From contig VRVR01000006.1 of NCBI GenBank assembly GCA_009859145.1, positions 62,001 to 126,000 of the forward strand: a stretch of 64,000 bases of DNA, read 5' to 3'. This document shows positions 1 to 64,000 of this stretch, piece by piece (the stretch's first letter is position 1; the number at the start of each line of letters is the position of its first letter). Origin of the DNA: Andalucia godoyi And28. Its lineage: Eukaryota; Protista; Jakobida. A model generated the notes under the pieces. The model saw only the letters and a program-made list of their open reading frames with translations, ran no database searches and was not told the origin of the DNA. The position numbers were made by a program, and so were the translations under genes.

Positions 1-63
1 GCAGCCGGAGGAGAGGAGGTTTTTTTTTCCCGGTGTGTTTTATGCTAGAGTGGCTGGGGGAAA

Positions 64-1926
64 TCACTGTCGAAAACGGGCATGTGGTGCCGACATGGAG
101 GTGCCTTCGTCACGCACGAGCCGACACGGGTTTCCTTTGAGACTGAGTTCGAACTGCTTCTGCTCAAGCAGCAGCGTCCCTTTGCGCCGGATTGCTTCGA
201 CATCCGCAAAAGAATTGCCTACCGCAAACAGCAAACAGTACTCATTGCGCAGATTGCAGTATGGAAAAATACCGGATGCTCGTGATGGACGGAGGTGTTG
301 TGGGCCTGCTAGCGTCCGCACATTGCTAAGTCGGTCAACCGGATGCAGCTGCAGTTTGTGCTCCTTCAAAAGTTCCCAGATGTCATCCGAGGAAAGGTCC
401 AAAGGTGGCAAAAGCCATGCACAGAATGGTCTTCCGGGAGCAATCTGGGCAGAAAAGAGCTTCACCAAGTGCGCGGCGCTGAATCTTCCCAGACGAATAT
501 CGACGAGAATCGGCTCTTCGTCCTCTGCACAACATTCATACTCACCATCTTCACCACATCCCTTAGAAGATATGAACTCGAATTCGCCTGGTCCTACAGG
601 TGCTAGGAGAAACAAGAGGCTTGTTGCAATGCAGTAGCATTTTCGGATGAAAGATAGACTTTTTCTGCAAGGCAGCCAGGCAACGGAATCTCCTCCGGAC
701 TCCGCATGCTCGTGGTCGAGAATATCTTGCACCAGTGTGGTCTTCATGGAATGGACAACATGAGTTCGACGAACCAAACGCGCGCTTCGAAATCTTTGGA
801 GCAGCACTGGACCATATTCCAGGAAATTCGTCGCCAGCTCTTGGCCGCGAGAACGATCCCAAATCCTCTGCATATGATCTGCCGCACATTGCGGATTACA
901 CTCGCTGCCCCCATTGCTGCTGCTGCTGCTATCCGTAAACAAGCTAATGGTTGCCGGAGGATGACCAAAGCCAAGGGCAGGCTTCATCACGAGCGCTGCT
1001 CTATGCGAGCCAGCGAGACTCTCCTTGGTCTCGGCTAGCGGCGATGCCTGTGCCTTCTGATCCTCGAGAAATGATGCTCCAAGTTGCATGAATGCTCGCT
1101 CAACTTCTTCTACTGTTTGGCAATACCATCCTTCAATCACATTTCCGATGCAGTTATCGCTCAGGAACTTGGAAATGCTGAATCTCCACGGAAAATCAAT
1201 CGGTGGATGCAGAATGCCGCGCTGACAGAATTCTGCTAGCGATTGTTCGTGGTCTCCCATAATCCTGACGCTGTGCTCCGTGCACCGACCGCAAACTTCG
1301 TGCATCCACTTCTGCGATCCTTCGAACAGTCCGGAATAAGGAACAATGCAGAACGACGCATTGGGCGGGAACCCCTCGATATAATCCACGAAGTAATCCA
1401 CAAGTTCGGACTGGATGTCATCGTCCACGACGAGATTCTTCCCAGATGTCCACAGGAACTGGTCATCTTTGAGATCCAGCAACCTGCTGCAGAACTGCAC
1501 ATGTTCCCAAATCGCGACGTTGTCTTTGGGTAGGACTGCCTTGTCAATACCCGATCGCAACAAGGGGATCGTCCGAGCAGGATGCACCACCTGATGTTTC
1601 ACCACAAGTTCTCTATTCCCTCCTGATCCAGTGCGTGTCGTCTGCATCGTGTGACTGGGCAACGAGCAGTGTGCCCAAATGTGCATTCCAGGCCCAATTA
1701 CCTTCTCTGGACATATTGAATAGGATATCACAATCTTTCCTTTTAATCCCTGATGAACAGCCTTCTTCTTTGTTTCATCCACAACTGCCTCTATTTTCTC
1801 GAAATTTGTTCTCGATCGCGAAGTAAACTCAATCGCATGTGCCGCAGAGCTCCGTCGAAACGACCCTCGACGCTCTTCAAGCTGCAGCTCGTTGATTCGC
1901 AGCGATCCTTCCACTGCACTCTCCAT
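64..1926 (-). CDS. Hypothetical 620-aa protein with degenerate ATP-grasp-like motifs
   Basis: Long uninterrupted ORF. Motifs QTVEEVERAF, VMKPALGFG, PVLLQRF, GEFEF and ILVDIRLGRF occur in the order and spacing of the ATP-grasp lid, nucleotide-binding and E-x-N-x-R-like segments. Confidence 0.55.
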   Translation of the reverse strand: MESAVEGSLRINELQLEERRGSFRRSSAAHAIEFTSRSRTNFEKIEAVVDETKKKAVHQGLKGKIVISYSICPEKVIGPGMHIWAHCSLPSHTMQTTRTGSGGNRELVVKHQVVHPARTIPLLRSGIDKAVLPKDNVAIWEHVQFCSRLLDLKDDQFLWTSGKNLVVDDDIQSELVDYFVDYIEGFPPNASFCIVPYSGLFEGSQKWMHEVCGRCTEHSVRIMGDHEQSLAEFCQRGILHPPIDFPWRFSISKFLSDNCIGNVIEGWYCQTVEEVERAFMQLGASFLEDQKAQASPLAETKESLAGSHRAALVMKPALGFGHPPATISLFTDSSSSSNGGSECNPQCAADHMQRIWDRSRGQELATNFLEYGPVLLQRFRSARLVRRTHVVHSMKTTLVQDILDHEHAESGGDSVAWLPCRKSLSFIRKCYCIATSLLFLLAPVGPGEFEFISSKGCGEDGEYECCAEDEEPILVDIRLGRFSAAHLVKLFSAQIAPGRPFCAWLLPPLDLSSDDIWELLKEHKLQLHPVDRLSNVRTLAGPQHLRPSRASGIFPYCNLRNEYCLLFAVGNSFADVEAIRRKGTLLLEQKQFELSLKGNPCRLVRDEGTSMSAPHARFRQ

Positions 1927-2332
1927 ACTGTTCTTTCTATTCCTTTTCCTCGCTCCCGATCTGTGTGCAAATTGAGACGAGCACGTGAGAAAAAGAAAAA
2001 GGCATTAAATCAAACAACAACAAACTCATGCTCGGAGAAAATACGCGGGTTTTCTGAACGAAGAACGAGGAACGAGGGACAGGGGACGGGGGACGGGGAC
2101 TGGCAGAAAACCCATCGAGAGAGGGAAAGAAAAAGAAAAATCTGGAAAAAACCGTGCAACTCGCATTGAACTTCAACCTCTGCTGAACTGGTCAACTGGA
2201 ACCCGTCATTTCCGCTTTGAGGAAAAAACATCCAGACACGACTTGTTCGCTTTCCTCCTGCAAATCCGAAACTACAGTCTACACTTACAGAAACACACCC
2301 GAGTGTTTTTTCTTACTATTCAAAGTATCTTC

Positions 2333-2334
<2 letters not shown>

Positions 2335-2386
<52 letters not shown>
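2335..2386. repeat. (TTA)n microsatellite
   Basis: Perfect TTA tandem run in the divergent intergenic region. Confidence 0.95.
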
Positions 2387-2387
<1 letters not shown>

Positions 2388-2472
2388 TGCTTCTTTTCGT
2401 ATTCACGCAGAACATCAAGAGGGAAAAAGAAGAAGAAGAAAAAACAAAACAAAAAATAATAATATAATAACA

Positions 2473-3414
2473 ATGGGAATGTTTCGACTATTCCGGGCAC
2501 TGCGTTCCTCAGATCCTCCGCGAATTACTCCACTCATTCATTATGTGCAGTCGACGCGGGCATCCGTGGATTCCGCACCGAAAGGCCGAAATATTTCCGA
2601 CTCGATCGCGATTTCGTTTACTTCGCACTTGGACGCCGTTGATTCTCTTCTAGAGTCGTCACTGAATTCCAAAATTGCCGTTGCAGATCCATTTGTTCCA
2701 AAGCGTGAGGCGACCGATTCCGCTCCCGCAATGAATGGCACTCCTGCAACTGCGTCAGATGTAACTGCGCTCAATCCGTCGACGCTCGACGATGACCTGC
2801 CGACTCCTGACGCGAGTGTTTTAAGCGTTAGTGTCGAAGCAGATGTGCAGACGAGCATGCAGCCCTGTCTAGCGGAGCCATCGAGGACCATTCCTGTGGA
2901 GTATTCGGATGCATGCTATGACATGCGGAGTCTCGATCCTCTGTTTTTGCGAAGTATGACCAGCGCACGACTTGTTTCGTACAAGGGAAAAGACTACGTG
3001 GCAAACACATTTGGGCCTCCTGCGTCTGATGCGATGCTAAATTACAGATCAAATGGTTTAGAAAACCTTGCGGACACGAATGCTGAGTATGTGTATGACT
3101 ACCTGCTGTCTTGGCAATCGACCCCTGGGCTGACGCAGTTTGCGGAAGACCTGGACCGGCTTGTCACGGAGGTGGTGTGGAAGAAATGGTACAAGTTTGA
3201 ACGGGGGGCGACGCTAAACCAGCTTCTGCAGGTGCGGGAACTCGTTGAAAAACACCCGGAAATTGTGGACCAAGTGAGGGAGAAGGGCTGGCTTTACTCG
3301 TCGGCGCTGCAGGTCCCGGAGCGAATGCGGACCGTTTTTCCAGATTCCAAGCGCCGAGTGTACGCGCATTCGTGGGCAGACATGTTCCGTGGAGGTCTCG
3401 AGTACTGGACCTGA
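2473..3414 (+). CDS. Hypothetical 313-aa protein, possibly mitochondrion-targeted
   Basis: Single ORF with an Arg/Ser/hydrophobic N-terminus (MFRLFRALRSS), a low-complexity linker and a globular aromatic-rich C-terminal half. No family recognised. Confidence 0.7.
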   Translation: MGMFRLFRALRSSDPPRITPLIHYVQSTRASVDSAPKGRNISDSIAISFTSHLDAVDSLLESSLNSKIAVADPFVPKREATDSAPAMNGTPATASDVTALNPSTLDDDLPTPDASVLSVSVEADVQTSMQPCLAEPSRTIPVEYSDACYDMRSLDPLFLRSMTSARLVSYKGKDYVANTFGPPASDAMLNYRSNGLENLADTNAEYVYDYLLSWQSTPGLTQFAEDLDRLVTEVVWKKWYKFERGATLNQLLQVRELVEKHPEIVDQVREKGWLYSSALQVPERMRTVFPDSKRRVYAHSWADMFRGGLEYWT

Positions 3415-4012
3415 TCTTGCTTGGTTTTGCAATCGGTCGGAGAACACCGTGCAATATGTGTGCACGTGCACTGTACATACTTGTGTATTTAGTCGTATTA
3501 ATGGCGAATTGTTATTGCTCGCGGATATTCATTTATTCTTTCACTGAGCAGCGAGCATAGGTAAGACCTGAATCGCTCTTTTTCTTCTTTTTTTCTTTCA
3601 TTCTTCCTTCCTTATCGGCCGGAAAACCTACACAGTATTAAAACGAAGCTAAATTATACATCCCAAGAGCAAGGAAGGAAACAGACCCAATTTAAAAAAA
3701 AAAAAAGGGAGCACAGTCGACGTTGTTAGAAACCCCTCAAAGTACAGACGCAACAAGCTTCCAATTCACACCCCGAAGAAAAAAAGACGAAGCGAGAAAT
3801 GGAGAGTAAGACAAATGGGAAAACATGGAAAAATCACCATGAGCGCAACGGAAACCCCCACACAGACCTGCACACCATTGCCATCATTATGCATGCACAA
3901 CAACAGCAACAGCAATAACAATAACCAAAAAAAAAAAAAAAAAAAAGAAAAGAAAACATCATTGCAACTGGATTGCCGCCAATATAATTAACAAAGCAAA
4001 CAAACAACCGAG

Positions 4013-4982
4013 TTACGAAACTTCTTTGCGATGCTGACGCAAAATGGGTGTGATGTGTTTGAATGCTCGTCCAATGTCCTCGATGTTCTTCGCACCTGTG
4101 AGCACAACCTTTCCAGAAACGAAGATCAGTAACACAACCTTTGGAGAAATCATCTTGTACACCAGACCGGGGAACAGCTCCGGCTCGTACAGCGCAAGCC
4201 CGCCCTTGGTCTCATCAAACAAGCGCTCCAATCGAATGGGGAATCGCATGTCTGCCGTCGCAACCATATTCTGGATTTTAAAGTCCTTGAAAGAAACGTC
4301 ATTGTAGCTCGGATTAATGCGCTGAATCACTCGCGCAAACTTCCGGCCTGCAGTCAATGCAGAATCCGTGGTCTTCGCTCCTGTGACAACCAGCTTTCCA
4401 GACGAAAAGATGAGTGCCGTCGCTTTCGGATCTCTCAAACGCATAATCACAGCAGCAAAACGCTACACATGGAATCAAAAGGAACAGAAAATAAAAGAAA
4501 AGCAAACCAACAACCAACACACAAAAACGCCATCATAAGTGCACTTTCTCAACTACCACCACCACAACGACAACAACGACAACCCCAAAAAAAAAAAAAA
4601 ACCAGAAAGAAAGTACTCGAAAGCTAAAAAGAACAAGCAAGCACAGGCAGCCCAACACATACCTTTGGATTATACTCTGTGTTTCGTGCCTTTTGCGCAA
4701 TCTCAGGCAAGTCAAGTGGCATTCCAAGATTGACAGTGCAGACCATGTTTCTATAAGAATTTACGAACCCAGTAAAAAACACATAAATGACATAAAAAAG
4801 CAAATTAGATTAAAAATCATTCAAAGATCACCCACGGCGGGGGGCAAGAGCGAGAGTCAGAACGAAACGGGCGGGTGCAAAAGGACAAATGATACATACG
4901 TTACGACAAACTGGGTTTCCTGCTCATGCGCTGCCGTTGCAGTCGGAAACGGGGTCTGGATAGAAGGCGCTGCCGAAGACAT
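4013..4982 (-). CDS. TBP: TATA-box binding protein, 3 exons
   Basis: Spliced product reads ...[14 protein letters not shown]...RNTEYNPK|[23 protein letters not shown]...YEPELFPGL. Two GTATGT...TAG introns (about 4897-4750 and 4660-4465); ATG at 4982. Confidence 0.97.
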
Positions 4983-5344
4983 CGTTAAACACAAGAGAGA
5001 ACGGAAGAGACGAATGCGGTCTAAACAGGGAAAGACAAGAAGAAGAAAGAAGAAAGAAGAAAGAAGAAGGAGAAGAAGGAGAAGAAGAAGAGAAGGAGGA
5101 GGAAAGGACGCAAAGGAAGGAAACACTGGTGTGAATGTGAATTGAATGACGAAAAAACGGGCAAAACACAAAAAGATGATCGACATTTGTCGCCGCTGGA
5201 GAGCCAGAGTTATTATGTTTTAATTTTTTGATAGTTTGCTTTACGGTGAACAGGCACAGAGAAAAGCAAAGATGAAAACAGCTCAAAGACGTGATGGAAT
5301 GGACATGGACACCATTAGGTTGACGTGTAGGTAAACGAGGCAGG

Positions 5345-6481
5345 GTGATGTCAGGTGCCAAAGGATGGGGTCATCGGACAAGAACTGCGTGGATTGATTG
5401 GGCGGAATGGGTGAATGTATACTGCGAGTTGTTTCCAAATGCTGCTTCACCTCTTCGCCCCGGACACGATGCAGTCTGCAACCCGATAGTGATGTTGCTG
5501 GAATGGAGATCTCGCGCTCCATTGCAGCATGCGGTCTCATCAACGCTGGATTTCACACTTTTGCTTTCTAAACTGCAGCGCGGGTCGCACACCGTCCTTG
5601 AGTTGCACGAAACGCGCCTTGCATTCGCGGCTGCAATTGTTCGGTTCGTGAATGGTGCGTGCGATCCGTTGTTGTCCATGTCTTCCATCCGAAAAGGGAA
5701 CGACGATATCTCGGCGGTGGCGAGAGACAATGGCGACCACGAAGATTGTACCGCAGAAGTTCCAGAAAGAGATCAGGAGCAGACAGAAGGAAATGAGCAA
5801 GAGGGAGAGGAGGATGGGGATGATGGTGAAGAAGCAGAAGAAGGGAGAAGAAGAGGAGCTGAAAAACGACGGCCCAAGGGCAGTGCCGTCCGTGGAAATG
5901 GAGGCACTGGCACGTCGATCTTGGCACTTGCAAAACGAATTGGCATTCCCAGCTTCCTTGTAGCCCTGCGCCATTCATGCACGCATTCCGCATTACCAGT
6001 CACAGACTCGTTGATTGCGGGAGCATCTGCAGCGCTAGATTGGTGCAGAATGAGGTATTGGAATCCGCAGTTCGATTTGCTGGTCCAAAACAAGGTCGTG
6101 AATCCAGATGGTACAATGGTTCACGAAAAGACTGCCGTGTTGCAGAGTGTTCCGGCAGACCCTTCCAAAAGCTGGGTGCTGGTCAAGTCTTGGAAGCCGT
6201 GTCCTCTCGGGTCCATCATCCAAGCTGTTCCTCATGCATTTGCTGCGTACGAAGATAAGGATGAGCAGCGTGATGCCGCCGGCTCTCTCGGGAAATCGTT
6301 GCACACGGTTTTGCCGTCTATCTCATTGTCTACCCAGGGTATGCATACGTCAGTTCATGGATCCGACAGACCGTCAGCTTCGACGCTCATGTCGACGGTG
6401 ACCGATGAAGCTGCGGCAGATGTGTCCCTTGTTCCTGCGCCAGCGCCGAAACGCAAACTGGTCGTGCGAAATCTTCTGTGA
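5345..6481 (+). CDS. LAS1: Las1-like pre-rRNA ITS2 endonuclease
   Basis: W..W.EW..V, LLEWRSR, AIVRFVNG and IGIP..LVALRHSCTH (HEPN R-H-x3-H) motifs. Confidence 0.9.
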   Translation: MMSGAKGWGHRTRTAWIDWAEWVNVYCELFPNAASPLRPGHDAVCNPIVMLLEWRSRAPLQHAVSSTLDFTLLLSKLQRGSHTVLELHETRLAFAAAIVRFVNGACDPLLSMSSIRKGNDDISAVARDNGDHEDCTAEVPERDQEQTEGNEQEGEEDGDDGEEAEEGRRRGAEKRRPKGSAVRGNGGTGTSILALAKRIGIPSFLVALRHSCTHSALPVTDSLIAGASAALDWCRMRYWNPQFDLLVQNKVVNPDGTMVHEKTAVLQSVPADPSKSWVLVKSWKPCPLGSIIQAVPHAFAAYEDKDEQRDAAGSLGKSLHTVLPSISLSTQGMHTSVHGSDRPSASTLMSTVTDEAAADVSLVPAPAPKRKLVVRNLL

Positions 6482-6550
6482 CACGGATTGGGGAACATGG
6501 AGCAAATCCGCCGATCATTTTTGTAATTATAATTATAATTATTAATTCAT

Positions 6551-7780
6551 TTAGTGCTGTACAACATGAAATTCTGGAAAGAGTGACAGAAAGAATGCGC
6601 TGACGACAGTCGTGACAGACGATCCCTGTATGACCCCGTTCTCCGATATCCCTGGCGCCACCGCCACTCTGTTATTTTCTGTGATCGCAGAGTAAATCTT
6701 GTGGGTTACCCACGCACCGAGGAAGTCCTTGGCCGAAAAAAACACAGCGAGCGCAAATACTGTGCAGATTCCAAACCAAGAAAACACGAATGTCGGGAAA
6801 AACAAGGAAAATAGAATAAAAGTGCGAATTAGCAATTTCGCAAACGAAGGAAATCCATGCTGTGCTTGTTCTGCTGGGGGCCGTTGCTGCTGTTGCTGCT
6901 GCTGCTGTTGTTGTTGTTGCTGCTGCTGTTGCGGTTGCTGTGGATTATCCACAGGTTGTTGCAGAGGCGGCGGAAACCCAGGATTTTGCTGTTGCCCAGC
7001 AACGACATTGACGTTAAAATTGGCGCTGTTGTTCTCGTTTCGGGTGCTACTTCCACCATTCGGCACTTCCGAGTTCGAGTCGCGATTGCGACTGCGATTC
7101 TGCAGCGAATTTGCATCCTGCAAAATCATCGCTCGGATTCTTTCGATCGCATCCGGATTCGGTTCGCCCCGCTCATTCAGCAACTCCGGGTTACTTTGAA
7201 CAAGTTGCCGCATTCTTTCGACAATTCTCTGCATGTCCTGCGGATTCATAGGAGGGCCTTGAAGTTGAAACTGTACACGAACTTGTGGGGATGGATGAGG
7301 TTGAGATGCCGCTTGAACGGCAGCGGACGCATTCTGTGTCGAAGCAGAAGGAGAAACAACAGGAAGTGGTGCTGGCGAAACAGCAGGCAAGGGTGAAGAC
7401 GAAATCGAAGTCAATCCTGACCCTGACCCTGACCCTGACCCTGACCCTGACCCTGACCCTGCTGCTGACGCGAGCTCGGGAGGATTCGACAAGGCTGGAG
7501 CATCGAGCGGTCGGAACACCATGTGAAGCGTAACGGAATCCGTGACAGTCCTGAAGACATCTTGCAGAATTGCAGAATCAGACAAGATTTTTCCTTGGAA
7601 AATGAGCTTGAGAGACTCTACAGAACCAGAAACCGCAACCAGCGCCAAGATACGAGACTTGAGACTCGCCACAGACTCTGAAACCGGCGCAGACAGCTCG
7701 AGTTCACTTCTTTGTGCAATGCCTCCTGCATCCGAACGAATCCAAAACACCCGCACCAAAATGGAACTGTCAGAACTCAT
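6551..7780 (-). CDS. Ubiquitin-like-domain membrane protein (HERP/Usa1-like architecture)
   Basis: N-terminal UBL (SVASLK...LKLIFQGKIL.D...VTLHMV), GS and polyQ low-complexity linker, C-terminal hydrophobic segments. Likely start is MSSDSS at 7780. Confidence 0.7.
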   Translation of the reverse strand: MSSDSSILVRVFWIRSDAGGIAQRSELELSAPVSESVASLKSRILALVAVSGSVESLKLIFQGKILSDSAILQDVFRTVTDSVTLHMVFRPLDAPALSNPPELASAAGSGSGSGSGSGSGSGLTSISSSPLPAVSPAPLPVVSPSASTQNASAAVQAASQPHPSPQVRVQFQLQGPPMNPQDMQRIVERMRQLVQSNPELLNERGEPNPDAIERIRAMILQDANSLQNRSRNRDSNSEVPNGGSSTRNENNSANFNVNVVAGQQQNPGFPPPLQQPVDNPQQPQQQQQQQQQQQQQQQQRPPAEQAQHGFPSFAKLLIRTFILFSLFFPTFVFSWFGICTVFALAVFFSAKDFLGAWVTHKIYSAITENNRVAVAPGISENGVIQGSSVTTVVSAFFLSLFPEFHVVQH

Positions 7781-8166
7781 TGACTGGACGATCAAGACAC
7801 AAGAACAACAACGAACGATCGCTACAGATACCACGTCTTTTCTCACACCAATGTATATATGTATAGGTATTGGTCAAACGTGAATCAAACCAAAAAGGAG
7901 AAGACCTCAGGAAGTGGCGGGGACGGCAGCCTTTTAAACCCGAAAGTTGCATACGTGGCCATTTTCCACTACAGTTGGTTTTTTGTTGGAGGGGGAGCCC
8001 GCAAGTTGGCAAAACGGAGTCTCCCGCTGTTCGACAATCGACAACCTGGAGCCCGGAAGAGGAACAGCCAACGCTCAATAGGCAGACGCACTGACGCAGC
8101 AACGGACTGAGAGTTCTCTTGTGCGTGGTCACGAACGAGGGGTAGGTCGGTGCAGAAAGGTGCGTG

Positions 8167-8678
8167 ATGGGCAGTCAGAACAGAGAGGAACAGGATGATG
8201 CAGTTCCAGTCCTCGACTTCACCGATGAACACATCTCGGTTCTTCTTGCAGAGTTTTCGAAACTTGATCCCGGTGTGTGCTCTTCCAGTTTTCATCTCGT
8301 TGTTTTCCTTTTTTTTTTCCAGCTCAACTCCACATAGGCATGCTGTTGCTGTTATTTATTTACTTTTTTACGTTAATTATTACATTTTCATTGTGGATAG
8401 ACGGAACGGGAAGAGTTGCGGTGAGCGCAATGCGCGGTTTTCTGTGCGAGTTATTCTCCGATATAACGCAGCTCGATCCGCAGCACCAAGTCGTGGTCAC
8501 GTGTGCCGAGCACAGTTTGAATGAGCTGCTGCAGTCCATCCACCGCGCAACACAGAGTACAGATATTACATTTCCGGAAACCCTGCAATGGCTCCGAACC
8601 GCCGTTCCGCAGTTTATCTTTTTCGCAGGACTTCTGATGCAATCCGAAGAGCAACAGCAACGACAGTCATCCACATGA
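8167..8678 (+). CDS. Small EF-hand protein, 2 exons
   Basis: Exon 1 8167-8272, intron GTGTGT..TAG 8273-8400, exon 2 8401-8678. Splicing creates FSKLDP-DGTGRVAVSAMRGFL, an EF-hand loop spanning the junction. Confidence 0.75.
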
Positions 8679-8831
8679 TGACGATGGCGATGATGCCCAT
8701 GCATGCGTTGGAAATGCTCTTGTGCTTTTTACAACAATTAAAAATATTTTATAGAGAAGAATGTTTAAAATAACAATAACAATAATTATAATTGAACAGC
8801 GTCAGCAGTACAATGGTGACCGATGGGAGCT

Positions 8832-9395
8832 TCATGATCGTTTCTTGGATACTTGTCGTGCATGCTGTTGTGTTGAAGGCTGTGAGACGTGAGACGGCGG
8901 TTGTTGTTGTTGCTTTGCAGAGGACGCATAAGAGGAAGAGGCGGCGCTTGGTGCTAGATGGAGAGAAGAAGGAGTTGCAGTCGCCAGTGCATTGCTGGGC
9001 ATGCTGTTGGCAGTGCTGCTGATATTTCTGTGGACGAGAGAATAAAGCAGCGGAAGACGGCGAGCTTCTCCGCTTGTTTTAACGGCACAGTGCGATTCAA
9101 GAGCATCGCGACTTGCTTCGGCAGCCGGTTGATGTGCTTCGGCCAACAATACACTTAGAGAATGGTCGTAGTGGTGAAACTTGAGATACTCACGGATCAG
9201 CTCAGTGATGAGCAGAGACTCGATTGGGACATCGGAGCGCTTGGAATGATGGTCCGTCTTGCTAGGGTTCGCTGGAGAATCGTCATCTAAAACTGCGAAA
9301 ATCTCAGCTCGCAGTCGCGCGCGGACATCATCCAGCACTCCACGCTCCGTCAGATTCTCTCGCAGCGCATTCTTCAAATCATCAACAGTCGCCAT
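8832..9395 (-). CDS. CEP20: LisH-domain centrosomal protein FOR20/FOPNL
   Basis: MATVDDLK.AL.E.L..RGVL..VRARLRAEIF and LI.ELIREYL.FH.Y..SLSVL..E signature. Confidence 0.92.
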   Translation of the reverse strand: MATVDDLKNALRENLTERGVLDDVRARLRAEIFAVLDDDSPANPSKTDHHSKRSDVPIESLLITELIREYLKFHHYDHSLSVLLAEAHQPAAEASRDALESHCAVKTSGEARRLPLLYSLVHRNISSTANSMPSNALATATPSSLHLAPSAASSSYASSAKQQQQPPSHVSQPSTQQHARQVSKKRS

Positions 9396-9753
9396 TTCTA
9401 CAAAGATTCGCTACTTGGCCAAAAAAATATATGATTATTCAGTAAAAATAGTAACAAAGAAGAATAATCATAATAATCAGCAGAAAAACCGCACCTTTTC
9501 TCTCCAATGGCGTTTAACGCATCATGACTACAGTCGCGTCTGCAAAAAAGAAAAAAAAAAAAAGAAGAAGAAAGATGGAGAACACAAGAGCGACTGTAAA
9601 ACAGCAAATTATTACAGAGAAATCTGGTCGTGCATTTTTTCAAAACTAATTTTCATTAGCCCAAGAAAGCGCTTTCTTCGCGTCATTTTCTTTTTATAAA
9701 TTAAAAATAAATAAATAAATAAAATAAAAGATGATTTACATTTAAAAAGGAGA

Positions 9754-11076
9754 ATGTCAAGACAAGTGACGTCGATATCGGAGCTATGTGGAGCAAAAAT
9801 CGATTTTCTGGTCGTGGGTGCAGGAATCGTTGGACTATCGGTAGTGCGGGCGCTGCAGAAGGCGCATCCATTCGCTACAGTCGCCGTAGTGGAACGCGCG
9901 ACGACGCTTGGGGTCGATGCGTCGGGCCGCAACTCTGGAGTGATGCATGCGGGATTCTACTACGCGGTAGATTCGTTGAAAGCGCAGTTCTGCAGAAAGG
10001 GGAATGAGGAGTGGCGCCAATACTGTGAAGCACACCGCATTCCAATTCGGGCGTGTGGGAAGCTTGTCGTTGCACGGGGCAAGGAAGAGCTGGGGCCACT
10101 GGATCTGCTGTTGGAAAGAGGGCGATTGAATGGGTGCAGGGTCGAGAAAGTTTCTGCTTCCGAGGCAATGTCACTTGAGCCGAGCGCAAAGACGCACGAG
10201 TACGCATTGTGGAGTCCACAGACGTTCTCGCTGAACCCAAAGCAGGTTCTCGAGACGCTCTGCGACCAAGTGCGGAAGGCAGGGGCGATGGTCCGCATGG
10301 GATGCAGCGTAGTGGCGGAACGGCCTGTTTTGAACACAGATGGATGGATGACCGTGAAGGTGCAGGCGAGCATGGGGGAGGCAGAGGCAGGGGCAGGGGC
10401 AGGGGAAAAGAGGCAAGCAGTGCGGAGTTTGGAAACTCGAATGCTGATCAACTGCGCTGGGTTGTATGCAGACCATATTGCACATGCATGCGGCCACGGT
10501 CTCCAGTACACATTACTTCCTTTCAAGGGTCTTTACCTCAAGCATGTCGGAGAGGCTCCTTCTTTGCTGAAGCGGCACATCTATCCGGTGCCAAATTTGA
10601 AGAATCCGTTCCTGGGGACGCACTTCACATTAACGGCAGATGGACACGTGAAGATCGGTCCGACGGCAATCCCAGCGCTGTGGAGAAGGCAGTACGGAGG
10701 AATGGATCATTTCAGTTGGAAAGAACTCGCAGAGATTGCTGAAACGATCGCGAAACTCGCACTTTTCCCGTCGGATTCGTTTCGGTTCTGGAATCTCGCT
10801 ATTGGAGAATTGCAGAAATACTACAAGCCGTACCTCATCAAAAGTGCACAAGGTTTGGTGAATCAGCCGCTTAGTGCAGACGAATGGGAATGGACAGCTC
10901 CCGGAAACCGATCGCAGCTTTTCAACGGCATCTCCAATGGCCTGGAAATGGACTTTGTCGTGCACGGAGATGACAAAACAGTGCACGTTCTGAATGCAGT
11001 ATCCCCCGCATTCACCTGCGCATTTCCCTTTGCAGATCACATCGTGAACGCTGTGATTCCTCGATTCCGCAAGTGA
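9754..11076 (+). CDS. lhgO: L-2-hydroxyglutarate oxidase family FAD-dependent oxidoreductase (bacterial LhgO-like)
   Basis: GAGIVG Rossmann motif, ASGRNSGVMHAGFYY, NCAGLYAD, PFKGLY, IYPVP...PFLGTHFT and HVLNAVSPAFT. Confidence 0.9.
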   Translation: MSRQVTSISELCGAKIDFLVVGAGIVGLSVVRALQKAHPFATVAVVERATTLGVDASGRNSGVMHAGFYYAVDSLKAQFCRKGNEEWRQYCEAHRIPIRACGKLVVARGKEELGPLDLLLERGRLNGCRVEKVSASEAMSLEPSAKTHEYALWSPQTFSLNPKQVLETLCDQVRKAGAMVRMGCSVVAERPVLNTDGWMTVKVQASMGEAEAGAGAGEKRQAVRSLETRMLINCAGLYADHIAHACGHGLQYTLLPFKGLYLKHVGEAPSLLKRHIYPVPNLKNPFLGTHFTLTADGHVKIGPTAIPALWRRQYGGMDHFSWKELAEIAETIAKLALFPSDSFRFWNLAIGELQKYYKPYLIKSAQGLVNQPLSADEWEWTAPGNRSQLFNGISNGLEMDFVVHGDDKTVHVLNAVSPAFTCAFPFADHIVNAVIPRFRK

Positions 11077-11132
11077 GCAACGCAGCCATACGTTTTCATT
11101 CATTTCGCTCTTCTCTCCCACGAACCCAATCT

Positions 11133-12050
11133 CTATTCAGAGGACCAATGTTCATATCGTATTCGCGAAGGATTAATATTGAGTGCGCGCAGTTGAGCAG
11201 AAAGATCCTCGATCATACCCGGTGGACCCGCGAGGAAGTACATGCTCGTCCACATTGTCGAGTTCTTCACAATTTCCTGGATACTCTGCACAGTCCACCT
11301 TCCTCGAAAGTACGGCCACTTCCACTTGACGAAACTGCTGAATTCCGTGGTTCGTAAAAACGTCGTGGACACATCCGCAAGGCCCTGCAGCGTCTTCTGA
11401 TCACGCGTCTCGCCTGTGGCGGAAAAATGCAGCTTCATCAGTCCACGGGACTTTTCCGCGAGCTTGACAAGATCGTCGTGGAAAGCCAGCTCGATAGGAT
11501 CCCGTACGGAGTAAAACAAATGCGCTTCCTGAACACATCGCGCGGCCACCATGTATCGGCACATAGCCAGGACAGACGCAATGCCGATTCCACCAGCAAC
11601 CAGAATCACCGTTTTCGACATGTCAGACGTAAAATAAACGGTGCCTTCGGACTCGGCGCCGATCTCAAGAACATCGCCAATTTGTAATATATCATGGATG
11701 TACACGGTTGCTGGATGCCCGGTCCGCTTCACAGCAATCGAGATTTTGCCGTCCTGCTGCGCCTGAGTCGGGTTCCCCGTAAGCGTAAATGAGACGCGAA
11801 GCTTTTCCGAGCTCGGATCCGTGGCATCTCGTCTGTGGAACCGATCGCTCAAAGGAACCAAAGTAGTGGAAGTCGACGAGTCCGATCCCGCAGAAGACGG
11901 CAAGCGGGGAGCTGGCGTCCAGACAGTGACCCACTGGCCAGCAAAGAACGGATACGGAAACCCCGCTTCCAACAGCACGCTTTTCACAGACGGTGATTCC
12001 GAGTTGATGTCCAGCACTCTTGCAAGCACTCGGCGAGGCGACAGATCCAT
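11133..12050 (-). CDS. OXNAD1: Ferredoxin-NADP reductase-like FAD/NAD-binding oxidoreductase (OXNAD1-like)
   Basis: F.AGQWV, IAVK..HP, LVAGGIGI, LFYSVR, FLAGPP.M and a C-terminal YEHW. Confidence 0.8.
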   Translation of the reverse strand: MDLSPRRVLARVLDINSESPSVKSVLLEAGFPYPFFAGQWVTVWTPAPRLPSSAGSDSSTSTTLVPLSDRFHRRDATDPSSEKLRVSFTLTGNPTQAQQDGKISIAVKRTGHPATVYIHDILQIGDVLEIGAESEGTVYFTSDMSKTVILVAGGIGIASVLAMCRYMVAARCVQEAHLFYSVRDPIELAFHDDLVKLAEKSRGLMKLHFSATGETRDQKTLQGLADVSTTFLRTTEFSSFVKWKWPYFRGRWTVQSIQEIVKNSTMWTSMYFLAGPPGMIEDLSAQLRALNINPSRIRYEHWSSE

Positions 12051-12561
12051 CGTTCTTGTCTCGGCTGCGAGGAAAGCCGCCTACATGCAACTGCAGAGAA
12101 GCACACGTTTCCAAAATCACACACCACGACGGGGAGGAAGGGTTTCACACAGCACCCGCCCACCACGTTGCCCATCGCTGTCCACTTTCCGGTTCCCTGA
12201 TACGAGGTGCTCCACCAGTCACTTGGTGTCAGGCGAAAGCGTATCAAAAAAACATCTGCCGGTTACAAAACAAAAATGTAAATATGGCCGCTTTCCAGTC
12301 CCCCAACCGTCGTAAACAGAATGCAGCTTATTTTTGCCGGACTTCTTCCGTCTCTGAAAGCTCAAGCTGGCAAGGGGTCGTCACTATGAGTCTATGGAAG
12401 TTGCTTCGTACGCAGATACAGAAGGGAAGCCGAGGTAATAATAGTAGGAGCGTGCAGTAAGTGATTGGGCTTCGTCCCCTGTTTGATTTTGATATTATTA
12501 TTATTATTATTATTTTTTGCGTAGGGGGGAGGGGCTTTTTGTCGCGTTAGTGGCGCAAGAA

Positions 12562-13989
12562 ATGTCTTCTTCTGTGACGGATGGGGTCGGTGGTGGAGCA
12601 GAAGAGGTGAAGTGGGAGATTACGAATCTTTTGCGAAAACGCATCGATCCAAAATCGCATGAGGCACAGTACTTGGTCTGTTGGAAACCATCCGTAATGA
12701 CCGTTACGGATCTCAAGACCCTTGCTGCTGGACAAGGGTATCGCATTGTTAAACGTCGCGGGAAAGACGTTTTCGTAGAATGGGAAGACACGTGGGAGGC
12801 CGAGCAGATTCTCCAACAGGATGTGCCTCACTTGCTTGCGGAATTCGAACAGAAGGAATCTGCGAAGCCAGTCCTTACTCAGGCTGCCAAGCAACATCCA
12901 CAGTCCCCTCCTACGGTTTCGCAATCCGTGAAGAAGGATAATGGAGATGCAATCACGACGCCTTCCAAAAAGCTGAATTCCTCGCAAGATGCGCGTAATG
13001 AGTCGATGAAGTCTCGGAGCAGTGTAATTGTGCTGGACAGCAGCGACGAGGAAAAGGGAGCATCGCCAGGTTCGCGGAAATACTTGGAAAAACAAGCCTC
13101 TCCGTCTCCAGGAGCCACGGGGGCGGAAGAAGCAAACTCGCACGGGAACACAAATGCACTGTGGAAGAACAACTCGCCGTCCAAAGGGGGCTCCCCTGCA
13201 AACCCAAAGAAGAGGGACGATATCATTCAGCTGTTCGTCGTCGACTCGAACTCTTCGTCGAAGCAAAGCCATAGCGCAGTCTCCTCAGCTGAAAACACCC
13301 CGTCGATGCCAAGGCCGTCGCCTTCGTTGTCGTTGTCGATGGCATCATCAGGATCATCATCGTCTGTTGAGAAACGTAATGAAACCCAGGCGACTTCGTC
13401 AGATAATGCGAACAAGTTTACGTGGAAAGCAAGTCCGCGGGTCCAGCTGGCGCCCACCGCATCCATGTCCACGCCGATGCCCACACCGATGCCTGCTCCT
13501 GCTCGTGCTCGTGCTCCTACTCCGATGCCGGTTCCTCTTCCTGGACCGGCCACCGTACCAGCCGCCAAGGCGTCTGCAGTGCTTTTTGCAGATGCTGCTG
13601 GGAGCGCAGGGCCTTTTTCTACTACAATCGGGGCGTCTAGCTTTTTTTCCAATCCAGGGGCTGTCTATCCGTCCGTGTCCCAAACTATTGGATCCACTGC
13701 CGCAAAAGCTGCATCAGTAGCAAAGCCTCACTCGAGGTTGGCAGGTGGAAAGAGGCACGCAGCAGAAGATGGCGAAACGTCGAGCGATGCTCTCAAAACT
13801 GCTCGTCGTTCAAACGTTCAATATGGAGAAGTTTTGGATGCATTAAGAGAAGGTGACGATCTGTTTTACCGTGTAGAGATTCTGGATCCATCTCGGAAAT
13901 ACGCTCGATGGGAGCCTTCCGCTTTCTTGCACAAAAATGCACCCGAGAAACTCGCTGCCTTTTGGGAATCTCGAATCCGGTTCACGTGA
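12562..13989 (+). CDS. HP1-like protein: N-terminal chromodomain with insertion, long S/P/A-rich hinge, C-terminal chromoshadow-like domain
   Basis: WEITNLLRKR...YLVCWK...TWE.E..L...PHLLAEFE at the N-terminus; EVLDA...LFYRV...WEPS...APEKLAAFWESRI at the C-terminus. Confidence 0.75.
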   Translation: MSSSVTDGVGGGAEEVKWEITNLLRKRIDPKSHEAQYLVCWKPSVMTVTDLKTLAAGQGYRIVKRRGKDVFVEWEDTWEAEQILQQDVPHLLAEFEQKESAKPVLTQAAKQHPQSPPTVSQSVKKDNGDAITTPSKKLNSSQDARNESMKSRSSVIVLDSSDEEKGASPGSRKYLEKQASPSPGATGAEEANSHGNTNALWKNNSPSKGGSPANPKKRDDIIQLFVVDSNSSSKQSHSAVSSAENTPSMPRPSPSLSLSMASSGSSSSVEKRNETQATSSDNANKFTWKASPRVQLAPTASMSTPMPTPMPAPARARAPTPMPVPLPGPATVPAAKASAVLFADAAGSAGPFSTTIGASSFFSNPGAVYPSVSQTIGSTAAKAASVAKPHSRLAGGKRHAAEDGETSSDALKTARRSNVQYGEVLDALREGDDLFYRVEILDPSRKYARWEPSAFLHKNAPEKLAAFWESRIRFT

Positions 13990-14084
13990 CGGGGGGAAGA
14001 AAATGGAAAAGAGAAAAAGAAAAACGTCATCACTTGCGGAAATTCGTACCAAGTGTCTCCCTTTCCTCTCCTCCTCTTTGCACA

Positions 14085-17000
14085 TCACATTGTTGCCGGA
14101 GCTCCGTATCCACCGCCTCCCGGAGTGCATATCCTGATGCGGTCGCCGCGCAATACTCGAAGCTGGGCTTTGCCTTGGAGCTTAACAAACTCGCCGCTCG
14201 CCGCAATCTTCCAGTTCTCGCCAATGGCACCTGGGAGTCCTCCCTCAAGTCCATAAGGAGCATACACTCTCCTCTCCGATAGGATGGAAACATCAACGCC
14301 GTTTGGATCAATAAATTCCAATTCACGAACTGCACCGTTTCCTCCATTCCTTCTCCCAGCGCCTCCAGACTCCTTGCGAATGGAAAATTGCCGTAAAATC
14401 ACAGGGTACCGCTTCTCCAATACCTCAGGGTCCGTGATCCGGGTGTTTGTCATGTGGGTATGCACAGCCGACTGCCCGTCGTGCGTCCTTGTCGCGCCTT
14501 GCCCGCCGCAAATTGTCTCGTAATATCCATACTTTGGTGTTCCAAACGTAAAATTGTTCATACATCCCTGAGAAGCTGCACAAGCGTGAAATGCCTTCAA
14601 AAGGACATCCACAACTCGCTGAGAGGTCAACACGTTTCCTCCTACCACAGCCCTTCCTTCGTCGGGATTCAAGATCGAGGCATCAGGAACAATGATATGC
14701 ATCGGGTTCAGGCAACCTTGGTTCAGCGGAATGTCAGCGCGCACAAGACTCCGCAGAACATAGATGGACGCAGAATAGCAGATCGAAATCGGAGCATTCC
14801 AGTTGCCGTCAACCTGCGGCCCCGTCCCTGTGAAGTCCAGAGTCGCAGATTTACTACCACTGTCGATCTGAAGCCGGCATCGGATGGGAGTCCCATCATC
14901 CATAAAGTCCTCCGCAGACACTTCATACACAGAAGGACCGACTTGCTGCATCACGTGCTTTTGTGTTTCCACAACGTCCATCAGCATCGCGCGAACAGCT
15001 CGCTCCGCAGCACGCTGTACATAATCACAGTAGGCTTGGACCGTAGGAAGTCCATACTCCAAAACAAGAGCAAGAAGAAGTTCAACACCTCTCTGGTTGG
15101 CTGCGCACTGCGCTTGCAGATCCGAAATGTTGTCGGCAACATTTCGACTCTGAGAAAACATCGCCTTGATCCCTTCCACGTCAAACTGCCCTTCCTTCAC
15201 TACCTTGAAGCATTTCACAGCAACGCCCTCTTCGGAAAGGTGTTTCGAAAACGGAGGCATGGAGCCGGGAGTAATTCCTCCGATGTCTGCATGGTGTCCT
15301 CGAGACGCCACATAAAACAGCGGTTGAGAACGACGTCCATCCGATGTCGAAGGAAACACGGCCGAAATCACCGTCATATCAGGTAAATGCGTGCCACCTG
15401 CAGCCGGATGGTTCGTCAGCACCATGTCTCCCTCATTCCAGTCCGAACCCACATTTTTGATTGCCGCTTGCACTGCGTATGCCATGCTGCCAAGGTGAAC
15501 AGGAATGAACGGTGCATTGGCACACAGCGATCCATCTGGGCCAAACACAGCGCACGAGAAATCCAAGCGTTCTTTGATGTTCGTTGAAATCGCCGTCCGC
15601 CGAAGAGCCCGTCCCATCTGTTCGGCGATGCTCATGAATCGGTGACCAAACACGGTGACCATCAAGGGGTCTTCTGGCACGGATTTTCTCGCTTCGTCGA
15701 GGTTTTCTGAAACGACCAGCTCTCTCAGTCTCACATCCAATGCTGGGTATGTCGCAGCAATTTCAATGTCTCCAAATGTGTTCACGCGTCCCTCAAACCC
15801 AGGCTCAATAACAATGGTAGAAGTATTCTGGATGATGACGGCCGGAGCCAGCACAATGTGACCGGCACAAAGCTCATCGGCACGGTACACGTTGGCAGTC
15901 TGATAATCACTATCCGCGAACATTTTGCAACCTCCAATTGGTATGGGATTCGGTGATTCAGGATGTGCACAGCGGATGGCCTTTGGCTCAACACCATCCG
16001 CATGAACACTGGCCCTGACACGAATATCATCGATCAACACAACGCGTTCCTTGAATACAAAGCCATACTGCCGCTGATACGCCGATTTGAAATCTGTAAC
16101 AACGCGCGCCAGGTCAACCGGAAACGCCAGATTCTGCACATCATGGATGGAAAATTGTGTCATCGGCACCATGATATGAAAATCGGTCCCCTCAAACTTC
16201 ACATTTGCGAATGCCTCGCAGTTGAACAACGCAAAATGGGCATTGTTGGTCAACAACTCGGCAACACACTTTTCAGCCAGCGCTTTCACTCGTTCATACA
16301 CAAACGACTGTTCCTTCTGGAGCTCCCTCACGGTTGCATGAGGAGAAAAGCGATACGAACAAGGTTCCTGCTCCTCGCGGACAATGGAAGCCATGCTCAG
16401 CCCGTACGCAGAAAGAATGCCCGAGAATCGATGAATAAAGATTGCACGGATACCTAGTTTTCGTGCGATTCCGCATGCATGTTGACCGCCAGCGCCGCCG
16501 AACATTGTCAAACATGATTCACTGAGCACATATCCTTTAGCAGTAGTAAGATTGGAGATCGGACGACACATGGTCTCGTTCGCAACATCCACGAAAGCGA
16601 GTGCTATTTCCGGAATCGACTTGTTTGACAACCACTCTGGATGCGCAGCCTTCAGACTCTCAAAACCACGCCACGAAGCGCCTGTGTCGAGAGATAGCGT
16701 TCCACACTCTCCGAAAATATGGGGGAAATGATCTGGAAGGATCCGACCAAGCACAAGATTGGCGTCGGTCAAACTGAGATATCCATTCTTGCGATAGCAC
16801 AGCGGGCCTGGGTGGGCACCGGACGATTCCGGACCCACAACAAACATTCCGTTTCTGAAAAACAGACGCGACCCTCCGCCAGACGCAACCGTCTGAATGT
16901 CCAGCGTTGGTGTCTGCATTTGCACGCCCGCCACTTCCACTTCATAAACGTGCTCAAACGATCCTTCTCCCGCATATCTACTGCAGTCGGTTGATGTTCC

Positions 17001-18044
17001 TCCGATGTCAAGACCAATGCTTGGCACGGGTCGCAGTAGCAACTCGTCGTCATCATCCCCGGTGACCGACCCAAAGATGGCTTTCTTTGCAAACAGCGAC
17101 AACTTGGTCGTCAGCGCGTACCCGACAAAACCACCTGCAGGCCCGGAAAATATGGCGCGAGAGCCTTTGAATGACGACGCGGGCGCAAGACCACCATCAG
17201 ACTGCATGAAACTGACGTTGGCACCTCGTAGAAATTCATACTGCGCGTTGGTGTCCTCTTTCTGGTCCGCAGGCAGGAATCCGCGAGCGAAATTGCGAAT
17301 GTACCGAACAATGAGCGGTGTCAGGTATGCGTCCACGCATGTTGTGAACCCTCGCGGTACAATTCGAATCATGGGCATCAATTCATGCGACATTGTGACC
17401 TCCCGGAATCCAAGCTCCTCGCGGAGAAACCGTCCCAACAACAGCTCATGCTTCGAAAATGTGTAAGAATGCATCAGGACAACGGCGGCAGACTCGATGC
17501 ACCTGTTCTCCTTAATGTGTAGTATGGATTTCTTCAGGGACATCAGCTTCTCCCATGTCAGCGACTCGGAAACCAGAATATCATCTCCGGTGACTCCGGT
17601 CTCGGTGTAGGAAACATCCAGATGCGAGTAGTCCGCATCCAGCCGCCGAACAAGAACCCTCTCGGGAACTTCGTACACTGCGTCGTACACCAAATCTGGC
17701 TTCACGATATTCAAATCGAAGATGTCTGGTCGAGCCTGATTGCCGATTCGCAGCAAATCTTGAAAGCCTTTGGTAATGAACAACATGGTCTTAACACCCT
17801 TTCTCTCCAACAGAGCATTGGTAACGATGGTCGACCCCATTCGAATAAACTCGATTTTCGAGATGTCGATGTCTTCTGGCCGCTCCAGTCCTAAAACGCG
17901 ACGTATCGCTTCTGCTGGGGCATCCGAGTAATGCTGCGGATCTTCTGAAAGAAGCTTCACCACCTGGCAACTTCCTTCGTGTTCAACGTAGCAATCGAGA
18001 AACGTGCCTCCGCGATCCAAGGAAAACCGATACTTTCCTGTCAT
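14085..18044 (-). CDS. OPLAH: 5-oxoprolinase (ATP-hydrolysing), fused hydantoinase A/B
   Basis: [51 protein letters not shown] and [13 protein letters not shown] motifs. Start MTGKYRF at 18044. Confidence 0.98.
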
Positions 18045-18189
18045 TATGAATCTTGCAGAGATTGCATAAAGGACGAGGGTAGACTGCGCGAAAACTGCAA
18101 ACACCGCAAACAATGATGAATGGCACAGTGAAAATCTGGAGAAGGAGAAGGAAAAGCAAAGAAGAGAAAGAAGAAACATGCATAATTAG

Positions 18190-18631
18190 AAGGATGTCTC
18201 GTTTGGACGATCGACGTACAGTACTACTTCATACGGGGTCAATCGGAGAGTATGGCCGAGTTGACAGCCGTCGATCTGCAGATTGCTGCAGCCAGTCCCT
18301 GTTGCTGTCGTTGTCGTTGTTGTCGTTGTGGCAGCGGCGTAGGCGTGCAGGTCAGGGCCCAATGAGAGACACTGTCGAGTATTGAAAGCCGCATTCTTGT
18401 CTCGGGACTTCCAGTGCCGAGACGTGCAATCGGCGGATTCACAGCATCTCAAACCGCCCCTCCCGGGTGTACGATGGTGAGCTCTTGTCTGCAGTCATAA
18501 CAGCACTTTGTTGTGCGGAATTCGTCTACGGGAACCGTCGAACAGTGTCCCTCGCATGCTTTGAACGCCTTCGATGTCGCGACTGCCAATGTTTCTTGTC
18601 CAGTTGGGCTGAACTTGGCTGCGCCTCGCAC
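18190..18631 (-). mobile_element. Fanzor1-like (eukaryotic TnpB) 3-prime remnant, frameshifted pseudogene plus structured 3-prime tail
   Basis: Two abutting frames give GAAKFSPTG...VPVDEFRTTKCCYDC...(frameshift)LRCCESADC...SRDKNAAFN, i.e. RuvC-II Glu, zinc ribbon and RuvC-III Asp. The 5-prime end is truncated at a (TA)n tract. Confidence 0.8.
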
Positions 18632-19192
18632 ATATATATATATATATATATATTTGGCGTAAAGTGACTTTATTAATCAGCACCAGCACCCATCCAATGA
18701 AGCTCCCCTTTTGAGTGGGATATTCGTGGGTCTGCGCACCCCAAAACAGAAACAACCTGTGTTTCGTCAGGGCTTTCTACTAAATGAATTAGTGCATTCG
18801 TTAGAACCATTTTGGGCTTTGGGAATCATGGGAAACTGCGGATTTCAGCGAGCTTCTTTTATTGCCATTTCGCATTTTATGCACTTATTCATTCTCTGTT
18901 TTCAATCGAGCGGATGTTGTATTCATTCTGTTGATTGGCAATGGAGTGCGCCACACACGCCAAGAGAGAGAGAGAGAGAGAGAGAGGGCACGGCAGAGGA
19001 ATCGGTTGTCAAGTGTTGTCTGTCTTTAATGAAAGGTGCTGCTTGAAGGCTCGATAGCGAAAAAACGTACAGGAAATAATGGAAAGAAAAAAGAAGTGAA
19101 GCATGAAGAAATTCTGGATAAGAAATCTCTGTGCCGGTAAAAACACTTTCGGTGTGGCATTGTTTGATGCTTAACGTTTATACACAGAGCGG

Positions 19193-19954
19193 TCAACCGT
19201 ACGACTTCCGGCTCCTGTTCAATGACGAAGGCGAAGTGGTCTGCACTGCCCGTTTCATTTGCAATTGTCGGACTCCCCGGTGAAGGTTTTCAGAAGACGA
19301 GCGAATGACGCCGAACCTCTCCGCGAGCAACTGCTCGAGCTTGTGGAGCCGATCGTCAATTTCTTCTCGTTCAACCTTGTTGCGAATCCCAACGACAATG
19401 CTTTCAATCTGTGTGTTAATATTTGCTGCAGCGGAAGTCCGCGATGCACGTTCTCGGTCCTCCATGACGGAAATCATATGATCCACTTCGGTCTTGTCAA
19501 TCTTGGACTTGACGATCGATGCGATTTGGTCAAATTGTGACGCTAACGCAGACGACATGCTGGTTCGCAAATTCCGGTCTCTCTCGTCCAGCGTGCTTCT
19601 GAAAACCTCAGCAGTCAGCTTCGTATCAATCGATGCTTGAATCTTGTCAATCCTATCTTGCACTGCTTTCCGCAACGACACAAGATCCGACGAAATGGCG
19701 TCCCATCGCCTAGGCACCGATTCGGTCACCTGTGTCTCCAGATTCCGGATAATCTGACGCTGTCCCATAATCTCCTCTCTCATCGACGTTGACTCTTCCG
19801 CTTGTCTTTGAATCATCTTTTCCAGCTGTCGGATCTGGTCTTGTTGCACAACAAGCGTGTCGTGGAACAAATGGAATGTGGATCGCAGGACCAACTGAAT
19901 GTTCAGCCAGTTGTTTTGTCCCAATATGCAATCCTGAAGCTCCGCTGGGTCCAT
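19193..19954 (-). CDS. Coiled-coil hypothetical protein
   Basis: ORF from MDPAELQ with heptad-rich composition. The upstream extension in the ORF track runs through U/A-rich UTR-like sequence. Confidence 0.7.
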   Translation of the reverse strand: MDPAELQDCILGQNNWLNIQLVLRSTFHLFHDTLVVQQDQIRQLEKMIQRQAEESTSMREEIMGQRQIIRNLETQVTESVPRRWDAISSDLVSLRKAVQDRIDKIQASIDTKLTAEVFRSTLDERDRNLRTSMSSALASQFDQIASIVKSKIDKTEVDHMISVMEDRERASRTSAAANINTQIESIVVGIRNKVEREEIDDRLHKLEQLLAERFGVIRSSSENLHRGVRQLQMKRAVQTTSPSSLNRSRKSYG

Positions 19955-20431
19955 GTTCGTCGCACCACTCAATCTCGATGTCCTTTTATAAAATGAAAGG
20001 ATATTTTTAAGGGGGAAAAAAAAAGGAAAATGTTCCGAGAAAAAATCTTGCTCTCCACGCACAGTCGACGGGCGCCTAATTAGAATGCACGATGGCCCCC
20101 TTTCGTAATTTTTGCCTTGTTTCTTTCTTTTTTCTCCTTTTGCTGCTTTCGAAACGTGTAGCAAGGAAGAAGAAGAAGAAGAAGAAATAAAATAAAATTA
20201 GATGTCCGAGCCAGACGAACGAAGGAACAGAGGGAGGGTTATGTATATGGGTGTTTCCCGGCGGCAAAGGAAGTTGTGTACAGTCGGCTTCGAGCGATGG
20301 AAGACGATCATCTGTTTTTCTTTTTTCCATTCTTCTCGTGGCGGCGCATCTTGGCAGGCTCTGAGCACGGAAGAGACGACGGAGAGACGGAAACAAACAG
20401 GAGAGGCGAGAGAACGTGGGGTTTGGAACGT

Positions 20432-22651
20432 TTACAATTGTGCATCACGAATGGCGTCATCGAGTGCTTGGAAGTCCGTGGGCTCCGAGACCGTAACGCG
20501 GATGCCATTTCCTTCATCCTTGATGACCGAGTTGATTGTGTTTTGGGCATTCTGATTGCGTGACCACGCGCGACGAGTCACGCCGTTGTACACATCAAAC
20601 GAAAGCATGCGTTTTGCACGCTCAGCGGCGTCACCCGAACCATCCAGAACAAGACCAAATCCGCAATTCATCGACATGGAAGTGCCCACTCCACCGCCGT
20701 CGTGATACGCGACCCACGTGGCTCCACGGATGGCATTTCCAATAACAGTGTGAAACGACATATCCGAGCAAAACTTGGACCCATCCGTAATGTTTGAGGT
20801 TTCGCGCCACGGAGAATCGGCACCGGAAACATCATGATGATCGCGCGAAAGGACGACAGTTCCAGTGATCCTTCCGGCTTGGATCGCTTCGTTGATGGCA
20901 ACCGCAATTGCAATTCGAGCGGGTGCATTCGCATACAGGATGCGCGCTTGTGAACCGATCACAAGCCTGTTTTCATCGGCATGCTCAATCCAGTACAAGG
21001 AATCTTGCAACTGAACTTGATACGAACGGTCGCTGGGATCGCATTCTCGCAGAAGCTTCTTCAGCACTTCTGTCGCAATGTCGTCAGTTGTCCTCAGATC
21101 TTTCGGATCGCAAGAGGTACAGATCCAGCGGAATGGCCCAAAGCCCAGTGAGAAGACATCGCCCATAATATCCTGGACGTAAGACGGATATCGGAATTCA
21201 ATGCTATCTTCAGCGGTGTTCTGTGGCGTGTGCAGTGCATTCTTCGCAACTTTTGCTCCTGCCTTCCATGCGTTGATGAGGAAAGCATTTCCGTAATCCC
21301 AGAACGCCATTCCCTTGTCAGATAAGAAGTTCACGGCGGCCGCATGGCGACGGAGTGATTCGTGGACCCGATCTTTGAAGAGCGTAGGATCCTCGACCAT
21401 GCATCTGTTTGCTTCATCCACGGTCATTCCAACCGGATAGTAGCCTCCGGTGTAAGGAATGTGAAGGGACGTTTGATCGGATCCGAGATCGGCCAACAAC
21501 TCGCCTGTTTTCTCGAATTCCTCAACTAGGCGCTCCCAAACATCCACAATATTGCCCAAAAACCCAATGGAAGCCGGCCGAGCTTCATCCTTCGCTTTTC
21601 GGATCCGCTCAACCAATGCATGCACATCAGCCTCAATGATCTCTTCCAGCCATCCCTGGTCCTTTCGTTTTTGAATTGCTGCTCGTGAAACTTCGGCAAC
21701 AACGCAGATGCAGCCTGCAATCACGGATGCTTTCGGTTGCGCACCCGACATTCCGCCAGTCCCAGAAGTGACGAAAACCTTGCCACGAAGCGTCTCTCTA
21801 GCCTTTTCTGGCTCAGCGCACTTCAGATACTTTCGAGCAGCACCAAGCATGCATGTAAAAGTACCTGCAACAATCCCAGCACTGCCGATGTACATGTAAC
21901 TTCCAGCAGTCATGTTGCCGTACTGCGAATTTCCTAATGCGTACTGTCGATCGTACATCTGCGTTGATGAATAATGCGGCACGAACAACCCATTTGACAC
22001 AATCAGACGCGGAGCATCTTCATGCGAAGGAAAAACTCCGAGGGGGTGTCCAGAGTACAAATGCAGCGTCTCGTCGTTTTCCAATTCAGACAAGTACCTC
22101 ATCATGAGTCGAAACTGTGCCCAGTTCGAAAATACCGATCCATTGTTCCCGTACGTGATCAGCTCATGTGGAAACTGCGCAACACGGTTATCCAGATTAT
22201 TCATAATCATCAGCATGATCGATGCTGCATACTTTGACTTGGCAGGATACAGATGAACAGGATATGCGCGCATCATAGAACCATCGTCTTCCTGCTCATC
22301 CATTCCCTTCGCTCGGATGTCCTTTCCGAAGAATTCCTCCTCACGAGGACGGAACCGATACATATAAATGTGCCCGTACTCGCGCAACTCGGCCAAAAAT
22401 TCAGGCGCAAGAGCAGAATGGAGGCGAGTAGGAAAATATCGAAGAGCGTTCTGCAGAGCCAATCGAGTGTCCTCTACAGAAAGATTAGGGCGTCGAGTAG
22501 TTGCATGCGGAATTCGAGCATTGCGACGCGCAGCTGCAGGCGGAAGACCATTCGTGGTTCCAAAATCAAGGCCCCGGGCCAGGAATGAAAGGTCCGCAGA
22601 ACCTGAGGTTTCCACTGCGGTAGTACCAGTTGTCAAAGTTGTGACTGACAT
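20432..22651 (-). CDS. UROC1: Urocanate hydratase (long eukaryotic type)
   Basis: GHIYMYRFRP, AQFPHELITYG, YGNMTAGSYMYIG, VTSGTGGMSGAQPKA, DQTSLH, GFGPFRW and RDHHDVSGADSPWRETSN. Confidence 0.97.
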   Translation of the reverse strand: MSVTTLTTGTTAVETSGSADLSFLARGLDFGTTNGLPPAAARRNARIPHATTRRPNLSVEDTRLALQNALRYFPTRLHSALAPEFLAELREYGHIYMYRFRPREEEFFGKDIRAKGMDEQEDDGSMMRAYPVHLYPAKSKYAASIMLMIMNNLDNRVAQFPHELITYGNNGSVFSNWAQFRLMMRYLSELENDETLHLYSGHPLGVFPSHEDAPRLIVSNGLFVPHYSSTQMYDRQYALGNSQYGNMTAGSYMYIGSAGIVAGTFTCMLGAARKYLKCAEPEKARETLRGKVFVTSGTGGMSGAQPKASVIAGCICVVAEVSRAAIQKRKDQGWLEEIIEADVHALVERIRKAKDEARPASIGFLGNIVDVWERLVEEFEKTGELLADLGSDQTSLHIPYTGGYYPVGMTVDEANRCMVEDPTLFKDRVHESLRRHAAAVNFLSDKGMAFWDYGNAFLINAWKAGAKVAKNALHTPQNTAEDSIEFRYPSYVQDIMGDVFSLGFGPFRWICTSCDPKDLRTTDDIATEVLKKLLRECDPSDRSYQVQLQDSLYWIEHADENRLVIGSQARILYANAPARIAIAVAINEAIQAGRITGTVVLSRDHHDVSGADSPWRETSNITDGSKFCSDMSFHTVIGNAIRGATWVAYHDGGGVGTSMSMNCGFGLVLDGSGDAAERAKRMLSFDVYNGVTRRAWSRNQNAQNTINSVIKDEGNGIRVTVSEPTDFQALDDAIRDAQL

Positions 22652-23065
22652 TGCTCAACGTGACGCAGATTGCTTAAAATGTTGGAGTGTGTCTTTTCCT
22701 GCTTGCTTGTTTGTTTAGTGTCTTGAATCAAAAATCTATAAAATTAAGCACTGCTGCTGCTATATTCTCCAAGGGCTCGTTCTCGTCTCGGAAAGTGCTC
22801 CGAGGCAAATGTCTGCGTCGACGGCTGTCAACAGCATACCGGGCATCTCACTTGAGCCTTGAGGCAAAACCCCATGCAACAGTCCCGCTTTTTCTTTGAC
22901 ATTATGACAGCATGTTTGAAAAGTACTCGTTGTTCCTTTCAAAAGAGTTTTTGTTGGAGTTTTTTTTATTCGTTCGGCTTTGGATTGCGATTTTGTTGCA
23001 CGGTTTGAACGTTCAGACGCTTTCTCTTACGTGGAATACGAAACGGATAAGGTTTCCTCCTCCCC

Positions 23066-25915
23066 ATGTCAAATCCAAATCCGTTTTCGTTTCCATCTGG
23101 AAGCGGTGGAGCGCCTGCTAATCCATTTACGTCGTTTGGACAAGCTGCGGCGCAGTCACAACCTCTGGGATCCAGTGCTGCCCCCGCACCCGCATTCGGT
23201 ATTGGATCGTTTGGTCAACCAGGTCAACAAGGTCAGCAGCCTCAAAGTAGCCAAGCACTTTCGTTTGGAAGTACTGGTGCGTTTGGTCAACTTTCTCAGA
23301 CTCCACAAGGCAATCAAACACCCTCATTCGGTTCATTTGGACTCGGTGGACAACCGGCTCAGGGCGGATCAGCTGGTGCTAATACAGCTGCGACTCCGTC
23401 TTTTGGAACAGCTGGTGCTTTTGGTCTGTCTTCGAAGCCGCAGGCAACCAACGCGCCGTCTGGGTTCGGCGGCTTTGGGCAGCCAGCATCCCAGGCACAG
23501 CCTTCACAAACGACAAGCACGGTGCCGTCTGGGTTCGGCGGCTTTGGGCAGCCAGCATCCCAGGCACAGCCTTCACAAACGACAAGCACGGCGCCGTCTG
23601 GGTTCGGATCTGCGGGTTCTGTGCGACCTTTCAGTGCACCGATTAGCACAACGATTGGTTCTGTTGGACAGCAAACCCCTGTTGTTCCTGGGGTGTCTGC
23701 TACCTCTGCGCCGTCCGTCTTCGGCGGTTTCGGAACTGCAGCACCGTCGTCCACCGGATTTTCGCTTGGAGGAGCACCAACCGCCGCTGCGGCTCCGTCA
23801 ACTGGTGCATTTGCATCGTTCGATGCAAATGCAGTGGTGTCTGCCATGAGTGGCCCCGTATCTGCTGTTCCAACTGGTACTGCGGCTCCTTCCAAGGCTC
23901 CGACTCCCAGCGGGTTTAATATTGGAAATAGCCTCACCTCAGGTGCGCCGCCATCTTCATCTTCAGCCGGGGCACCCACCAACCTGCAACAATCTGCTGG
24001 CTCTACTGCTGCCGCAAATCCAGCCACAACGACAAGCGGTCAAAATTCCAGTGGTTCGTTTTCCTTCTCGACTTCAACTGCAGGCGTTCCGTCTGCTGGC
24101 TTCTCATTTCCAGGAATCTCTGGTCCCGCAACCTCTGCGACGGCTGCATCGGCTGCACCTGGTGATTCTCGCAAAGTTTCCGAGAGTACTGTGAGCGCTC
24201 CCTCGACTGCTTTTTCGATACCATCTTCCTCATCGGCGCACTCCTCTTCTGCAGTACCATCAACGATGCCAGTAAGCTCGGCTACCACCAGCTTGACGTT
24301 TCCGATCCCGTCTTTGGGACAATCGGCAACGACGACAACGCCATCCGCATCTGTTCCTGCGTCCTCCACAAGCGGTACAGCCCCGAACACCACAGTCCCA
24401 TCAGCAACGGCGACTTCCGTCGCCTCTGGACAGGCTGCGGCCAGTGGTTCAATTGCGCATTTGCCGAATGCGGGCCCTGTGGCTCCCATTTATGAGCTTG
24501 CAAAAAATTTAGACACTAATTGGAACGGGGATACGCGAGTTGAAGACGTTATCAAAGATCAAAAGTATGCAAATTTGAAGCGTTTCTTGGAGGCATTTTT
24601 GCAGCAACGCAAGGCTGTGAAGCAAGAACAAGAAGAGGTCCGAAAGTCGTTCAAGAAAGCAACCGAAAATCACCTTCGATTTAAGGCGTCGTTCGCCATT
24701 CTGGAGCATGTCACGCACGAACTGCAGGCGAATGTGAAACAAGCGAACAGCATGTTTGCGGAAATCAAGGAGCAGATGGCAAGACTCTTCGAAATCGCAG
24801 AGTATATTCGTGCTGATATTCCATTTATGCACCAGCAAACTGTGGATCCGTACAACAGGAACACAGTCTTTGTGGTGTCCAATCCTTTGGAACGCGAACT
24901 CGGGGAGACGTATTTTAAGTTTTTGTCAGCGCAGACAGAAGAGTTTTCTCACCGAATCCTCCGCGTCCAATCGTATATTTCGTCTTTGAATGATCTTCTC
25001 GTTGTTTCCAAGGAAGATGGATCGTCTGTTGTGCCGTCTGAGCCTCCTGCTCAGATGGTCCGCACCATTCTGAGAAGAATTTTCTCCGAATTCACGTACA
25101 TTGCAGATCATTATGCGGTCACGCACGCTGAGATTGCCCGAGTGAAAGGTCTTTTCTTGGAATGGTGGAAGAGCCGGAATCCGCGTGCTGCTCGGGATCC
25201 TTTTGAAGCGCATGCCCGGAAAGTTGAAGAGGAAAAAATTGCAAAGCAACATCGTGAGCTGGACTTTGCCTTTGCGCAACAGCAGCAGCGAGCTGCAGCT
25301 TCGATGGGATTCAATCCGGTGGCCACAGGTCCAGCCAATGGTGCACGAGGATTCGCATTTGGAGGTGCTGCTGGTTTCGGAGGGATGGGCATGAACAATA
25401 CTGGGGTCAACAGGACTACAAACGCGATGGGCAACGCAGCCCCGACTGGCTTGTCTTTTGGTGCATTCGGTGGCGCACCTGCTCAGCCGGCATCGGGTGG
25501 GTTTGGTGCATTCGGTGGCGCACCTGCACAGCCAGCATCGGGCGGGTTCGGTGCATTTGGTGGCGCACCTGCACAGCCAGCATCGGGCGGGTTCGGTGCA
25601 TTTGGTGGCGCACCTGCTCAGCCGGCATCGGGTGGGTTTGGTGCATTTGGTGGCGCACCTGCTCAGCCGGCATCGGGTGGGTTTGGTGCATTTGGTGGCG
25701 CACCTGCTCAGCCGGCATCGGGTGGGTTCGGTGCATTTGGTGGCGCACCTGCTCAGCCGGCATCGGGCGGGTTCGGTGCATTTGGTGGCGCACCTGCTCA
25801 GCCGGCATCGGGTGGGTTTGGTGCATTTGGTGGCGCACTTGCACAGCCGGCATCCGGTGGGTTCGGTGCATTTGGTGGCGCTGGTTCTCGTCCAACTACT
25901 TTGGGACAAAGATGA
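23066..25915 (+). CDS. FG-repeat nucleoporin with central coiled coil and FG repeats at both termini (Nup58/Nup49-like)
   Basis: N-terminal FG/SFG repeats, S/T/A-rich linker, helical core (about aa 480-720) and C-terminal GGFGAFGG repeats. Confidence 0.8.
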   Translation: MSNPNPFSFPSGSGGAPANPFTSFGQAAAQSQPLGSSAAPAPAFGIGSFGQPGQQGQQPQSSQALSFGSTGAFGQLSQTPQGNQTPSFGSFGLGGQPAQGGSAGANTAATPSFGTAGAFGLSSKPQATNAPSGFGGFGQPASQAQPSQTTSTVPSGFGGFGQPASQAQPSQTTSTAPSGFGSAGSVRPFSAPISTTIGSVGQQTPVVPGVSATSAPSVFGGFGTAAPSSTGFSLGGAPTAAAAPSTGAFASFDANAVVSAMSGPVSAVPTGTAAPSKAPTPSGFNIGNSLTSGAPPSSSSAGAPTNLQQSAGSTAAANPATTTSGQNSSGSFSFSTSTAGVPSAGFSFPGISGPATSATAASAAPGDSRKVSESTVSAPSTAFSIPSSSSAHSSSAVPSTMPVSSATTSLTFPIPSLGQSATTTTPSASVPASSTSGTAPNTTVPSATATSVASGQAAASGSIAHLPNAGPVAPIYELAKNLDTNWNGDTRVEDVIKDQKYANLKRFLEAFLQQRKAVKQEQEEVRKSFKKATENHLRFKASFAILEHVTHELQANVKQANSMFAEIKEQMARLFEIAEYIRADIPFMHQQTVDPYNRNTVFVVSNPLERELGETYFKFLSAQTEEFSHRILRVQSYISSLNDLLVVSKEDGSSVVPSEPPAQMVRTILRRIFSEFTYIADHYAVTHAEIARVKGLFLEWWKSRNPRAARDPFEAHARKVEEEKIAKQHRELDFAFAQQQQRAAASMGFNPVATGPANGARGFAFGGAAGFGGMGMNNTGVNRTTNAMGNAAPTGLSFGAFGGAPAQPASGGFGAFGGAPAQPASGGFGAFGGAPAQPASGGFGAFGGAPAQPASGGFGAFGGAPAQPASGGFGAFGGAPAQPASGGFGAFGGAPAQPASGGFGAFGGAPAQPASGGFGAFGGALAQPASGGFGAFGGAGSRPTTLGQR
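25455..25880 (+). repeat. 45-bp coding tandem repeat, about 9.5 units (GGFGAFGGAPAQPAS)
   Basis: Near-identical 45-nt units differing mainly at synonymous sites. Confidence 0.95.
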
Positions 25916-26032
25916 CGAGAGAAAACCCCTTTCATGCTGATGATCTATCTTGTTTTTCGCTTTATTAAAAGAAATATGAAATATGCAAAACGTACAAACA
26001 CACAGAGATTCTTTTCATCGGCGGCACTGCAG

Positions 26033-27751
26033 TTAATGGGAACTCGGTGAAGCAGCCGAAGCAAGGGACATGGAAGACAAGTTGGCAGAAGCCGATCGAT
26101 TCAACTTCATGTGCGATCTCAGCAAGTGGCCAGCTGCCAAGGCGCTCATCAAACTCAATTCTCCAGCCATAACAGAGGCGCAAACGAGTCTTGCAAGGCG
26201 CTCGGCATTGGCTCCTGGTTTATCAGGATTGGATCCCTTACATCCAATGAGGTCAAGGCATGCAGACTGGCCGTCCAGGAATGTGCCACCCCCCACAGTT
26301 CCGACCTCGATGGAAGGCATTGTGCACGAAATCCACAGATCCTCACCCGTTTCGCCCCATGGCTCCATCAGCGTCATGCAGTTCGAGGACTCAACATTCT
26401 GCGCAGGGTCCTGTCCGCAAGCCAGGTATACGGCCGAAACAATATTCGCGGCATGGGCATTAAATCCACCAATCGAGCCGGCCATGGCAGACCCGATCAT
26501 GTTCTTTGATACGTTAACTTCGCACAACGCTTCAGCAGTTGTCTTGAGCACGTCCTTGACAATCGCTGCAGGAATGATCGCTTCTGCCACCACGGATTTT
26601 CCTCTGCCATCGATCCAATTGATTGCAGCAGGCTTCTTGTCCGTGCAAAAGTTTCCAGAGATTGCGAGAAGATCCACATCCGGGAAGTGCCCCTGGATCA
26701 GTTCGATTGCTTGTGTTACACCCTTTGTGATCATGTTCATACCCATTGCATCACCAGTCCGTGACCGGAAACGCAAGAACACCCTCCGGCCTGCAACACT
26801 GACCTTGATCGAGCTCAAACGAGCAAATCGCGAGGTTGAATTGAACGCACCTTCTAGCTGAGCATAATTCACATGATCCTCGATCCATTCCTTGAGCTCC
26901 GCAGCTCGCTTGACAGACGGCGCACGCATTACAGGCCCACGGGTCATTCCATCATCCAAAAAGACCGTCGTCGCTCCGCCGCCCGCGTTGATGGCCTTAC
27001 AGCCACGGTGCGTCGAGGCAACCAGGCAGCCCTCCGTGGTCGCCATAGGGACGAAAATCTCTGATCCATCCATAATCAACGGTCCAGCAACACCAACCGG
27101 AAGAGGCACATATCCAATCACATTCTCACAGCACGCCCCCAGAACCAGGTCCCAATTGTACTCTTCATACGGCAACTTGGCAAGCAGATTCTTCTGTTCC
27201 GATCCCCCAGCCTGGATATTCACCACCTGTCGACGCACGCTTACCGCCCGTGTGCAATCTCCCAGATCCTTCTCCAGACGGTAGCCCGGAATCTTTCCTG
27301 CCAGCACCGCAGCCACGATTTCCTCATCACCCGCACCGAGCCCAGGTGCAACGGAGATCTTACGCTTTCCAGCATTCGCAGATCCATTCACAGACCCGTT
27401 ATCCGAGTCCGCGGACTTTTCGTTTTCACGCTTCACAGAAGAAAAAGAAGAAGCATCGCTGCCTTTTGTCGATCCAGAGGCGAGCTTCACAGACACGCCC
27501 TTCTCCTTCTCCTCGTGAGAAGCCCCAGATGCCGCCGCCGCCGCCGACGACGACGACGAGGAGGAGGAGGTGGTGGATTGCTTGGACTCGTTCTTCGGAT
27601 CTACTTTGAATCGAAGAGACGTCCCGTAAGATCCAGCAACAGACGACGACCCAAACGAAAACAAATTGTTATCAAACAGCGGAACAAGAAACTTGGATCG
27701 CTTCAGCGAAAATCCCCATGAAAACAAAGGCGTGTATTCCCGAACAGACAT
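26033..27751 (-). CDS. HMGCR: Class I HMG-CoA reductase, catalytic domain without a multi-pass membrane anchor
   Basis: [38 protein letters not shown] and GTVGGGT motifs. Confidence 0.97.
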
Positions 27752-27867
27752 TTTTTTTCTTGCGTACCTACGTGTGTATATCTGTATGTGCGTCTGTATG
27801 TATAAAAAGTGAAAAGGATTTTTTTAAAATAAAATAAAATAAAATAAAAAAGCGGATTGATGAGTTA

Positions 27868-27868
27868 A

Positions 27869-27910
<42 letters not shown>
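27868..27910. repeat. (TAA)n microsatellite
   Basis: Perfect TAA run in the intergenic region. Confidence 0.95.
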
Positions 27911-27912
<2 letters not shown>

Positions 27913-28289
27913 GAAATGGAAAAAATAATGAGAATAGACGAAGCGGGAAAACCAATCCACAAGCAAAGCAGTACAATACAGAACAGTAATGCAGAACAAA
28001 CCAAAACAAAAACAAAAAGACGTGGGGGGGAAAAGCGGAGTTGCGACGAGCAGTGCAGTGGCATCAATTGATTCACACAATAGAAAAATGATGGGGGATG
28101 AGCTTGAAAAGCCCGAAATTCCCCGACAGGAAATCTCCGCAAGGGAAATCCTGTAGAGAACGTGTTTTTCTTTTTGCGATCTGCCAACCTTGCGCGCTGT
28201 TGTTTTTGCTGTGTGTGGATGTACGCGACTGCAAGAAAAGAAAAGGAGAAAAAGAAAAAGAAAGAAAAAGTAGAACAAGAGAAAGAAAC

Positions 28290-29684
28290 ATGAATAGAGA
28301 TCTGGTGTTGGGATTGGTCTTGGTGTTTGGATTGCTTTCAGCGTGCAGATGTTCCATTGCGCGACTCAATGCGAATGAGACAAAGACCGACAATTACATT
28401 CCTGTTTTTGTAATGCTTCCGCTGGACACTGTCCAGCCCGATGGATCTGTGAAGAACATCAATGCTTTGCTGCAGCAGTTTCTGCAGCTGCGAACTGCCG
28501 GTGTCGACGGGGTCAACACAGACATATGGTGGGGAGTTGTGGAGCGAAAAGGACCAAAGCAGTATGACTGGAGCAGCTACTCAACCCTGTTTACTGCTGC
28601 TCAAAAGGCCGATCTTAAGGTGCATGTCGTCATGTCGTTTCATCAGTGTGGAGGGAATGTAGGAGATACGTGCGACATTCCGCTGCCGATGTGGGTCCGC
28701 AATGTCGGAAACACCAATCCATCGATCTACTACAATGATCAGAATAAGCACGTGGATGAGGAGTACTTGTCTCTTGGAATTGATCATGTACCGGTGCTCT
28801 TGAATCGTTCTGCGGTTCAGGTCTACTCGGACTTCATGGCATCGTTCGCCGATACGTTCAGTTCCCTGCTTGGAACCTTGATCGCGGACGTGGAAGTCGG
28901 GCTTGGACCAGCTGGCGAGCTCCGGTATCCGTCCTACCAGCTCGATATGTGGCAGTTCCCGGGAGTCGGAGCATTCCAGTGCTATGATTCATACATGGCT
29001 GCCGATTTGGCGCAGGCTGCATGCGACGTCGGTCACTGTGAATGGGGCCATGCAGGACCGAACAATGCCGGGTACTACAATTCTCAGCCGTCGAATGCAC
29101 CGTTCTTCCAGGATAACCAGCCGAACAACTACGCGTCCGATTACGGAAAGTTTTTTTTGAATTGGTATTCTCAGAAACTGATTGACCATGGCGACTCTAT
29201 TCTGCAGCAAGCTCAGAATATCTTCGCGAAGTTCAGCAATGTCGAAGTGTACGGAAAGGTCGCAGGAATCCACTGGTGGTACAAGACGAACTCGCATGCT
29301 GCAGAACTCACTGCAGGGTACTGGAATACAGACTATCGAGATGGATACATGCCCATCGTCCAGATGTTCAAGCAGAATCACGCAGCGCTCGACTTTACGT
29401 GTTTGGAAATGCGAGACTCGGAACAGGGCACCGGAGATTGCGGGCCCGAAGAACTTGTGCACCAAGTCGCCAGCGATGCATTCCAAGGTGGAATCCACAT
29501 TGCCGGAGAGAATGCGCTTGCACGCTTCGATCAAACTGCATATTCCGAAATTGAGCATCAGTGTGTTTCTAACGGAGGCGTCTTTAGTTGCTTTACCTAC
29601 CTCCGTCTTTCGGACTATCTCATCAATGACCAAGGTACGTGGAATACATTCAAGCAGTTTGTCAATCAAATGCACAATATGTGA
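28290..29684 (+). CDS. Secreted beta-amylase (GH14)
   Basis: Signal peptide MNRDLVLGLVLVFGLLSAC; VFVMLPLD, WWGVVE, SFHQCGGNVGD, GPAGELRYPSY (catalytic E), GIHWWY, FTCLEM and GENAL (catalytic E). Confidence 0.95.
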   Translation: MNRDLVLGLVLVFGLLSACRCSIARLNANETKTDNYIPVFVMLPLDTVQPDGSVKNINALLQQFLQLRTAGVDGVNTDIWWGVVERKGPKQYDWSSYSTLFTAAQKADLKVHVVMSFHQCGGNVGDTCDIPLPMWVRNVGNTNPSIYYNDQNKHVDEEYLSLGIDHVPVLLNRSAVQVYSDFMASFADTFSSLLGTLIADVEVGLGPAGELRYPSYQLDMWQFPGVGAFQCYDSYMAADLAQAACDVGHCEWGHAGPNNAGYYNSQPSNAPFFQDNQPNNYASDYGKFFLNWYSQKLIDHGDSILQQAQNIFAKFSNVEVYGKVAGIHWWYKTNSHAAELTAGYWNTDYRDGYMPIVQMFKQNHAALDFTCLEMRDSEQGTGDCGPEELVHQVASDAFQGGIHIAGENALARFDQTAYSEIEHQCVSNGGVFSCFTYLRLSDYLINDQGTWNTFKQFVNQMHNM

Positions 29685-29752
29685 TTTTCGCCTCGGCCTT
29701 TTTGGCTGTTTTATCGATCGACGTGAATTCCGGTGCCAGCTTCAGAAGTTCG

Positions 29753-31805
29753 CTAGCTGGGCATAGAACCGTTTCCGTCGCTCCTCCTCTTTTTCCTTTC
29801 TTCAATTGAATAAAATTGCGCTTCCGCCATTTTGCCTTTTCGCTTTCCGGATCTTGAGTGCCTCTGGCCGTCATCAAACAGAATGTTCGGGCGACGACTC
29901 GCAGACACGGGGGCGCTAAAACCGTGCATTGGCGCGACATCCAACCATCTTTGCTGTTGTTGTTCATCACCGTAGTCCTCGTCGTCGTCAGCAAATCGCT
30001 CGTCGCCGACATTGCGGCTGTCGCGGTCCTCATGAATACCCTCGGCTGGCGATTCTCCGCATCGGTCGGGTGTGCACGTCGTTTTCTCTGTAGGATCAGC
30101 GTGCAGATCGCACATGGGTGGAACAAGTGCGGCCTGATCGGTCAAGAACCGTAGACACACAGCGAGACTGGTCTGGAAAACAGAGCGCTTGACATCCGAC
30201 AGGTCCACTACCGGCATTCCATCGCCGTTGGCAGTGGGCGCAACACCTCGAAATTCGCCTTTAAGCCACGATGCACGATACTTGAGGAATGCAACGGACG
30301 ATTTCATCTTGTCATCGCAGGCATTTTCAAACAGCGTCCGGGCGCAAACATCAAAAGACTCTGCAAGAGAGTCCAGTACATGCCGAAACACGTCCTTGTC
30401 AATGTCGACGCACGGCGGACACTCAGCCGTTTCCAAGTCTGATCGCACGTGGGATTCCATGATGCCGCTGCCGGCGCAAGTCACCAGGCAATCCTTCTGC
30501 ATGAAAGACAGGCTATTGAGCGTTTCTCGAACCGAGGCATGGAGTCCTAATCTTGACTGAAGAGTTGGGCCTTCCGCGATGAACGTTACGCAGGGCACAT
30601 CTGGAACAATACGAACTCTGACTCGTCCGGGATGGAAAATCACAGACGAAGTGGAGGAAGTCCCAAGCCGGAGAGATTCCAGAGGAGCGCTGGAAAATGC
30701 CGCTGCAGTAGCAGCAACGCAGCCACTTCCATATACAATTCGATGAAAGGTAGGCTGCGGCACGCCGAACAACGTCATCAGTCCGTGTTCATGCAAACAC
30801 TCGCAAATGTCGGGCTCCACGCCTTGGCTGCACACGATGACTCTGACGTTGCAATCATGCAAGGCTTTAGACCGCGCTCGAATCGCTGTCATTGCAGTGC
30901 TTCGCAAGTGGCCAACGTCAGAGGGCGTCGCCGAAGCGATGCTTGCGAAGCAACTAATCAATGATATGCCCTCGGAGACACAAAGAATCTTGTGAGGATA
31001 GTCCATCACGACAGCAACATTAGGATGCACAAAGCTGTGAGGGAAGACGATTCCATGCTCAACTCCGAGAGAAGACGCAATGCCTTGCGTTACAAAGACA
31101 TCAAAAGATGCTGACACATGGAACGATTGTCCGTTTTGGACAAGAATCCGCATGATCTCCTGTGCGACGAGCTTTTACCCAAGACAAGAAGAAGATGAAG
31201 AAGAAGATGATGATGATGAACTCCAAAATATACATTATGAGTGCAGGGAGCCAACATCGATGAAGATCATGCTCATTTTTTTCATGTGCATGGCCAGTGT
31301 GAAAAAAACACAACCAAGAAACGCATACCTTTGACTTTGCATCGGTGGTCTTTGTGCGACAGATGCAGTACAGCAAACTCTGAACAGCTGATGTCCATTT
31401 CTCAGAGCCCTTTGCACACGAACTGGAGTGTCTTGCAACAATCGTTTCAATACTATCTTGAATATACTGAAGAACAAACCGAAGAGCAGACAGTGGAATT
31501 CCGGAGCGAACTAGACGGACACTCGTTGACATCAGGGACGAAGACAGAAGCATTGCAAGACTTGTTCCATCGCCTACTTTTCTCTGTAGGTCCTGCAAGT
31601 GTTCCAATAAGACGGGGTAACAAGGATGCTCAACACTCACATTCCGCAGCAATACAAACCCTTTTTTGCAGAAAATGCAATCGCCAGAAACGGGATGCAC
31701 GAGAGCATGCGGACGTCCAAAAGGTCCAAAGGTCGGGAGCACCAAGCTGGCTAATGATGCCAGCATAGCTGCGACCGATTCAAGCCCTGGCTGAACATGC
31801 ATCAA
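29753..31805 (-). CDS. BBS10: Divergent group II chaperonin-like BBSome assembly protein (BBS10-like), 2 exons
   Basis: GP.GR...G..LL....EHP...GDGT N-terminal equatorial motifs. Intron 31328-31160 (GTATGC..CAG) joins in frame to the 466-aa ORF containing an apical-like IVCSQGV segment. Confidence 0.7.
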
Positions 31806-32082
31806 TGATCAGTAACCCCTCCCGCCGTCTTGGTTCCGTCTGAACTACAAACTATGATCTATGAACCGATGGCAGATCCGCTTTCGGCCTTCCCTGCCAG
31901 ATTTTGAATGCTCAAGTTTTCAGACGAGAGACAAGCAAAAAATCACTCAAACTCGACTCGGGGAGCTGTCGAATCTCGGAAACGTGCGCTTTCTTTTTGC
32001 TTTCTTCCTCGCTCGGTTTTCCTGAAGTCTGCACACACACGGTCAGGTAAACTTGATTATTGTGTTGGACTGTCGCGGTGAG

Positions 32083-32258
32083 ATGACTCGCAACGTGCAG
32101 TTTCCGATAACCACCGAAAACCGTAATGTGTCGATTTGCGGAACAGACACTGAACTCTGCGTGTCTGTGTTTTCGAATTACGTGATGGTCAATGTTTCCC
32201 AGACTGGAAAACCCGGTGTCTTTGTATGCTTTCTCTGATTCGCATTGCCGTCGTTCTT

Positions 32259-32329
<71 letters not shown>

Positions 32330-32761
32330 GGATGATGATGATGATGGTGGTGGTGATGGTGGTGATGTGTATTCTGAGCGAACCGGTGATTCACAGAACA
32401 CAAAACAAACAAACAAATAACAACCAAACCCCCCCCAAAAAATTGCATTTTACATGTTAACAAATTGATGCAGGTCCACGCCACACCGGATAGCTCGTTT
32501 GAGGGAGAAACGACGTTTTCGATCTCGACGATACTTGGTGTACAGACCGACGAAGACGAGCTGTCTTCGTTGTTGGCTCGTCGGCTTGTGGAGCTGACAC
32601 ATTCAACAGGTCGGTCTCTGCTACTCACCGTCTCCGTTCGAGGAGTCACCAGAAGATCTCCCGAGTTTGATCGCAGTTTCCTCAGACAAGTAGGCCCGAT
32701 CTTTCACGAATGGCTTCCTTCACTCATCTCTTCAAAGTACGTACGACGACCTGAAATGTAA
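32083..32761 (+). CDS. PSMG3: Proteasome assembly chaperone 3, 2 exons
   Basis: QFPI...ICGT.T...F.N.V.V.VSQTGKPG | ...TILG...LLARRL...LLLTV. Intron 32224-32473 (GTATGC..CAG) contains (GTT)n. Confidence 0.8.
32258..32358. repeat. Intronic (GTT)n/(GAT)n/(GGT)n compound microsatellite
   Basis: Direct observation. Confidence 0.95.
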
Positions 32762-33211
32762 AAGGAAGCTTCCACTCATTCCAAGCAGAAGATGCGCACG
32801 CTGCGAAGCATCCTCCCCCGTCCCCCAAAAGAAAAAAGAAAGAAACAACATCCCAACTGCTATGTACATGGAGATATTTACTGCATCTTGGGAGGGAATA
32901 GCTTTCTACTCTCAACGGCAAACCCGAAACGACCGCGATGGCGCCGAGTGTGTGCCGAGGACAAAAACAAACTATGCCATCCAAGACACGGAATTGACGG
33001 TGGAAAACCGTCATAACGGAGGGTAAGAAGAATGTTACGAAATGCCAAGAGCACACGGGAACAAAGAGACGAGGAGGAGATGAAGATGAAACGTTGGGAG
33101 AGACTGTCATGGGATGAAACGGCTAATGAGAACGCTACGTACCTGCAGCTGTTCTTGAAGCGTTGATGAAGGAGGAAGGCGAGAGGTGGGTGAAAGGTGG
33201 ACGAGGAAGCA

Positions 33212-33802
33212 CTAGGCGGTCTTTTCGTCGAGGGCATCGTCATCTTCGTTCAACAAGTCCATGACTTCGTCGTAAAATTCTTTGGGTGGGTTATCTCTGC
33301 ACTGCAATCCTAGCTTGATGGCATCGGTAAAGACCTTGACGACATTTGTACCGTCCGATGCACTGACAAAAACAAACGGAAATCCATGTTTCTCAGCGAA
33401 CCCAAAGCTCTTCTGCGTGATCTTGTAGTCAAGATCAATCTTGTTTCCGACAACGATGCAAGGGATTCCTCTGCGGTACTCCATGAGCTCCTTGTACCAT
33501 TTCTCAAGGTTCTTGTACGTCACTTTGCGCGTTATGTCGAACACGAGAATGCAAATGTGCGCTCGATGGTAGTACGAAGGATGCACCTTGTTGAACCGCT
33601 CTTGTCCCGCTGTGTCCCAAAAGTCCACGTTCACTTCTTTTCCATCTAAATTCGCCTTGTACGAGAACAACGTCAGTGCATACGTCGAAAGCTGCTGTGG
33701 ATTGTACTGGTCCATCAAGAACCGTTCTACCAACTTGGATTTCCCAACTGCAGAATCACCACAAAGGATCACTTTCACAGCTTCTGAAGGAGCACTCGAC
33801 AT
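33212..33802 (-). CDS. RABL2: Rab-like 2 GTPase (IFT-associated)
   Basis: GDSAVGKSKLVERFL, STYALTL, DFWDTAGQERF, LVFD.TRK.TYKNL..WY.EL and NKID; no C-terminal prenylation Cys. Confidence 0.93.
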   Translation of the reverse strand: MSSAPSEAVKVILCGDSAVGKSKLVERFLMDQYNPQQLSTYALTLFSYKANLDGKEVNVDFWDTAGQERFNKVHPSYYHRAHICILVFDITRKVTYKNLEKWYKELMEYRRGIPCIVVGNKIDLDYKITQKSFGFAEKHGFPFVFVSASDGTNVVKVFTDAIKLGLQCRDNPPKEFYDEVMDLLNEDDDALDEKTA

Positions 33803-34209
33803 TTTCTTTTTCTCTTTTTCTTTTCCTGCTTTGTTGTGTTTGCTGTATCTCACCTCCTGTCTCTCTCTCTCTCTCTCACACTCACACTCACACACTCACA
33901 CAAACACACAAACACACGCTCACACACAAACACACGCTCACACACAAACACACGCTCACAGCGTCCACAAAAACTACAGAACTGAGAAAACAGAGAACAG
34001 AAACTGCAGAAGAAGAAGAGAGAAGGGGAAATGAAAGGGGGAAACGAAGCAACTCTAAAGTCCAATTTCCCAGAGAATGATTATGAGTTGATGCAAGGCT
34101 CCCTTCTCGGTCTGTCTGTCCAGCTTGTCTGCCTATTTCTGTGTGGCTTCTTGTGTCGTTTCGTTTTCGGTATTTTCTGTCGGAGAGTGCTAGGTGTGTT
34201 GGTGCAAGA

Positions 34210-34247
<38 letters not shown>

Positions 34248-34271
34248 CAGAGAGGAAGTTTTGGGAAAGCA

Positions 34272-34595
34272 ATGAGGATTACGCTAGTTGGTGGCATTCT
34301 GATTCTTTTGGTGCTTGTGTTTGTAGGTACACTTGTGGATGCCCGTTTGGTGCATGCGAGGCTGCAGACTTGCTCTGGGTGAAAATTGAATCGACTCCCG
34401 GAGGTCAAAAAGTTCATTACGGACGATGCTCCGCGATATCCCAACTTGGAGGTTGTGTATGTTGCGGGGTATGATCCAACCTTTTTCTGGGAGGATGAAC
34501 TGGGACAAGTCGTGGAGTCGACAAAGATCGCGGAAATGAAACGCGATCAGATCAACCAGATGTTGGAATCTCGCGGGTTCTATCCAACTGTGTAA
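34272..34595 (+). CDS. SELENOM: Selenoprotein M-like (Sep15/SelM family) with in-frame UGA-Sec at 34380-34382
   Basis: Signal peptide followed by TC-S-G-[TGA]-KLNRLPEVKKFI (CxxU redox motif). The frame continues to TAA at 34595 and a SECIS lies downstream. Confidence 0.92.
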
Positions 34596-34804
34596 ATAAG
34601 GACGGGCCTCTTTTTTGACCTTTTGGCCACCGTCTCTTTCGGATGGGTTTCAGAGCGTGAATTCTGCGGGATGGTGGTGGTGGTGGTTTGGACAAGACGA
34701 TTGTTGGCTATGGAGATCACGATGGCCCGAGCACAGATCCGTTTTTTGCCTGCTTGCTTTATGTTTGTTGCGTTGCTTTTCTACGCACTGTAACAGCAAG
34801 ACAG

Positions 34805-34870
34805 TTTGGATCGCATGAAGACCGGCTTTGAAACGTGACAAACGGGAAGCCGGATCTGATTACCATTGCA
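34805..34870 (+). promoter_or_regulatory. Eukaryotic SECIS element (type II)
   Basis: ATGAA core at 34815, helix GACCGGCTTT/GAAGCCGGATC, unpaired AAA, mini-stem CGT-gacaa-ACG and a 3-prime TGAT core at 34857. Confidence 0.88.
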
Positions 34871-35051
34871 TGTGCAGGTGTGATCTGATCTCCATTCAGC
34901 AGTTATGGGTACTTGCATTTTTTGTATTTCATTAATTAAAAAAACATTTCTCTTCCTTTTTGCACTTCGTCGGCATTTGATCTTTTGTGTTTTTGCTTCT
35001 TTTTTGTTATTTTATAGACATGCTTTTTGCTTGGGGGGGGGGGGGTTAATT

Positions 35052-36614
35052 CTAGAATTGGTCGAGATACGTCTGAAGTCTGCTGGCATACTCGGGGGCA
35101 TACGGAAACTTGACAATGCTCTTGCCACATGTCTTCACCAGTCGAAACAGCGATTCCTCGCAAACACACCAAAGGATATTCTTTCGGAAGTCTGCGGCTG
35201 GAGACTTTGCGAGAAGCAGGGTCTCCAGAGCACCCTGGATCGCACAAATAAGAGTTACCAGCTGGTTGAGCGCATCGGCAAAATCGACGCCTTCTCGGAA
35301 TGCAGTCTCTACCAGACTGCAAGATGTGCGAATCGAAAAGGCAAGCGGCAAGTCGGCATACGTTGACGGATCGAGCACTGCCGATTGGCGAACTCTTTCA
35401 TTTTGCAAGACACGAGGAACTACTTTTCCAACGCAAAAGTCGGTCAATCGGAGTGCAGCAGCCCAAATGAAGTCCAACCCACGTCGAGCCGGTGGACGCT
35501 TGGCGGTGAACATCTTGCGAGAAGTGCGAGGTTGGACCCTGGAAAGCGAATCTTTCAGGAACTTGTCGGGTGTTGTTACGATACCGATGGGAGCCCTTGC
35601 AGATGCATTGGGGCCCGAATTCTGGACGGATGCTCTGGCAGCTGCAACGGCACTCGACCCAACCCTGTCGAATCCACGACGGATCTCGAACATCACCAGA
35701 CCAAAAAAATCCTCAAAGATTGGATGCCGCGCATGCAGAGTCATCGAAAGAGCTTCTGCGGCCTTCACAATCCACATGGAACTTAGCGCGCGCTTCGCCA
35801 GTGCAGGCACTTTAGGTAGCGCGTATCCTGCTTGGACAAGTTCCAACGAAGACAGTCTTGCGTACTCGGTCATAATGCATGACACAAACGTGTGCGAGAG
35901 GCCGACAAACATTTCGCAGACAAACAACAAGTAGAACAGCACAGCCCAAGTACGCAACGAAAAGAAAATTGCAAATACCGCAGACACTGGATTGAAGAAT
36001 TCGACACTGAGGAGAAAACTCCAAGTGTAATTCAGAACCGTGACACCCAGTGTGCAGAATAGCATCAACGACAGAACCAATGTGAGAATGCTTCGATAAA
36101 ATGCAGAATAGACCGTTGATTTCAGGGTTCCGCGGATAAACCACAATCTGGAAACGCGAATCGATGGAAACAATGGAGGAGCGAACGGAAGAAGCTCGGC
36201 TCGACACAGCGCGGAAGCCAGGACTGCAGACAACAGCAGAACAAATTCTCGAGACACGCAAGACTGGTAAAAGATGTCACACTTGGCAGTAAAGTGTGTA
36301 AAGCTCGAGATATCGAGCAGCCAAATCAACGAGGAAAACGAAACAAGTGCATGAGAAGCATGCAGCCAGAACGCAGAAGGCTTCTGTTTTTCAAACGAAA
36401 TCATGCATTTCGAATAGACATAATGAATGAGAAGCATCGGAAGGATGCCCACGAACGACTGCACAGAGAAGAGAGGAACAGGATATGTGGAAGGAACGAA
36501 TCGGCCAATGAACAGTGAAGCCTCCGTAACAAGGAAGCATGAAAGAAGAGACCATGCAACAGACGTCCCTTCTCTTCTTTGCACTTCTTTACTAAATACC
36601 TCCAGCGCGCTCAT
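35052..36614 (-). CDS. NDC1: Multi-pass membrane protein, NDC1 nucleoporin-like
   Basis: About 6 N-terminal TM segments with the FP.I motif, then ..TE.., AL..L...R..IF and a helical C-terminal domain. Confidence 0.6.
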   Translation of the reverse strand: MSALEVFSKEVQRREGTSVAWSLLSCFLVTEASLFIGRFVPSTYPVPLFSVQSFVGILPMLLIHYVYSKCMISFEKQKPSAFWLHASHALVSFSSLIWLLDISSFTHFTAKCDIFYQSCVSREFVLLLSAVLASALCRAELLPFAPPLFPSIRVSRLWFIRGTLKSTVYSAFYRSILTLVLSLMLFCTLGVTVLNYTWSFLLSVEFFNPVSAVFAIFFSLRTWAVLFYLLFVCEMFVGLSHTFVSCIMTEYARLSSLELVQAGYALPKVPALAKRALSSMWIVKAAEALSMTLHARHPIFEDFFGLVMFEIRRGFDRVGSSAVAAARASVQNSGPNASARAPIGIVTTPDKFLKDSLSRVQPRTSRKMFTAKRPPARRGLDFIWAAALRLTDFCVGKVVPRVLQNERVRQSAVLDPSTYADLPLAFSIRTSCSLVETAFREGVDFADALNQLVTLICAIQGALETLLLAKSPAADFRKNILWCVCEESLFRLVKTCGKSIVKFPYAPEYASRLQTYLDQF

Positions 36615-36959
36615 TTCGGAATCTGCGATGCGGGAAAAAGGCCGGTTAATTTCTGCACCGTGTCCCCAATACCTGTCAGAAGCTACTACTGCTACTGATC
36701 AGTACTTCGGCAATACATATATATAGAAAAACTGAAGAGGCGGGAACAAACGCAAAGCAAAAGACTTGAAAGAATGAAGCCTGTTTTGGCCTGCAAAATC
36801 TGCGCGAGAGGAAGAAAGGACTATAGAGGTCTGCTACAGCAGGAAAAATGGTCTTCTTGAATCATTTTTGTGGTTCTTGAAACATGTCGCCAGCCAAAGA
36901 GATTGGGGTTTCTTCCTTCTTTCCTTCTTCTTCCGTTTCTCCTTCTTCATCATCTTCAT

Positions 36960-37056
36960 CTTTGATCTTGCTCTTGTTCTTGCTCTTGCTCTTGCCCTTG
37001 CCCTTGCCCTTGCTCTTGCCCTTGCTCTTGCCCTTGCTCTTGCCCTTGCTCTTGCT
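36960..37056. repeat. (GCYCTT)n hexamer tandem repeat immediately 5-prime of the SLY1 start
   Basis: Direct observation. Confidence 0.9.
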
Positions 37057-37073
37057 TATTCGTACAAGCTGCA

Positions 37074-37472
37074 ATGTCATCAAAGGAACCCAAACCACAA
37101 CCGCTTCACGTGTCGCTCAGGCTGCAGCAAGCACAGAAAGGTATTGTTGTCTCAAACAAATTTTTTTGATGTTCTTCTGCTTCTTCTCCTTCTTCATCAT
37201 CATCACTGTGCGTGTGGTGTTTGTGTTCTTTGGATCACTTATCTTTTGATGTTTTGGTGCTAGATGCTGTTGTGTCAATGGTCTATTTCAACAAGGAAAA
37301 GGACGAGCGAGATACTGCTGATTCCACGTCGTGGAAAGTCTTAATTTATGATCGCTTCGGAAGAGACATTATTGGTCCTCTGTTGACAGTTTCTGAGCTT
37401 CGCAAGAATGGCGTTACGTTGCACATGTATGTATTTTTTAGTTATTTTGTTGTTGTATGTGTTCTTGCGGCT

Positions 37473-37511
<39 letters not shown>

Positions 37512-39351
37512 TGCTTTTTTGTCTGTTTGGTTTTTGATGGTGAATAGGATGCTTCATTCGGATCGGCAGGCCATTCCCGATGTCGAAGCTATATACTTTT
37601 GCCAGGCAAACATGGATAACATCACCCGCATTTTATCTGATGTTCGAGATGGGCTCTATGCACGGTTTCACTTGAACTTTGCTGGCGGAATTCCGCGCGG
37701 ACTGCTGGAGAAGTTGGCTGCGGGTGCTGCACATGACGGAACGTACAGTCGAATTGCATCGGTCGATGATCAGTATTGCAGTTTCACCATTCCGTTTCCT
37801 GGTGTCTTCTCACAGTGCTGGAGCCATTCTTTCGTGGATTTGCATCGATCTGGTGTTGCCGATGTGGACATGGAAAACCAAATTCGAACCGTTTCTACTT
37901 GCTTGTTGTCCGTTGCTGCTACGCTTGGAAACATCCCTGTGGTGTGCGCGCAACGTGGAGGTGCTGCCGAGATGGCTGGACAGTTTCTTGTCGACATGAT
38001 CAAGACTTCGCCGCTTTTCGCAAACAAGGCTTCAAAGAGCTCCGCAGATGCAAAACGCCCCGGATTCATTATTCTGGATCGAACGATGGATCTGTCGGTT
38101 GCGCTCTCACATTCATTCTCTTATTCAGTGATGATGCACGACTTGTTGCACATGCGCGCCGGACGTGTTGTCGTCCCGGACTTCGATGAGACCGGAAAGG
38201 AAAAATCATCCGGTGCGAAGAAGGCCATTGATCTGGAGTTTTCGACAGACTTTTTCTGGCAACAAAATATTGGGTCGCCGTTTCCTGTGTTGGCCGAATC
38301 CGTTGAGAGTGCGCTGAAGAAGTACAAGGACGACATCATGGATGTCCAGAGAAAGACCGGGATTTCCATCGACGAAGGCTCGGGAGAGGCATCCGTCATA
38401 GCCGATGATTCTGTAGCGCATGCTGAACTTGCTGCGACAGTGCAGTCTCTCCCGGAACTGCGAAAGCGAAAGAAGTTGCTCGATGCACATTCATCGATCG
38501 CATATGCACTCCTCACAGAAGTCAAGAAGCGCGACATTGATGTCTTCGCTGCCCTTGAGGAGTCGATGATGACGAATTATCCTGTTGATGAAGAGCGTCT
38601 GACGCAGCTTTTTGCACTTGAACGCCCGGATTCGACTACGGCTCTGGGTACTGGCGCAAGTCCTTCCTCTGCCTCTTCTGCACCGCTGAACGCAGCTTTT
38701 GAGACCCAGCTGTCGGATCGATTGCGCCTATTCTTGATTTACTTCTTGTCGCTGGATCCCGCAATTGCAAAGGACACTCTTGCAGGACTCGAGACGAAAC
38801 TGAGAGGCATGGGAGCCAATCTCGGATCATACGAATTCGTGAAGCGGATGCGCACGTTCTTGTCAACCCCAACGTGGGCACAGATCTCGAGAAGAGAAAA
38901 GGAGCAGCAAGGCATCTTTTCTGGTCTCGCGTCGAAGGCCAAGGTCTTTGGTGAGCAGTTGCGTGTCATGGCTTCGGGCTTATCGCGGGGCGGCCAAGTC
39001 ACCTTCCCGGTTGCTCGGCTTGTGAGAGATGTGATCGCCGCCTCTGTAGTTGCTTCGCAGCAAGCCTTGGGTGCACCAGGTTCGTCAGCCAGTCCTGCAC
39101 ATCGAGAATATGAAGAGACGGTGCGGTCTCTCATGATGGTTGATCCCCGTATCAGTTCGCATGTCCCAGTATCTCTGGCAAATGTGGGCGATTGGATCGT
39201 CTTTATGATTGGGGGCGGATCGCTTTCCGAGTACACGAACATTCTTCAAAACACACCACCGGGCGTCGATGTCATCTACGGCTGCACGGAACTGTTGTCC
39301 GGAGAAGAATTCCTGGACCAGCTGCAGATCTTGTCTGCTCCCGCAAAGTAA
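37074..39351 (+). CDS. SCFD1: Sec1/Munc18 family Sly1, 3 exons
   Basis: SLRLQQ...M..FN, WKVLIYD...DII.PLL.V.ELR.NGVTLH, ILDRT.D...L.HSFSY..M.HD and IVF.IGGG...EY. Introns 37141-37263 and 37427-37547 give an open frame. Confidence 0.95.
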
Positions 39352-39494
39352 AGCAATCTCTTGACGATTTCTTCACACTGCACATCCACCAGAACGGTGA
39401 AGGCTGAAAAGGCACCCCAACACGAAAAGAATACTGAGAGACGGAAGCAGGGGAGAGAAAGAAATGGACGGTGGGGGAAAGAAAAAAAGAACGT

Positions 39495-39595
39495 CGACAC
39501 GAACAGGATTCGAACCTGCGCGGGAAATCCCAATTGATATACTCGGACAATGCAGTCGTTCGAGTCAAACGCCTTAACCGCTCGGCCATCGTGTC
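39495..39595 (-). tRNA. tRNA-Ser(CGA) with a 20-nt intron at 37/38
   Basis: GACACGA acceptor stem, TGGCCGAGCGGTTAAGG A-box, CT-CGA-A anticodon loop, long variable arm GGGATTTCCC, GGTTCGAATCC B-box and a downstream oligo-T terminator. Confidence 0.95.
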
Positions 39596-39837
39596 TTCTC
39601 AGCGGATGGCCTCCAAAAACCTTCTGTAATTGACTGTAAAAATGATCCAAAAAGGGAATGCTTTTTTATTCCCGACACAAAATTCCGATTCTCCTGCAGC
39701 AGCAACTGGCATGTTGCAGCAGCATTTTTGGCCCGAATTTTATTTATATGTAGATATGTGTGTGTGTGTGCGTGTTTCTGGTTTTTGTCTTACTTCTTTT
39801 ATCTATTTTGTTCATTACGACCCGATTGGCGAAGAAG

Positions 39838-40094
39838 ATGGTGTATCCTAAGGATGCTTTTATTACTCTGAATGATGGACACAAGATTCCTGTGCTTGGC
39901 TTGGGAACATGGCAGGCTGAAGAAGGAGAAGTTGGACGTGCAGTCGATGCTGCGCTTCGTTCGGGACTGTATGTTCATGTGGACTGCGCCCAGATCTATG
40001 ACAATCAGGAGGAAATCGGAGAGACGTTTCATAAACTGTTTGAAGAAGGAATCGTCAAGCGCGAGAATGGTATGCCGTCTTTTCTCTCTCTGTC

Positions 40095-40127
<33 letters not shown>

Positions 40128-40887
40128 TTTCCTTCCCCACATTCCCCCCGTCACTCATGGAATCTTTTGATTGTTTTGATGGACTGGTGTTTGAATAGTG
40201 TTTGTGACATCCAAACTGTGGCTCCGTGACTTACATCCGTCGAAGGTGCGAGCAGCGGCAGAGCGCATTCTGAAGGAGCTCCGGCTCTCGTTTTTGGATC
40301 TGTTGCTGATCCACTGGCCTATTGTCCACACATCGCAAGGTGAAGTGGATCCGTCGGTGGACCTTCGCGACACATGGGTCGAGATGGAAAAGCTAGTGGA
40401 CGCAGGACTTGTGCGCTCGATTGGGGTTTCCAACTTTACGATCGAAAAGATCGAGCATATTGCAAGGGGACAGCGAATCCAACCTGCCGTGAACCAGGTA
40501 GAGCTGCATCCGTATCTTCCTCAACACAAGCTCCTCAAGTGGTGCGCAGACCACAAGATTGTCCTTACTGCGTACTCGCCATTGGGCTCCGGACGCGGCG
40601 GACTCTTGGACGACCAGAAAATCGCGGGAATCGCAAAGAAGCACGGAAAGTCGCCTGCTCAGGTCCTTATTCGGTGGGCAATCCAGCGAAAGACTGTCGT
40701 GATCCCGAAGTCTGTTCATGAGGAACGCATCAAGGATAATGCAAAAGTGTTTGATTTTTCGCTGGATGGACAGGATATGGCGGAAATCGACTCAATCTAC
40801 AAGACTCAGCGCAAGCGTTTCATCGACCCTGCGTCGTACTTCAAGGTTGCGACCATCTTTGGCAAGGACGACTCGGATGATCTCTAA
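39838..40887 (+). CDS. Aldo-keto reductase, 2 exons
   Basis: [52 protein letters not shown] and VIPKS. Intron 40070-40198. Confidence 0.96.
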
Positions 40888-40992
40888 GCCGACGAAGGTC
40901 CGTGTTTTCTTCTTTTTCTTTTTGCTGTGGTTCGCATGACTCCTCGGTCTCCGGTTCGAAGCGCAAGTACGCAAGGATGCATCTGTGGATGG

Positions 40993-41028
<36 letters not shown>

Positions 41029-41154
41029 TACAAAAGATAAATACTATCTTGACAATCAAGACGCACCTTATGCACGTCGGTATGTACAGGGAAGGGAAAG
41101 AAGACATCCGAATAGGATGCACACAGGTTGTGCACCCATTTCTTTAGGCAAATG

Positions 41155-41883
41155 CTATGGGTGCGCGTCGTTCGTAGCACCGACCCCAAGACCACTCGAT
41201 GCCGCTGCACCGCCGCTGGTCAGAGCAGAAGACGACGACAAAGAGGGGGGAGGAGAAACAGGAAGAGGAGGAGGAGGAGGAGATGAAAGACCCTCGAGCT
41301 CAAACGAGATTGGAAACTGCAGAAACCCCAAGAGAACCGAGTGTGGAATTTCAAGACTCAGAACTTGTCGTTTGCATCTCTTTAGCCGCAATCGCAGCGA
41401 GCTGATGAATTCCTGAAGATGTAAAAACGAACTGTCCATGTACTCCACGTTGTTCTGCAGGCTGTGTCTGATCTCCTCGGAAACCTGCTTCATATGCGCA
41501 GCGTCTTGTACGGCAAGCGACTTTGCATACAGCGTAAGATACTGGCTATATGCAGTTTCCATTGCGTCGTGGATCGTCTCGACGTTCTTCATTACCTTTT
41601 TCATCCTTTTTTGCTCGTCATGAAGATCCTTTTCAAAGTACAAAATCTGGTTCATCACGTCCAGCAGAACCGGAAACGAGCTCGATATCTTTTCGTGTTG
41701 CAGTCTCTTTTCCATCGACAGAATCCCCTTGTGAATTTCTTGCAGCGACTCAGCTAGATCGCGCAAAGACGCATAGAACCGATCAATGATCTTTGTAAAG
41801 CCGCACTCAGGCCCTTTCAAATCAGGCTTCAGCTGAAACCAGCCGTCCTGGTCAGACTGGTCCGAAACTGCAAACGTCTTCAT
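41155..41883 (-). CDS. Hypothetical coiled-coil protein
   Basis: Helical heptad-like ORF from MKTFAVS; no family recognised and the exact ends are uncertain. Confidence 0.5.
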   Translation of the reverse strand: MKTFAVSDQSDQDGWFQLKPDLKGPECGFTKIIDRFYASLRDLAESLQEIHKGILSMEKRLQHEKISSSFPVLLDVMNQILYFEKDLHDEQKRMKKVMKNVETIHDAMETAYSQYLTLYAKSLAVQDAAHMKQVSEEIRHSLQNNVEYMDSSFLHLQEFISSLRLRLKRCKRQVLSLEIPHSVLLGFLQFPISFELEGLSSPPPPPLPVSPPPSLSSSSALTSGGAAASSGLGVGATNDAHP

Positions 41884-42276
41884 CGAAACTGAAATTCGTT
41901 CTGCTATTTTTCCTCTCGATTCTACGCTGGCAAGACAGGAGCAAACGAAAAAGAGAAGAAGAAAAAATATTGACAAATCCTCGCTTTCTTCCGCGAAGCG
42001 ATCAGACGAAGAAACACCATCAAAGCCTCGAAGGTCACAGAACCAAAGGGAGCAATGCCTCTTCGGGAGCGCCCAGATGACTTGGGGGGGATGTTGTTCG
42101 ACATTGGCCGACCCTGAGTTTCTCGTACAGTGGCTTTTCGTCGTGGCGTTGGCAACGCGAGACTCGAGAGTGACAGGGAACCTGCAGTGTTTTTGCGAGA
42201 AGTCCGTGAAAACGTAGCTGGACTTCTTTTGTGGGTGTGGTGCAAGAAGGTGGTCCTGTGAGACTGCATACATGAC

Positions 42277-43665
42277 GTGATGAACCGAGTTCGGCAGCGT
42301 GTGGCTGTTCGGCTGCTCTCAAGTGCAACGCATCATCCTTCTTCCCCGGCGTCTGGATCTGGGTCTGGATCTGGGCTTGGTTGTCGTTATGGTTCTGCTG
42401 CTGCAGTGGGAGGAGCAGCAAATATGCAAATGGAGCGTGCGCAATCGTTATTGGAGCAGAGCGTAGCGTTTCAGTTGTCGCTGAGTTCCGAACCAAAGCC
42501 AAGGGCCGGGAAGCGAGTTCGTGTTGCAGTTGGGGTTTCCGGAGGGGTTGATTCCTCAGTTTCTGCGTTTTTGCTAAAGTCCATGGGGTACGATGTGACA
42601 GGTGTGTTTATGAGAAACTGGGACGCGACGGATGAGAGGGGAGAATCGGTTTGTTCGTACACACGAGATCGAGCAGATGCAAAAGCCGTTTGTGCACAGC
42701 TGGGCATTCCCTTTGAAGAAGTCGATTTCGTCAAGGATTATTGGAACTTGGTGTTTGAAGAGTTTATCACAGACCTCGAGAACGGATTGACTCCCAACCC
42801 GGATATTTTGTGCAATTCCCAAATCAAGTTTAAGCGGTTTGCAGACTACTGCATCTCGAAATTTGGGGTTGATTTTGTAAGCACCGGACACTATGCGCAG
42901 CTGAGGCCAAGTGCATGGGGAGCCAGAGAAGTGCTGCTTTACCGAGCTGCCGACATGAACAAGGATCAGTCTTATTTTCTATGCGATGTGGACCAACGCG
43001 CATTGCAGAAAACGTTGTTTCCCGTGGGTTGTTTCTCATCAAAGCAACACGTGAAGGACCTTGCACAGATGCTCCACTTTCCGTTTGTCGCTGAAAAGAA
43101 AGAGAGTATGGGAATATGCTTCGTGGGCAAACGTCCCTTTTCCGAGTTTATTCGCCCGTACCTGCGAACCACAGTACCAGGAAACGTGGTGGACATTGAT
43201 TCAAACAAGATCTTGGAATCGCACGAAAACGCCTCTGCGTTTACACTAGGCCAGCGTGCGGGTGTCGGAGGAGCAAAGGACCGAGTTTTTGTGGTCAAGA
43301 AGCAAGATGCCACAGGAACGATTTTCGTTGGTGTTGGAAGAAATCATCCTGCACTGTTCACCAATTCCTTGGTGGCTGCTCGGTTTCATTGGATTTCATC
43401 GCTACGTCCAGAGCGAGAGGTCGCTGAATACCAGGTTCGATATCGCCAGCCGCCGGGCACTTGCTCTATTGTCCTTCATGATCCAAATTCTCAGGCGCCC
43501 ACTGTCACCGCCATGTTCGACAAGCCACAAAGAGCTGCGACTCGCGGACAGTGGCTTGCGCTGTATTCGCCGGATGGTGTTTGCTACGGGGGCGGCAAGA
43601 TAACCGCAGTGGGCCCTTCGTTGCACGATCTTGGACAGTCTTCTCCCGCCGACTACTTCCTCTGA
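42277..43665 (+). CDS. TRMU: Mitochondrial tRNA 2-thiouridylase MnmA/Mtu1
   Basis: Arg-rich presequence; SGGVDSSV, GVFMRNWD, TPNPDILCN..IKF, TGHYA, KDQSYFL, ESMGICFVG and QVRYRQ. Confidence 0.96.
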   Translation: MMNRVRQRVAVRLLSSATHHPSSPASGSGSGSGLGCRYGSAAAVGGAANMQMERAQSLLEQSVAFQLSLSSEPKPRAGKRVRVAVGVSGGVDSSVSAFLLKSMGYDVTGVFMRNWDATDERGESVCSYTRDRADAKAVCAQLGIPFEEVDFVKDYWNLVFEEFITDLENGLTPNPDILCNSQIKFKRFADYCISKFGVDFVSTGHYAQLRPSAWGAREVLLYRAADMNKDQSYFLCDVDQRALQKTLFPVGCFSSKQHVKDLAQMLHFPFVAEKKESMGICFVGKRPFSEFIRPYLRTTVPGNVVDIDSNKILESHENASAFTLGQRAGVGGAKDRVFVVKKQDATGTIFVGVGRNHPALFTNSLVAARFHWISSLRPEREVAEYQVRYRQPPGTCSIVLHDPNSQAPTVTAMFDKPQRAATRGQWLALYSPDGVCYGGGKITAVGPSLHDLGQSSPADYFL

Positions 43666-43938
43666 GTGGAAAAACCGGGGGGAGCACGAACCATATTCCT
43701 CCTCATCTTTGTACATACCGGTAAGTACCTATATTTTAAACAACAATTCAGCGGGATGGAGTGGCTGGGTTGTAGGTGTGTACGTTCAAAATCCCATTCC
43801 ACAGAGCATCTTTGTTCGAGATAAAACAGACAAGAATTGTGAAGAAATGAGAAACGTATTTTCACCCGCCGTCACTCTTCTCTTCGTCTCAGTGGGGGGG
43901 GGGGGGGGGGGGATGAAAAGTCGCCACGCATCATTCGA

Positions 43939-45197
43939 TTAGGCAGGTGGAGCATTCGGGTCTTCTGCAAAGATGAGACGCTTCAAAGATACTTCTTGTT
44001 TAGCAGAGTGGCGGCTCTCACAAGCGAGCACAATATGACCCAGTTCATTGTCGACATTTTCGCACTGTGCGCGGTCGAGGATCCAGAACAACGGAATCTT
44101 TAGCTTTGTGCAGTACTCGAGATCCTGCTTCAGAACAATAGAAAGCGACGCTGCGGTAGCGGGAGAAGCAGATTCGAAAAACTTGCGATGGTCCTTGATC
44201 GCAACCTCCATACCCGACTTGATTCCCAAGATACATACTCGATGATACCCGACGAGAAAGTCGAGGCTCTTTGCAAGAATGTACCGAGTTTCCGAGACTT
44301 CGGCAACGCCGAAACAACCAGGAAAGTACAAATCCCCAGCATCCAGCGCAACACGGTAACCTTTGCCACAGTACACTTCGACGGCGTTCCTTGAAGCGAC
44401 GTCCAGCAGATTCCACCAACGGGAAACTCCGCAAAACACGGAATGAATGCAGATGCCGACTTGTGCACCCGCAACAGCTCTCTTGATTGCATGGTACGAG
44501 AGGGCATGCAACATCAATACTTTTTGCGCATCGGCAGGATCCACTACGCACGGATCCACGTCCAGCGTCACCCAGTAATGCACGTGCGGCCCAAGCGCCT
44601 GTGCGATCCTCGAAACAAGATCGTCGATGCCTTCCATGTTCGTTTCGATGGAAATATTCGGAAGATCGCCGCTTGAAAAGACCTGCACGCAGACTTCATG
44701 GCCCCGGCTTGCCAGATTTTTTGCGGAATCCGCAATCCGGTGCACACCTTCGACCGACTCATACAGTCCATCCCTGGAAGAAGACAACAAAGTAGACAAA
44801 TCGCGCAACTGCGGTCAGTAAAAACACATGTTTGAGAAGGAGAAGCGGGAAAACGGAAGAGACGGAGAAACACGTACCAATCGAGTTTGATGTAGACCAG
44901 CGGCTTTTGGTCCTTCAGAAACGGTGCAAACTTTGGGATGAATGCGCCGTGTTGTGATCGAGGCGCAGTCAGAGGCGCAACGCCAAACGCAATTGAAAAG
45001 GAATCCGAAAGCAGCTTGATGAACGTAGTCAGCGAAAGGGAACCAAGACGGGAAGGAAGACTGCGAGGTGGCAAATCATATTCTCGAAACGTTCCGACCG
45101 TCATGATGTAGAACATGACCACGGCACAGATCAGATAAACAAGCCATGTTAACGGCGTGCTTGTGTCGGGCGTCGACGAATGGAACAGCGCAATCAT
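43939..45197 (-). CDS. Membrane-anchored degenerate glycoside hydrolase family 1-like protein, 2 exons
   Basis: N-terminal TM. Intron 44877-44774 (GTACGT..TTCCAG) gives KLDW-DGL; ..GHEVCVQVFSSGDLP, HYWVTLDVDP and LMLHALSYHAIK..AQVGI align to GH1 barrel motifs. Confidence 0.6.
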
Positions 45198-45280
45198 GAT
45201 CCACGAACCATGAAAACCTGCACACGGAATAATTCGTAAAGTTCTTTTCCAATCGAGGTTGAGAGTTCGATGCCCAAAGA

Positions 45281-45749
45281 CCGCTGCCACTTTTTGCGGT
45301 ATGATGAAGCAGTCTACAGCGCACGTAAAAACAAGAACCACTGCCACGCGCCATGCCGCATGCGTCTGTTATCTTGGCAACTCCGTCACACGATGCCCGA
45401 TTCGTTTCGCCCCATTTTGATCATGGAATCCTTATACACACACCGCCGCGTTGCATTCTCGCACAGCGACGCTCATTTCATTTCTTTATTTTTATTTTTA
45501 TTGTGCATGCAACGCATCATGTCCGTCACGCCCGCAACGCTGCGCAGGACCTGTGACAATCTCCACCGCCGCCGGAACGATCGACCGCGATTGGAACGGC
45601 GCGCGCAACATCTCTCTTAAGAGCGTCTCTCATGCCGAGGGGGCGTGTTGGGGCCTGCCCCCTTCCCAGTCATGTTATGCATGCTGGGTTGCAGCATTGA
45701 TTATGGGTGATCAGCGATGATCATCCGTGGTTCGTGTACAATGTAGGCG
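45281..45749 (+). mobile_element. Non-autonomous IS607/Fanzor2-derived element (copy A) with omegaRNA-like right end
   Basis: Homologous end to end with 57839-58212 (opposite strand). Encodes the relic IDRDWNGARNI RuvC-III peptide; begins CCGCTG and ends ATGTAGGCG. Confidence 0.88.
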
Positions 45750-45989
45750 CTTCGATCGCCTGCAAAAAACAAAAAAAACAAAAGGGCGCCTTTCCGCCTA
45801 ACCTTACTTTACGCTACTCCACTGCGCTCATTCCGATATTTCAGACAATGCTATTTCGACCGTCTTTTTTCATTCGCGCCAGTTCATCGCCACTCATTTG
45901 TTGTGGATGTTGTTGTTTATGTTTTTTTTTCACCTCCCGTCCTGAACCCCCCTCCCCTTCCCTTCCCCACGCTCGCAGTTCTGGACCTG

Positions 45990-46079
45990 CAGCATGTCTG
46001 GATCGCGATTGGAATCGCGAAGAACGGTTCGGCGTACTGGGACACAATGATTCATCATGCTTCGTGAACAATGTAGGGA
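45990..46079 (+). mobile_element. Degenerate right end of a further Fanzor2-derived element (copy D), tandem to copy A
   Basis: CTGGATCGCGATTGGAA (LDRDWN) followed by ...CTTCGTGAACAATGTAGG, matching the family terminus GTTCGTGTACAATGTAGG. Confidence 0.65.
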
Positions 46080-46371
46080 GTGCAGGGCCCGAAGAAAGGA
46101 GGGGGAGAGAAGGAGAAAGAAGAAGAAAACTGTTTCAATCGTTTATAAATGAGAAATCGGAATCAGACAACGAATACACAACTCATGTGAATCAGAATGA
46201 GAAGAAAAAGAAGAAAAGCAAAAGAAGAAAAGAGGGGGGGAAAGGAAGAAGACTTTCCGTGCTTCGCAACCGTTCTTCGCCTTCCTCTTTCCTCTTCTTG
46301 CAATTTTTCGTTCTATTTGTGTGCCTCGTTTCTCTTTCCTGATTATTATTTTTTTGTGCTTTTCTTTGGAA

Positions 46372-48303
46372 TTACGAGGCAGCCATCTGCTTCATGGGCA
46401 GAGGCTTGAGGTTGGTGGGACCTCCCTTTGTGACGTCATCTGCATCCTGGTCTTGCTTGATGTTACGCTTCATACCAAGAATAGCAAAGAACACGCCGAA
46501 AACGTACATCGCACCGATGACACCAAACGGCGTCGTGATCAGCGAGAAGGACGCAATTCCGTTGATACAGAGCTTACTTGACACACGGTCAAACACATCC
46601 ACGACGTAGGAGCATGCAGTAAGAGCCATGACATCCGCAGTAAGGTCCGAAATTCCGGCCGCGGAGGTAAGCAAGGTTGCAAAGTAATTCGAAACTTCCT
46701 GCGTATTGCAATTCAAAAACGACGACGAATTGAATGGAACGAGTGAAGTCGAGGTGTTCACGCACCAGTTCAACTGGCCACGAGTCGTTGCGGAGTTGAG
46801 ATTCAAGTATTGTCCAGAAATACCAGTTCCTAAGACTTCGGTGGAGGCGTTGGTCGTCGTGGTTCTGTACGCTCCAACCCACGTGTACTGCGGCGCAGTG
46901 CAATTCGGAAGCCCCGGAGCGGCACCAGGTGCGCACAACTGGTACAATCCACGAATGGACAGCGGGCAGGGCGAAGTCACGGAATAGCTGCTTTGCGAGC
47001 AAGAGTACGTGATGATGTTGAGAAGGTTCCACTGGAAATTCACGAGCCCTGAACGAGAGTCTTGTCCTGCACACTGGAGAACTGGGTTCAAATACTCTCC
47101 AGTGGGAGTGTACTTGGGCAATGTGCAATCCAGTGCCGGTTGGTTTTGGTCCTGAAGAGACTGAGAGAGCGCCTCGCAACTCCTTCGATCCTTGATGTAG
47201 GTGTTGACGGAAGTGCAGAAGTCGGCCAAGAGAACAGACAGCGGGAAATGGATGCCGAACAGGATCCAGACAACGAACAAAACCAGGAATCCAAAAACGG
47301 ACATGATGCATGCAGGCCAGCCACAGCAGAACACGGCCCCCAAGAATCCAAACAGGTTGATGAAGACGCAGAAAGCAAAAACTGCAATGATTCCAATGAC
47401 ACGGTAGTCGTCATATCCGCTAACGAGTTTCTTGACATCGTTGACGTTCTTGGCCACGTCTCCAATAGTCTTGTTCAGAGACGCAACCGTGTCTGTTGGC
47501 ACGAGAGTCATGTTGACGTTGGGCACATTGATCGATACAAGCGACTGGACCAAGGCAGTTGCCTTTGCATTCAGCGCATTGACCTTTCCAATGACCTCGT
47601 TCAAAATCGACACTGCGGTGTCGAAGATGTCACTCAGATCCGTGTGGAAGTCGTTGTTTCCAATGTATCCCATCACTGCCATTCCAACCACAACCGCAAA
47701 ACAAAGAATCATGCCGATGCGGACCCACCAGATTTCGCAACCGGTATAGTAACGTGTTTCGACACCACCAAACTCGTCCTTCTTGGGGCAGCAGCAGCCC
47801 TTTGACGGCTTGGTGCCTCCGCAGCATCCGCAGCACTTTCGTCCGCAGCAGAAGAAGAGGCCAAAGAACAGCGACAGAATCGCGATCAAGACTCCAATCG
47901 CCGCAATCAGAATAATGGACTGTTGATACTCCCAGTTATCAGGCTTGAACTGGTTTGACACCGGCTGTCCATTGAAGTCATACCGAGGAGTATCACGTGC
48001 GATTGTAATGGAAGAATCCGCAGCATCAGACTTGATGTCCAACAGCGATCGGCCCGAAACCGACGATGAAGATCCAGACGACGCTGGCACTGCCGCCGCA
48101 GCATATCCCGTCGCGGAAGGCATAACAGGCGAAAAGATGTGGAAAGACTGGGCCGAGTCCGCGACCAGAACCATCAAAAACGATGAAAACAGCAGAGAAA
48201 GACCAGTTCCAATCAACAGAAGTCCCACATACAGACGGAACCGCCCAGGATCCGAGAAGGCCAAGAACCCTCCAGCCGGCTTGGCGCACGAACCGCTCGT
48301 CAT
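46372..48303 (-). CDS. Tweety-family membrane protein
   Basis: F.PD..EYQQS before TM1, Cys-rich cytoplasmic loop, GN..F after TM2 and W...G...LSVLLADFC after TM4; 5-TM topology. Confidence 0.75.
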   Translation of the reverse strand: MTSGSCAKPAGGFLAFSDPGRFRLYVGLLLIGTGLSLLFSSFLMVLVADSAQSFHIFSPVMPSATGYAAAAVPASSGSSSSVSGRSLLDIKSDAADSSITIARDTPRYDFNGQPVSNQFKPDNWEYQQSIILIAAIGVLIAILSLFFGLFFCCGRKCCGCCGGTKPSKGCCCPKKDEFGGVETRYYTGCEIWWVRIGMILCFAVVVGMAVMGYIGNNDFHTDLSDIFDTAVSILNEVIGKVNALNAKATALVQSLVSINVPNVNMTLVPTDTVASLNKTIGDVAKNVNDVKKLVSGYDDYRVIGIIAVFAFCVFINLFGFLGAVFCCGWPACIMSVFGFLVLFVVWILFGIHFPLSVLLADFCTSVNTYIKDRRSCEALSQSLQDQNQPALDCTLPKYTPTGEYLNPVLQCAGQDSRSGLVNFQWNLLNIITYSCSQSSYSVTSPCPLSIRGLYQLCAPGAAPGLPNCTAPQYTWVGAYRTTTTNASTEVLGTGISGQYLNLNSATTRGQLNWCVNTSTSLVPFNSSSFLNCNTQEVSNYFATLLTSAAGISDLTADVMALTACSYVVDVFDRVSSKLCINGIASFSLITTPFGVIGAMYVFGVFFAILGMKRNIKQDQDADDVTKGGPTNLKPLPMKQMAAS

Positions 48304-48983
48304 TCCACTACTACTACTACTACTACTGCTACTACTACAACGGAAAGAATGATCCCAGGAATAGAACTCAATGTGCAGAATAAAAAAAGAAACGGAAAAA
48401 ACAAGAAAAGAAAAAAAAGAAGGCTAAAGAAGAAGAAGAAAGAATGAGGGAAAACCAGCAACAGTGAAGAAGGTGAAAAACAGTGACAAAAGGTGATGGA
48501 AGGAACAGAAGAAAGCTCAATGATTGGGCAAAACGGTTGGGGGATTCTGTCCCGTTGCTCTTGGAGGACGGCGCATTTTAAACAGAGGGCTAGGGTTATG
48601 GGAATATTTATTATTGTTTTAGGATTCGTTGATTGGAGCGAAAACCCTGTCAAATGTGTCAAGCAGTGATGGATTTGATCATACGCCCGCCATACAACGC
48701 AAGCACATTCGGATTGTCACTGTGCGTCAGCTGCGGCAAAACAAAAGACCCAAAAGAAACGCTGCCTATTTATTTTTTCTGCTCCTACCAAACTCTGCAA
48801 ACAAAACAGGAAAAAAACGGAACAGGCAAAATAAAAAAGAAAGAAAGAAAGGAAGTTACAAAACTACAATACAAATAATTTGACAGTCGGCGAGAAGAAG
48901 AAGAAAAAGGCAGAAAAGGAAACACTGCAATGTTTTATTTAATGATTAACGAACGACCAAGCGTTGAGGAAACATTTTAGCCA

Positions 48984-49964
48984 TCAAGAGTCTTTGAGTT
49001 TTCGGCCAGCGAACCATGGAATCAAGCGGCTGGTGGTCTTTTGGTACTCGCGATATGCGGGATACTTTGAGACTGAGATCTGCTCCGTGAAGGTGGTGGA
49101 TCCTTGGAACAACATGATGAGGGCCAGAGCCCCGAGTGCGGACCAGTTGTTCCACTGATACCCCGTTGCTGCAACAGAGAACAAGTAAAAAGAGATCCAG
49201 ATTGCTTGCTCCGAGAAGAAATTGGGGTGTCGGGAGTACTTAAAAAGCCCAGAAGTCAGGAACCCACGTGCATAGTCGCCTACTATGAGAGTCCGTGTTG
49301 CGTCCGCGTTCTTCGCCACAAGATCTCGTCTGCGGTACTTTTCATTCTGGAACACCCACTGCTGCTGATCGGCAACCGTTTCGACTGCTAAGAAAAACAG
49401 AAAGAGCCCCGCAGCTGCAAAGTCTAGTGCATTCAGCTGAGCAACCGTCTGAACATCTGCAGAGTGCAGAAGCGCAATGTACGCTGGCAAGGTGATCCAC
49501 AGCAGCAACACGTGCTGCACAGTGCAGATAAACGACACATTGAACAAAAACCATACAATCTTATTTCCCAGAATCGGATGCTTGCGCAAAATAGCCCAGC
49601 GATAGTCTTCTTCGCCGGAATACCCGCCCTTTCTCCAGAAGTTGTACGACAACCGCACGCCCCATACAAGAACCACTGCAAACATGAGCGTGTTCCGCGC
49701 ATTCCAGTTCCCAAGATACGCCAACGTAAACGCATACACGAGCGGCACAACCGACCACTGTCGATCCACAAAACTCGTGTCGCCCGTAAACAAAGATCCT
49801 ACAAACGCATACAGGGCAAACAACACTGCAATCGCAAGCACAACCACCAGCGCATCGCTCTGCTTCAAAAATGTCACGACAGAAGCATGAATCTCACACA
49901 CGATCGGCTGGAACTGCGCCCACGATTCTTGAAGAATCAAAATCGCACTCGCATAATCCGCCAT
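48984..49964 (-). CDS. DUF1295 / steroid 5-alpha-reductase C-terminal-like membrane protein
   Basis: S.VDR.WS..P, WG.RL.YNF.RKGGY...EDYRW, E..ADQQQW.FQ, GLF.YSRHPNFF.EQ..W and KYP.Y..YQ..T..LIP. Confidence 0.92.
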   Translation of the reverse strand: MADYASAILILQESWAQFQPIVCEIHASVVTFLKQSDALVVVLAIAVLFALYAFVGSLFTGDTSFVDRQWSVVPLVYAFTLAYLGNWNARNTLMFAVVLVWGVRLSYNFWRKGGYSGEEDYRWAILRKHPILGNKIVWFLFNVSFICTVQHVLLLWITLPAYIALLHSADVQTVAQLNALDFAAAGLFLFFLAVETVADQQQWVFQNEKYRRRDLVAKNADATRTLIVGDYARGFLTSGLFKYSRHPNFFSEQAIWISFYLFSVAATGYQWNNWSALGALALIMLFQGSTTFTEQISVSKYPAYREYQKTTSRLIPWFAGRKLKDS

Positions 49965-50645
49965 TTTTATGCTTATTCCTTTCGTTCTTCACCTGTTTTT
50001 CTTTCTCTCTTTTTTTTTCCTTCCTCCTTAATCTTTCTTCTCGTGTTTTACCTGGCTGAAATGTTTGGTTTCTTTTTTATCTTTTTCCACGATATTCCGA
50101 TGTGCGCTCACCCAAACATGAAAACAGAAAGAAGAGGTTCGATTCGAAAAGACCACGACTCTACAGTGGGTGTGGTTCCCTCCCCTCAGAAAGACCGCCT
50201 GCGATACACAGCATCAATACTAAAATGGTTCTAAATTGGTACCGCTCGCAATGCTGCCTGACAGTCGATCCTACGAAAACCAATCGTCCAGAGCGCTCCG
50301 AGAGTGACCGATTCGCAACACATCCGAACAGTGGACGACGACGAGAGCCAAATGAAAATGAAATAAGAACAAATAAAATCCCGAAAACGGGAACGAGACA
50401 GTGAGATTTCGTGTTTTATCTAGTCTTAGTCAGATGGAGGGGGAAAAAACCCTACGTTAGGGTTTCAAGCGTTTTTTCTTTTGGTCAGAAACGATGAAAA
50501 CGAAAACATAGCACAATAAAATGAGTTTAAAAGCTGCTAAAATGGTGAATGGTAATAGACCGAGCGTTGCGAGGAGAGAGAGTGCTACAAGCTGCTGTTT
50601 GGTGAGTGTGCACCGTCAATTCAGACATCCATTGCAAGGTTCGCT

Positions 50646-52214
50646 GTGGTGCTACGAATGTTTGTGTGCAGGCCGCAGGGCAAGTGTGTGCGGTTCACAT
50701 TTCGGTTGTTTTCATCGTCTTCAAAAAATGCAAGTGGGCGCGCAAATGTAGCAACGACGCAGCAAAGCGCTCATGGACGTGGATCGGATGGATCTTCTTC
50801 CACAACCAGTGCAACCAGTACTGCTTCTGTGGGAAGATATGTCAAGATGTTTGACACAAACATGACAACGAGAGCATACGCGCGAATGCTGCAGCACGAG
50901 TATCAGTACGTAGTGTCTACTCTTCTCCCAGACATTGAGCGGTTCAGGAACTTTCGGGATCCGCAGGCGTGGAAAGATGATGGAGTTGCTGAGCGGAAGA
51001 CCCGCGATGAGTTTCAGTACGTGTATTCTCATTTGAAACAGCTGCGACAAAAGATCAATGATATGGAGGTGCAGGATGTCGTTTACTCGGATCCGGCCGC
51101 GCAGAATGGCTCGGTTTGGATCTCGGCTATTGTGACTCTGTACAACGAATCGACACGACGCCTCGTCGAATACCAGATTGTCAGTCCGGAGGAGGAAGAC
51201 TACGAACTGGGAATGATTTCGTACAACAATACATTGGCACTGCAGATCATGCAGAAGCAGCCTGGAATCTGGATTGACTTGACAGACGACCTGTCCGTTC
51301 CTGAGCACGACAGGGCATGGATGTATCTCGTGGCGGTGGACTATGTCAAACCAACCAGTGCGCATTTGAAACGGCTGGACGAGATGGCTTCCGTAAGCAC
51401 AGAACAGGTGGAGCGGATTGAGAGGCTGATGCAAATTGGTGCAGAGCGACATTTGGATATCCTTTTTCAGAACAGAAGAGCGTATCTCGCCGACATGGAA
51501 AAAATGCGAAACTTTGCAATTGCACAGGATATGCAAGCTCTCGCGTCCCTCGAAGAGTTTACGCTTGCATTCGAGAGTCTGAAGCCGGAGGAACGCAAGG
51601 AATTCCTCGAAGGATTGGGAAAGCGTGCAGCGTTTGAAAAGTACGAGCAGGTGAACCCGGTGTTCTCGCTCCGGTTCGGAAGACGCATTGATGAAATGGC
51701 GGCTATTGATCCTGAAAAGAGAGATCCAGCGGAAGTCCGCCAGCTGGTTGACGAGGTGGAAAATTTATTCGAAACGTTGGTCATGGAGAACGATGTCCTC
51801 TTCTATCGGTTGATGCGCGACTCGAATTCGTTGAATGACGAAATGACCGCAGGCAACGTAATGGACGTCTTTGGAGAAGACTCTGAGGCCCCGACAGATG
51901 GGTCACTCTCAACTCCCAAGAAACTAAGAGGGGATTTAGAGTTTGCGGACGAGGAGAGTGACGAAGATGGTGATAGCGAAGATGAAGATGGTGATGATGA
52001 GGATGATGGCGATGGTGAAGATGATAATGTGGGAGACGACGAAGAGGACGGTTCCAACGAAGAGCTCGAACGGTTGGATGATGATGATGATCAATTCCAA
52101 ATGTTTGAAACAAAAAAGGATATGTTGCATGCCAGCAAGAATGAGAATGCACAGTCGTCAGAAAGCAGTGCGCCACTGCCGCAATCAATGAAGAAGAAGC
52201 CCTCCAAGACGTAA
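50646..52214 (+). CDS. Mitochondrion-targeted GreA/GreB-like transcript cleavage factor with long C-terminal extension
   Basis: Presequence-like N-terminus; T..AY..L..E....P, L...I.D..V, V.I.A.V.L, Y.IV..EE.D...G.ISY...LA...K..G and a terminal YLVAVDYVKP; acidic tail. Confidence 0.75.
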   Translation: MVLRMFVCRPQGKCVRFTFRLFSSSSKNASGRANVATTQQSAHGRGSDGSSSTTSATSTASVGRYVKMFDTNMTTRAYARMLQHEYQYVVSTLLPDIERFRNFRDPQAWKDDGVAERKTRDEFQYVYSHLKQLRQKINDMEVQDVVYSDPAAQNGSVWISAIVTLYNESTRRLVEYQIVSPEEEDYELGMISYNNTLALQIMQKQPGIWIDLTDDLSVPEHDRAWMYLVAVDYVKPTSAHLKRLDEMASVSTEQVERIERLMQIGAERHLDILFQNRRAYLADMEKMRNFAIAQDMQALASLEEFTLAFESLKPEERKEFLEGLGKRAAFEKYEQVNPVFSLRFGRRIDEMAAIDPEKRDPAEVRQLVDEVENLFETLVMENDVLFYRLMRDSNSLNDEMTAGNVMDVFGEDSEAPTDGSLSTPKKLRGDLEFADEESDEDGDSEDEDGDDEDDGDGEDDNVGDDEEDGSNEELERLDDDDDQFQMFETKKDMLHASKNENAQSSESSAPLPQSMKKKPSKT

Positions 52215-52348
52215 GGCACCTTGCGTTTATTCAAGGGAGGCGTTGCATATGGGTAGAGCATGTATAAAACACTAAAGATATGGCATTCGTTGATAGGATA
52301 GGGTTTTTCTGTTCTTCTTTAGTTAATGCAGAATTGTGCAAGGCGATT

Positions 52349-53488
52349 CTATTGCTGCTTTGCGTTTTCGCGAGCTGCAAGCTTTCTGGCGACCAACGCT
52401 GCCATGTAAGCATCCTCATCAAAGTCGTCACCATCATCGTCGTCTTCTTCTTTCTCTTCTCCCTCTCCCTCTCCATGCTGCTCTCGATCCGCTGCATCTG
52501 CCTCTTCAGACGCAGATGCAGATGCATGATCCGGGGTAGTCCGGTCAGTTGAATCTCCATGACCCCCCTTTCCATCATTCTCCTCCTCATCCTCATTGTC
52601 GTCGTCGTCGTCCCATCCTGCTTGCCATTCAAACTTTCGAGAGTGGTTGAAATTAATAAAGAACAGTTCATCGACCTGTTCACCATCGTCCATCTTCTTC
52701 TTCCATTCATTTCGCTCCGCCCTCTCCCTTTCAAACGTCTTTAGAAAATCAGCCTGCTTCTCCACGACTTCTCGAGCAGTCTTACACTCATGGTACGCAT
52801 CAAAATACGCCTTGTTGATCTTGTAGAAGTGTGTACCCCATTTGAACTTGGACATGACTGCGTCTCCCTCGTCTTTAAATCCGCAAATATACAACGACGC
52901 CGCAAGCGCTTCTGCACAGCTCAATTTGAAAGGGATTCCAAAATTAACTGGATTGGCAGCCACGCAAAGCGGTAGCAACCTCTCATGTGGCGATTTCAAC
53001 TTTGAAAACGGCACCTCATTGAGCTTGTTCCAAGAGCAGTCAACAACGCAAAGCCCCTTCTTCGCGATGACTTCGCGGTCTTCCATGGAAACTGCCTGTT
53101 TCCCAGTCGGAGTCAGTACCACTCCGCCAAACCTTGTCGACAATGGCAACGTTCGAATCATGTGCATTCGCGCAAGCTTCAAACCCGTGCATTTCTTTGC
53201 GTCGCACTGGTTAAAATGCCACATCGCCAAGTCCAGGTTGATCACTGGAGCCACCGAAGACTCCGCATCGCCTTCTTGATCATGTATGTATTCACCTTGT
53301 TCTGTTCGCTCTTTCCAATTCCGAGTGTCCCGGTACTTGTGCACCGCAGATGATCGTGAGTGTGCATGATGCCCATGCCCATGTCCAGAAGACGATGACG
53401 ATGACCCTCCTCCTTTTCGTCCACCTTTCTGCGAGTTGCGCGGATTATTCATGTCACCCCAGTCATCTCGACCCATCTTTCTGTCCAC
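52349..53488 (-). CDS. TSR3: 18S rRNA aminocarboxypropyltransferase
   Basis: LAMWHFNQCD.KKCTG.KL, VVDCSW, RLLP..VAANPVNFG.P.KLSCAEALAA and FKWG..F...N. Confidence 0.96.
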   Translation of the reverse strand: MDRKMGRDDWGDMNNPRNSQKGGRKGGGSSSSSSGHGHGHHAHSRSSAVHKYRDTRNWKERTEQGEYIHDQEGDAESSVAPVINLDLAMWHFNQCDAKKCTGLKLARMHMIRTLPLSTRFGGVVLTPTGKQAVSMEDREVIAKKGLCVVDCSWNKLNEVPFSKLKSPHERLLPLCVAANPVNFGIPFKLSCAEALAASLYICGFKDEGDAVMSKFKWGTHFYKINKAYFDAYHECKTAREVVEKQADFLKTFERERAERNEWKKKMDDGEQVDELFFINFNHSRKFEWQAGWDDDDDNEDEEENDGKGGHGDSTDRTTPDHASASASEEADAADREQHGEGEGEEKEEDDDDGDDFDEDAYMAALVARKLAARENAKQQ

Positions 53489-53684
53489 CTCTAGAGTTTC
53501 CCTCTACCCTGTTCTTCAACGCACCTTCTTGCTGATCGAGCGTCCCGATTATTATCTATTATTTCCTGCAAAATTGTATTTAATAATAATGATATATAAA
53601 ATAATGTAAAAAGGGAAGGTTTTGGACTTTGCACTACAGCCAGGAAAAAAAGAAAGGATGAAAATAGAGAGAGCCTCTGTCATT

Positions 53685-54212
53685 CGCCTACATTATACAC
53701 TGAACATGCTGCATACTTACGAATAGACATGCATATTCAATCTTGCATCCCGTTGCCGGGAAGAGGATAGGCCCCAACACGCCTCACGGCGTTCTTCAGA
53801 TAAACGTTCCGCGCTCCGTTCCCAATCTCGATCAATCTGCGAGCTGCACGAGGGACATGCAAACACTTTGCTGCTTCCGCCTCGACGTGCATGGGATCTT
53901 ACCCGCAGCGCCCGCACGTTTTGGACGTGTACTCCTCCGTCACGATGGCAACATGGCGCTCGCGATACTCGGTCGCCTTATGGAACAAACGTTGCAAAAA
54001 ATGAAACCAGCGAATGATAGAATAGATGGCTACGGATGCTGCGTTAAAGAGTGTCGAAAATGCGGAGCCTGTGTCACCGGCTGAATTTTGGCCGAGCGTG
54101 CATAAGCACGAATTCCTGTGAAACAAAAAACATGCGAGTGTCGTCCAGTATCGACCGTGTCTGTTTATGTATACTTCCGCATGCATGACAATGACGTGTC
54201 ATTGTTCAACGG
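53685..54212 (-). mobile_element. IS607/Fanzor2 deletion derivative (copy B) with pseudogenised TnpB C-terminus and omegaRNA-like end
   Basis: W.HFLQRLFHKATEY...VTEEYTSKTCGRCG-stop/frameshift-GGSSKVFACPSC...IDRDW. Begins CCGTTG and ends GTGTATAATGTAGGCG. Confidence 0.9.
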
Positions 54213-54355
54213 AAGTTCAGGGTACAGAACGTAATACTCCGATAGCAGGTTGATGACCGGCGGAAAAGTGAAAGAGTTGCTTGCATGGGACAGCTGGCTT
54301 CCAAGAGGAGGACCGGAGGGAGGTTGACGGTGGAGGGGATAGTGGGGAAAGATAA

Positions 54356-54652
54356 ATGACGATTGAACACGTTGTCATGTGGAGATTGCGGTCGGATGTG
54401 ACGGATGCAGAGGTTTTAGAACTTCGAGAAGCAATCGAAGCGATGAACGGAGGAGTGATTCCTGGAGTTCGAGACGTTGTTTTCCGAAAGAGCATTTCTG
54501 GTCGTGCAAAAGGATTCGATTATGTGCTTCGGTGTTTCATGGAGTCGAAAGAAGATTTGGATGCATATGCCGTCCATCCGTTGCACGTGCGTGTCAAGGA
54601 CATTGTTGCCAAACTTCGTGAAGACTTGCTGTGCATTGACATTGAACTGTAA
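54356..54652 (+). CDS. Stress-responsive A/B barrel (Dabb) protein
   Basis: IEHVVMWRL...IPGV...G..GFDY.L...ES.E.LDAY..HP.H..V. Confidence 0.88.
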   Translation: MTIEHVVMWRLRSDVTDAEVLELREAIEAMNGGVIPGVRDVVFRKSISGRAKGFDYVLRCFMESKEDLDAYAVHPLHVRVKDIVAKLREDLLCIDIEL

Positions 54653-54726
54653 CCATGCATGCAGCACGAGTAATAGTAGTCGCGGTGGTGGTGGTGGTAA
54701 AATGTTTTGATGGTTATTCTTTTCTT

Positions 54727-54835
<109 letters not shown>

Positions 54836-54927
54836 CTTTTTCTTGTCAAGAAGTGGGTGGCGAAAACAAAGTATGAGGATGGTATCGATTTCCTCAACTG
54901 GGGATGGCCTGTGTGTGCGCGCGTGTT

Positions 54928-55893
54928 TTACAAGCGAGACGGAATGGATGAAGGGACAGCAGTGCTCTCGGGAAGCACGCCAGTCTTGAGGAACTGTGCA
55001 GAAATGGGCCACAACGGTCTGCTGTGTTCCCGGAAAAAGTTCATATGCCCAACCGGCTTTCGAATCCCATAGGCCTTTGGGTTGAGATGCAGCATTTTAG
55101 GCTTGGTTCCGCGAAAGAAGGACAGAAACGACACGATTTGCCGAACTGAAGCGTAGTCGTCGTCGGAAAACGACATGGAGCCAACCTCGCCCTTGAAAGC
55201 CGCGATCCTCTTTTCAAGTGCAGGATCACAGCACATATACCGTGGGTGAAAACACCATTTTGCCCATTCTCGAGCAACGCCCTTTGGCAGGTCCTCCATC
55301 AGCCCTAGCTGCTTGACTGCAAGATATCCCTTCCATAACGACATAATGGGAAGCAACACTTTCCACATAGTCAGCGTTGTGAGATAAAACTTCCACGTTG
55401 GTGCATATCGAACGTATGCGTTTTGTGCAGAAACATTCAGCATGCGCTTGATGAGTCGAGATTCTTCTGGAAACGCAGCCATGTGGGCACCCACAGAGTG
55501 GCCCACATGAACAATGTCTGCTCCCACTCTCCATTCTGTGGAGATATACCGCAGAACAGCACCAAAGTCCAGGTTGCCCCAGTTCGTAATGTTGCTGAGC
55601 GATGCGTTTGTCATCAATCCTCTCACCCTCTTGTTGACTGAACGGGAATCTCCAATTCCTCGAGGATCCCATGTCACGACATCAAACCCCTCTGAAGCCA
55701 GATACTCTGCATACTTGTAGTAATAGCTTCGACGAACCCCGGTTGCACCAGAAATCGTGCAAACCACGCGGCTCCCGGATTGCGGTTCCAGCGATGTCGG
55801 GGTCGGAGACTCGAACAGTGTCGCGACGATGGCCAATCCGTCTGTTGTCTTGATTTCCACATCGCGAATGCTCACGCCCGTTGCCACAGACAT
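54928..55893 (-). CDS. Alpha/beta hydrolase (bacterial COG4757-like) with C-terminal PTS1 (SRL)
   Basis: GATGV.R.YY..YA.YLA..G..V.T.D.RGIG.S, WG..D, GHSVG nucleophile elbow, P.GV.R.W..WC, D and GH..FFR; ends -SRL. Confidence 0.88.
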   Translation of the reverse strand: MSVATGVSIRDVEIKTTDGLAIVATLFESPTPTSLEPQSGSRVVCTISGATGVRRSYYYKYAEYLASEGFDVVTWDPRGIGDSRSVNKRVRGLMTNASLSNITNWGNLDFGAVLRYISTEWRVGADIVHVGHSVGAHMAAFPEESRLIKRMLNVSAQNAYVRYAPTWKFYLTTLTMWKVLLPIMSLWKGYLAVKQLGLMEDLPKGVAREWAKWCFHPRYMCCDPALEKRIAAFKGEVGSMSFSDDDYASVRQIVSFLSFFRGTKPKMLHLNPKAYGIRKPVGHMNFFREHSRPLWPISAQFLKTGVLPESTAVPSSIPSRL

Positions 55894-56181
55894 TCTCCAA
55901 CACTCTCCTTTCCAAGGACCACAACGCCACTTCAGACTTCAGGTTTTTAGGCTGCAGGTTTCCGGCAACGGGAATGGCATCATCATCGTTACGATGGAGA
56001 CGGAAAAAATGCCGGAGGTTCGACTTCGTGCAAGACGTTCGGGGAATACGCAACCCGAGTTTTCTCTGCCTTTTTATTGCCCGAATCGATGAAAAAACAA
56101 CAGATACAATGTACGTTTTATTACCAACCTTTTATGAATTGTACTGTAAAATGGATGGCGCACTCATCATCATCATCATCA

Positions 56182-57527
56182 TCACCTTGATGACTTGGAC
56201 GCAGAGCCACCTCGAAGCGAAACGCCCGAGGCTGCGATCGAGTTTGAGCCGCGCGGTGCAAATGGGCCGGTTGCTGTGAAACCCGTCGGCCCGGCTGCAC
56301 TGCTTCCTGTTCTCTGCATCTGCGAAATTTTTCCTCTGTACACACGAATTTGGTTCCTTACAATGTCGACCTTTCGCTCCCACTGCACAACTTGCTTCTC
56401 CAGAAGAGCAAGTTCCGCCTTCTGGTCAATGTAGTTCATCACCTCGGGGGCCTTGGTTTCTTCGTTCTGCTGTGCAAGCGTGACATTCAGCTTCTCCGCG
56501 GTGTCCATCTCCGACTTGACAGCTACTGCCTCAGCACTGAACTTTTCAAACATGGATCTCTTTGACTGGATCTCGTCCGCCAGACCCTGGTTTTCCTGCG
56601 ATAACTTGCTCAACTTCTCCTTGAGGGCATTCAGGATCGCGACCGTATTTGCCGTCGTCAGCTTGAGCGCCAACAATTCCTTGTTCTTCTCTTCAATCCG
56701 ATCGATGTACTGCTGGTTTTCAATGCGAAGCTGGTCAAAGTCAATGAGCAACAGCACTTCACCCATCTCTTCCCGCTGTCGCAGCTGCGTTTCCAGCTTG
56801 GAAATCTGGCTCTTGAGTGCTGAATTCTTCAACCGATACTTATCAATGAGCGTGTCTCGCTCTTTGATGATATCTTCCATGTACCTCTGCAGCTTCTCAG
56901 CCATAATCTTCCCAGTCCGCGTGTTCTCCGCGCCCATCACAATATCCCGGCGAAACTCATAAGCATCTTTTTTGATCTCTGAAATCTTTGTGTCGATTTC
57001 TTCCATTTCTGCTTTCAAATCCTCAAGATGCCGCTCTGCAGACACTTTGGACTTCTCAATCGCGGATCGCATTTCATCGATCTCTCGAACCATGATATCG
57101 ACCTTGTGTTCTGCAGACAACAGCAGAGGCGCACTCCGAACATCCTTCCTCGTCTTTTTCTTCTTGAACTTGTCGCCCTTCTTGTCTACAGAATCTCTCT
57201 CCAGTGAGAAACATTGAAAAACTCAAACTCAAACTCAAACTCAAACTCAAAACAAGAAAGAAAGAATAAAAAACACATACTGTCCTTGTCGAGATCGTCG
57301 TCAAGTTCCAAAGGTTGGTTGGGCATCGCGCGCTGGCAAAATCTTCGAAAGACTTCGTTTTCTTCTTCGACATTTGCCGTCTGAGATTCAAGCGACGCAA
57401 CGGCTGCTTGAAGAGACTCAAAGTCCATTTCTTCCGGAACGACGTTGGCAAAAACCGTCGATGATTCCGAGTGTGTGGGAGAAGGCAGCGCAGAAGACCG
57501 CCTCGATCGATCCTCATGATACGACAT
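56182..57527 (-). CDS. CCDC113: Cilia-associated coiled-coil protein CCDC113/CFAP263, 2 exons
   Basis: SAE.K, RL KN..LK.Q..K...QLRQ.EE.GE.L..IDF.QL.IEN.Q motif. Intron 57280-57186 (GTATGT..TAG). Confidence 0.88.
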
Positions 57528-57838
57528 ATTCTCTCTGCTTTTTTAGTCTCTTGTTTCTTCTCTTGGCTTCGCTACACACCCACTTGTTGTTGTTCTCTGG
57601 TTCCCAACAGCTAATTTACAAAAAGACGCTATGTTTTCTCTCCTTTGTTCTTGTGGAATTATTTCTAAAAAATGGAAGACGGACATCATGAATGAAGAAG
57701 AAAACAAAAGGACTCCACATATCATCATCTCATGCGGAAAATAATTGTGTGAAAATCACGAAAAGGACACCTAACCGCCGCGACTACGGCAGCTGAGACA
57801 CTTTAACGCTTTCTATCAGAATCACGCCCGCTGATTAA

Positions 57839-58212
57839 CGCCTACATTGTACACTAACCACGGATAATCATCGCTGATCACCCATAATCCATGTTGCAAC
57901 CCAAACAACATGCAGAGCATGATTGGGAAGGGGGTAGGCCCCCAACACGCCCCCCGGCATGAGCGACGTCCCCAAGATAGATGTTGCGTTGCATGGACAA
58001 TAAAAATAAAAATAAGAAATGAGTGTCGCTGTGCGAGAATGCAGCGCGGCGGAGTGTTTATAGGGATTTCATGATCAAAATGGGGCGAAACGAATCGGGC
58101 ATCGTGTGACGGAGTTGCTTAAGCTAACAGACGCATGCGCATGGCGCGTGGCAGTGTTTTTTGTTTGTGTGCGTTTTAGATTGCTTCATCATATCGCAAT
58201 AAGTGGCAACGG
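57839..58212 (-). mobile_element. Non-autonomous IS607/Fanzor2-derived element (copy C)
   Basis: Reverse complement aligns to 45281-45749 except for an internal deletion of about 95 bp; begins CCGTTG and ends GTGTACAATGTAGGCG. Confidence 0.88.
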
Positions 58213-58423
58213 CTCTGATCCACTGCGTTTGTGAAGGTTATTCCATGTGTGCAGTCCAACCGGGTGTTGTCTTAATCATTATTTTTGTCCCAATCCTCCT
58301 AGAGCCATTTATTCTGGTGTGATTCATATTGGCTGAGGATCCACCTAGCGGTAGTGGTAATGGTACTGTTTCTTTTTTAAAAAAAATTACATCTACACAA
58401 TACATGAACAGATGGAGCGGCTC

Positions 58424-59890
58424 TCAAGATGGCACCTGTGCTGCATTGTCCTTGATCTTCTTCATTCTCTGCAACGCGAGGCGAACTGCGGTTTCGACAT
58501 CATGCACAAGAAGCTCGACACCTGGCACGGACGTCATGAGTTTTGTGGTATCCAGGATGCAGCTCGCTCTCTTTTGGTCGGGCGACGGATCAACAGAAAC
58601 CCACGATGCAGCCGGATCGACGATTTCCTTGTACATGTTCAGGATGTCGTCGTAGGAGATTGCACCAGGATTAACAAAGTTGAACGTGCCCGTGATGTTG
58701 TGCTTCATCATGTGAATCGCGGCAGGCACCAGCTCGTCGAGAACAGTGACCGAGGTAGTCGTCTTCATGATTTTCGCAAACCTGGTCAGCTTGGTCACGA
58801 GCGACTTGTCGTGCAAGTCACCGGTAATCGGATACAGAGTACGAAGAGCCAATACGTGGTCTCCGAGACCAGAGAACTTCAGAAGCTGCTCCTCAAAGAT
58901 CCTCAACTGGTAGTACGTGTGTGCCGGGCAGTTGGGCGTATCGGTCTCCGTGTAGACCTTATCTTCAACCCTCGAATCATACAGCGCGCCGGTTGTGATG
59001 AGCGTGCAGTGAATTCCTCGTTTTCTGCAGTCTTCTGCCAGCGCTAGCTGACATACCAAGTTGGAATCCATCGTCTCGGGAACGTGGGTCGAGCACCAGT
59101 CAATGTTCGGTTTGCCTGCAATTCCAGCACAGCAAACCACGTATTTGGGCTTACACGAATCGAGCATCTTGTCAATGAAATCTCTCTTTTGAAGACGCTC
59201 GTTCAGCACAAGGACGGACATCCCAGACGTTTTCAAGTGCTCCAAGAAGACTGATCCAATGTATCCACGGGTGCCCATGACTATCACATCCACCTTGCGA
59301 GGGACGTTCAGAACCCATTCCGAGAGCAGCGGTTCGAGATCCGCAAGCTTCCGGTTGTTCCTGTCCTTCTCTGAGATAATGGCATCCTCAATCGACGACA
59401 ATCCAGCAGCAGCCAAGTCCCACAAATGCAGTGCAAGCGGGTCAAACACAGACATTTCAATGTCCTTTTCCAGGGCATACTCTCCACTTTGGATGTACAC
59501 AATCTGCGAGTCATTTTCCAAAGAGAGAAATCCATGTGCAACGCCTGGCGGAACCACAAGCAGATCTCCATTGGCGCTACGGATCACTTTACTCCACACC
59601 TTCTTGTACGACGGAGAGTCCGGGCGGATATCAATGCACACATCCTGCACGCTTCCGGAGGCACACACAATCACTTTCCAGTACGGCGAGCAGTGGAATC
59701 CTCGCAGAACTCCGCGGTTCGAAGACGAAAACGTAAGCTGCTCACATGCAAACGTGTCCATCGTGCCCGCAAGCATCCTCGAGTGGCGGAAGAACTCGGA
59801 CACATTCCCACGAACGTCGTTGTGAATGGCGCGATGCGACACTCCATGACCTTCAATACACGACGGTTCAAACCCATGAGGAGCGGACAT
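58424..59890 (-). CDS. Fusion of RmlC-type NDP-4-keto-6-deoxyglucose 3,5-epimerase and NRS/ER (UER1)-type SDR reductase
   Basis: N-terminus: D.RG, GVLRGFH, K...C..G...DV..DIRP.SP, VP.G.AHGF. C-terminus: GTRGYIG, AG..GKPNIDWC, TKL, S.TVLDEL.P and G.FNF.NPG.IS. Confidence 0.9.
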   Translation of the reverse strand: MSAPHGFEPSCIEGHGVSHRAIHNDVRGNVSEFFRHSRMLAGTMDTFACEQLTFSSSNRGVLRGFHCSPYWKVIVCASGSVQDVCIDIRPDSPSYKKVWSKVIRSANGDLLVVPPGVAHGFLSLENDSQIVYIQSGEYALEKDIEMSVFDPLALHLWDLAAAGLSSIEDAIISEKDRNNRKLADLEPLLSEWVLNVPRKVDVIVMGTRGYIGSVFLEHLKTSGMSVLVLNERLQKRDFIDKMLDSCKPKYVVCCAGIAGKPNIDWCSTHVPETMDSNLVCQLALAEDCRKRGIHCTLITTGALYDSRVEDKVYTETDTPNCPAHTYYQLRIFEEQLLKFSGLGDHVLALRTLYPITGDLHDKSLVTKLTRFAKIMKTTTSVTVLDELVPAAIHMMKHNITGTFNFVNPGAISYDDILNMYKEIVDPAASWVSVDPSPDQKRASCILDTTKLMTSVPGVELLVHDVETAVRLALQRMKKIKDNAAQVPS

Positions 59891-60499
59891 TTGTTATTTC
59901 TTCCAAGATTCGTACTTTCCTTTTCACGTTTCTTTCTTTGATTGACTCGGTCGGCTTCCCTGTGCTGCTTATTTATCTGTTTTCTGATTCTATTTTATTC
60001 TTTGTGGTCGAGAAGGATAATGCAGGGAGTGTCTGTGGTCTTTTTTTTTGGCACCTTGCAAGCTGCACGATAGCACGAGCACGTAAATCGACTCCACTAC
60101 AGCTGCCAGCTCGAAGGGGACTGCCAAAAGCTTCTGTTGGGACACGGGACGCTTGTCGGGTTGAGACGTCTCTTCAGTCCCAGTGACGAGATGGGTGATG
60201 TTCGACAAAAAGAAAAAGAAAAGAAAAACAACAGAAAACAGCATACACATCGGAACGGATGCATGCATGTATATATTTGCTATTGGACGCTAATGGAGAT
60301 GTCCAGGCGTACCTTACACAAACGAGCATGTATAGAAACGGGGGAAAAAACCAGAAATATATGCCACTTTCTTCCGTATGAGAAACACAAACGAAAAACG
60401 CGAAGAGGGGGAATTTCGAAAAGAAGAAGAAGAAGAGCATAACCGATCAAAAAAATAAATTCAAATATACATATGTATGATAAATTCAAAACTCAAGAC

Positions 60500-61438
60500 T
60501 CAAATCATGGACTGCGCCTGGATGCCTGCGCCTGGAGGCAGCTCATTTGCATATTCTGCAGAACGTGAAATGTCGATGATTCGAGAGCAACGTGCGCCAG
60601 CGTCATGGATGGCCTTTGTTTTTCTCTTTCCTGCGAAATCAGCGACCACGAAAAACAAAAAGGAAAGGAGGGCAATGACGCCGATGATAAAGAGAAGCAC
60701 GAGGATGACAACGAGGATGGCTGCGCAGCCGTCACCTGAGCCTCCGCCGCCGTCACAGCATTTGCAGTCTCCGCAATCGCATGAGGATCCTCTGCAGCAA
60801 GACACATCCGAGGTGTCACAGACTGTCACCGCAGCACCGCCACTGCTTGAAGATCCCCGGCATCCATAAACTGCTAGAGCACACAGAGTCACGAATCCAA
60901 CAATGACTGTGATGATGAAAAACGAAGAAAGGTACCGCAACATCCAGACAGGCGACGATTCTGGGAACACATTCCCGAGAAACGGATGTCCGTCGTCAGT
61001 TCGCGCCATGATGAGCATCAAGATGATAATCGGGATGTGGAATCCGCCCAACAAAAGCAGCACGTCGCCGAGCATGCGTGTCCGGAGCGCACAGGGAGAC
61101 AGTCCTCCGTTTTCCGGGACAGGCTTCTCGGTCTTGTACTCAAACCCGCAAACCTCACAATGTGAAAACCGATTTCGGGACACAAATGGCGCATACGTTT
61201 GAGAGGTGCGCCACGTGTCCAAACACTGGCGATGCGCCCACCTGCACTTGCAAGGCCGGATGAGATCGCATTCCGGATCGCTATCCAGACAGAACACACA
61301 CGTCCTGTCGGTCTCCGAGGCCGAAAAATTGTGCGAATTCCCATCGCTGGCCATCACCATCACATGCGATGATGCGGGCTCCGGCTCAACAGAATCTTCA
61401 AACCGGACATGGCCGTTATGATTCGTCATGACCTCCAA
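60500..61438 (-). CDS. RING-CH (MARCH-type) membrane E3 ubiquitin ligase
   Basis: C.FC...LI.PC.C...H..CL..W...C..C..Y followed by 3 TM segments and a Cys-rich loop. Confidence 0.88.
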   Translation of the reverse strand: MEVMTNHNGHVRFEDSVEPEPASSHVMVMASDGNSHNFSASETDRTCVFCLDSDPECDLIRPCKCRWAHRQCLDTWRTSQTYAPFVSRNRFSHCEVCGFEYKTEKPVPENGGLSPCALRTRMLGDVLLLLGGFHIPIIILMLIMARTDDGHPFLGNVFPESSPVWMLRYLSSFFIITVIVGFVTLCALAVYGCRGSSSSGGAAVTVCDTSDVSCCRGSSCDCGDCKCCDGGGGSGDGCAAILVVILVLLFIIGVIALLSFLFFVVADFAGKRKTKAIHDAGARCSRIIDISRSAEYANELPPGAGIQAQSMI

Positions 61439-61884
61439 GATTTAAAATAATTTCTAGGACTTGAATTAAAACTAAAAATGAACATGTTTAAAACTAAAAA
61501 TCATGAAAACCAAACACAAATGGAAACATGCTACAAACACAGAAAGTGATTCGTGGGAAACCTCTGAACCACCTTTCCCCTTCAAGGCATCAAGCATCAA
61601 GCATCAAGCATCAAAACAGGAGCAGCTAAGATGCGACTTCGGAGGATATCATGTGCTCGATGATGTCATCATCCATTTGTCAAAAGGAAAAGGATACCCA
61701 AACTTGAGCAATCGCAGTTCGCTCCAACTCTCCGTCTGCTTCGTTTAGTTTTTCTGCTTTCCTTTTGGTTTTTTTTTTTTTTGTTTTTGTTTTGCGATTT
61801 CTTGGATTCGTTCTTAAGCCATCCTTGTTTTGTTTGTTTGATTTTATTTTGTTTTTGCAAGTCAAATAGTCAAAGAAGAAAAAG

Positions 61885-63585
61885 ATGCTGCGCCGAACTG
61901 TTGCTTCGAATCTCCGGTTTTTTGCAACTGGAAAGGACATCAAGTATGGAGTGGAGGCACGTGATCTGATGCTTCGTGGCATCAACAAGCTTGCTGATGC
62001 TGTGCAGATCACTATGGGACCGAAAGGACGCAATGTGATTATTGAGCAAGCATACGGGTCTCCAAAGATCACCAAGGATGGAGTGACTGTCGCGAAGAAC
62101 ATTGAGTTCCGCGACCGACACGAGAATCTTGGTGCGTCGCTTGTGCGAGGAGTTGCGTCCAAGACGAACGATGCTGCAGGTGATGGAACTACCACTGCGA
62201 CGGTCTTGACTCGTGCAATCTTTTCAGAGGGCTGCAAGGCCGTGGCTGCAGGAATGAACCCCATGGACATCAAACGTGGAATTGACAAGGCAGTTGCGTC
62301 TGTTGTTGCACACCTGAAGTCACAGTCCAAGTCAATCTCGTCAAAGGCGGAAATTGCACAGGTTGCAACCATCTCGGCAAACGGCGACACTGCAATCGGC
62401 GACTTGATCGCTACCGCAATGGAGCGCGTTGGAAAGGAAGGAGTCATCACAGTGTCGGACGGAAAGACCCTTGTTGATGAGCTCGAGGTTGTGGAGGGTA
62501 TGAAGTTTGACCGTGGATTCATCTCCCCGTACTTCATCAACAATCCCAAGACCCAAAAGGTCGAGTTTGAGAACCCGCTGATCTTTGTCACCGACAAGAA
62601 GCTGTCGTCTCTCCAATCCATTCTTGGAGTGCTTGAGGAGGTTGTGCGCATGCAGCGCTCGCTCGTCATCATTGCAGAAGACGTCGACGCAGAGGCTCTG
62701 ACCACTCTGGTTGTCAACAAGCTCCGCGGAGGACTCAAGGTTGCTGCAGTCAAGGCCCCCGGTTTTGGCGACAATCGAAAGGCAAACTTGCAGGATATTG
62801 CAGTTCTGACTGGAGCCCAGGTCTTGTCGGAGGAAGTCGGCATGAAGGTTGAAGAAGCCAATGCAGGCATGCTCGGAACGTGCAAGAAGATCACAATCTC
62901 CAAGGACGACACCATCATTCTGAACGGTGGCGGAGATGCACAGGCACAGCGCGAGCGTGTTGAGCAGATCAAGGACGCAATCAATCTGACCACCTCAGAG
63001 TATGAAAAGGAGAAGCTGCAGGAACGCTTGGCCAAGCTGAATGGAGGTGTTGCCGTCATCAAGGTTGGCGGCGCCTCCGAGGTAGAGGTTGGCGAGAAGA
63101 AGGACCGTATTATCGATGCTCTCAACGCAACTCGAGCTGCCGTCGAGGAAGGCATCGTTGCTGGTGGAGGATCTGCACTTTTGTATGCGTCTCGCGAGCT
63201 CGACAAGCTCCAGGGCGAGAACTTCGACCAGGGTGTTGGCCTCAAGGTGATCCGCAATGCCATCCGTGTTCCTGCACGCACCATCTGCGACAATGCAGGC
63301 CATGAAGGCGCCGTTGTTGTCCAGAACATTCTCTCTCACCAGGGCTCGTTCTCCTATGGATTCAACGCCGCAACTGGCGAGTATGTCGATATGATCAAGA
63401 ACGGTATCATCGACCCTGTCAAGGTTGTCCGCACAGCTCTCTCTGACGCAGCATCCGTTTCGTCCCTGCTCACGACCACGGAGTGCATGATCGTGGACCT
63501 TCCGGAGGAGAAGACCGCCGCACCTGCTGCAGGCGGCATGGGTGGCATGGGAGGTATGGGAGGAATGGGAGGAGACATGTTCTAA
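61885..63585 (+). CDS. HSPD1: Mitochondrial chaperonin Hsp60
   Basis: Short presequence, [33 protein letters not shown] and a C-terminal GGM repeat. Confidence 0.99.
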
Positions 63586-63729
63586 AAATCCGTCACCGTG
63601 TTGTTGTTGTTTTGGAATCCTGCGTGTTCTCAGCTGGAGATCCCGAAAACTCCATCCTTGTGCAACGAGAAATGAAGATACAGACGAAAATAAGAAAATA
63701 AAATTTGAATGACATAGCAAGGCACGCGC

Positions 63730-63763
<34 letters not shown>

Positions 63764-63776
63764 GATGGGGGTTGGT

Positions 63777-64000
63777 TTACATGAAGGACCCGTCATCGTC
63801 GTCGTCTTCGGGTTTTCTGAACTTCGCATGGCTCAGATCAGACAGCAAGTCGTCGGAAACAACGGCTTTTTCCTTGACGCTGTTCGCAAGCTCAGTCGCT
63901 TGCTTTTGTTCCGAAACAGCACTTAACCCGCTTGCAATCCCCTTGATGTCCGCAGCACTCAGTCCCGCAGTAATCTTCTTCACAAGTCTCTCCACAAAAC
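63777..64000 (-). CDS. EIF3J: 3-prime end of translation initiation factor eIF3j (partial, runs off window)
   Basis: VE.LV..I...LS..DIK.I...L.....K helical segment and the characteristic acidic DDDD..FM C-terminus. Confidence 0.7.
   Translation of the reverse strand, partial: FVERLVKKITAGLSAADIKGIASGLSAVSEQKQATELANSVKEKAVVSDDLLSDLSHAKFRKPEDDDDDGSFM

Follow-up and report, generated by a model that had tools for sequence, protein, structure and literature searches.

In the transcript-cleavage factor GreA, cleavage stimulation depends on two acidic residues at the hairpin tip, D41 and E44, which contact the catalytic Mg2+ (PMC7527559, PMC4598747). The Gre fold does not by itself imply such stimulation: Gfh1 from Thermus and Rv3788 from Mycobacterium have the fold but act as inhibitors of catalysis, for which they need conserved acidic tip residues, and Rnk, a third precedent, has a much shorter coiled coil (PMC4598747). 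According to PMC7050145, jakobids are the only eukaryotes in which mitochondrial transcription is carried out by a bacterial-type multisubunit RNA polymerase (RNAP). The same text states that (i) rpoA-D are mtDNA-encoded in Andalucia, RpoA, RpoB (YP_007890475.1) and RpoD having rows in the supplementary table, (ii) a Gre homologue is targeted to the mitochondrion, and (iii) neither Andalucia nor four other jakobid genomes yielded a gene for a phage-type RNAP. The extent to which bacterial transcription machinery outlived endosymbiosis can be read from the accessory factors of jakobids, and the Andalucia Gre homologue has already been used as an “ancestral trait” argument, in PMC7050145 and in a 2025 paper that restates the point (PMC12699882).

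The gene analyzed here lies in a 64-kb stretch of DNA, referred to in full as the window, and belongs to an uninterrupted open reading frame at 50646..52214 on the forward strand. The ORF tool applies bacterial start rules and so set the start, artefactually, at a GTG (50646); the first ATG is at 50658, and the resulting coding sequence (50658..52214, +) is complete and intronless, with 518 codons and a stop. Its product is letter-for-letter identical to Andalucia godoyi ANDGO_04888 (ANDGO_04888.mRNA.1, Table S1, Gray et al. 2020, BMC Biol 18:22, PMC7050145). The gene is nuclear gene ANDGO_04888 of the jakobid A. godoyi, and because the 518-residue protein is identical, the window is A. godoyi nuclear DNA. 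A preliminary description of this DNA had identified the lineage and mentioned that a Gre-like protein was noted in Andalucia; both points hold, since this is the same gene, and the presence of rpoA/B/C/D in the mtDNA, which it had put forward as a check, is stated in PMC7050145. The existence and the Gre annotation of ANDGO_04888 are already published: the portions of PMC7050145 examined here list it as a GreA/GreB factor, intronless and scoring 76 for targeting, and call it a “divergent” Gre homologue. Those portions make no mention of a three-member family, of a conserved helical and acidic module, of a degenerate tip with its substitutions, or of a tail-to-tail pair with Tsr3. The findings on these four points refine the published claim and do not overturn it.

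When 1.84 billion representative proteins were searched exhaustively with HMMER, only two relatives emerged: P0002, encoded at locus L001 of JGI/IMG metagenome 3300042934, and P0003, encoded at locus L002 (1699..3441) of the Logan assembly of SRR15116022. In a word-indexed search the full-length protein retrieved only itself (P0001), the Gre part alone retrieved nothing, and the three-sequence profile retrieved P0001 and P0003 only; two metagenome scans, whose patterns covered either the Gre-plus-extension alignment or just the extension, gave no extra loci. The P0002 gene model as called is 5'-truncated, and a missed intron explains the lost N-terminus: upstream in L001 there is a 109-nt first exon followed by a 72-nt intron (2825..2896) with yeast-like signals (GTATGT...TACTAAC...CAG). 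Splicing restores a protein of 418 residues that begins MYSRRVIQILRRAFSHG and includes helix 1 of the hairpin; the Andalucia orthologue is without introns. In BLASTP, the Andalucia Gre-like protein is 36% identical to its L001 counterpart and 24% identical to that of L002, and the adjacent Tsr3 proteins give 60% and 48%, from which we conclude that the two loci come from related but clearly different organisms and that the Gre-like protein evolves faster than Tsr3. All three proteins share one layout: a basic N-terminus, a Gre core, a helical region of ~160 residues directly after the Gre C-terminus, and a D/E-rich tail. A. godoyi is the one organism for which co-occurrence of the Gre-like gene with mitochondrial rpo genes is shown.

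The core consists of two parts. The putative equivalent of the Gre N-terminal coiled coil, with two predicted helices of ~27 residues, spans aa 63–138 (50844..51071, +), as placed by HMMER alignment to GreA residues 7–75 and by the helix-loop-helix of an AF2 model; a linker and the Gre C-terminal globular, RNAP-binding domain span aa 139–232 (51072..51353, +), as placed by PF01272 and by alignment to the GreB C-terminus, and end in AWMYLVAVDYVKP (aa 220–232). PF01272 (GreA_GreB C-terminal) scores 35.2 bits (E=1.3e-8), and up to 37.3 bits, on the Andalucia protein against a Pfam gathering cut-off of 26.9; the two relatives pass this cut-off as well, the best E-value in the family being 3.8e-11. 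With phmmer against the PDB, E. coli GreA (1grj) is matched at E=2e-4, pairing query residues 74–205 with GreA 7–134 and covering both domains; the three-sequence profile improves the GreA match to E=1e-9. E. coli GreB (2p4v) is covered by this profile from residue 11 through to its very end, where ...WYVNAIEYVKP is paired with the family's W.Y.V.V.YV.P, so the GreB terminus quoted in the preliminary description is correct. The full-length GreA and GreB models of NCBIfam align over the whole core, spanning the coiled-coil region, with scores of 31–34 bits (GreA) and 26–30 bits (GreB) against cut-offs of 139–188 bits, which is below equivalog-level membership. PF03449, the Pfam model of the Gre N-terminal coiled coil, matches none of the three proteins, even with hits allowed at E<=10; of the GreA_GreB_N/GreA_GreB pair of domains suggested for checking, here searched with Pfam, the C-terminal one was found and the N-terminal one was not.

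The AF2 model was built from the three-sequence alignment and has a mean pLDDT of 61, with values of 66–80 in the C-domain beta strands, 70–84 in the extension helices and ~50 in the hairpin, where two 27-residue helices of Gre-like length are predicted over the region on which PF03449 is silent. A model from the single sequence was discarded as a meaningless all-helix structure (pLDDT 45.7). When the alignment-based model was compared with the PDB using Foldseek, the top 14 matches were all of the Gre family (GreA, GreB, Gfh1, 2pn0 and Rnk), and the top 10 (GreA, GreB and Gfh1) aligned over ~160 columns. The best conserved part of the protein is the RNAP-docking C-domain. The most conserved motif of this domain, which reads IS.NSP.ar.l.G in the bacterial proteins, takes the form LSFNSPLGSRIMG in L001 and, in P0003, LSHEHPISRAIMG. 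As judged from sequence and model, ANDGO_04888 is Gre-like, clearly above chance; the Gre-type C-terminal domain of the preliminary description is borne out by the PF01272 score, the profile match to GreA and the Foldseek result alike.

After the core follows a C-terminal extension of 286 residues (aa 233–518), close to the 300 first estimated. Its first part is a conserved all-helical region (aa 233–395; 51354..51842, +), to which both relatives align and for which the AF2 model gives helices, and its second a low-complexity polyacidic tail with the short basic end MKKKPSKT (aa 396–518; 51843..52211, +). The “long helical and acidic tail” described earlier is accurate in this order, ~160 helix-prone residues and then a D/E-rich tail. 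Twenty-five alignment columns within the extension are invariant in the three proteins, among them the motifs R..YLA, F...FE.L...E and FGR.ID, and HMMER aligns both relatives through aa 359–396 of the Andalucia protein. The densest 60 residues of the Andalucia tail contain 36 D/E, and the acidic tails of the relatives 25 D/E per 60 residues. Searches of the extension against Pfam, NCBIfam, PDB sequences and, with Foldseek, PDB folds gave no significant match. A gene-model fusion or other annotation artefact is ruled out: the extension is part of a single uninterrupted ORF in all three genomes, and, being shared by both relatives, it is not an oddity of Andalucia. The conserved extension constitutes a defined, testable domain. 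P0003 ends, after its acidic tail, in an AT-hook-like KRRGRPRKPG, which hints at contact with DNA; the Andalucia protein and the L001 protein lack it and have short basic ends only.

The hairpin tip, NFRDPQAWKDD (aa 98–108; 50949..50981, +), lies at the site of the catalytic D41/E44 pair of Gre factors in HMMER and MAFFT alignments. The two alignments agree on both positions: GreA D41 is opposite A104 in Andalucia, Leu in L001 and Ala in P0003, and GreA E44 is opposite D107 in Andalucia and Asp in L001, and is lost in a 7-residue deletion in P0003. The latter protein also has PPPP within helix 1 of the hairpin. Where E. coli GreA and GreB have D41 and E44, the Andalucia protein has Ala and Asp, and across the three proteins the acidic pair is not conserved. 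The loop RDPQAWKDDG (aa 100–109), reported in the preliminary description as a replacement of the tip motif, is present as described, and the word “remodelled” used there is backed by the non-conserved tip together with the conserved extension. Acidic residues are still found near the tip, D101, D107 and D108 in Andalucia and E and DD in L001, and could stand in for the canonical pair, allowing residual or alternative catalysis. Since the N-terminal domain is too diverged for PF03449 and the AF2 confidence is ~50, the exact alignment of the tip could be off by a few residues.

Compared with E. coli GreA (1grj) and GreB (2p4v), the Andalucia protein has a two-domain layout of the same size, a predicted hairpin of ~75 residues and a globular domain of ~80, as well as the motifs IVG..E and IS.NSP and a GreB-like C-terminus (..V.YVKP). 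It differs in its low identity (~20%), an N-terminal domain unrecognised by Pfam, scores far below the NCBIfam cut-offs, a C-domain interrupted by an insertion, and the presence of a presequence and of the extension. Like Gfh1 and Rv3788 it is predicted to adopt the Gre fold, with Foldseek matches to 2eul, 2f23 and 3aoh, but the acidic tip pair is not conserved in the Andalucia family, and Gfh1 and Rv3788 are without a C-terminal extension. In HelD, a Gre-like hairpin is fused to a larger module. Rnk (3bmb) and the N-terminal domain of HelD (6zca, 6wvk) use a Gre-type C-domain or hairpin as a secondary-channel anchor for RNAP in a protein of different function, as the Andalucia protein may also do; Foldseek gave E=0.023 for Rnk and a non-significant E of ~0.3 for HelD. 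The helicase-like ATPase module of HelD is absent from the Andalucia protein.

We propose that ANDGO_04888 is probably an imported mitochondrial secondary-channel factor of the Gre family, remodelled such that its cleavage activity is altered or weakened or its role is regulatory or anchoring, and fused to a lineage-conserved helical and acidic module. The N-terminal presequence would direct import into mitochondria, where, by homology, the bacterial-type RNAP encoded by the mtDNA (RpoA-D) would be bound by the C-terminal Gre domain at the beta-prime rim of its secondary channel, and the hairpin of ~27+27 helical residues would then reach inside. Given that the family has not kept the catalytic pair, modulation or anchoring, in which cleavage would be stimulated less or differently or the contribution would be regulatory alone, would be more probable than classical Gre-assisted hydrolysis of the transcript. 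The extension and acidic tail would supply a second, lineage-specific function; we can only guess that the module lets the factor touch a further partner, perhaps by mimicking nucleic acid or by tethering it to other proteins associated with the nucleoid or RNAP, and a role in coupling to RNAP or the ribosome, as suggested earlier, is speculation. Rival explanations, in falling likelihood, are a canonical cleavage factor, a repurposed role away from RNAP, and a location outside mitochondria.

That the protein is a fully functional, canonical transcript-cleavage factor, active in anti-backtracking and proofreading, with its tip carboxylates shifted (D101, D107/D108) and its extension dispensable, appears unlikely to us, even though the published annotation in PMC7050145 is of this kind. 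The hairpin has a Gre-like length, two of the three proteins have Asp at the E44 position and there are further acids in the tip loop, and cleavage rescue would benefit a bacterial-type RNAP for which no further secondary-channel factor is known. However, the D41 position is non-acidic in all three proteins, and P0003 combines deletion of E44 with a proline run in helix 1. PF03449 fails on every member of the family, and the NCBIfam scores of 26–34 bits stand against cut-offs of 139–188. The extension, moreover, is conserved and therefore not a neutral add-on. ANDGO_04888 is not a conserved textbook GreA/GreB, and counting it as retained bacterial proofreading may overstate the case, because the tip is degenerate and an extra module is conserved.

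A Gre-derived core recruited away from the RNAP secondary channel, to nucleoid or DNA binding, the mitoribosome or RNA processing, with the helical and acidic extension as the functional part, seems improbable. The degenerate catalytic tip, the AT-hook-like end of P0003, and an extension and tail as well conserved as the hairpin would all fit such a protein; what argues for the channel instead is that conservation is highest in the RNAP-docking C-domain, that the sole identified host is a jakobid, the only group with a bacterial-type mitochondrial RNAP, and that no similarity to a ribosomal or nucleoid protein was found among PDB sequences or with Foldseek.

The import step of the secondary-channel model draws on the N-terminus, aa 1–62 (50658..50843, +), which is presequence-like (MFVCRPQGKCVRFTFRLF...) and continues into a Ser/Thr-rich linker, with 9 K/R against 1 D/E in aa 1–65. 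The first 30 residues contain 6 K/R and no D/E, and the published mean of four targeting predictors (PMC7050145) is the 76 given above, rated “high”; the presequence-like N-terminus of the preliminary description is thereby supported, as a prediction of targeting. The N-termini of all three family members are basic and acid-poor (6 K/R and 0–2 D/E per first 30 residues), and each is thus predicted to carry the kind of presequence found in nucleus-encoded proteins of the mitochondrial matrix. A cytosolic or nuclear protein with a fortuitous presequence-like N-terminus is highly improbable: localisation is predicted only, and nuclear proteins show features like the acidic tail and the basic C-terminal ends, but the targeting score is high, basic and acid-poor N-termini recur independently in all three homologues, and the target of a Gre factor is absent outside the organelle. 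Between the presequence and the Gre core, the Andalucia protein has a Ser/Thr/Gly-rich stretch of ~40 residues (aa 24–60; 50727..50837) that both relatives are without.

With the remodelled mitochondrial factor as the favored reading, we tentatively entertain a broader one, possible though short of probable, in which the three proteins represent a small and possibly jakobid-restricted family whose Gre scaffold, without the canonical carboxylates, is permanently fused to a helical domain and a polyacidic tail, and acts in RNAP recycling or release, nucleic-acid mimicry or tethering, and not in proofreading. If true, the last bacterial-type RNA polymerase to survive in mitochondria would have a secondary-channel factor of a new type.

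The Gre-like gene is arranged tail to tail with a gene for Tsr3 (Fer4_RLI + Ribo_biogen_C) in each of the three genomes. The pairs are located at 50658..52214 (+) and 52349..53488 (-) in the window, 2716..4044 (+) and 4094..5146 (-) in L001, and 1699..3441 (+) and 3456..4475 (-) in L002, with 3'-3' spacers of 134, 49 and 14 nt, respectively. Across the three loci there is no synteny beyond this pair, all other neighbours being different, and no functional link between the Gre-like gene and Tsr3 is evident; either the micro-synteny has been retained or overlapping 3' ends constrain the pair.

A telobox-like octamer, AAACCCTA, occurs three times in the window, each copy flanking the Gre-like gene: two form the palindrome AAACCCTAcgtTAGGGTTT at 50447..50465, ~200 bp upstream of the gene, and the third is at 52299..52306 in the 3' spacer. 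With an expected count of 0.65, and three copies reached in 2 of 100 shuffles, the enrichment is only marginal, and the motif is absent from L001 and L002; we therefore rejected it as a meaningful element. The window as a whole is compact and intron-poor, with genes on both strands and ~50% GC, in keeping with its assignment to A. godoyi nuclear DNA. It contains a probable intron-containing nuclear tRNA gene of 101 nt at 39495..39595 (-), scored at 47.1 bits by Rfam and unreported by ARAGORN, and long ORFs (372–949 aa) without a Pfam match at E<=0.001 at 64..1926 (-), 23066..25915 (+), 35052..36614 (-) and 41155..42273 (-). Recognisable genes include those for 5-oxoprolinase, urocanase, HMG-CoA reductase, beta-amylase (GH14) and Sec1, as well as a MnmA-type tRNA thiouridylase, Tweety, Las1, a DUF1295 protein and a subunit of the CCT chaperonin.
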